Source of the DNA: Raillietiella orientalis
Taxonomy: Eukaryota
Direction of reading: 5' to 3'
Assembly: GCA_036172245.1 (NCBI GenBank)
Contig: JAYWIR010000001.1
Span: forward strand, 9,672,001-9,736,000
Length of the DNA stretch: 64,000 nucleotides
Shown: positions 1-64,000 of the stretch, piece by piece
Layout: every line of letters starts with the position of its first letter
How positions within the stretch are numbered: position 1 is the stretch's first letter
The notes under the pieces: model-generated
Seen by the model: the letters and a program-made list of their open reading frames with translations, nothing else
What the model was told of the DNA's origin: nothing
Database searches by the model: none
Program-made: the position numbers and the translations under genes

Positions 1-1784
1 TTCCGTTTCCACGGGCTACTGCCTGCTCACCTCGCACCTTACCCACCACGAAACCCTCTGCCCTCCCAGCGACAGACCCGTCTGCTTCGACGAGCACCAC
101 ATCGCACAAAGAGTTTTCAAGGGTAGACCACGTTTTTTGTTCTTTGCACGAGGAATGGCAGCGTCTCAACAGTTTGCCTTTGTCGTTTGTTCCTTTTAAG
201 CTTAATGATTCGCGGGGGTCGCCTTAGAGGAGGAGGTTTTGGAAGGTTTACTCAAAAATGGGAACTTTTCGTGAAAGGCCACGAGAGAAACAAAACGCCC
301 CGGCCCCATCCCCGCAACAGAATTTCGGGTGCTGTCATCTGCGAACGGCACGGGCAAACTGCTGCTAACTGACGACCTTTTTCGGATTCGCACCACCACC
401 GACCGCGTACAGGAACGTGCCTCTTGTCTCTCTTTCCCGCCGCGTCCTCCTCTGCGGCTGTCACCCGTCCGTTCCGGGATCTCTTTCCTGGATCCTGTCG
501 TCGCCGACTTTCGCCGATCAGTCTCGACTTGCGTGCTGCGGCAGACAGCGGAAGCAGCTTCGCGCGTCGGTTACCAGCACCGGGATGTTTCATCCGCCAG
601 AATCTCCTGGACCGCTTCCGAGCTCGAATCGTCCCTAAGACGTTTCCTGCGCTCCTCCCCGACCGACCGCTCGCTAAAACCAGGCCAGTGGCTCCTCCCT
701 CGCCGCGGCCGAGACAGAGGGGTGCCCATTCTCGAGAGAAAAAAAAAAAAAAAAAACATACGATCGACCATTTTCCCTTTGTCTCCTCCGCAGCTTTAGA
801 GTGCGCCTCGTTCTGCAACGACACGGAAATGCACCCACCCGTCTGTGGGTGTCACATTCCCAGTGCATTCGTCTTCTTTTTTTTCTTTTTGCTTTTTTTC
901 TCCCTCCTCGAAGAGGCTGGTCACCCTGACGTGGGTAAAGCGCGGTGCGCGCACCGCGCAGAGCCGCCATCAAAATCGACCGCGCCGCGCGCATGCGCGG
1001 GGAGGTGGAAACCGTGGCGGGGGCCCCGCTGCGTGGCGTGCTGCTGCTCTGCTGCGGCTCTCCGAGGAAAGCGTGCGTTTCCGGCCGCGGAAAGACCCGT
1101 TGCGAGCACGCGCGCGGAACGCTCGCGTCGGTCCACCCCCTTGGAAACCTGTAATTTCCACTCCAAATTGTCTCGAGGGACCAGGGAAAGCAGCGCGCGC
1201 GCGTCTTCTGGGACGATCCGGCTCGTAGGAGCTCTCGAAGACGAGAGGAACTCCCGATGCGGAATCGACGGGATGAGGAGGAGGGGAGACGTCCAGCTGG
1301 ACGTTAAACAGAGAGCTCTCGCAGCGCTGACGGATTTATAGGGGCCGGCGGAGCGCCCCTGCGAGCAAGGCGATCGCGCCTCACGTGCTGCGGGCGCAGC
1401 GTCCGAAAGTTCTTCCCGCTGGAAACGCCGGGACGCAGCGCCCCCCCTTCCCGCCCGGTTTCGCCATGCACTCGAGAACCTTTCGCCTAGGAGTTCGGGA
1501 AGCTCTTCGACCCTGTTCCACTCATCCAAGGGTGCGGGTTGCTCTTCGAGTTATAGGAGGCAGCACTGGAGGCGCCACCTTATGAGTCCAGGATGGCTTC
1601 GGAGGAAGTGCTCCCGTTCTTCTCACGCTCGGGAGGGAACCTCGGAAGGTCGACTCCCAGCCCCGGCAGCTCGACGGGTGCTTCCGGCTCTCAGCCAGCG
1701 CCGCGCCCGAAGACTACGGACCAATCAGCGTCATCTCGCGGGGGGTGCTCCAGCGAACGGCGCACCCTCCCATCTGAGCGTCCG

Positions 1785-1870
1785 TCCATCCTTCCCCCGG
1801 CGAGATTCGAACCCGCGACGCTGGTTGTCGCGCAGCCGCCGATGTGGGCAATCCGCTGGTCGTCCCTGAC
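1785..1870 (-). repeat. tRNA-derived SINE-like head, copy 1 (Pol III B box)
   Basis: Minus strand reads cgtcgcgGGTTCGAATC (1804-1820). The 17-mer is identical at 22874-22890, with further flanking similarity. No complete cloverleaf. Confidence 0.5.
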
Positions 1871-3311
1871 CCGCCGACCTGCTCTTGACCCGGCGCCCGG
1901 TCTCTGAGCCCGATGCCTCCGGCAAAGCAAGCACCCTCCTTCCCGAGCGCTCACCGGCCAAACCTGGACTGCTAGCTGGCTGCTTAGCAGCCCCGACCTT
2001 CTTCCAGCCATGTCGACGTGGCTGCGATCCGAGCGGATGCTGGCGTCTTCGCAGGGTTCATCCTTGCCGGATCGCCGCTGCCGGTCGCCAAGGGAACGCA
2101 CGCAACTCCTCCGCTTCTGTCGTCGCTCGAGGCGACAGCAAAGCGGGACGGTGGGGAGCGACCGCTCCTCCCACGGACCCCTGCGGCGCGTGATGAACGC
2201 GGGTGCTCGGCGAGCGCGCTCCGGAGAGATCCCTGACCCCCGTCGTTCCTCTGGGACCCTCCGGGGAACCGTAGCGGCTGAGCCTCGGCGCTCCTCTCCC
2301 CGCCGTCCCAGGAAGGTCTCCCTGCTTCCAGTATGGCACTCCGTCTGACTTTCCCGCTCCGGAGGCCACCACCGGGAAGACGCGCGCCGGAAGGGCCTTC
2401 CACTCGCTCCGCCCGGCTCCTCGCTGCAGCGCGGTCGACGAGAGGGGCCCTTCGATGAAAAAGCTGAGTCCCCAGGGACCGGTGGTCCGAGGGGACTCAT
2501 AGGGGCCGACGCGGCTCCTTCCGCGAAGTACCACGGCAGCACCACTGCCGTTGCCATGGTGCCCGGTGCGGGAGCGTTCCTCCCTCCCGGGGTCCCTCGG
2601 ACTTCTGCCATTCGCTCACGGCCGGATAGGGGCGCAACGGAAAGGACGCGGTCGGAGCGCTCCCGATGGATCCGCGACGCTCGCACCGACGTTCCCCGTC
2701 ACGCGATCGCAGACTCCCCCCCCCCCCCCCAACCGCACACGGCAGCGGAGGAAGGCGGAGCACCCCGGAAGGGAGAGGAGAAGGCCTTCCCTCTGCATGC
2801 AAATGAAAATCCCGCGACATTCCCGGTCCCCGGGAATCCCGGTGAGCATAGAACGGAGGCGGGAACTTCGCCTCGGAGATTCCCCTCCCTGGCGGCGTGG
2901 GAGCAGCCAGGGAAGGAGCGGAAGGAGTCCCCTGCATTTCCCCGCAGGGCATTCTGGAGCTCCGGGACTCCTCCCGTGCTGCGCGGAACTTTCCCGTCTC
3001 CGGCGACGGGAGCCGAAACTTTGTAAGATGATTCCTGGCTTCCTCATCCCGCCTCCCTCCTCCCTTCCGGTTTCTCCCCGAGCACGCGCCCTCCAGCAGC
3101 CTTCTCTGCCCCGTTCTAGGGAAGGGGACCACCACGCCCCCTCCTTTGAAGCAGCGCCTGCGTCCCGCATGGCGACGCGGATTCTCGCAGGAGCGCGTCC
3201 TCTCCTCCCCCTACGACGGAACGCCCTGGAAGCGCTCGGTCGCGGCTCCCGGCACGGGCGAAGGGCACAGAGGGCGCGGCCAACGCGCGCCTCGTCTTCT
3301 TGGCAGCGGTG

Positions 3312-3588
3312 GAGAGGAGGAGGAAGGGAAGCAGGAAAAAAAGAAGGGGGAGCACTAAAAGGAAGGGGAGGGAAAAAGGTAGGAGTAAAGGAAGAAGAGG
3401 AGAAGCAAGGGAACAAGGAAGGAAGGGAGGAGGGGACGAAGGAAAAGTTGGAGAAGGCGAGGAAGAACAGGAGGAGGAACCGAGGAAGAGAAGGAGGGTG
3501 GGAAAGGGAGTAAGGAGGAAGAAGGAGGAGGATGGGAAGAGGATGAGAAGAGGAGGAAGAGGAGGGAGGCGGAGGAGGAGGAAGGGAG
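3312..3588 (+). repeat. GA-rich homopurine low-complexity tract
   Basis: ~280 nt almost entirely A/G on +. Confidence 0.9.
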
Positions 3589-4689
3589 GTCCCGAGAGCG
3601 CTCTCCGGGAAAGTGTGAGGCATCTGCGTGCGTGCGTAGGGGCGGCCTCCACGGTCGGATGTCGGAAGGGGGCACTTTCACGGACTTCCTCCTATCATCG
3701 CCTGGCAGTCTGACTTGACACGCGGGGGACTCTCCAGGTGATGCTCCTCCACCGTCCCGCCCTCGCGAGCGGAGGAGGCTCAGCGCCTGCGGAGGAACGA
3801 GCGAGCGAGTCTCCGTTGACGGGCGAGGCAAGGGCACGAAGGGGCGTCGCGTGCGGGTGCTCGGGGAGGGGGGAAGAGGAGGGGGCCTCCGGGCTTTGCC
3901 GCCGGCCGCCACCTACCGGGGAGACGCGGCGGTCGTGGCAGCGGGTGGGGGATGGGGTAGCGGAAGGGGAAAGGCGTCCTGGGCGCGTTCTGCGCCGGAG
4001 GGCTGCCCGCTTCCCTTCCGGGTAGTCTCTGGCGCCCAGGAGCTGCCGCGAGAGGTGGGGGCCAGAGCAGCCTGCTAGGGGGGAGTCTTCACGAATCTGC
4101 TCGCCGGTGCGCTCGGAAGGACCTCTGAGGGAGCCACCCTGCTCCACCAGCGCCCTGGAGACGGCGGCGCCGACCCGAGGGTGCCCGGAAGCACCCGGCC
4201 TCCCAGCTCGCGAGCGCCCCCTGCGGGTAGGCATATCGTTTTCTCCTTCCCCTTTCGCTTCCCGTGACCGCCCAGGGCGCTCCAATGGGACTTGCGCGCT
4301 CCGGCGGGCGGGGTCGAAGTGGCTGCAGTGGCATGAAAGGGGAGGAGCCAAGCGGGCGCCACCGCCCCGAGAAGAGCGCGCGGCGCGGACGGAGCACGTG
4401 GTCAAGCACGAGGCGCGCCCACGTCGCCCTCTGCGAGCCCCCTCCCTCCTCCCGCCTTTCCTCTCCCTGGGGACGTCACTGCTCTGCATTCACCTTCCAC
4501 CGCAGGCGTGGGCGCTGCGGTCGCCACTAGCGCGTCCTGAAATCCCAATGGAACGTTTCCGTCCCCGCCGCGGCGCTCCTTGCGCGTGCTGAGGGGCGGC
4601 ACGGATCGTAAGGCGTCTTCATGGGAAGGAGCGTCTTCTTCGAGGAGAGGCCGCCGGACGACCTCTGGTGGCGACGCCGAGGCCGACCA

Positions 4690-6400
4690 AGGAGCCCCGA
4701 CCGACTGCGTCTCGGCTGTCCGCTGGCCTCCCAGCACTGTGACGCGACCACACCGATGCATCTGGAAGGGTTCCTTCCGTCGGTCGCTTCTCACTTCCAG
4801 GCGTCGGAGGCCGGAGCGCGGTCCGGGCAGTGGCCACCGGTGAGACACCACCATCGCAGAGCTGCTATGACCCGCGGCGGTCTCCGCGCGCGTCACCGGG
4901 TGTCAACGGTTCGAATGGAAAGAAGGGTGGATCCCCCAACAAAGGGTGATGACGAATCCTTGGGTTGAACGCATGGAGGTCTCCAACGAGTTCGCGTCTC
5001 CAATGGGGAGGATGCCAGGCAGCAGCAGGAGGCGATAAAACCGAGGCGACCTCCGCGCGCGCGACGCCAGGCATCGCAGGTTCGTATCCCTCCCGGGGGA
5101 GGATCGACCTCCCAACAAACGGATGCGTCGTGGGTTTCGAGTGCCCCGCAGGATGACGCTGGCTGACCCAGTAGGAGAGCTGGCTCCTCCTCCCGCGAAC
5201 GGTCATTCCACCCACGGCAAGTTCACATCCTGGTTTGCGTCGCGCGGCCGCATGTCTCTGGGGACTCCGGAGACTCCTCGCGAACTCTTGCAGACCGAAG
5301 AGACCCGTCTGCGTGCAGTCACCGTTCTTCGAACACGGTCCCCTAGGAGACCTCTTGGATGGTGAGAGGTGGGACTCCCACAGAGGACTAGAGCTCCGGA
5401 GGGTGGCCAAGCTGACCACGACCAACAACTGGATCTTTTGCCGGTCCGCGAATGATAGTGCCTGGTTGCAAGGAACCGTTCTCACGCATGCCAAGAAGAA
5501 CGAAGAGAGCCTGGAGACGCGGCAGTGGCTACTGCACTCCTTCTACAGCAACCGTCCGCTTCAGGATGTCATCGTGCAGTCCACCACGTGTGTTTGGGAG
5601 CAAAGAATCTCCCCAACAGCGGCACTGCCTTCTCTAAGAGAGCAATTGGGCAGTAACCAGTCGGTCAAATGGGAAGTCCGATGTGAGATCGGTGGAAGAG
5701 CGAAGAAATTAGGTGGTTGGACCATGGGTCAGCTCACGGATGCTGCGAACCCAAGTGCCCCATCAAAAAGACTATTGCACTGGAGTGAGCTTCTGGGAAT
5801 CCCGCAGGAAGACCTCGAGTGGTCCCCAGCGCTGAAGAACAACCCGGAATTCCCCCTGAAGTGGCAGGAATCTGCACTTCTGCTGTTGCACTGGGGCCTC
5901 CTGTGCAACGCCTGTGGGTCTCACAGGGGGCTGTAGACCCCAAATGTTGCAGGTGCGGGGAACAAGAATCCCTCCCGCATCTGCTAGTACACTGTGTTGC
6001 CCACCGGCCTCTGTGGTTGCCTATGCAACGGCCCTTGGTGCGCTGACGAACAATCCCAGGAATGTGATTGAAGCGCCTCTTCGTGCGCGATTCCCTTTCG
6101 CCTGCAGAATCCCCAGCAGCTCTTTCCTCTTTCCCTGCTACGCGGGGTTGCGGCGGCCTGGAACCATGCAAGAGGAGGACGGCGCGATAGGGACGTCATG
6201 TGCTCCGCCCTGCGCTTCCTGCGGACAGCAGCAAGATGGTCCCACCTGGGGCATACTCGGATGGAACTTGACGGCATCCTGGAAAGAATGCAGAGGACTC
6301 CCTCCAGCATCCGGCGATCCCTTCCCTAAGCCTCCCATTTTTTTTGTATATATTTTTTTGTTGTATTTTTATTTTTGTTTGCCCCCTTCCCCCCGCTGCC
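4690..6400 (+). mobile_element. Decayed non-LTR retrotransposon (L1/Tx1-like) ORF2 3' portion
   Basis: Motifs in order on +, broken by frameshifts: LRLGCPLAS...LEGFL (4705-4775, cf. RQGCPLSP...LEPFL), a degenerate DTTI near 4845 (YADD region), RILGL near 4952, and a clear CCHC zinc knuckle CCRCGEQESLPHLLVHC (5945-5995), followed by a T-rich tail at 6338-6380. Confidence 0.65.
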
Positions 6401-6506
6401 GAGGAGAACCTCGCCGGCCTGCGTGCTGGTTAGTCGGCAGGTTCTGAGCATTTTCATATAATGTAAGGAAGATGGCCCTACACATGTATGTTTAGTTTAT
6501 TTTTTA

Positions 6507-7019
6507 TAATAAACGACCCGGCGTGACCAGGTGATAAAACGCTTGGCGGCAATGCGCGGAAGAAGGACGGTTCGCTCCCAGGGGCGCGCGCCGACGTGAC
6601 TTTATCCGCGTCACGGCGTGCCAGCCGCGTGGACTCGGGCATCCGCGGGTCAACTCCCGCACGCTCCAACCGCATCAGCCTCCGCTGCGGCTCAGGGGAT
6701 AGAAGGACGGATGGGGATGTCCTTTCACGTCTCGCGCTCGCGAAGCACGTTGAGAGGACACCCGACCCGAGTGAGAGCCGAGTCCGGGCACACCGCAAGT
6801 GCCTGCAGAGCACAGACTTTGCGGGTGGAACGCGCAAGCACCCGTCTTCACACGCGCATGCGCGTAACTCATGCGACCGTGCTCGCGCGCAGGAGGAAGG
6901 AAAGCTGCGTCTGGGAAGGAAACCCCGTCAAGGATCGACCTCCTGCGGCCCCGCACGGCGCGCGCACCGGACGTAGAAGAGGGGGGTGTTTCCACCCGGG
7001 TACGCCGGGGCGTTGATTA
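6507..7019. mobile_element. Candidate MITE/non-autonomous element with 27-bp imperfect terminal inverted repeats
   Basis: taataaacgacccggcgtgaccaggtg (6507-6533) matches the reverse complement of 6993-7019 at 22/27; both ends sit in A/T runs; a third solo copy at 11013-11039. Confidence 0.5.
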
Positions 7020-7039
7020 AAAAACTACAAAACGTGGTA

Positions 7040-7300
7040 CGGGGCCCACTAACGGCCAACACAACACCGGACCTGCCGGGACGCAGACTAGCGTGACTCT
7101 CTTCGGCAGTGGAAGAGGATGTTTGGAGGGCCGAGAAGGCATCACATACCAAGAGGAGGGGGGTGTCACAAACAGCGACGATCTTACTCCCACCGGCAAG
7201 TTGCCGAGCTTCCAGGAAACTCCGTGAGATGCCAGGAGGTAGCGGAAGGCGAGCTGCGAGAGAACCGACAGCAAACGGCAGGCAGGCTGAGGTTTCGAGT
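7040..7300 (-). mobile_element. Possible decayed RNase H-like fragment of a non-LTR element
   Basis: Minus-strand peptide RLPLPPGISRSFLEARQLA...LLLVCDAFSALQT resembles retroelement RNase H motifs (SxFxAExxA; ICSDSLSALQA). Weak, by eye. Confidence 0.3.
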
Positions 7301-9559
7301 GCTACCAGCTCCAGGGTGCCTCCGACACTCTGCAGGTAACTGTGACCCAACCTCGGAGGATGCACCGCTTCGTCCAGAAGGACTCTAGGACCGGTCACTA
7401 GGACGGAGATCTTCCGAACGAGGAGCGTGGAAGACGGCGTCGCGTTGGAGAAGTCTCGTGGCCATGTGCGCTTGTTCTGGGGGTCTCGGGGAAAGGGAGC
7501 ATGGACCTTCCTGCGCCACGCGGGAAGGACTCGGAACGCACTCGTTCCCTGTTAAGTTCCTTCCCCCCCCCGTGAGGTTCAAACGCCATCTCCAGCGGAC
7601 AGCAAATGAAGAACGGAAAGAAATTCGCTCGCAGGCGCGGAATGGTGGATGCTCCTGCCTTCCCCCCCCCCCTCACCCCCTCCACGACTTGTCAACAGTG
7701 AGGTTACTGCAGCAACGGCTCCCGACTTCCTTTCTCTCTTGCTTTCTTTGCTTCCGTCGGAACAGCGAACCTTCCTTCCTTCCGGCAGCTGCACCAGGAG
7801 AGCGAAAGACACGCATATGCACGGCGAAAGGAAGCAGGTGGTCCACGGGACGACGCTCGCGCCGAGCGCGTGGACACGGATGGACAGCGGGAGCGAGCGG
7901 GTGTTCGCGGTTCTCCATCACGTGATTCGCGTCACGAAACACGCCGAACATTGCTGGGTGTCCTCTACCCCTAGAAGGAAAGGCGACGTGCGAAGGTGGA
8001 ACTTTCTGGAACGGTAGGAAGAGGAACCCAGCCGCGCACATCGCTTGCCCTCCGTTCACAGTGGTGAGCTGGCGACCTCGCTGTTCAGGAAGTTCCTGCG
8101 AAGGGAGGCGGAGCCTGGGAAGAGACCCAAGGGAGGAGGCCCAAGTCAGCTGGTTTTCGCTTTCCTTCCGAAGAGCCTGCATTCCGAGAGAGTTCGTCTT
8201 AACGGATGGGGAACCAGGAGCAAGTTTCCCCTTCGCAAACACCGGGATGTTTGCTTCCCGCTGAGCAAGGAGGCAGGGTGCGAGCATGTCGTGGACAGGG
8301 AACTTCGGATGAGGAACGCGGCGCAGAAGAGCATGGGAAACGAAACAGAACAGCAAGAGGACAAACAAGAGAAAATCCGAAGCAGGAGAGAGGGCAGCGG
8401 TCGCGGGATCGTGAGAGGAAAGGACAGACAGGTGCACGATCGAAGGGAAGGCGGAAGGCTTGCGAGTCACCTTCGTCCTCCCCTCCTCCTCCCTCCTCTT
8501 CCTCCACATCCGGCTCATCCCTTCTTCCCCTTCCTCCCTCTTCTTTCTCCACCTCCCTTCCTCCTCCTCCTTCTCTTCAACTCGCGTCTATATGGGTGGT
8601 CCACTACGGAGGTTTCGTTCTACCGTCCTGCGAGCACGCGGAAGGGTTCGAAAGGATCTCGCCTGCGGGCAGATGTCGCTCAAAGTTGAGATCTCTACTT
8701 GGAGGCGAGATCATGATCACTGGAACGAAAGGTCAAAATGCATCTATCTCTGCTTCGGAGACGGCTTTCCTTCTCCTTCTTTTAGATTTAATTTCGATTC
8801 TACCTCTTCGATACAGGGATGCCAGATTCCTCTATGCACAGCTTCCTAGAAGGAAGCGAATCTACCTATCACTTCTCCAGAATGTAAGAACGAGCTTGAC
8901 GGTTCACCTGCCTTCCCACTGCTTCCCCTCCAGCAGTACGGCTCAAAGTGCACTGACGGAGCGACGCTCGACCATGGTAAACCGTTTCCCTCATGTAGGT
9001 CGCCTCTCCGCTTTCCGCCAAGACTTCGCGGAGGCTTTCCTTTCCTCTCCCACCTTTCCGCTTCTTTCTCCCCTCACAGATTCCTTGTCTTTCACTTTTA
9101 TTTCGCCCTGCCGTTTCCTGTTACGAGACCACAAGAAACAGATTTTTTTTTGCATCCTCATGTGTCATCTCAGAGCGCTGTGGCGGCACTGATTTCCGTT
9201 TGAGCTTTTCAAATCTCGAGAGCTGATTGGCGCTCCCCTGCGGAGCGCATCGCGATTAGGCAGGTGTCGATTGCGTCACCGTTACGTGCCCGGGCCATTC
9301 CTTTGTGCGTGGTGCCTTCCATATATTATTCAAGCCATCTTTACGAAGAAATGAGGTCAGGTTTACTCCCTTTTTTTTTTCTTCTTCTTCCTTTTTCCTT
9401 TTTCTTGAGCGCGTGTGCTTTTTCCATTCTTTCCGCCCTCTCATTCCTTCGTTTTCGGTTTAAGTGGGTCTCGTTCATTTCCTCTGGGATTCTGAGACGG
9501 AATTGATTTACCCGATCAGCCTCGGAAGTGTCATTGAACTCTCGAGTGTAACAGATTGC

Positions 9560-10470
9560 GTGCCGTCACATGCTGACTGATGACTGCCCCAGCGACGCTC
9601 CGCAGAGGTTCCGGCAAGGAGCAGTCTCGAGTAGTGGCAGATTTGGATGTCTTCCGCAAAACTCATTTCGGTCCTCGTATGAAAATGGGGCATCATGTTG
9701 GGGTGCAGGCCGGTAAAGGCGGGCGGAGAGAGAACGCAGCAACCAACGCCCACTTGCCGTGGGTCGGGAAGAAGAGGAGCGTGAGAGTGCGCAAGTCTTC
9801 CTTCATCCAAAACGCTTGTTCTTTCGCGCCGAAGTCCCAAGGCCTCTGCGACGCGGGGTTTCTGCCCTTTTTTTCACCGTGGCTTCGGGATTTGTTTGCT
9901 CCCGGGAAGATAATCGCAAGGCCGTGCTCCTCCTGAGCGCATTTCGCCCCCGTCGAGATGTTTGAATTCCACTCATCTGATTGGAGACCTCTGTCCCCCT
10001 CATTAACAAACGCTCTTGACAGGCGGAAGGCGATTTCGTCCCTCCTTCCAGCGCATCCCCTGCCCTTTACTTAAATTATCCACTTTCGCAAACCGGAGGG
10101 GCCCCCTTTCATTCCTGGGGAAGCGACCCCGGAGGGTTAACTTCCAATCCCGGCCAGTCAACGGGGGTTTTCCGGCTGCTCGCGCCAGTGCTGCTGCACC
10201 CGAATGTAGGCCAACCAGCATCATCTTGCGGGTGGAACTCGAAACTCAAGACTCCCCCCCTGCTTCCCGCAGACGGTCGTTCCCATGACAGAGGCTGCCG
10301 ACGTGGGCTTGCTGTTGTTTGCTGATTTGTTCTTCCTCTTCCTGGTTCCTCCGGGTGCAGGAAGCAGCTCTGCAAGAGCACTCGCCGCGTGTGTACCACG
10401 TTACCACTTCCCAGAATCCTCTCCCCGAGGCTGTACCCAAGTTTGCGCTCAGAGGAATCGAACTGCATGG
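9560..10470 (-). mobile_element. Decayed reverse-transcriptase fragment (Jockey/I-like LINE)
   Basis: ORF 9508-9840 contains GVGCCVLSPPAF...MSFAEDIQIC, matching the spacing of GVPQGSVLSPxLF...YADDIxI. Upstream HPEEPGRG...RQPLSW loosely resembles IPKPGK...YRPISL. Confidence 0.4.
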
Positions 10471-12081
10471 CTCAGGGCTCCACGCAGGCGATTCCTCTCG
10501 CTGACGCCACCTACCACCGGGAGTGACGGCTGATGGGTCCACCCAAGCAGCTTTCCTGCAGCCCCGAGCGGGCGAACCTCCCAACGAAAATCAGGGAGCA
10601 AAACGGGCGCCGGGAACTCTCCTCGTATCAGGTTCCCCGGAATAAGGTAGCCACATCCGGAACGCGTGAATTCCCCAGCCAGATCTCCTACGGAGCGAGC
10701 GGACTGCCTTCGCCCTCTTCGTTCGCATCGGTTGCACACCGCAAAAAAAAACAAAGAGAAAAAAGCCTGCCGCGGGGCTTCTCTTCGCCCTTTGCTGGCA
10801 GATGTCCCTTGCGAGAGCTCACGCTATCGTTGTCGCCCTCGTGGCCTTCCTCTTTTCGGATTTTCCTTCGCATCAGGTGCCTCTCTATTCTTCAGCAAGC
10901 CCCTGAAAGCACTCGGATGCCGCTCCTGCTGCCGCTCGGCAACGGCTGGCCTTTCTCTCGGCCCTCTCCTCCCCTCTTCGCCAGAAATCCCCACCCGGCA
11001 GCCCTCTTTTCCTACCCGGTTACGCCGGGACGTTTGTTTCCCATGAATAAACACGCCTTGCCTTTCCCGTAGGGAAAAGTCGCGCTCATTTCCTAGCGGG
11101 AAGGTGAGGAGTGAACACAGTTGATAGGGATCCCCGTGGGGAGAAGGGCACAGGGAAGGAGAAGGGGACTGGGATTGGGTGGCCTGCACTCGCCTGTTTG
11201 CACTCGTATCCCAGCTCCTCGTGATCTCCTGCGTTTAGGCGCGTCCATCTGCGTGCCGATTTGAGTAGTCTTCCGCACAAGCAGAGTACGTCTTTTGATT
11301 GCTTTTGCTGCTCCAGCACGCTCCTTGCTACCACGATGGCACGCATGAAACACTCTATCGCCACGTCTGTGGTTTTGGAAAGCCTACCTACCTTTGCTGA
11401 AGGACCTCCTCAGGAGGTTTTGGAGATTGAATCCCGGGAGAGAGAGGCGAAACGTCACTTGTTCCCAACTATGCTGAAGTCCCAGACTGGACCAGCAAAT
11501 GTAGTAACCCAGGGTCCCAGAATTCCCATGGGTCACTTCATCCCACGAGGAATCCCTCGCGGAAAGTTGAGGAGGAGCAAGGGAAGAGGAGGAGGAAAGG
11601 AAGGAAGAGAAGGGGTAGAGCGAAAGGAGAAGGAAAACGGAAAAAGGAGGAGGAGGGAGAATAAAAGGGAGAGTCAGGAGCGTCGTGATGGGCGGTCCTT
11701 CGCCATCTTGCGCGACATCTTGAGCTGGTTGCTGGCTCCTTTTGACCAGCCGAAAGCAGCGGGAAGAAATTTGGAACGTTCCTCCTCCTCCATCAGAGGT
11801 CGGTGTCGCCACTGCCCTCGAACACGGAGGCCACCTCTGAGCCAACGATGGATGCGCGAGAGTTTAAGTGAGACGGCAGAGCACGTCCTCGAGCTGCGGG
11901 GCTCCTCCCTCCCTCGCCACTGCGGTAGAGATGGGTCGCGAGCAACACCTCCGGCTTCCTTCGAGCAGGAAAGGGATGGACCGCCCTCCTGCACTCGAAA
12001 GAACGTGGCCAGGTCTCCTCCGTCCGCGAAGGGCACCCGGGGTGAGGATCTTTGCATTCCGCGGTCACAAGTGGAGACAGA

Positions 12082-12121
12082 AGCACGGAGGGATCAGGGG
12101 GGAGCACGGAGGGATCAGGGA
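12082..12121 (+). repeat. Tandem duplication, ~21-nt period
   Basis: agcacggagggatcaggg occurs twice in tandem. Confidence 0.75.
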
Positions 12122-13170
12122 AGAGAAGGAGGAAAGCAAAGACGCAGATGAGATTGAGCACGCAGCTCGCCTATGCATGGACCGTGGCCACCCGGGGAGA
12201 GGAGGCCATCGCTCCCTGGGCATCTGCATAACCCGGGTGCGCGAATCGCGCACCAGAAATTGGCACGTTCGAAGAAGGATGAGGAAGGGTTCCCGGGATG
12301 CGAGAAGCAAGCCGCCCATCAAATCCTGGAAGCCTCGACCCGGGGGCTACTCCCTTGCCCGCTCTCTCACAATTCTTCCCTTCGCCTTCCTTCCGACCCC
12401 AGGGAGAGCAAACGAGCAGGGAGGTCCCGGAGGTGCTATACCGTACAACAGAGGGCGAGGTCCCCACCTTCCGTAGAGACTTTCCAGACTGCCGACTCTC
12501 TCCGCGGAGTCTCGGCAGCAGCATTCTTCTATCCCTGAAAGAAGAGCCCGTGGCCCTGGGTGAGGACTGCTTGGGACTCTCGGAGCGGACGCCTGAAAGG
12601 AGAAGAGGGAGGATGAAGGGAGGATGAGAAGGGATAGAAGGGAAGGAGAGGAGAAGGAAAGGAAGACAAGGAAAAGCATGCCCGTGACGAAAGCGAAACC
12701 TTCACCTCCCACCCCCTCCCAAAAAGAGGGGCGCGAAGAAAGCGGCTCCTGTAGCCTCGGTAATCGACGCAGCGAAGAAACCAACCCGGACACCGACGTT
12801 TCCTAGAGCTCTCTCGAGACCCCTCCCCCCGGATTTGTAGGGAGGCTGTCCTCGTCTCCCAGGAGATGACGAAGAGGCGTTCAGCCACGCCATGCGAAGG
12901 GTGCAAAAGGGAAGTGCAGGAGCCGCGTGACCTGCCGGTCCGAACCCACCCATGCCAGGACCAGAGGAGCGTCCGGGAGCGCGGCCTTCCCCACTCTTCC
13001 GCCCTCAGACGAGCAGAAACGGGCAACTTGAAGGAGCGGCCTCTGGTAGTGCACAGGCGCGCCGCCACTGCTGGAAGCGGCTGCATGGGAGGCGAGCGGT
13101 ACAGAGGGAGGACATCTCGCTGGAGAACCGCGAATCGTCCTGCGGACCGTCCAATCCACCTGCAGCCGCA

Positions 13171-13469
13171 AAGGAAAGGAGAAAGAAGGGAAGAGGAGGA
13201 GGAGCAAAGGAGGAAAAGTAAGGGAAGAGGAGAAAGAGGAAGGGGGGGCGAAGAGGAGGTGGAGGTGGAGAAAGGGGGGGAAAAGGAAAGGAGGCGTAAG
13301 GAAGGACGACGAAGAGAAGCAAGGGAAGAGAAGGAAGAAAAGGGAAGAGGAGGAGAAGAAAGAAAAAGTGGAAGGGAGAGGGATGGAAGGGGTAAGTGTG
13401 AAGGGGGAGAAGGATAAGAAGAGGAAGGGAAGACGACGAGGAGGAGCAAGGGGAGAGAAGGAGGAGGAG
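13171..13469 (+). repeat. GA-rich homopurine low-complexity tract
   Basis: ~300 nt almost entirely A/G on +. Confidence 0.9.
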
Positions 13470-14118
13470 TTTGCAAGAAACTGCCCCCTGGATCGAGCCC
13501 TGGCATAATGGCGTGGAATGAAGCGCACCACCGAGCGCCCGCAGACCGCCACCATCGTCCCTCTGAGCAGCGGCCGCCTTTTGCGAGCTACCTTGCCCTT
13601 TTCCTCCCTTCCTCCTTCCTTCGCACCTCCCGAACTCACCATCACCTACCAGAGGAGGAAGGAGTGGACGCAGATCCTGTATCCGGGGTTGCGGAATCAT
13701 CCTGAGGGACCCACCCACCTTAGTGCGTGCCAGAAACTGATGGCGCGGCCGACGCAGGGATGGACAGAGAGTCCGCCTACTCGCTTCCAGGATTGCCTCC
13801 CTGGAGCCCAGGAGGCGGAATTTGCACCGCTCGCTCCCCACGCGAGGTTCCCAGACGTGGTGAATCCAAGAAGAGGGAACGTCCCCTTCTTCTTCCCCCT
13901 GAACTTTCCACACAGGTCGTCGAGTCCTTCCTCCTCCTCTTTTCGATCTCTTTATTGCCTTCCACCTGCGTGATGCCCAAGCGGGAGGATCCGCCCAGCT
14001 TCCTCGCTCCCTCTTCCGAGAGCATGGCAGTTCCATCTGGACGGAGACGCGCGAAGTGTTGTCCTCCTCCTCCCTCCTTCATGAGCCTTCGTCGCCCACC
14101 AGGTCTCGAAGATCCTCC

Positions 14119-26669
<12,551 letters not shown>

Positions 26670-29600
26670 GCTGATTATGGCCTTCTAATTGCTAACGGGT
26701 GATTACATGCTCTCTTTTGACTTTACTTAGTTTTTTGCATGGCACTTCCAATATGCTGGCACATTTCAACGACCACCGTGTTTACATTGTGTAACAACAT
26801 AGCAATGCGCTATTGATCGTGCAATCTGACGGACGGTCTTGGTGTGTGTGTACGTGTTTTTTTTTTTTCTTTTCCTCTCCGTCTCTCTCTCTCAGCTTTG
26901 GAAGAGGAAAAAAAAAAAAACATGGAGTGATTTCTAAGTGCCTTTGAAACGAGTACTCAAAATGCATTTCTCAGATGAGGGAGGATGTGTGTTTAGGAGT
27001 CAACAAGGACAGAACACCCCCTACATCAGGCTGCCCCGGGAAACCCCTACACATGCTACACATAGATAAGGAGTAAACCAGCTCAGGAAGGAATCTTTTC
27101 CGTCTCTCTCAGTTCAAGACTCGACGTCTTGCAGTTTTTCTGTCGTCGCTCAAGCGTGAACAGTGTCAGGTGCTTTGCTTTGCCATTCGTGCCTTTAGTG
27201 AACCAAATGTGTTTCACTCTAAGAATTTGCATGTGCAGTCATTTGATGACTCCAAAGTAATAGGTTCAGGAGGGTTGACAGGGGCACAGTTTTGTTCTCC
27301 GTAAGCAAAATGATTTGGAATCAATTGTGATGAGAAGCATTACACTGTGGTGCTTCTTATCTTTGGTGCCTCTCCCACGGGAAGCAACTTTGCATGCATT
27401 CCCAGTAGCTGTTCTCGGGCTTGTATTGATAAGATGACTGGCTGGCATGCTTCAGTGAACTCGTTCAGACAAGATAATTGAGATTCCCCGTCTTTGATTG
27501 CTTTGCGAACATCGGTTCGTTTAAACGCCTTTGGGGAATGCCTTTTTTGAGAAACGCGTCACAGATTACGATTCACCGAACATCGCCTAGGTCCACCTCT
27601 TATACAAGAGTCCATGATTGGAGCTTCCTCTATGTGATCAGAAGGAAACTATCCCTTGTTATTGAAACCATTCCTTGATTCAGTTACTGTTTCGATGCAG
27701 TATGTCGTTTGAACTGCAAAATCATGAAACGAACTTCCACTTCGTTTTTTTGATAGGATTCACTGTCACACCTTTAATTGTCCAACGAGAGTCACAAACA
27801 TTGCTCTGATGGAGAGACTTCAAGTCGACTGACAAAAAACAGAATGATGAAGTATATCTTGTACATACTGTCGTGCTTACCTCATAATTTAGTCAATTAC
27901 ACTGTCTCCTGACTGTTTTCTAATTTGCCTCCTTATTTGTACTGTCACACGCAATTCACTTTTGATTCCACTTAACTAGTTCGGTGACACGTATGGTCCT
28001 CATTCAACAGTTTTATTAGTATTCTTCAGTGTCAGATGTTGATGCCGATTTAATAATGATCTTAATTTCATTTTCAACGCATTTGCTATGTGTTCATGAC
28101 AGCCATTTTACCTCGATCAAATGTTAAAATAATATAGCAACTTGTAGACTATTTTTCACGGAAAGTTTAACATATTATTTCTTCAGAAAATAAAACATGA
28201 ATTCTTGTTTTCGAAAAGAAAAAAAAAACAAGCTTTAGTTAAACTCCAGGTATCTAGGAAGTTAGACCTTTCGTGCACTAAATGGAAACTTCTGCTTTCT
28301 CACTCAGGATGGTGATGCAAATACTGCAGACAACGGAAGCATTCAACATCCATCCAGAATCACTTTTGTCAATACTTCCAATTTTCAACTTACAAAAATT
28401 TTGCCTAAGTCCCAAGGAAATCTCAGAACGATCCCAGTCCCTTTCTGAGAAGTCTTCTCTTATTTGATAATCAGCGATGCAGAAATTCAAAGCACAAAAA
28501 TGGAGGAATTGTAGCTATGGGTATCATCATTGACTGCATATGTAAATTTGAACCATGTTAAATAAACGTTATTTTGTGCATGTTTTTAGTCGTGACCTCT
28601 AGTCCTTCAGAAGTATAATGTCCTAGATGCTTTTATCGATAAGTGCTCAGAACGGTGGTGATCACTGTGAAAGTCATCATGAAAAATAAAAAAAAACACA
28701 AATTATTCTTTACATGCCATTTGTTGACATAATTAGAAGAAAAAGTCATAAAAAGAATCCAACAGTAACGGTCATAAATTATGCAACCATTTTTGTTTCA
28801 TTTCCTTGTTTGTGCCATTCTCTAGCATGGAAAGAAGTGAAATCGGTTTAATGTTGGTTAAATCTATATTGGTTAAATAAACGTTTTTAAAGAATTTACT
28901 ATAGTGTGAATAATATTTGAAAAGATAAATTATCAAATATTCAAATGTTACATCAAATGTTTGCATTTATCAACATAAAAAGTACTCAAATAAGAAATTC
29001 CATTCATCAACAGCATATTATTTTAATCATGTCGGTATTATGAATCACACAATACACAGGTTTGATCATTTGTTCCCGTTCTCGAGTCACATGCTGAAAT
29101 GGTTTTAGTTGCTTAAACTGTAGTGATTTCCAAGTCACATCCAGTCAGTGTTCACATTCGATTTGCCCCGCAGTTGAATTTATTGCTGAATTCATCCAAT
29201 GGGCTACAAGCAGTAATTGTGGGAATGGATTATTCTCGATTACTGAATACATCTAAGAGCTTCTAAAATCCAATGACTCCAACCACCACTTGTTTGTGGA
29301 TGCTACGTGCACGGTCTGAGTGTGGAATTGAGTTGGCTTGCGACCTCATAAATCATTAGCATAGGAGACCTCAGGAGGTCTCCAACGGCACGTCAGCTCT
29401 GAATTTCGGAATAAGGAATACTAGACCCTATGCAAAACAAGTTTAAAAAGAAATGAAAATAAAGATTCATAAGGGGTGATGACGTTAAGTAATTAATTCA
29501 TTCAAGAACTGAAATGACGGTAGGTTAGAATACAATGAACTCTGATAGTGGCTGAACAAGTAATGCTATTATTTTTATTTTTCTTCCTTGAAAACAGTAG

Positions 29601-31496
29601 TCTGCAATTTCATTTATGTATTCCAGTATATACTACCACTGGAGCCGAAGTAGTAAATATAAGGATTAAGAAGATAAAGGAGAATCTTATAATTATTGAT
29701 TCTTTTTGATTGAAAAAGGATTAATATTCGAACTCGCCAATTATCGCCAGTTAAACGGTGAGTCAAATTTTCTCCTACACCATAGGCAAAAGAGCATCCC
29801 AGACACTTTGAAGAAGGTTTCTTCCATGGAAAATGCATGCAGTCCATCTTGGCCATTGAGGAATGACCTGGTCCATATCTTGGTAATGGAGGAAATTTCA
29901 TTTGTCAGTCCATACGGGAATAATTGATTAGAATCATGCTCAGACGTTGAAATAAATCACTGGATTTATTGAAAATCACTATAAAAAAAGAAAATGTATA
30001 CTCCTTGTCAGCATAGATTTAGGGGAAGATGAAGTGTAAAAAAACCTTTAGCGAGTTGATTGCCTTGGTTTGTTTTTCAATTTAAGATAGTTCTCCAGAA
30101 GAGTTCGATCCGTAGAGCACATGTATCGAAATCTTGTGTGATGTGTAAGAAAACTTAAGAGTTTTCCTTAGCAGGCCTCTCTGAACTCCTTCAAAAAAAA
30201 AAAAATCCTGGAAGCTGAATTTCAGCATGCAATAAACGGCCTGCATATGGTTTTACATTTTTATTCTCCGTAACATGAAAAACTACTGCAAGTCCACCAA
30301 CAAAAGTAGTAGAGAATTACTGAGTCTGAAGATTCGACATTCAACAAATCAAACGATGGTGGCACTTTCGTCTCTATTTGCAGTGAAAGGAAACCTCAAG
30401 GAAAGCGGAAACATTTAGAGATGGCAACCACTGTTGGCTCAAAACGTTCCCACCGAAAAGAAAAGAGATTCCCTTGGTACTTACTCAAAGACAGAGTACG
30501 GTGACGAGAACTCTCGTTCACGAATGCTCAGGAACGGTGCAGAGAACATCGTAGCAGTTTTCAGAACTGAATACAATTCAGAAATTATGAACGACCAATT
30601 AATTAAGACAGATGCTATCGCTGATAGTGGAAACCACCGTTTCGTCGATTTGGTTGAAGGAACACTTGCCGTTCCAGTTGGCACTGTGTCATGGACCACA
30701 GTCCACTCGGTCCAGAGATGTCCCTAATCGATTTCAGGTGCCATCAATTCGATGCTCATCCTTGTGGTGAAGCATTTGCACCGGAAACCACGACGTGTTC
30801 ACTTACTTCTTCATGATCAGTTGACAACCATGTGTGATTGAGTTGGATTGCACCTTGAAATTTGCCCTTCTCACAACGGCCGGGATTTTCATTTTGCAGT
30901 TTTTGTTACGAGCGTATTTTTGCGTTACGTGCAGTTATTCTAAAAGACTGACAGCGTTGATTATATTCCGCTATTTGCCTTAGAAGGTAATCGTAGTGTC
31001 ACAAAGATCCACGAGCCGGGCGTACCTTTTTTGTGTGAACAGCACAAATAGGAAAATGTAAAGCTGCATGCTTAAATGAAAGCATAAAATTATTAACTTT
31101 CTTAATGCTCCGAAAAGATCATGAATCGATTATCTAGTGATCAGACTCGATACATATCATTCTGCACACTCAGCGAATTTTTATCAATCAGTCCCTCGTG
31201 CCTTTGTGCGTATGTGTGTTAAAACACAGTGTGTGCTGCACAATTAAAGTGCATATCATGAATGTAACGAAGTTGGGCGCAGAAAGCAGAAAAATTCGCT
31301 TTAGTACGTCCAACATGCGTTCCAACGTGGCCTCCTGTTACAAGCAGCAAGAACAGAACAGATGCCTCAACAAAAACAATGAATCTTCACATATTCCTTT
31401 ATTTGAATGTTGTCAAACAAGTCTGAAAGTTAGGGATAATTCATAATGGGGTGCTATGATTTTTGAAAAACTTATTTCCCATTTATAACGCAGGCA

Positions 31497-32998
31497 TTAG
31501 TCTAATGACATATCGTCTTCTTCCTTTGAACGATCTTTTTTTGGAACTGGTTGGGACTGAAGGGAACGAATGAATGCCTCCATGTCACCTTGCTGGGCAG
31601 CCTGCACAGCAGCTTCACTCAATCCAAACTGCTGCATTAAAGGGCCCAACTGACCAGATTCCAAGGCAGCACTAAATGTTGACACAGCCTACACAGCACT
31701 TGGATGTAATTATTACCCCTGTCTCACCTGCTGGAAAGATGGGGACTGAATAGTTCCTTTCAGCTGCTCAGCAGGTGGCAGATTAGCAAGTTCACTACAG
31801 TTGGGTAAATACTGACGGAGTTGCTCCACAAATTCCTTATTGGAAAGAATGGGCTGAAGAGCCTCTGCTGTCATAGCTGAAGACAAATCCACTGAAAGAC
31901 AAATCAATAGTGGCAAATATACACAAAAAAAAACAAACCTGATGCAGGTTCTGCACTCTGCGGATTGCTATTTTCCATCCCAGATAAAATGGACTGTAAA
32001 TCAGAAAGCTGAATTGCTGGCTGTACATTAGTAGGTGCTTGTCTGGTGGTGACAGATGAAGTAGTAGGAGCAGATGACCGAGAACTCTCCAGGCTGGATG
32101 AATGCTGATTGCTAACAATAACAAAAACACACGTTCAAAAAGTGTTATTATAGCATACTTTCCCAGAAGACCAGACATGTTATTGACCCCTGTGATCAGC
32201 TGCATAAGCTGCTGCTGATTCATATTAGAAAGTAGATTCTGCAGTTCACTATCACCTAAATTAACAAGATCTGCTGGAATACCAGACTGACCACTACGTG
32301 AACCAGTAGCAGGAGGATTGTTTAATAAATCATTAATCTTCTGGCAATAATCATCATCTTTATCACAGGAGGGTTCCTGGAAAACATGAATACAAAAGCA
32401 CAATAGGACAAAATCAAACCTGCATCCAGTAAAAACATTTACGATTTGTAGACTTAAATTTGAGCACATATACACGACTTGTTGTATTCTGGGTGATGCG
32501 TTTATATTCAATATCATCTGGAAAAATGATAAGATCCTGAAAAGCAGTAACACTTGTGATAAAATCAAGAATTCTCAATTCTCTTATATCATTCTCATAT
32601 GTAATTAAAATTTTCAAGCTTAAATTAGAAAGTAATGAAATAGAATGCTCTGATATCAAAATATTGAACACTTATATACAATATTTACATTAATTAAAAG
32701 TTTAAAGAGCCATTAGATAATGTAATATTCAAATTAATGCCTTGTAACTTAAAGTAAAGAAATGGATAACATGAAAACTAACATCTTCCACAGTTCCAGT
32801 GGTTCTGTCTTTCCAACAGAGATGCATCAAGGCATCATCAGACTGGTAAATATATAATAACCCTTTTCTTTTATCTGGGTAAACCATATTTCCTCTTAAT
32901 GTTAATTTGCCTGCTCTAAATTCAACCAGATTACGATTCTGCGTTCTCGAACTGCTATTTCCAAATAAAGGTGTGGTAGTTAATGTTGATGAAGTCAT
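31497..32998 (-). CDS. ADRM1: Proteasomal ubiquitin receptor ADRM1/Rpn13 (Pru domain plus UCH37-binding domain), 6 coding exons
   Basis: Exons 32783-32998, 32420-32536, 32159-32376, 31939-32111, 31728-31891, 31497-31688, with GT-AG introns. Peptides [101 protein letters not shown]-terminal EDDMSLD*. Confidence 0.96.
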
Positions 32999-33921
32999 TA
33001 TCCTGAAGTCTACAAAAAAATAATGCAAGCATCTTGGTTTTAGAACACTAGTCAAATCTACAGCTAAGCATTGACCTAGTTTTCGATAATTCATATAATT
33101 TTTAATTTTAGAGAAGTAAAGACATCCTTCTTTGGCCTTGCTGGGATATCCTGAATCTTTTAACAATATTTTTAATACATCAGCATGGCTGCAATAAATA
33201 ACTGTGCATTTAGAAAACATTTGGTTTAACAAAGTATATTTAAACAATAACTAACTAGGAGAAAATAGAGGTAAACCTATTCCACTGTAAAATCAGTGTA
33301 AAATCGTACTCTTGAGGTACAATTCATTTTCGGATTGTTGTCAAGTTATTAACTCTTAAATCAGTGGGGCCAAAAATTCTTTTTCAATCTAAATTCAACC
33401 TGTTAACAATTAATGTTGACCATTTTTGCACTAAATATCTTATGTTGAATGCAAAAGCAAAAAATTATTTGAACTTGAATATTAACTCTCAGCATTTTTC
33501 CACTAATTGCAGCTAATTTAATACTACAGCTTTCATCATCTCCAAACAGAGCGAAGAAAAATTTAAATACCTCCACAGCACAACACAAAATCATCCACAA
33601 TCCAATATTTTCTCTTAACAAAAATTTGGTAGAGATTTATAGTTGGTGATGATGGATGATATTGTTTAACAAGACACCTGAATCAATAACTCCATCATTC
33701 GAGGTTTTTCAAACAATCCTCCAAACAGGTGTGATCCACGCTCTAAAAGTAATGGGCAAATGAATTTTTTGTAATATTTCATGAATTAGAAAACTGCCAT
33801 CTAAACTTCGAGCAAAAAAGGTGCTTCAGTTGGACAATGTATTCAGAAAGACTGCATTTTCTAACCAAGCTAGCGAAATGCTTTTCACCTTTTACTTGTC
33901 GAGTCTCTGGCAACCAAGTTC

Positions 33922-33963
<42 letters not shown>
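33922..33963. repeat. T18-A24 abutting homopolymers (self-complementary)
   Basis: Direct read of the sequence; run lengths may be imprecise in the assembly. Confidence 0.8.
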
Positions 33964-33968
<5 letters not shown>

Positions 33969-36221
33969 AAGGAAAGGAAAGGAAACAAAGAAAGAAAGAA
34001 AAACGAAAAAAAAATAGGATCTGAGGTAAGAGGATCCATTTAGGCAAAATAATGATAATTTGTAGGATTCCCTCAAATAACTCTTTTTGAATGTGTTCTT
34101 GATGTCATGCGTCTTTGAGGAAGAGACCTCGTTCTGTTCATGTGATGGCCTTCCCAGGTTGACGTATCATTATTTGTTTTCACATTATTTTCAATTTTTT
34201 CAAAGATTCGTTTAAACATTGCATTTCATTGCGCTTTGCGATGCGTTCAAATATTTTCCTAAGAATAAAACTGTTATTTTAATATTCAGGATCTTTTTGA
34301 AACTTCTTTCTGCTGCACGGAAAACATCTGAATGATCTGATAGCGCAAATTTAACACAGTTTTCTTAGATTATTTGCAAGAACACATTCTGGAATGATAA
34401 AAATAAGCGCCTCTTCTTTCTCTCGACTATTAGCTCCGAGATCAGAAATTTTTATGTGGATGGAAATGGCTTCCAAGTTTCGTTCCAAGAAGTAACGACG
34501 TTTTTGCATTATTCAGATGTCAAATTATTTGTTTATTTTCCAGGCATCAATGACAGGATCTATCTTTGTACTCTCACTTATCATAATAGGTGGCTGCTTC
34601 ATGAAATTGAAGAACGAAAGATAAGCACCTTCTAAGACATTGCCACTATTCCTAGTGTTCCAGCATGTTTAGAAAGGCAGCTTCTCAGATCATGCTGCTA
34701 TAGCCAAAACCCAAAATCATTATTTCGACTGTTTAGCACCAACATACTTAACTTCTTTAGAATTGAGAAGTCTTCTATCGGTTTGCTCAAAAATGCATTC
34801 GAAAATTTGAAAACTTTCATCAACAATAAACAACAGAATGTCGCTATTTGCTATCTTAATATGAATCTCACAATCTAAGCGTGTAAGCATGTCTTGTGGT
34901 TGAACAAGTCTGCCGATCAGTGTCTACACTGTCTACCATTCTATTAATCAGTGTGTAAAAAGAATACTGGATATTTCTGATGGAATTTCCACAATTGCTT
35001 TCAGCGTTAAACAACGAATGGCATTAATGAAAATATTAAAATATACGTAATAATTTAAAGTTTCCATGAATGGAACGTACTATGCAAAGGGCGATTCCTC
35101 CTTGAATGTCCCAAGCATAAAACTTGATCGAAAGTTTCTTTCTAAGGATTTTGTCTCTCCTAGTTCCAGTACTTCGGGAGATTTTTGGGTTTTTCCAGAA
35201 AAATTTCCTATATTTCAGAATTCTCAATTATTTCTAGGTTCAACTGTTCGATGTTTCTGACACTTACTCAAATTACATAAATATGTCCACATTCTGTTAA
35301 TGAAAAAACACAGTTGTGAACCAAGAAGTAAAAAACAAAAAACGTGTATACACCTACGAACGTCAGTGGCATTTTGAAGCAGTATCTCCCGCACAGGATT
35401 CCATTCTTTGTGCCGATAACTCTCAGAAAGTTCCTATTGCTTTTAATACCGTTCTGTTTCACGAGTAGCATGGCATTCCGCGCTTTGGTGAATTGTGTCG
35501 AGACGTTGAGTTTTTGTCTTTCTCTTGAGTTCAGCTCCGCGAATTTTAGGATAGCAGTGAAGAAAATATCTTTGAATATTTTCAAAAAATGTTTTGAAAA
35601 ATCAAATGACCCCATTTAAACCACCATAAAATAAACTATTAATCGACTTTGAGGTTGCAATCTTATTCAAACATTTTCGAATCCCATACAGAAAACCACT
35701 TGATGACAACTATGACCATACGGAGTCAAGTTCTTTGGGAAATATTCCTGCAAATGACTTTTCAGTAATTTGAAATGCAATTACACCGAGAAATCTTGAC
35801 TGATAATTCATGGAGAATCAGCAACTGTATGTGGTTTTCCTGAATACACGAGTATACCTTTAGTACTGATCTATAAGACAGTGAAGCTGTCCAAAACTTC
35901 TAATGGGCAAATGAGAAATCATACCATAGGCCCAACAGATTCAATGATTACGTAAATATATGTTATTGACAACACACAAACTTTAATGGGGTAACAAAAA
36001 AATGGTCCAACATTTGCTACGATACATATAACATTACATGAGGTATGATGATGACAAATTCACCTCTACCTAAGAATTAATCATGCAAACAATTAACCAA
36101 CTGGCATCTGAGATTAAAATATTTTCTACTAATAATGCATTTACAAATCCTTTGTCTGAAACCATTTTGAATTTCGATTTTTTTAATCAGACAGAATGTG
36201 ATGGACAAAATACACTGCTGT

Positions 36222-37895
36222 TCAGCTGAATCTCTGATGTAAAGTGATGGCTGTTGTTGCAGGTGTTGGCTGGACAATCAGGTGATCTGCTTTACTTTCC
36301 AATTGACCAAATGGAACATTTGTCCTGGCTCCCATTTGTAGCTGGCTTATCTGAGCTTGAAGGACAGGATCCAGTTTAGGCTTGTGTACAGGGATTGGCT
36401 GCATATCAACATCAGACCAGTTATTGTCATTAGCAAATGTAACTGTGGGCATATGGGTTGAATTCTGCATGGTTGCTGCACGTGCCCATACCCTCTGTGC
36501 ATTGGGATTGGGTATGTATACTGTTATTCCTCTTGATGGCACTGAACTGCACAACACAGATAATGCTTTGTACAAGTTCCACTTACCTCTGATACTGCAA
36601 AAGGTCAGAGCGCAATGGATTAACCAGAGTCTTTCCTATCCTTTGCTTTGGAAGACGAATCTACAATATGGCATATTCAAGAAATCCATGATAATAAGAT
36701 AGTACCAATAAATTTTTTCTCTTAGTTATCAGAGCTGTTCTGGTTCCACTTTGTGGATTTCTTTTCTTAACTCCTGGATGGAGAATTTTCAATGCTTGTT
36801 TGCGAGCTGCTTGCAGCCTCTTTCTGCTATTGGGTACATACATGCTCAATAACTGGCTAGAAGCATTTTGTTTCCTTTTCTGAACACGATTCTTTGGAAA
36901 GAATGCTTTTTTGGTTCTTTTTTTCTAAAATTAAGGCAAGTTTAACGGATTCTTCAAAAGTGTAACTATGTATTATCAGACATCCACTGTACTCTCACAA
37001 CCCAAAATACACAGCAGAAGAATCATAACTTCATTAATGCCTTACTGAAATAATGACTGTCTAATGATCATTATTCAATGAATTTTAAACCTGAAAGGAT
37101 TCTGCTAATGAACTGAAATATATTATATTCCAAAGCCTTGAATTCACAAAAATTTGCCAGTCTTTATTCCATCCATTCCATAGAAATTTAAATTAATTTT
37201 GCTTTAATGAATATACTTTAATTTTGCTTCAATCTACCAAATAAAGAAGACAGTACGCTTCACTGTTTTCAAAAGGATCTGAAGAACGAATACCAACAAC
37301 TTTATTGTCAATCGCAGCAAGTGAAAAATAATTTTATTTCACCATAACACAAACACCACAGTAGACTTCTGTGTCATTCAAATTACTTACTTGGGTTTGA
37401 TTTTTTCTTGTGTTTTGAGCTGGTGAGGTTTTAATGCCCTTGAGCCGTATTATGTCCTCTGTAACAATACACACAAGTAATCATTTCTTTTGAAACACTT
37501 TGATAACACGAATAAACAAAACGAATTCGGTTACTGGGTCTTTTTTTTTTTTTTTTTCCCACTTTCCACGATGAAATTGAAATAGGTAGCACATATACTA
37601 GGTGGTCACAATGCGACAACGAAAACCATGGGCCCAGTTAGACAGTATGATGAAAGCGGGTTCTGCGCAACAGATAAGCAAAACCATTCTGCAAAATAGC
37701 AAGAGACCAGGAGAAAGAAACCAGCAACTCTCACTTTAAACACCCGAAATGTCAAGAACCACGGTGCCAAAACGGCTTACGACAGATTACAGAGGAGGTG
37801 GAAGGGGGGGGGGGGGAGGAAGACGGAAAGGAAGGAAGAAAAAAAAAATTACCTAACGACATATCCAACATGTTTTTCTGACGGAACTTGGCCAT
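36222..37895 (-). CDS. FYTTD1: UAP56-interacting factor (UIF/FYTTD1)-like mRNA export adaptor, 5 coding exons
   Basis: Exons 37853-37895, 37391-37458, 36706-36924, 36587-36660, 36222-36546 splice in frame with GT-AG: MAKFRQKNMLDMSLEDIIRLKG... basic K/R-rich middle ...TTAITLHQRFS*. N-terminal DMSL(E/D)DII is the UAP56-binding motif of UIF/ALYREF; C-terminal TLxxRF resembles UIF/CHTOP-type motifs; no RRM seen, which argues against ALYREF. Family call rests on short motifs. Confidence 0.7.
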
Positions 37896-37949
37896 GGTTC
37901 AGATTTCACGACGAAAACTCTGAAGCTGGACGAGCAACAAATTCCAAAC

Positions 37950-38320
37950 GGGCATGCAGCAGGGAACACCGAGAGGAGCGACTTCTTCGGCTGCTGGGCC
38001 GCTTGCCGTCAGTTCATCGCAACCTCCGCGCGCGCTCGCCGAGCGCACCACTCCGCGCTTTTGCCGCCCGGCCGCAGCGAGGCGCTCCGCGGCGCGGACG
38101 AGGCGCGGCGCGCGGCCACGGCCGCGGGGGAGCCGCTCGGAAGCACGCGGCCGAGACCCGGGACGAGCAAAGCATCGCGTGCCGAGATGTGCAAGGGGGG
38201 TCGAAGACATCCTAACCTCGCACTGGTGGACCACGGATCGGAGGAGGGGGACATGAAAAACCCAGCGCCGACCTCCGAAACCCCGAAATTCGCAGTCCTG
38301 CAGCCTCGGAGATTTTCCAT
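37950..38320. promoter_or_regulatory. CpG-island-like GC-rich patch upstream of the FYTTD1-like start codon
   Basis: ~370-nt CG-dense block (e.g. cgcggcgcggacgaggcgcggcgcgcggccacggccgcgg) in AT-rich DNA, starting ~55 nt 5' of the ATG at 37895. Confidence 0.55.
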
Positions 38321-41300
38321 TTAGATTTGCACAGACACTGTGAAGAAACGCTTTCTTCCTTTCAAATTCCAAATTTTATCCACGAGGTTGGAATGAGAAA
38401 CTGCAGCGGGAAGGACTGCAGAGGCAGACTGATTTGTTTGTGATGGTGGGAAATAAAATGATCATCAGAGATGGATGGTTCCGCTCTTCCGATTTAGAAT
38501 GGAGGGTTCGAAATCATGAACGGTACGCAAAAAGCATTAACAAGTGGAGGAACTACAAACTGTTTGAAACATAGTCAACTTTTGTGAAAGAAAAAAGAAA
38601 AAAAATTCAGGCGGAGAAGTTTTGCATCATATTCAAGTTACAAGTAACAAAAACACCGTCAGCACGTGGCATACTAAGAATCTGCTCTTTACAGCTTTCT
38701 GACTGCCAAAAGCAACTGTCAGCTGTGTTGTGATGCGTGTTCGAAGGGATAATGATTAGTTAGGACTCTTTCAAACTTTTTTTCTTACAGGTGAATCAGA
38801 CAGGCTTATAAGGGAAACATAGTGAAGATATTTATGAATGTACCAACAGGTACTCTGAAAACGGGCGAGTCGAAACTTTGGTATCCTGGCAACTAATCAT
38901 TTGTCTTCCTATTCAGGTGAGTTGAGGGATATCCCAACCAATTCCGCATTTTACACCATGAAGAGATTCTTCCAAGATTAAAAGTACACTCGATGCAGAT
39001 TCATATTTACTGAAGTTTGGATTTTGCACTCCTAAACAGAAAGTTCTATGCACAAAATAGTCCATTATGAGAATGAAATCTGATTGATATTGATTAGTTG
39101 CTATATTAAGGTAAAGGCATTTGTCAGTCTTAATACTTCACTAACTTCCTTTGTAGCTGCAAAGAGCCTTAATTTCTCAGAATTAATCAATGTAAAGTGT
39201 CCGTTGACTGTGTCCATTTTTTTGCTGTATCGTAGGCAAAAAAAAGTTTACATGGGATGATTTTTGTCTTAGCTGAGAAACTGTCCATGAAAGTATACCC
39301 GTATTGCTATTGGTAGAAGCACGTCTAAAAGACACGAATGTCCACAATGATTTCAGATCTTCAAATATTGGTTTGCCGTCATGCTCCGTTCATAATGTAG
39401 GATCCCTATCCCACTGTGAAATTGGTACATGTTTATGAGCACTCCAACTTCGCTGACAGGAAAAAATATGTCGCCAAGGCTGGATCACTCTTTTTTAGAT
39501 AAAATGCTCCCCGTTGCCAAATTGTTCTCAATGTAAGATCCATTGATCCTCAATTTATCCTCTGCAGCTTTCTGCTCAGAAAGGTAAACCTGTTTGTAAT
39601 GACTGAGCTTTGTTTCCTTTGCATATACATTCGCCTGAAGAAAAACCTACTATGTTAAAAGAAATGAAATATTGGTCTTAATCTCGAAGCTCAAATGCCA
39701 TTCTTCTATAATGCTTAAGCTTCATTCTGGTCCAGCTGGCAACCACTGAAGCATGATGAGATGCTGCATTCCAAGAATGTAATTATGAAATTGGCTGCTT
39801 CGTTTTCGATCCATGAAGCATCGATAGATGGTTTCTCTGGAGTTGAAACGCCATTTATTGTTTCACTCAACCTCAATGTATTGAATCCAGCACTTCGAAG
39901 CGTAGATCAAGGGACTTGATCTGGATAAGCAATTAAGGTTATTAACCCAGATTATTAACTTAAAGGTATAATTACATCTAAAATTTGCATGTAAAAAAGG
40001 CATTTAAAGACGTGCATTTGTGAGATAAGAAGATTCTTCATAGGACTGAAAGATGGACGCCGCAGCAATGTAGAAGGGACGACTGGCATATTCATGGGGA
40101 ATATGCAGTCTAGCAGAGCAGCCATTTCAAAGATTCCAAAGTCAAGGAAAGTCTCCGAGTGACGATGGCAATCTGATGCCATGCTTCAAGATGAAAACTC
40201 ACCCATATCGGGATGTTGGCGAAGGCAATTATTAAATCACAAACACCCCCCCGTTTTTCTTTTCCTTTGGAAACAGCTGTTTCTGAAAATGGAGTATCAT
40301 TTGTTAATGGTTGTCTTGATCTGTAACAAGGAAGAGCAAATTTCCATTTCTGCGATTTGCTAATGTGAGGTTGTAAGAGGTAACTTGCTATCCTTCAGGA
40401 TCATCATCTATTTAACTAATACGTTTGATCCCTGAATCATAGGGAATGAATATACCAGATGTGGTTTATAGAATCGGATTACATAACCAGCAACACAGCA
40501 GTGTTCAAGGAACAAAATGAAACATAAAATGAAGAAATTCTCGCTTACGTTCCAACAACAAAATGAATGTAAATGAAGCAATGAATATCACTGAGGCCGA
40601 TAAGCATAGCCAATGACTTATCTGCATTCTTCCAGATGATGCTGGAAACAGGCGGATATTTTGAAACATCTCTTTGCTGGAAATTCCGATGTCTGTTGTG
40701 TAGGAACTAATTTCTAAGAAAGTAAGAAAAAGTTACGCATTAATATACAGCAGATGATTTTCTATTCTCTTTGCTTCGAAATTTGAGCATTCGTCTATAG
40801 TAAAGTGACTTTCTAATCCGAGCTCTTTCGAACTTTTCTCTCACCTCTCCGTTTTGATATTCATTTCTATGACATGTTATTCCTTTTTCCCTATTACTTT
40901 TAAGACAGCACCGGTATGGGAAATTGGAATGCACCAAGAGTACCGCATGCACTTTTTTCCGAATTCTGAAGGGGTTAATTGAAAGCGGCTCTGTTTAAGT
41001 CGACTTAAGGAAATATGAGATAGAAGAGCTCCTCATAATTATAATTATCTGTAGTTATTCGTCTCGACAAGCAGGCAATGCCTGGTGTTTGCCATAATGA
41101 GCTGACTACAGAAAGCTGCTGTCTCTGCTTGCCACTTCCTAGAAAGAGGTCACTTGCTAGTTCACTTTGAAATCGAGTGGGGCTGGAGTAAGAAAGCAAC
41201 GAGGACTACGGTCTGTTAGCCCAGATTCATTAAACAACGTCACCTCCGTACAGTGGTCCCTGCCGATATGAAAATGAAGATCAGCTGCAAACGACGACCA

Positions 41301-44300
41301 ACCCGGAACGCCTGGACGTTGGTTCAGGGATGCCAAGTACATTTGCAGAATATTGCTAAGCCTACTTCAACAATAGGAGGATTGAAAAACACAAACTACT
41401 CAAGAATAAAGGAAAAGCTACCTCTAAAAGTTTTTTTAAGTATTAATTGTAAGCTTCCTTTCTGGAACCACTTGTTGACCATGGTAATCACACCACCCGT
41501 CTTACTCTTAATTAAATAGGTAATTAGTTGGAATGAGAAACTGCGAAAGCAAACTGAAATGAATCAAATAAAAAGATGGCATCTGAGACCATGCAGGCTT
41601 AGAAGGCCAAATAGATGGAAAAAGAAGCGATTATGAAGAAGTATTTTTGAGTGCTTTTCAGCTCTCTCTTTGCAGGCTGAACTACATCGAAGTTGGACAG
41701 ATGATGCGAGGTTTTTCTGATCGATTCTGCTAGTTGACTCAAAAATTTAGCCAAATCTGGCACTTCACAAGAAACATACCATTATCACCTACGGTGTTTG
41801 CTGGCTCTTCGAAAAATGACTGACAACATTCGAAGAATCACGACAAAGGATAGACAGCAAACATCGAAAGCTGTCTCTACACCTTGTCTCCAGTGGAGAG
41901 TCTACCATATCCTAATACTTATACCTGTCAGCATCAGCACCAGTGTCAGTGGTAGGCTACCAGGAGTCCGAGACACAAGTCCTGCATTAACTGGAAATCC
42001 TTCTCATGTTTGCAGACAGCATGAAGTGTTCCACGTGTAGTCCAGCTGAGACACCTATATTGGGCAAATTCCCTAGGTCAGTCCCTAGTCAAGATAAAAC
42101 AGTTTCAATAACAAGCGCTTCATGAAGCAGACTCTAGGATTTACAGTATGGATCCATAAATCAGTTACTGTGGCACCCTTTATTCTGAAGCTTCATCGAA
42201 TGCATCTGGCTCATTTCGTTACATCTAACGTCGTCTGGAGAAATCAGTCCATACGGCATGTCTTCTGTATTGCGACTGAGATTTCAATAAATAACAAAGA
42301 TGAGATAGGTTCTTGGAACTGTTTGCTAAAAGATGCCGTCCTTTCTTCACTTGCCTCAAAGGAATTTATGGAAGATGCATTACTAACTCACAAGGTAAAT
42401 ATTTCGATCATGTTCGGTACGTGATGTATAAGTTATGCCGGACTGTTTTTGAGCACCTTTGGATGTACCATGACTTCAGTTGGGTTTATCCGTATATCAA
42501 AGTGTACTGGACTCAGATGGACTACTTGAGTTTTACTACAATTAACTGAAACCTTAGCATCCGTCTTTTCATGGAAAGGAAAAACAAGTATCAACTTCCC
42601 TAGGCACCCATATAATGGATGTTCTACCAACTGTGATCTGAGACAGTGTTTATTTTCGTGTACGATATCAAAAGTGAAGAAATATGGGAAAATACATATG
42701 AATGGATGAATGCTTCCAATCCCTACCAGTGTGAAAATATGTTCACGTTAGTAAACATTTCACATTTTCATCCTCTATTCGCATAGGACTAGCTATTGGG
42801 ATCGTCTAGCGGTACAACTTTAGTGTGCATATCTGCTCGTGACTGGATGACGACAGCCTTTGTCATTTATCAGATTGTGGGTATTAAATAAATAAAAAAT
42901 TCTGCTAAGAATTTAAAAAAAAAGACATGTTTCATCACACAGGAAAAGTTTTCTCATCGCCTTGGTTGATTCTGCGTCAAAAAACACGTCCTTCAACTCA
43001 AGGATTTGAAAAGGTGAACTTTCTTTAATGAAAATTTATTATTCTCCACAATCAAAAGTACACCACAATGTAATGTCAAGGAATCCAATCATCCCTTAGA
43101 GATTCAATGAAAAGTACGTAGCAACATATTCCAAACGTGCAGCAGTCAAAATCTAAACGGAGCAATCTGAAATCAACGTTTAGAAGTGGAACTGGCAGTC
43201 ATGTGAAGTTTTGTGATAACCATACCATAAATGACAGATCCAGATAAAGTTTCCTCAGCAAGTCTGTATATCACAGCAAACTGGTGAAAGAAATGTAAAA
43301 TTGTGAACAGGTTTCTCTGTTTGTTTTTGTAAACTCGTTTTTTTCCCCACTAAGAAACGTCTGAAGGAGTCTTTAGAAGTGTTAACGTGGAATTTACCTC
43401 CAGGTAAATTCTGCGATGTTACGCTGAACTTCTTTCAGAGATGAGAAAATTTAATTTTAGAATGGTGAGCACTTTCTTGAGCCAACATGCATTTAAATAG
43501 AGATGCTCTCCTGCCAGAATGATTTTTATTCTCAGAATTTTATATTTGGAACTAACTAAAGTGGAAAACAGTTGAAATACTGTTTTCTTTCTTTATGCTT
43601 TCCTGATAAGACTAGCTGATGGAAAATCATTCCAGTTGTTTCACAGCTGAAACAAAGAAATTCTACCAAAGTTTACCGATGAGGAAAATATTCTGGCTAC
43701 ATGCGCAGGAAGCTCGAAAAATAAAAGTACTTCTGGCATTCCTGAATGCACGTGGGAACTTAGTAGAAAGAATAACGTTTTACTCAATACCCATTGAGCA
43801 ATCACATGAAACATTTCGAAATTCCTATTCACACGACGTGTGGTTCGTTCCAATTTTCTTCCTGCTACGATTAGATAAGAAATATTTTTTTTGCCCTCCG
43901 ATGTTTTTTGTTTTTGTTTTTCAAACGCGTAGGTGAATCCTTTACAGCCTCCACGGTTCGATGATTGTTGTTCAGTTTCTTCAGGCAATGATCACAAATT
44001 TGCTCCTTTTATAATGAAAGAGCTGACGATAAACAGATGGAGAACAGTGCATCGAACTTGAAACGACTCTCTTTCAAACTTGTGAATAGCTTATCCGTAG
44101 GTCTTTTGCATCGTTTGTCAATTTTGCAACCAAAGTCCCTCTGCGAACGCAATCAGATGAAATAGGATGTTAAAAAGAAAAGCTCGAAGGTCGCACGGAG
44201 GAGAAGGAACATCTCAACCATGAAACCGAATCCCAGGCTTTTACCAAATTCTTGAGTTCGAGAAGAAAAATCACAAGCGATGTTCACTGCAGCAGCACTT

Positions 44301-44917
44301 GTTGCGACCAACGCAGCAAAACATCGAGAACACCAGTAAGAAATACTCAGGGTGTTTTTAAAGTGATTCCACCAGAGTGCTGTGGAGAAGTTCCACTTGA
44401 GAGTGGTCCTTTGAAGAGATCCTTGGGAAATGAATGTTCATCAGCATGTCTCACACCTGTTTTTGTCTCTAATGGTTTTGTTTTCGCAGTCTGCCTCTTG
44501 GATATCCGCTAAGAATGATTGGTTAACAATTTGGTTTATATGTATGTCACCGTAACCTTGCAGATGCACTGTGGATTGTACATCTACCACGCATCTTAGA
44601 TGCACTGCTAGCTCTCCTAATTTGCCGTTAAGTACAGAGAATATTAACATTGAGATCAGGCTGAAGACACACCGGCTGTTCTTCATCAGCTGCATCTGAA
44701 AGCATTAACGAATGTCTTTGAATTTACACAAACCCTCTTTCCAGGAACGGTAGATTGCCGTAGGCACGGCTCCACATTTTTTCAGAAATTTTCCCCTTCG
44801 GTTATGGACGCTGGGAAATTTCTGCTTCATTTTTTTTCCTCTTTTACAGAGAGGCGAGACATCTTTCCCCATTATTGGTATTCATCTTGCCCTTCGCTCA
44901 GGTGCAATGGTCACCAC

Positions 44918-44947
44918 GTCCTGCAGACTGAACTCAGTCTGCAGGAC
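44918..44947. repeat. Perfect 14-bp inverted repeat with 2-nt spacer
   Basis: gtcctgcagactga-ac-tcagtctgcaggac. Confidence 0.9.
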
Positions 44948-46383
44948 AGTTCACCACTTGCGGTCCGCTTCAGGTCAGCCAGACGCCAGTCTGTTAATAC
45001 ACCCCTGAGCTCGCAAAGAACGGCACTTTGACGATGATCATGACTTTCAGATGGCAAATACAGTTCCTTCCGATCTCCTATTGCGGCCAAATCGTATCGT
45101 TCGAATAAGGCGCGGAAGCTGCGATTTGCTATGCAGCCCGCGCCTTCAAGCAGCCAGCGCCCAGCCAGATTTTCTCATGCACTCACGAGGCAATCTCAGT
45201 GTAGAAGTCCGCCAAGTGAATAACCGTACAGCAAAAGAACCCTTCTGAAATCTCCTACATGCAACTCATTGACGATACTTTCGCCGTGCCTTTTCTTCAA
45301 TAAGATCAAACGGCATGTCGTGCAATTTCCGGATAGAGAGATGAGCTCTGATCATCGCCAGTGACACTTTCAGCAGCACCTTCTCCATAACCACTTTCCT
45401 TTGCTTTCCAACTCGGGATGGCATTTCAAGTGATCTCCACCTGCTCCGATCCGAATTTCGCAATCACCGGGAGCTTTAGGCGATTTTTTTGCCAAAAGGA
45501 TGAAAGGATTAACGGCCGTTTATCAGGGGAACCAAGCCAAGTGCAAAGTACTGATTCGCAGTGGAATGCTCTCTCATGTTCAGATCTATGGCGATACGAA
45601 TCGTGGTCTGCGTGAAAACTGTGCATCACATCGACCTCGACCGATTCCACGTTGATTGGCTCCACTTTTACGAATGCAAACCACCTAATCTTCAAGAACC
45701 GTGGTTCTGCACCACACTCAGGAGACACAGAATAATGGGCAAACACAGGCAGTTTCTTGCCTTTTGAAATTTTATTCTCGGACTTTGCGTTGTCGTCAAA
45801 GAAAACCAAACATCTCTAACTGCATCTTCAAGGGGAGGAAGGGGGGGGGGAGGAACACCTCATTAATTAAGAATTTCCAGAATTTTTCTGCTACATTATT
45901 GAAGCCACCATTGGTCAACCTACTCCTACACTCTAGTTATTTACATACGAAAAAGCTAAATATCAAGTGCTTGGACTGGTGCATACTGCGGAAAAATTAG
46001 GAGCTAGAGCATAGGAAAACGCATACACATGTAGGTGCCCTTCGAGAAATTCAAACTGGCACGAGAATCCTTGAAAGAATGACCATCTGCGAGGATAAGT
46101 GCCAGCATCTGAAGCGAGATTAGACTTGCCTGATGTCTTTATCCAGCTTCTGATTACCATTATTTCTTTTTGAGGGGGGAGGGGGAGAGGAATGAAATGA
46201 AAATTTCAAAAATGGGTCTAGAAGCATATAATTCCAAAGGTCGGAATGGATAAACTTGGACTTACATCCAGCTTGCTCACTTATACTTAGTTTGTTGAAT
46301 CAAGATTCGCCAACCGTAAGAATAGCAAGGGGAAACAGGTTTTATTGTAAATTTTGAATTTCCTCCGGTATCACAAGCGCATT

Positions 46384-49105
46384 TCAATCACAAGAACCGT
46401 CTTTCCAACCATCTTTCCAACGTTCAAACACTAAGTCACAATCAAAGATAGCTTTGCCAAGCTTTCCGTTCACTTTATTGTGGGCATCGCACAGCCATCG
46501 TGATAGTTTTTCTGCAGAGAACGTGTTGGGAGGATATTCTTTTAGACTAACCATCCGGAAAACCTAGAAGTTTACGTCCAATACCAATCAACTTACTGCA
46601 ACTGAAAGTCTTCGGCGCAGTAATCACAGGGATAAAATTTCGCAAACAGGTGAAGAAAATCTTTCATGTCATTCTGTTGCTGGACCGTTGGACTTGAAGG
46701 ATAATATGCTGCTAGGGTATGAAGTACTGACCAGGAGGAGTTGCCCAGCTGCTGCCGATCGAGAGGGCATTCCTTGTGACTTTGCTACGGTACATTAGTA
46801 GAGAAAAAGATGCATTTGCAATGCAAACACAAAGTTTCAGCACTCATAAAGACAGTACATTCGAGAACAACCAAACTCAAGGAAGCACTTTATAGGTTGT
46901 TTACAGTAGTCCGAAAGAATTCTGAGCACCCACGGTTTCCCATGGGGGAGCGCCTTTTGAATGAGTTACCCACGTGATGCCAAAAGTCGAAAAGCTTCTC
47001 ACTCGACGTTTACCGACAGAGAAAGTGGTAAATGAATACTTTTTCGAGGCAAATACAGAGATTCCGTACAATGAGAACATAATCTAACACAAGATTCACA
47101 AGCAGACATGTACGAAATTGCGCATCCCGCCCCAAAATCAATAGAGGGAAGCAAGAGTTTTGTATTCCAAACACACTTCCTCCATGCTTAGCTCTTCAAT
47201 ACACTCTTTTTTTTTTTTAAACAAGAGAGAGAGAGGGGGGGGGGAATTCACTCCTGATCGATGTGGTCTTCGGTCACTCTTATGCAAAAAAAAAACAAGG
47301 AGCACTGCTGTTGGGATGCAGGCTCCAAAGGTTCAAAACACAAATCCGTAGAACAGAAAGAATCCAAAAGAAGAGGGCGCTATCCAATAACGTACAAGCA
47401 TTTATCATAGGAAAAACTACTGTGTATGAATTTTTAATGACCATCATCTGAAAGGAGCCGTTTCACTGTATGCCACACATCGCAAGGCTACCAACACCGT
47501 GAATTCAATCACCTTAATGCACCTGCCGCTGAAAACCTTCAAACAGGATCAGTTTTCCAACATTTCAATCATGAAAACTCTGAAAGACTCTCATGAAATC
47601 TGATGAAAAGTTTTGCTTCCGAAATTCATTTGTGAATCGACTATAACTGTGCAACCAGTAGGATGGTGGCAGCGAATCGAAGAGCCACCGGCCGCATGAA
47701 GGACGAAGGTTGAAAAGTATCTCTTGCAAGGTGGAAGACGACAACCTCAGCGTCAAACCGAAGTGGATGGGCAAGATCATCCACCACGGATACAGCCCTT
47801 GACCTCGTGACAAAACGTGTGCAGACGATTCGAATAAAATCAACACACACTTTTCTGACGCACAGCGAATCTGATTGGGAACCTTTATTTCGAGTTCCTG
47901 TGCACACGATCGGAAATTCAAACTGGCAGCGAACTCTGAGGCCACAAAAAGGAAACCAACTTTGTGATGGGTCGATTGAACAATTTATTGACGACTGTTT
48001 CGGTTTCAGGGTGGCCCAACAGAAACTTCACGCTCATGCAAACAGAATCACAAAGAAAAGCTCTCGGCTGCAACCGCAGTGGGTTACAAAAATTGCAATC
48101 AAAATCCAAAACTCCGAAATAGCCTCGAATTCAAAGATCAGCTTTTATTAAATTATTGTACGCTGAAAGCTACGGTAAAGAACCAGTGGTCTCTCACAAA
48201 AATCTTACTGACAAACAAAAATCAAGAAACTAATTGAAAGCAAAACAAAACAAATTACATTACATGAACATTGAGGGCTGAACTTGAATGATAAAGATCA
48301 CAGAAAAACAGTCATTTGATAAGAGAACTTAAAAGCTACCACATGAAAAACCAAGCAGCGAGCAAAAATCTATTGCAGACACTTAACCACGGTTAAAAAT
48401 GCCATGATCATTACAAAAACACTACACTACAGTATGATGCAATAGCTCCCCTTAACTTTCACCATCAATGAAAACCATTGGTTGCTACTGTATACAAGAA
48501 AAATAACATACGAAGGAATGGAATGAACAATAATCCTTAATGCAACATTTAGTTCAAGAAATCAACATACAGATTACTTGCTACACATTTATAGGTTTAA
48601 CAGTGGAATCAAGTTTTCAGGAACATACCTGATTGCTTACAACATATTCCTAATATGATGCAAAAACATTGAACATGATATGACGTGCTTAATTACAGCA
48701 AACATGTTATTACTGTTCTTTCTTAAATAAGCCATGAGGTCTAAAATAAAGTCTGTTAATTATGGGTGACCTCACTGTGCCGCTGGCATATGAGAATAGC
48801 AAATATCAACTTTATATATCACCATGAAACCATTACTCATCAATAATTGATATCTCCGTATGCTAAATACAATATAATGGTGATATGCACTTTCTCAACA
48901 ACAAATTATACAAAGTACAGTGAGTGCTATTAGTTACTATCTCAACACTGACCGTATCGTGGCTAAGATCACCATTTCGACTGCTTTCATCTGTAGGTGG
49001 ATCCTTGTTTATTTTTTCTGCTTGAATTTTGAACCATGATTTAAAATCGTTACACGCTCGACAACTTTCCTCAGAATTTTTTACATTTTTACCGGGAGTC
49101 GCCAT
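46384..49105 (-). CDS. GFER: FAD-linked sulfhydryl oxidase ALR/Erv1, 3 coding exons
   Basis: Exons 48953-49105 (shuttle motif [11 protein letters not shown]), 46597-46784 ([25 protein letters not shown]...[11 protein letters not shown], redox CxxC) and 46384-46546 ([15 protein letters not shown]...[13 protein letters not shown]). GT-AG introns of 2168 and 50 nt. Exons 2-3 are not in the ORF track. Confidence 0.96.
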
Positions 49106-52100
49106 GTGAAGGTGCCATGTTTCCGAAAACAGAAATGCTGAAGTATTTTATATCCGATTCCTATCCAGAAAATTTCAAAATCAAGGAAGCAAATCTCTTC
49201 ACAAGGCATATTAATTATATCTTTTTCAAAGTAAATTTCATGTTTAGAATTGCACAGAAAATGTATTTTCTTTCCATAAAAGTAGATATGTTAATTAATG
49301 TCCTTTATAAAGTCTAACTTTTAATAGGATTTATGAAAGCAATAATATTAAATAAATAAATCGGTCATTTTTTTGAACTATTATAAACATTATATAGTTA
49401 TGAACAAAAATGGAAAAGGAATGGAAACTAAAACTATTCAGCATAGCACAAAGGGTTCTGAAATGATACCACACGATCTATTCGTTATGCTTTTTTGTCG
49501 TTCAAGTTATAAACATATGCCCTCTGTGAAGCAGGAGTAAGTCAAATGAAACTATTCCTGTGAAGAAGGAAACTTTACAACAGACATGGGCAGAATTGAA
49601 ATTAAAACCCTTTAATTTTGGTGAATTCTCTGAATATGCTTTCAGTTGATTGGTTGCACAGAAGACTTGAAATTTTGATTAAATAGCTTTGCTAACTATA
49701 CTCGGTTGGTGGTATGATTAGAAATTCCATTCCTCAAGACTCGTGGAAGCAATAAAAGTATCTTACGAACAGAATGAAAGTGAGAATAACAATTAAGCCG
49801 CAAGTATTATAGACTTTACAAAAAGATTCAATGCTGAACGGATACGAGGAGTGACTCCAAAAATATTTGTGAGTGCTGTACTTCTATATTTAGGAGAAAT
49901 ACATTGCATCATGTATTGAAAATATATTTATTATTCCATGATATATTTAAGAGAATAGAAGGCTAAAGATATCAGTGAGCATTAGAATTTGTGGAGTATT
50001 AATTCATTTAATTGATCTATACTGATTTAATGTTTTGATAAAACGAATAGCCAAAAAAAAAGCAATAGAAAATGGATAAGAAATGCATCTATCTACTTTC
50101 CTTATCACGTCACTATCATTAGTGACCTACTGTTTTCCTTAAGTTCACCATTATTCTTAGACATAATGATGTACCATAGCTATCATTTTTCCCATGAAGT
50201 TCCATTGTTCTTCTATTCAAGTGTCCATGAAGAGTGATTAATCTTTTGATTAGGGGATCATGCAGAGTTTTTGCTGTTGGAACTTATAATGTAAATTAAA
50301 GCTACACAGAGATCATATTGGATGCTGTAAGAGATTAGAAACCAATAAGATTCTTCCAGAATATTTTTTCTTTTCTTTCTTTCCTTTTTTTGGCTGTTGT
50401 GTTTTTTGAAGCATCATTTATTTCATAATGACTAAATAGAATACTAACAAAGAAGGATGCAGCTTGGAATTTGAACTATGTTTCCATGTTGAAAATCAAA
50501 TAAAACATTTGTTGGAAGCTATGTATAAAGAAAACGCTTTCTCAAGGAATTGTTTTCTCAGGTACTATAATGGCACAGCATCGGAATGAAGAACATGGGA
50601 TTGTTAAGACAACCATTGTCCTACCGTACAGTTTTAGATCGGTTTCTTATGAGTATAAATGATTGGTTGATTATGTTTTTAATTCGGGAAGCAGCAGATC
50701 GAAGTATGTGTGGAGTGCGACAAATTTTATTTGAAATTTAAAAATTGCTACTTATTTTTAATAGTACAATTATATTTTTTTTTATATAATGTTGACGAAT
50801 GCTAGTTTGAAGTGTGCCACACTTTTGCATCATCAAGCTGTTCGGTCAGCAGACAACTGAATATATGCATCCAAGTTACAGTGCATACAAATAAGCTTAT
50901 TCTATTAGAATTTGCTCTCCATCTTGTCAAATCGGTAAAATCGATCTCTTTGTGAACGTATCAAGGAAAACGAAGTGTATAGACGAACTGAGATATATCG
51001 TGTAATTCTAAAATTCAATCAACGATGCATAAAAAAGAAAGTAATTTCTCTCATTTTGATTTGTAATGCAGAAAGCATTACACATCGAAATCTCAAGTGC
51101 TTTGATGCATGAAAACTCAAATATTTTAATCCCTGACAAGCAAAAATGAATAACTTACATTCTTTTTTCAAGGTCAATTTCTGCAAATTGTGGTATATGG
51201 TAGTATTAGATAGTAGTCCAAGTAAAGAAAAAGGTGTAGAACTGCAAAGAATGTTCTTGGAATAATTCTTTGGAATTATTAATTTCTCTTAAGAAAACTG
51301 GGTAAAACATACTTCAAGAGCAAGAACACATCTCGTATCTGTGTTCGACGAAAATTGCTACTCCGGATATGAGCTCATAAGAAGCAAATACTTTTTACCC
51401 AACCATGACCTCAAGCACCGCAGGTGAATCGCAAGGTAAAGGCAATTTGAACCTAAGACCATCTCGTGTCAGGGAACGAGGTCCCAAATTTGCCACGCTG
51501 ATCACACTCACTGTTGGACGAGGTTGGACACACGTCGGTAATCTGTGTTCAGTGTTACACAGTTAACTAATAATCACATGTGTACGCTTTTTACTGCTAA
51601 TCGAGGTCCAGTGAGGCGGAATTCCTCAGATGCACAGAACAACATTAGGACAGTATTTATTTTTTTTGAAGTACATGCTCTCCCGATGCTTCGCCTGAGA
51701 CCACTACGAAACTTGAGGAACCGCGCTCACGCTCATGCAAACGTAAACGTGACCAACGGCAAGGTTTCGTGAAATTCCACGCACGAATGACTTTCCTCTT
51801 CAATTGACGTTGCCCTAATAACGAAAGAATGTAAAATTTATTTGGATTCTCGGCGTAATTTTCAAGTCGAAAAACTTGTACTACCAAAGGAATTTATAAA
51901 ATGAAAAAAAAAAAAAAAACTGTATGTTTTTTTTTGTCTTCTTCCATAGTGAATAGGACTTTGTCTTGCATACAGATTTGTGCACTTGCAAAGAGTGTGC
52001 GTCTTCTGCCCGGGTTGGTGCCACCTGAGTGAAAGGTTCGGGTGAAGATGCACCGAAAAGCACTTTTCGGGATTCTAAACATGCCCTCACTCGCATGGAA

Positions 52101-52300
52101 AAACGAAAAAGAAAAAGGGAAGGGCTTGTTCGCAAGTCAGTTTACTTTTATTTTAACACAGTTGCAGTTGCTGCATAGCCACTTCACTAGAAAGTTCGAT
52201 GATTTTCACCATACTTGTGACGTCATTTTCCTTGAACAAAATCGGCATAAAAATCCAACTGTGGTTACTTCTACGGGACACTACATTGCAGTATGATATC

Positions 52301-54807
52301 TTATTTCCAACTGTTAATACATGCTAATATTTCATCATCACGAGAAGGACGTGAGTAATACGGTTCTTTTGCTACCGGATTACAAACCTAGAAATACATG
52401 ATAATACTCTGATGCTCTTACATGCATGAGCATACTTTTCTGTTGATTGCATCTGTTTGCCATTTCCACTGAGTATTGTACAAAAATGGCCGGTGATCAC
52501 TTCGACTGTCATCTGATCCCCATGGGTTAGCATAACATGCAGGAGTCAAAGTGGTCATCTTGTGTCGATTAATAGCATAACGGCGATAAAAGTGCATAAC
52601 TTTTTCTGCAATTTCCTCTGGCGAATGTTTGGCTGCCCACTCATTTAAAAGTAATAGAAAAGTGCTGTATGGACCATAATGCAACTTGGAACGTAGCTTG
52701 GCATACAATTGCAATTCACAATAGCTAATCCCCATGTCTTCTTCATCTGTTTGTTCTGACTGTCCTGCGACTGTAGGCTGTAATTCTGCTGATGGAACTG
52801 CACTCTCTATAGCAGCCACTGATAGTATGCCATGTTCAACTCTCATGTGCTGTAAAAACATGAAGATATGAGCCTTGGTCAGGCCACCAATGGGATTGAT
52901 GTCAGCACTGGAGCAATCATACTTGGTCATATAACCAGAAAGGGCTTCATCTGCATTGGCAGATCCTAATACCAAGAGATTTCTCGGATGTCCTTTCGCC
53001 CATAGCATTAACTGGGCAAATAAATATGACAGAACCATACGTAGTCGAGCTTGAATATTCTGTAATGCAAGGTTTTCTTGCAATGTTCCTCCATATACTT
53101 GAAAACGGGGAATTAATGCAGTGACACCTTGGAACACATTCAGAGCTGCTGCCACAAGAGTATCAATGCACACATTAAAGTGGTAAGAGCCCACATCACA
53201 AGCCAAATGCAAGGCATGTTCTTGAGACTTTGCAGATGAATGACAACTGCCCATATAACATGTGAATAAGATTTTCTTGCACAGCTCCTTGGCTTCTGTG
53301 GGAACAAACTTTGGATCCTGTAAAAGATCACGCAATTCTTCAAGAAGCACCATATTTCCTGACTGGATAGCTTTCACTAACCGTCTACACATGGAAAATA
53401 CCAAGCAAGCTACAGTGGCAGAATCAGCTCCCCCACTTAAGGGAAGGAAAAAGCCTCCCTGTTTGCTGCGTCTGGAACTACTATAAGCAATGATGATCCT
53501 ACAGTGCACATACCTGAGATAGTCCCAGAGCCAGCTACTTAATGCTAATTCAATTTCCTGAGCTGAACTAAGTTTAGGGATGGGAATATATGTTGATGAC
53601 TGAGTATGATTGCTGTCAGGCAAATCAATTTGTATAGTGTGATGAGGCATCCTCTTTTCTTGCTGGACAGAGTGATGCCTTTGTGACTGACAACAATACT
53701 CACTAATTGTTTCCAGGTTTACTTCTGCTACAACAACCTCCTAAGAAGAATCTCCGATTGTTATGTGATTTCTGTTACTCACTACATCTTGAAGATTATA
53801 CGGTGGAAGGTGGGCCACAATGTCTCCATTTATCATTACAAATGCACCACCTTTAAAAAAAACTCGCTGCCCATCACAGCCTTTCAAGTTAGAATGTATA
53901 TAGCAGCCTCCTCCTGAAGTACTATTCACATAACAGATTTGATCAACTTGCAAAGTCTGATTCAGTTCAAATGGAGAGGCTGAGCTGTTTACAATGATAT
54001 CTACATCCTCTGAATATTTATTGCTACATTTTATGAAATTCAATCCTTATCCTTGAAAACACTTCACTTACTGATGAGAAACCCAGATTTCTGTACTCAT
54101 TACAAATTCCATGCAAAATCCTGGATCTCCTAAGTTTTCCAAAATTACATCTCCAAATGGAACTGAATTTTGACCTGTGTAAACACGCACATTCTCTGGC
54201 AGCAAATAAGAAGCACCACCAGCTGGCTAATACGAAAACATGAAACATGACACTAACATTCTATAGAACCTGTGTCCAAGCAGTAAACCATCTATTCTCT
54301 TGAAAGCACCCATCACATCTTAAGACCTTCTTTGGACGAATCAGCAATATGGTACTTAAGAGTACATTAAAGCTTTGTAGAAATCTTTTTACCGATTATG
54401 GAAGATCACTCGGCATATGTAAGCTTGATTTTGATATAGAATTGGCATGCCAACATCAATCAACAAATTCCTACAAGTGTGTGTATCCATTAGGGCCAAA
54501 ACAACTTCCCAAGAATGAAGATATGTGTCTTTTTCGAAAAAATGATCTTCACAACTGTAGCCGCTGGAAATATTGATTTAAAAAGGTATTTATGGCAATC
54601 ACATCAAATCAAATCGCAAGAATTGCCATGAAAACCGGGGAAAAATGAAATTTCAAAATACCAAATCTCTAATTCTGGTCCTGTTCGAAACTGAGCACCT
54701 TTCTGTTTTGCTTCTTCAATGCTCCTTAAAATCCTATGAAAATTCCCATGAAAATCAAGGGCCCATTGATTTAGGCTGCAGGCAGCAACATAAAAAAGCT
54801 TCCTCAT
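52301..54807 (-). CDS. NADSYN1: NAD(+) synthetase, NADSYN1/Qns1 family (nitrilase-like glutaminase domain, divergent, plus intact synthetase domain), 8 coding exons
   Basis: Exons 54662-54807, 54393-54563, 54270-54354, 54072-54226, 53783-54023, 53514-53740, 52436-53471, 52301-52387. Peptides [124 protein letters not shown]. The last short exon is less certain (unspliced read-through stops at 52418). Confidence 0.95.
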
Positions 54808-57800
54808 TGTAATGTAGACTTTTGGTCTATAAGCTCGTGCCCCAGTCTTTGATCCGCTACATTGATCAAGCAAAGTAAATACATCTGCAAGCTGTGTACG
54901 GAAGACGAACGCCTGTCCTACCCAAATGTCCTACCCCAATTATGAAAGCATAATTTCAGATTATGATTTCATACTTCCTTTATATACAATTATAATCCTA
55001 CTTGAACATTAATGAAACCATGTTCATGTAATGTATCTAAGTTTCGAGTAAAGATATCCCTAGACAACAAGACTTAAAATCAAATGTTATAATTTCGGTG
55101 GTACAGATACTACAATTTAATGCTACCTACTCTCCAGAGCAAGTTAATAAAGCAATTCTTATAACAAATTTGATCCAACCATCTCTGTCTAATTCAAAAC
55201 TCTCAAATCGGGAGCCAAAATTAATGCAATACTAAGTACTACATCAGTTTTGACACAAAATACTCATGCTCTTTTAGCCATTTTTCCACAACGATTTGTT
55301 TAGTCATAAAAATGATTTCAATTTAAAATACATATAATTTTAGTTTAAATAATTTTTGAAGTTTTGAAACGGAAAGACCAAGTCGAGTCATTTATAGAAA
55401 CCTAAAGGACTCATACTGCCGACTCATAATGCCAAGCTTTGGTTTTCTTCAATTTGGGCACCCCAATTCCATGTGTAGTACTTAGAATTATGGACAAAAC
55501 ATGAACATAAGAGGCAATGATAAGGAATATCTATTCACATATATAAATAGGTTTTTTTTTTTTTTTGGAGAGCATCCTTTAATAGCTTCCCATTCGGAAA
55601 TATTTTCTGAGCTTCGTTTCTACGAATTATACGTCATTCACTAATTGCAAGCAGGGTTGCCAACACAAGTTAGTGGAATCCCGCTCGATGGCATTCAAAA
55701 CCCTGCGATTTTCCAACAATTAATCTCCAGATTTTGATACTTAGTAATTCATTATTATTGTTATTAAATCATTTAATGTCATTTAATCTTCATATTCAAT
55801 AGTATAAAAATAAAATGCAAACTAACAAATCATCGTTGATCACGTGAAATCTATGTTATTAAGCTACTGCTGCAATTGTTCGATACGTTTGTAAGGAGAG
55901 CGCCGCACCGCCGCTCTTATTACCTACAGCTAAAAGAAAAGGTTAGAACAGTCTGTAAACTTATTGCCGCTACACTGCAGGAACCACAATTTAAATATCA
56001 AAATATTTTAATGGCAAGGAAGTCGTTTTCCTCGAAAATCTTTATCAGCAATGCAATAATCATTAATGTGACTTCATATCTGCCAGGATTAAAACATGGA
56101 TGGATAAAATATCCGGAATTTTATTTAAGAGTATTTAAAACATCCACAATTGAAAATTTTCTGTGTAACCATGAAAAACCCGTAAATTTCGGGGATCACG
56201 ATTTAAAAACAGCTAGAATTCCCGCGTAGTGGGATAAAATGCTTTTTGCCGTGAGATGGGTATTCCAAAAACCTCTAAATCGGCAATCACTTTGCAATTT
56301 TCGGTGATTGCTTTACAACAGATGAGTACAAAACTAAAGCATTCGGTCTGAAGTTTTGACTACTATTAATAATCTACTAATTACACTAACTACATGCACG
56401 ATTTGCGATTAATTTCAGTCTTGCATTTGTTTAATTCTCCATAAATATAGAGAAATCCATCTATTCAATGACGCAGTTCACTCTTTTAAAGTACAGTAGA
56501 ACAAAAGTGTTAAACAAAAATCTTTACCCTAATTTCCAGCAAGCTACAAAAGAAAAGATTTGCATCAAAGCTTATCTAATATATGTATCCAGTTATGTAA
56601 TTATAGAAACTTTTTTCTACCTTGATTCAGGGTCTGTAATAACAAAATCTTGATTAAATGGGGAAATGAAATGAATCTAAATTTGAATTTATTTTACAAT
56701 TTCTGTCAAATAATTATTCAGCATACTCATGAGTCCGTCCGTATGTTCGACTGAATACTTCCAAAAGACCGTTGATATTCTTCTTTATAGCTTGTTAATC
56801 TTTATAGCCTCAAAATTATTTATAGCTTGTTAATATTATTCCTCTTAACTTCTAATTCTGAAAACATGTTTGCTAATGGAAACAGTATCACCCTTTCTAC
56901 CATCAACACTGCAATTCGAAATTTTTTCTATAGTTACACATTACTATTCTTCCTTTCACTGAAAAACAAAACAAGTCAAAGAATCGTTTGCTATTGCTGG
57001 AATCTATTTCGTAATGCATTCTAATGTTTTTAATTATCCAGTTTCTCGTAGTATTTACAGAATCATGCCAATGCATTATCATCGTATTATTATTATATTA
57101 TCTACTTAATATTATTATATCAACGGTATTCACTTGAAGAATGTGACTGTAGATATCATATCAAATCATTTTTATTTGTTTATACCCCTAACTAAAGTGT
57201 GATCAAAAAGAATGTAAAAAGTGAACTACCTCCTTGTGTTCTTGTAATCACTATATTTAGATTGTTGATCTCCAATCATATTTCATGTCTTCATTCTCTT
57301 AGTCCTCAATATAGTTTAAGAGTTTACTAATTCGCTCATGTAAAATATTTATGGTTTGTTGAGCAACCCAGTTTTGGCAGCGTGTCGCATTTTCCGGTCA
57401 ATATGAGAAAAAGTCTCATTCAGTGGTGCTTCTAAGTGTCCATAGAAGTTCTCCGGCAGCTGCCTTATTCACCAGAGCTCATATTAGAATGACTGACATT
57501 TCTTTGATGGACAGTTAGTTTCCTCAGAAGAGCGTATGTTTTCGTTTAGCAACAGATCATGAGTTTTGGAAAATCGTTTGTAACTGATGCTTTACCATTA
57601 CTGCAGATGATCGTGCAGTTTCGCAATGAGTTTTCCTTGTTATCGGATACTTATCTGTAACTCTGTGATTGCGGTCATTTGTGTGTACAGAGAATTCTTT
57701 GTAGAAATAATTCAGTCTATAATTCTGTTCTCACTGGCAAGTGCACAATGGTAATTAATTTGCGAATATTTGCTTATTTCGTTTCGTAGTACTAAAGTAG

Positions 57801-58074
57801 TCCAACTTTATTTTTTACTACCCAGGTGTGCCTCCCAACAGCTTGTCGAAAAAGATGGTACATGAGTGCTGTTTCCTCTTTCTCAATATTTAAAGCGTAT
57901 TCTGTTTATTATCACAATTATCTTAGAATACCTAATTCTTTAATGGCACTCTCCACACGAGGATTCTTGAGAGCAAATTGATTCGATTTGCTCCTTGACA
58001 ACCTTTTAGTAGCCATTTTCAATAATAAATGTACTAGATTGAAAAATCATCTCTCTATTTGTTCGACACAATTC

Positions 58075-58205
58075 TTTAGGGTTTCTCTGAACAGGAAACA
58101 GGTATTTATTTAATAACATTGAAAAGCAATCTCCAAGCTCCAAATAAGTGTGGTTTGGCTTTGCAGATCGTTTTAAAAGCCAATTAATGGGAAAGCTTTC
58201 GAAGT
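58075..58205 (-). mobile_element. Highly decayed Helitron/PIF1-type helicase C-terminal remnant
   Basis: Across frameshifts the minus strand gives FPI.LAF.KTI.KA, then DCFS, then VSCS..KP, colinear with the Helitron helicase motif QFPIRLAFAMTINKAQ...CFSHGQLYVACSRVGKP. Confidence 0.4.
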
Positions 58206-58549
58206 CTCGTATCTGTCACATTCCCTAATTACTGTTATTATCTATTTTGCAAGCTCATGTGTTTCAATGTAAAGCAGAGATAAGTGCTTATATTTCATCC
58301 CTGTTTGAGAATTTGCCCACATGGCATACTTATTTCTTAAGAGTTGAATATTTATCATCAAATGCAACATAGATGAACACAAAAACTGATGTAACTCTTT
58401 TTTCGTTATTTACTTTGCTAGTTGAACAGTCCCTCAGATCCGTACAACAAATTCTTTGGATCGCCATTGATTTTTATATTTATAGCAGGTTCATTTTTTT
58501 TTACTTTGATTGTATAGCATGCATTTTAATTTCTGTAGAGTCTCTGTAG

Positions 58550-58615
58550 CAGTGCTTCGCAACGTGGGCGGCACCGCCCACCCCGTGGTGGGCGCTGGAA
58601 CGATTCAGGGGGACG
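58550..58615 (+). mobile_element. Second 5' end of the same hAT MITE family
   Basis: cagtgcttcgcaacgtgggcggcacc...ctggaacgattcagggggac aligns with 59102-59175 (shared ctggaacgattcaggggga). Confidence 0.65.
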
Positions 58616-59101
58616 ACAGTGGCCTCAAGTGCAATTGAATGAAGGGGAAAATTGAATAGAAATAGAGGGGCGGTGAAAGAATAAAGAAAGAGGAGAAGAT
58701 GAGGAAATTTAAAAAAACCGTACGCACAAGTTTCATGTGTTATGTGCAACATGGGAAGTCGTAGTTGGGTTAGGCACTTTGTTTCCCAAATAAACGCACA
58801 AAATGCAAGTTGAAATCGATTCGTGGTCAAGTCTGCCGACGGGTCTCATCGAGAAAATGTTGACAGACGAGCGTGTTGCGCATTTCCGGAAAATTTGTTT
58901 TTCCAGTATGCACCTGCAGGAATATGTGCGTGTAATTACTTGTAAACAAGTAATTGCACGCATTCATACCATTAATAGGCGAAATTGTGAAATCAAATTC
59001 ATATTGCTTCTGAACTGTGTGAGAAGCAGTTAAAAATAGTTTAAGTGCATTAATTTTTAAAATATTTTTGATAAAAGAGCAAGTTACACGCGAGTAAATA
59101 T

Positions 59102-59234
59102 CAGTGCTTCCCAAAGTGGGAGGTACCACTCCCAGGTGGGTACTGGAACGTCCCCCTGGAACGATTCAGGGGGATGCTGAGTAATCTTTTATCTGAAAGA
59201 GGGGCGGTAGGCCAAATAAGTTTGGGAAGCACTG
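59102..59234. mobile_element. hAT (Buster/Charlie-like) MITE, 133 bp
   Basis: Perfect 14-bp TIRs cagtgcttcccaaa (59102-59115) and tttgggaagcactg (59221-59234), resembling CAGTGGTTCCCAAA-type hAT ends. No matching 8-bp TSD found. Confidence 0.75.
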
Positions 59235-62058
59235 CTTACAATCGTACAGTCTCCTTCCCTTAAGCTTTGTAGGCTTTATGCGATGAAATTGGATTTCCCA
59301 GAATCTCGAAGCATACTACTACAAATGTTGCTCTTCAGCTATTTCCCAGTTGTATAAATTGTTTTTTCCTTATTCGTTGATGATTTATCAATTATTTTTT
59401 AAAATAATTTTTGAAAGCCTGGAAAAGACTGGATTTCTTTCCTGAACCACCTTTTTCTGATGTGTTAGATGTATTCCCTGGTGCTTTCTTCCTTTTTTTG
59501 ATCAAGAATGATTCAAATGACAATATTTTTATTGCTCCATCGACTTCTTGGTTTATATTTCCGGATATGGTTGTCTTACTGCTATTCTCTCGCTTTAACG
59601 TAATCCATAACCGAGTAAGTATTGCAAGGTATAAAGACCACATAGTAACTGTATCAAGGATATGTTTCCTTAGTGGCATCATTCAAAATCCTAGCAACTG
59701 CAAACATCGCAAAAGCCTTGAAACACACTGTGTGACGGTGGGCGAAAGACGCTACTTTGAGATTACGATTCCTCTAACTATAAACGCAACCCGCCGATCG
59801 CGGTTTAAGATGTGCCAGGGTGGCGACATAACGTGCTCGACTGCTGACCAGCCCACGTCTGAAGCAGTGGTGCCAACTACATTTTTAGTTTCGGAAGTAC
59901 TGCAAGATACAAGTCGCAAAGCATTGATTTTCATCGACAGACTTTCGTATACTTGCACTCTGTCTGTGGATAGACATTTCGAAGTTCATTAATTCTCGTT
60001 ATTAATTCTACTTTGTTCTCATAGAACAAACTCATATAGTTCTCGTAAAGTTTTTGTTTGCTTTTGATTACAGTAGAGCATCCATTGCTCTAGCGGGAAG
60101 TACTTCGTTGTGCGTTCATTATAAGTTTAAAAGATTGCCACGTTTTGAATTTCATTAAAGAGAATTATTCACAATACTGACTATTAACGAATTTTTTTAC
60201 TGTGCAACGATAGCGAAAGTGAATTCAGTATTTTTTTTCTTAAAAACAGGCTTCTTTACTCATCCATTTGATGAATATCACTTAAATGGTTTTGTGGGTT
60301 ATTCTTGAATACGGAACAATCTAAGCCTTAGTATGGTGACTTTATAATGTGATGCCATGGGAAATATCTACATGCACATACATAGATATATCTGTATACT
60401 TGTTGTGTACACTGACTGCTACATCCAGAAATGTAATAAAATCTCTTAATGTGAGTATACTCCAGCTTTAAACCTGTGTGTTTAGTTTTGTAAAGTGCTA
60501 ATTGTTAACCATTTTAACAGCCCAAAAATCTGAAATTGAAGACAGTTTTGGAAAATTGTGTGTTCACAAACAAGGTACTTGCAGCATGGAGTCATACACA
60601 TGGTATAGGAATAGGTGCTTCTAACACTCTGTAACAGTAACACCATATTAAAGCTTAAACCGTAAAACATGTATTTAGTACAACAGCATTTTTTTTTTGT
60701 GCACCAAAAGACAATTGTAAGCATTTATGTTTACTTCATTAAGCAATATGTTACCTTATCATTTCTTAAAGGTATATAACATGCTTTCTTTCATTTTGAA
60801 TCTTAAAGAAGCTTAATACTCAAAGAAGTAAGTAACAACACCGAATTTTACTTCCAATACTCTGAAAGACCACATCAGAACTGCACTGAATTCTGTTCAT
60901 AACCCAATGGTTAGTACTCATTACATAAGCATTTTAATCCACTATAGTTAATTTATTTTTTAAAAACTTGAAATTCTGAGCATGTACTCTGATTTCTAGT
61001 GACCTCAGTTGGTGTGCTTCTATCAACAAATCTGCCCACAGTTTCCTGGAAGGTTTTACTGCATTATTATTTGGTTTAAACACCCTTTGTAATTTAGAAG
61101 ATATAATTTAAATCCTTTGAATTGGTAACCAGGTGAAAGGTTTGAATATCGACTTTTTTCATTCTTCACATCTCATTGCATAAGTTTTGCTCAAAAACTT
61201 CTTTGTCCATGAAATGTGACTAGCAAGCAAAGCAATACAACAGTGTATAAAACTGAAAAAGGCAATGCAAACATTTTGCTTTAGCACAAATCTAAAAATA
61301 ATGAATTTTTTTTTAAATACGTTATGAAATCTTTCATGTTTTTTTAATATCAATATAGTTTAGAATCATGCAATGCCCAACAAATTAAAAGTAAATATTT
61401 GAGTGAATACAAAACACATGGTGACTATGCATCTTAATTAGTCTGCAAATTAATTGAATATAGAAACATACATTATCCCTCAAAATTTGCAATCTTGCTC
61501 TGTCCTTTTTGCTGTATTCTAGAGATGAATGATTTTATCTGTACACTAAATAGCATGCATAAAAAGTACACTGCTCTCAAGTCTGTTAAAAAGTGATTAC
61601 TGAATTGTAAAATTACTTCATGTAATGAGACCATTTGCAATAACATTATTCAGCTTTAGATAACCATAAATCTCTGAAGGCAAGAAATGCACAGCAAAGT
61701 ATGCTGTGATCAGTAGAAATGAATTACGGAGCTAAGTAAATAAATTCGTTCTCAAATACAATAAAAATATCGTGAAATAAAAATGACAATTAGGTTACCT
61801 TACTGTGCTGCCCAACAAGGTAGTCACATCCATCTCTGCTAAAAATGGGCTTCTGCACATTTTATACTAGACAATTCAAATAAATTGAAGTTGTATTAAT
61901 TCTTTTTATTAACCATTCCAGCAATTAAGAGGAATGTCTGTTTCTATTAATTTCGAATACAAGCAATTCAGACTAGGCAGAATAATTATATGAAGATTAG
62001 ACCATAGTTATACAATATCCTGAATGAAAAGCACTCGGTTTGATAAAGTCTGCTGGCA

Positions 62059-62592
62059 TCACACATAGGTCACCCAATTACTTCCATCTTCTGGACCAAG
62101 GTAACCACATATGAGTAACACTATGTCTGTAATCCACCATATTCCTAATCCACCAAGAGTTAACAATTTGCCCACAGCCATGCCTGTATATCCAAGACAA
62201 AATCTGTCCATGCCCAAGAATCCCATTAAGAGACTATACAACAAGGTTGTTGTAAACAGATGACCTGTATATCGTATGCATGGTATACCATCCTTGAAAA
62301 ATGTGCGGGGCCCGAAGCACTCAATATTTGGCAAAACTGTACATTTTACCGATGTATGTTCAACTTCATGATACTTTTGACCTCCAAATTTCACACAACC
62401 ATAATTAAGTTGTTCACGTAAAGTTTCATTTCCATGAAGATCTTCGGGTTCATCACAATCAAGAAATTCCAAAGGTAGGAAGGAGCAGTTCACTAAGGCG
62501 GAATGGGGCTCGTAAACTGCTCCACAACTTTCATTGAAGCAAGGCTGTTTTGCCAGTACTGTGCAGACAAAACTTAACAATAGAATATACAT
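62059..62592 (-). CDS. TM2D2: TM2 domain-containing protein 2 (intronless CDS, signal peptide plus Cys-rich ectodomain plus TM2 domain)
   Basis: 177-aa ORF: hydrophobic N-terminus, [90 protein letters not shown] and KFGGQ fit the TM2D2 subfamily. Confidence 0.94.
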
Positions 62593-64000
62593 ATAAAGGG
62601 AATTCCTTTCCTATGATACAAAGATATTTCACGAAACAAGCAGGCCTATCAACACATCCAATTTAACGAGGTTGCCTGAACGGTTTCCGTTTCTCCTAAG
62701 TGCTCACGTTAGATGCACGTCCTCGGAGATAACGTGTTTTCATTACTTCTAAACATCCCTTTTGCTGAAAAACATTATGCATTTCTTACTCTTACCTGCT
62801 GCGATGCTTGTAAACTGCTGCATTGCACCTAGCAGGGGTACGTTTCAGAAAATCACCACTGAACAGCCACATCTCGGGTGCAGCAACTTCTTCCCGTGCA
62901 CGTCAACAGCCCCGCGCACTTCTGCCAAACTTTTTCTCTTAAGACTATCCACTCCACCCCAATGGGCTGCAGTGCCGTTTTGCCTTCAGCAGCAAGGTAA
63001 ACCACGAAAACTTGAAAAATAAAAACCCTGTTTTCAAATGATTTTCTCTGAGCGTGTTTTTCTGGGGGGGGGGGAGGAGGAAATCGTTTTGAAAAGATAA
63101 TGGGAGTGCTTAGGCTTTACCAAGCCCGAGCTCTGATGGTTTGGCACATTCTTAGAATCACTGGGATCTTAGCAATTTATCTACTGCTCCAGTTTTTTGT
63201 TTTTTTCCTTCTTTTGCACATACATTGAAAATGCACAGTTGTGCTAGTGCCACAGAAGACATGAATTCGGTATGCTTAAGTTTTCGGGGCAATGACATGT
63301 TTCAAGCTAGAAAAGCAAGAAAAGTTTGATGTGTATTTATAAATGTAAACCGTCCAAGAGGGATTTCAAAGTAATCCCTAGTGCAAATAAATCCAGCAAT
63401 ACATTTTCCGTGTAACTATCTAATTCACTTTTACGCAGCGTTTGTTTATTCAGTTGGTTTAGCTTGCTGGCTTTATGAACAGCATCATTCAAAAACATTT
63501 CTTGATGTGCATGATACTCTAACGGTGATTAGCTATAACAGCTGCAATAGTTCATCCCTATTGCAAACCTTCCAATGTTCTCTTCAGAGTAAGTTAACCT
63601 GAAATCAATTAATCCGCACAGAGTACACTATGATTCATCGGAATGACAGAGGAAACAGGATTCATGTAAATTGTCCACGAAATATAAGGTCGGAAATGTG
63701 GAAAAGATGCCTTTATTCCTTAAATGCCTTTTTAATCCCATGATTTACAAGTTCAATAAGTTGCAGCACAAAATGATCAAAACCTTATATTGTCATCCAA
63801 ATACGCACCACTTGGAATCCGAACTGAGTAATAGTAGAAAAAAATACATTCCGAGAAACAAATCGCTTGATGCAATGTTTCTTGCTGCATTTATTGATTG
63901 TCATTATTTCCTTTGTTTTTAAAACTCACATCTTCAAAAGTGGCATAGATGTAGTAAAGCATTCTTTATCACTGATTTTAAAACAAGTCAAATTGGAAAT

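What the first reader, a model, noticed from the sequence alone, without database searches (positions are those of the whole stretch)
54072..54226. NAD synthetase with no in-frame catalytic Cys in its glutaminase domain: candidate ammonia-dependent animal enzyme
Seen: this exon translates [30 protein letters not shown] where the family has VPFGD...GxEICEELW. Depending on gap placement, the nucleophile slot is Ser (AGT, 54095-54097) or Val. The other triad residues are present (GPELEI Glu, IRPK Lys). Neighbouring motifs are also altered (GCFQENRW for GNYREx[11 protein letters not shown] for SGSHHxLRK), while all synthetase-domain motifs look intact. Known: eukaryotic NADSYN1/Qns1 uses a nitrilase-type E-K-C triad to release ammonia from glutamine. 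Inference: this enzyme may have lost glutaminase activity and use free ammonia, or may be a divergent paralog. Caveat: one extra A at GAA-TTT-GT would give E-I-C-N-E, so an indel error or an ancient compensated frameshift must be excluded; the current frame does join canonical splice sites and keeps the conserved Trp.
Basis: partly seen in the sequence, partly recalled or inferred. Interest (0 to 1): 0.75.

Follow-up and report, generated by a model that had tools for sequence, protein, structure and literature searches.

The report
Animal NAD synthetase lacking its glutaminase cysteine
An intact, transcribed NAD-making enzyme gene of an unidentified arthropod-like animal has serine where all compared relatives have the cysteine that splits glutamine, so it probably makes NAD from free ammonia.

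Summary
The minus strand carries a seven-exon, 692-codon NADSYN1/Qns1-type gene (54807-52418) with six GT-AG introns of 38-98 nt. Codon 178 (AGT, 54097-54095) is Ser at the column where 92 of 92 full-length homologues have the nucleophile Cys. The alignment to the human structure chain agrees.

This is a set of point substitutions, not a frameshift. The stretch from the upstream Cys to the Trp aligns without gaps in the annotated frame, and a family profile matches only that frame. The upstream Cys is the ordinary non-catalytic one (88 of 92).

Three more invariant glutaminase residues are changed (E176T, Y123F, R124Q), while all eight invariant synthetase-site residues named for the human enzyme are kept. 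The whole protein sits on a very long branch; the neighbouring TM2D2 gene does not. RNA contigs 95-96% identical show intron 1 spliced and pN/pS of about 0.28.

Most likely it is a glutaminase-dead, ammonia-only NAD synthetase. No reads cover exon 4, and copy number is unknown. This scan earlier noted similar cysteine losses in bacterial NadE on other DNA.

The parts
54662..54807 (-). Exon 1 (ATG at 54807-54805), start of the nitrilase-type glutaminase domain. Catalytic Glu45 codon GAA is at 54675-54673.
   Evidence: tblastn of three homologues. Gene model. Pfam CN_hydrolase 31.5 bits on this exon alone. An RNA contig of run X1 joins this exon to exon 2.
54393..54563 (-). Exon 2 ([10 protein letters not shown]...VIFHNR).
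   Evidence: The spliced joint 54662/54562 in the X1 RNA contig supports intron 1.
54270..54354 (-). Exon 3. Catalytic Lys114 is at 54332-54330. The 'YRE loop' reads C122-F123-Q124-E125 (54308-54297), where homologues have N-Y-R-E.
   Evidence: Tyr and Arg are 92 of 92 in homologues. Glu125 is kept.
54072..54226 (-). Exon 4, the finding. It holds the remodelled nucleophile elbow: a 3-residue insertion (PGF), the non-catalytic Cys172 (54115-54113), Ser178 (AGT, 54097-54095) at the nucleophile column, Thr179 (54094-54092) for the adjacent Glu, conserved Trp182, then a 3-residue deletion.
53783..54023 (-). Exon 5, the rest of the glutaminase domain (…[15 protein letters not shown]…GCDGQRVFF…).
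53514..53740 (-). Exon 6, the linker and start of the synthetase domain. The intron before it lies where several arthropod-type genomic ORFs also begin.
52418..53471 (-). Exon 7, the synthetase domain, with P-loop SGGADS (from 53437) and stop TAA at 52420-52418.
   Evidence: Pfam NAD_synthase 91.2 bits. 6ofb_A match at E 1.2e-114. All 8 invariant synthetase-site residues kept. Two X1 RNA contigs cover 52488-52993.

Best explanation
This is a real, intact and transcribed two-domain NAD+ synthetase gene of the eukaryotic NADSYN1/Qns1 type, in an arthropod-like animal. Its nitrilase-type glutaminase active site has been disabled by ordinary substitutions.

The changes are: nucleophile Cys to Ser178, the adjacent gating and activating Glu to Thr179, and Tyr-Arg of the YRE loop to Phe-Gln. 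There is also a 3-residue insertion before the nucleophile elbow and a 3-residue deletion after it.

The ATP-pyrophosphatase (synthetase) site is unchanged. The protein therefore most likely still adenylates NaAD and amidates it, but only with free ammonia. The N-terminal domain would be kept as the structural core and tunnel partner.

Shown here: the gene structure, the residue replacements, the conservation contrast between the two active sites, splicing of intron 1 in RNA, and the intact frame. Inferred: the loss of glutaminase activity and the use of ammonia.
For: 1. Gene model: 7 exons, 6 GT-AG introns, 692 codons with no internal stop.
2. Nucleophile column: Ser178 where Cys is 92 of 92. 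phmmer against 6ofb_A and a family profile (frame 1 at 15.8 bits; the other frames score below 0 and match elsewhere) give the same placement.
3. Glutaminase-site and tunnel residues named for the human enzyme in PMC6946656 (sections 9, 12 and a passage of 13 read). Of the ten that are near-invariant among the homologues (87 or more of 92), four that are 92 of 92 are changed (C175S, E176T, Y123F, R124Q) and Asn122 (87 of 92) is Cys. Five are kept (E45, Y51, K114, E125, S202), and so is the gating Trp179 (91 of 92).
4. Named synthetase-site residues: 8 of 8 invariant ones are kept (D361, Y525, A573, L575, D587, D590, Y595, H648). V360 is Ala, as in 2 of 92 homologues.
5. The human enzyme uses ammonia as well as glutamine (kcat/Km 0.49 against 0.45 per s per mM; PMC6946656 section 7). 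A cysteine-less enzyme therefore still has a working route.
6. Selection and expression: RNA contigs 95-96% identical join exon 1 to exon 2. Of 17 listed differences, 8 are synonymous and 9 non-synonymous, giving pN/pS of about 0.28 over 535 covered coding bases.
7. 68 of 94 highly conserved N-domain columns are retained despite a terminal branch of 1.14 substitutions per site, so the domain is kept as a folded unit.
Against: - No read or transcript covers exon 4. The Ser rests on one assembly.
- No close relative was found to show that the Ser is conserved.
- The synthetase domain is also strongly accelerated: 36 of 182 conserved columns are changed, 14 of them 92 of 92 columns. Its activity is not assured.
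- The human enzyme's Km for ammonia is 42 mM, so an ammonia-only enzyme of that kind would be slow at usual cellular ammonia levels.
- From recall: the title of Bieganowski et al. 2003 (seen only in a reference list) calls the yeast glutaminase domain 'essential, obligate'. That argues against an ammonia-only enzyme being sufficient as the sole copy.
- pN/pS rests on 17 differences, mostly outside the glutaminase domain.
Confidence: 0.55

Rival explanations
1. The gene is a redundant or dispensable copy under relaxed selection. Either a canonical NADSYN1 lies elsewhere in the genome, or NAD is made by routes that bypass NAD synthetase. In that case this fast-evolving copy contributes little or has drifted to another role. 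The dead glutaminase site would be a symptom, not an adaptation.
For: - Both domains sit on a terminal branch about twice the longest of 92 homologues (1.14 and 1.19 against maxima of 0.51 and 0.59).
- The neighbouring TM2D2 is ordinary (mean identity 0.60 against 0.58-0.63 for 11 other animals), so the acceleration is gene-specific.
- 36 of 182 conserved C-domain columns are changed.
- PMC6946656 (introduction passage) states that humans can make NAD independently of NAD synthetase.
Against: - The 692-codon frame is intact, with six correct introns.
- All named synthetase catalytic residues are kept.
- pN/pS is about 0.28, and the transcript is spliced.
- No second copy or alternative exon lies in the window (six-frame motif scan). 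The rest of the genome could not be searched.
Confidence: 0.27
2. Ser178 still works as a nucleophile with Glu45 and Lys114. The enzyme would then remain a slower glutamine amidotransferase, or hydrolyse another amide.
For: - Glu45, Lys114, Glu125, Tyr51, Ser202 and the gating Trp are retained.
- The domain is kept folded.
- An earlier, unchecked note of this scan (e1-890133) reports a bacterial NadE glutaminase subunit with Ser at this position, kept by selection.
Against: - The adjacent Glu176, described as raising the thiol's nucleophilicity, and the ligand-contacting YRE loop are also altered (Glu176 to Thr; Tyr123 and Arg124 of that loop changed). The elbow carries an insertion and a deletion.
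- From recall, Cys-to-Ser mutants of nitrilase-superfamily enzymes are inactive or nearly so.
Confidence: 0.12
3. The missing Cys is an assembly artefact, either a base error or two compensating indels that hide a real E-I-C motif.
For: - One inserted base would give E-I-C-N-E in another frame (read from the sequence).
- No reads cover the site.
Against: - The annotated frame aligns without gaps from Cys172 to Trp182, with 4 identities.
- The profile gives no match in the other frames at this place.
- The shifted reading puts its Cys two residues too early, so it needs two protein gaps as well as two DNA indels.
- A single base error cannot explain the six changed invariant columns within 11 residues.
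- There is no frame break anywhere else in 2,079 coding bases.
Confidence: 0.03

Closest known systems
Human glutamine-dependent NAD+ synthetase NADSYN1 (hsNadE, PDB 6OFB; Chuenchor et al. 2020, PMC6946656)
   Same: Same two-domain architecture. The last 440 codons match chain 6ofb_A at E 1.2e-114. Glu45, Lys114, Glu125, Tyr51 and Trp179 are kept, and so are all named invariant synthetase-site residues.
   Different: Cys175 is Ser, Glu176 is Thr, Tyr123 is Phe and Arg124 is Gln. The elbow has a 3-residue insertion and a 3-residue deletion. Identity to animal homologues is only 42-51%, where those homologues share 57-74% with each other.
Arthropod NADSYN1 orthologues (e.g. the Daphnia galeata protein P0008)
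   Same: The model groups with P0008 and P0016 inside the arthropod clade (SH-like support 0.84). It shares invertebrate-type residues (Glu54, Asp120, Phe242). The position of intron 5 and a single last exon of about 440 codons match several arthropod-type genomic ORFs.
   Different: The terminal branch is about 1.2 substitutions per site, and the nucleophile is lost. All 92 compared homologues keep Cys.
Vertebrate carbamoyl-phosphate synthetase I (recalled from established knowledge, not tested here)
   Same: An amidotransferase whose glutaminase domain is retained but has Ser for the catalytic Cys, and which runs on free ammonia. This is the nearest precedent for how the protein would work.
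   Different: It has a different glutaminase fold (class I triad, not nitrilase-type) and belongs to a different pathway. There is no homology with the domain at issue.
Bacterial NadE forms without the catalytic Cys, noted earlier in this scan (e1-890133 Cys to Ser in a split form; e1-771495 Cys to Gly in a fused form). These are AI notes and were not checked here.
   Same: The same enzyme family and the same kind of natural loss of the nitrilase-type nucleophile.
   Different: Those are bacteria. The present case is a eukaryotic, animal-type fused enzyme. De Ingeniis et al. 2012 (PMC3376133, abstract and passages read) describe the fused, glutamine-using two-domain form as characteristic of all eukaryotes.

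Membership tests
Eukaryotic two-domain (type F) NAD+ synthetase, NADSYN1/Qns1 | N-terminal CN-hydrolase domain fused to a C-terminal NAD synthase domain, homologous over the full length | tested here: met
   tblastn of three homologues covers residues 1-690. Pfam NAD_synthase 91.2 bits and CN_hydrolase 31.5 bits on exon 1. 6ofb_A match at E 1.2e-114.
Eukaryotic two-domain (type F) NAD+ synthetase, NADSYN1/Qns1 | ATP-pyrophosphatase P-loop SGGxDS and the NaAD/ATP-site residues | tested here: met
   SGGADS at 53437. 8 of 8 invariant named residues kept.
Eukaryotic two-domain (type F) NAD+ synthetase, NADSYN1/Qns1 | Nitrilase-type Cys-Glu-Lys catalytic triad | tested here: not met
   Glu45 and Lys114 are present. 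The nucleophile column is Ser178, where Cys is 92 of 92.
Eukaryotic two-domain (type F) NAD+ synthetase, NADSYN1/Qns1 | YRE loop (Tyr-Arg-Glu) and the Glu adjacent to the Cys | tested here: not met
   The loop reads Phe-Gln-Glu, and Thr179 replaces the adjacent Glu. Tyr, Arg and that Glu are each 92 of 92 in homologues.
Eukaryotic two-domain (type F) NAD+ synthetase, NADSYN1/Qns1 | Glutamine-dependent NAD+ synthesis | not testable with these tools
   Needs an enzyme assay.
Eukaryotic two-domain (type F) NAD+ synthetase, NADSYN1/Qns1 | Orthology: the single-copy gene of the organism | tested here: inconclusive
   It nests in the arthropod clade beside Daphnia-type sequences (SH-like 0.84) and shares intron 5 and the last exon. 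No genome is held to count copies.
Single-domain NH3-dependent NAD+ synthetase (bacterial/archaeal NadE) | Synthetase domain alone, with no fused glutaminase domain | tested here: not met
   A complete N-terminal nitrilase-type domain is present. It may work like this family but is not a member.
Nitrilase superfamily (CN_hydrolase, PF00795) | Fold-level homology with an invariant nucleophile Cys | tested here: not met
   Homology is met. The Cys is not.

The most novel reading that the evidence does not exclude
This is the animal's only NAD synthetase, kept by selection as a naturally cysteine-less enzyme. It would be either an obligate ammonia-using eukaryotic NADSYN1, or a nitrilase-fold glutaminase that works with a serine nucleophile. 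Neither is described for eukaryotes in the two papers read or in the four literature searches run.
Probability: 0.3. Interest if true: 0.7.

Novelty: new variant of a known kind. Interest (0 to 1): 0.45.

Why it matters
Eukaryotic NAD synthetases are described as fused, glutamine-using enzymes (PMC3376133). From recall, the yeast glutaminase domain is reported as essential. A naturally cysteine-less animal enzyme that is still expressed and under constraint would raise several points:

- It would be a natural experiment on whether free ammonia can feed NAD synthesis in an animal.
- It would be a case of a glutaminase domain kept only as scaffold and tunnel, parallel to carbamoyl-phosphate synthetase I.
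- It warns that automatic 'glutamine-dependent' annotation can be wrong.
- The gene-specific acceleration of both domains hints that the pathway's importance changed in this lineage.

The value is limited for now, because the organism, its gene copy number and read support at the site are all unknown.

Tried and rejected
- **Own genome:** none is held, so no search for a second copy was possible beyond the window.
- **Six-frame motif scan of the window:** patterns for a canonical elbow, YRE loop, LLIRPK and SGGxDS found only this gene's own LLIRPK and SGGADS.
- **Sequencing runs:** one run only (X1, a metatranscriptome, share of words 0.07). When laid, its three contigs cover 52488-52993 and 54509-54823 but not exon 4. 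Read support at the Ser could not be tested.
- **Close relatives, none found:**
  - The word-indexed search with the 440-codon ORF gave a best identity of 55% among the 120 listed hits.
  - The exhaustive representative search with exon 4 (51 aa) gave one unrelated hit at E 8.7e-4.
  - The search with exon 5 (80 aa, near lengths) found no candidate.
  - The JGI metagenome scan gave 9 loci with at most 56% identity in the best segment, none close. One of them (L002) is a full-length protist form with a canonical Cys.
- **Rfam on the whole window:** no match, so it gave no clue to the organism.
- **Frameshift reading (E-I-C-N-E):** rejected on spacing and profile grounds.
- **Upstream Cys172 as nucleophile:** rejected. 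It aligns with the ordinary non-catalytic Cys (88 of 92), six residues earlier on the same strand.
- **Cys122 in the YRE loop as a replacement nucleophile:** considered, but there is no support. One of 92 homologues also has Cys there.
- **Retrocopy:** rejected, because six introns are present and intron 5 is shared with arthropod-type genes.
- **Structure prediction:** not run.
- **Literature:** four searches found no paper on a natural eukaryotic NADSYN1 without the Cys. Bieganowski et al. 2003 was seen only as a reference-list title.

Full report
**What is in the sequence**

The finding lies on the minus strand. tblastn with three animal NAD synthetases (lamprey, Daphnia, Hydractinia proteins) covers their residues 1 to about 690 between 54807 and 52427.

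From the sequence I built a model of seven exons:

| Exon | Window coordinates |
|---|---|
| 1 | 54807-54662 |
| 2 | 54563-54393 |
| 3 | 54354-54270 |
| 4 | 54226-54072 |
| 5 | 54023-53783 |
| 6 | 53740-53514 |
| 7 | 53471-52418 |

The six introns are 98, 38, 43, 48, 42 and 42 nt, all GT..AG. The product is an uninterrupted 692-codon frame. Pfam finds NAD_synthase (91.2 bits) in the last ORF and CN_hydrolase (31.5 bits) in exon 1 alone. The last 440 codons match the human enzyme chain 6ofb_A at E 1.2e-114.

**The nucleophile position**

I aligned the model with 92 full-length homologues. These are all hits of 680-770 residues among the 120 listed; the 28 shorter hits were left out of this count. 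Codon 178 (AGT, 54097-54095) falls in the column that is Cys in 92 of 92. The following Thr179 falls where Glu is 92 of 92. Val176 falls where Glu is 92 of 92.

From the upstream Cys172 to Trp182 the alignment has no gap (model [11 protein letters not shown]). Cys172 sits in a column that is Cys in 88 of 92, the ordinary non-catalytic Cys of that strand. phmmer against 6ofb_A gives the same pairing (weak on its own for this 51-residue exon, E 0.97). A profile built from the 92 homologues gives it too (frame 1 scores 15.8 bits over profile positions 140-182).

The model has three extra residues (P-G-F) before Cys172. It lacks three residues (a P-x-S that is 87 of 92) after Trp182.

**Frameshift or error?**

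Three points argue against it:

- The profile finds nothing in the other two frames at this place; their best matches are elsewhere and score below zero.
- In a doubly shifted reading the Cys would lie two residues too early relative to Cys172 and Trp182. That reading needs two DNA indels and two protein gaps, against none for the annotated frame.
- A single base error cannot explain six changed invariant columns within 11 residues.

There is no frame break elsewhere in 2,079 coding bases. I therefore put an artefact at about 3%. This is an inference, because no read covers the site.

**The two active sites compared**

I used the residues named for the human enzyme in PMC6946656 (abstract, sections 7, 10 and 12 read whole; section 9 and others as passages only). 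I mapped them through a 707-residue vertebrate homologue whose residues agree with the paper at all but three human-specific positions.

| Site | Kept | Changed |
|---|---|---|
| Glutaminase | Glu45, Tyr51, Lys114, Glu125, Trp179, Ser202 | Cys175 to Ser, Glu176 to Thr, Tyr123 to Phe, Arg124 to Gln (each 92 of 92 in homologues); Asn122 to Cys (87 of 92) |
| Synthetase | Asp361, Tyr525, Ala573, Leu575, Asp587, Asp590, Tyr595, His648 (each 92 of 92) | Val360 to Ala, as in 2 of 92 |

The paper describes Glu176 as moving toward the triad to raise the thiol's nucleophilicity. It describes the YRE loop as contacting the ligand and coupling the two sites.

Of SASPFELNQ only the final Lys to Gln hits an invariant column.

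**Rate of evolution**

The protein is unusual as a whole.

- At columns at least 95% conserved among the 92 homologues, it differs at 26 of 94 in the N-domain and 36 of 182 in the C-domain. The homologues themselves differ at a median of 0 and 1 (maxima 23 and 10).
- Its terminal branch is 1.14 (N) and 1.19 (C) substitutions per site, against maxima of 0.51 and 0.59.
- Identity to six reference animals is 0.42-0.49 (N) and 0.48-0.51 (C). Those animals share 0.58-0.74 and 0.56-0.68 with each other.
- The neighbouring single-exon TM2D2 gene (62610-62062) is ordinary: mean identity 0.60 to 11 animals that share 0.58-0.63, and terminal branch 0.56 within their range of 0.39-0.65.

The acceleration is therefore specific to this gene and affects both domains, somewhat more the normally better-conserved N-domain.

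**Expression and constraint**

Only one public run held part of the gene (X1, a metatranscriptome). Three of its contigs, 95-96% identical, lie on 52488-52782, 52790-52993 and 54509-54562 joined to 54662-54823. The last contig skips intron 1 at my splice sites. The single letter between the two sides corresponds to a synonymous change of the Cys49 codon (my reading of tables 5 and 5c). It is therefore spliced mRNA of a close relative or variant.

Of 17 listed differences, 8 are synonymous and 9 non-synonymous, the latter in 7 codons. With 108 synonymous and 427 non-synonymous sites in the 535 coding bases away from contig ends, pN/pS is about 0.28. This sample is small and mostly C-terminal. 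Table 8 counts 29 differing letters in all, and 12 of them are not itemised. Exon 4 is not covered.

**Organism and orthology**

- No genome is held.
- In a FastTree of model plus 92 homologues, rooted on the cnidarian, the model joins the Daphnia galeata protein and a metagenome protein (SH-like 0.84) inside an 81-tip clade that includes the named insect and crustacean homologues. The next node has no support, and long-branch placement is unreliable.
- Several genomic ORFs among the hits begin at the same point as exon 6 and run about 440 residues to the end. One is named for a leafhopper; the others carry no name. Intron 5 and the large last exon therefore appear to be shared.
- This speaks for an arthropod-type orthologue, or a duplicate of one, and against a retrocopy.
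- No relative closer than 56% identity was found in any database.

**Interpretation**

The most likely reading (0.55) is a glutaminase-dead enzyme that retains ammonia-dependent synthesis, with the N-domain kept as a structural partner. The human enzyme shows that the fused form uses ammonia well in vitro (kcat/Km 0.49 against 0.45 per s per mM). Its Km for ammonia is 42 mM, which counts against sufficiency in vivo. So does the 'essential, obligate' yeast domain (title only; details recalled).

The rivals are:

- a dispensable or duplicate copy under relaxed selection (0.27), which overlaps with the main reading on the dead site;
- a working serine nucleophile (0.12);
- an artefact (0.03).

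**Comparison with what is known**

This is a member of the two-domain NAD synthetase family by architecture and homology. It fails the family's defining triad and YRE-loop features. It would work like single-domain ammonia-dependent NadE, and like carbamoyl-phosphate synthetase I (recalled), without being a member of either.

Earlier notes of this scan report natural loss of the same Cys in bacterial NadE (e1-890133, e1-771495; not checked by me). I found no paper on such a case in eukaryotes (searches; an absence in those searches only).

**Verdict**

This is a new variant of a known kind, of moderate interest, limited by the missing read support, unknown copy number and unknown organism.

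Noticed in passing
window 1-23300 versus 23300-64000: Base composition drops sharply at about 23.3 kb, from about 52-67% G+C to about 33-45%. Both parts carry eukaryotic genes, so this looks like a compositional domain boundary. A mis-join of the assembly was not excluded.
   Followed up: partly
window 15097-20773, minus strand: Seven overlapping stop-to-stop ORFs in the G+C-rich part hit Pfam Ion_trans (best E 2e-19 and 1.3e-18). This suggests a multi-repeat voltage-gated cation channel gene with very short introns.
   Followed up: partly
window 62062-62610, minus strand: A TM2 domain protein 2 (amaretto-type) gene appears to be encoded in a single exon. It is 56-75% identical to animal TM2D2 proteins, and molluscs, nemerteans and arthropods are the best named hits. 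It was used here as a rate control.
   Followed up: yes
window 46596-46784, minus strand (with a possible first exon near 49100): An Erv1/Alr (GFER-type sulfhydryl oxidase) exon (Pfam 61.8 bits). The possible upstream exon, read by eye from the ORF list, would imply an intron of about 2 kb, much longer than those of the NAD synthetase gene.
   Followed up: partly
window 32732-33250, minus strand: This ORF hits the Pru domain of proteasome subunit Rpn13/ADRM1 (E 2.7e-13).
   Followed up: no
window 53741-53782 and 53472-53513, minus strand: Introns 5 and 6 are both exactly 42 nt. They keep the reading frame; intron 6 has no in-frame stop, so a 440-codon stop-to-stop ORF runs through it, and intron 5 ends on one. 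Intron 4 (48 nt) is also a multiple of three. Retention of intron 6 would insert 14 residues without breaking the frame.
   Followed up: no
L003 and L004 (metagenome loci): These are two near-identical marine eukaryote NAD synthetase contigs, 41-43% identical to the query. Their longest ORFs begin only after the nucleophile region, so their Cys status was not seen.
   Followed up: no
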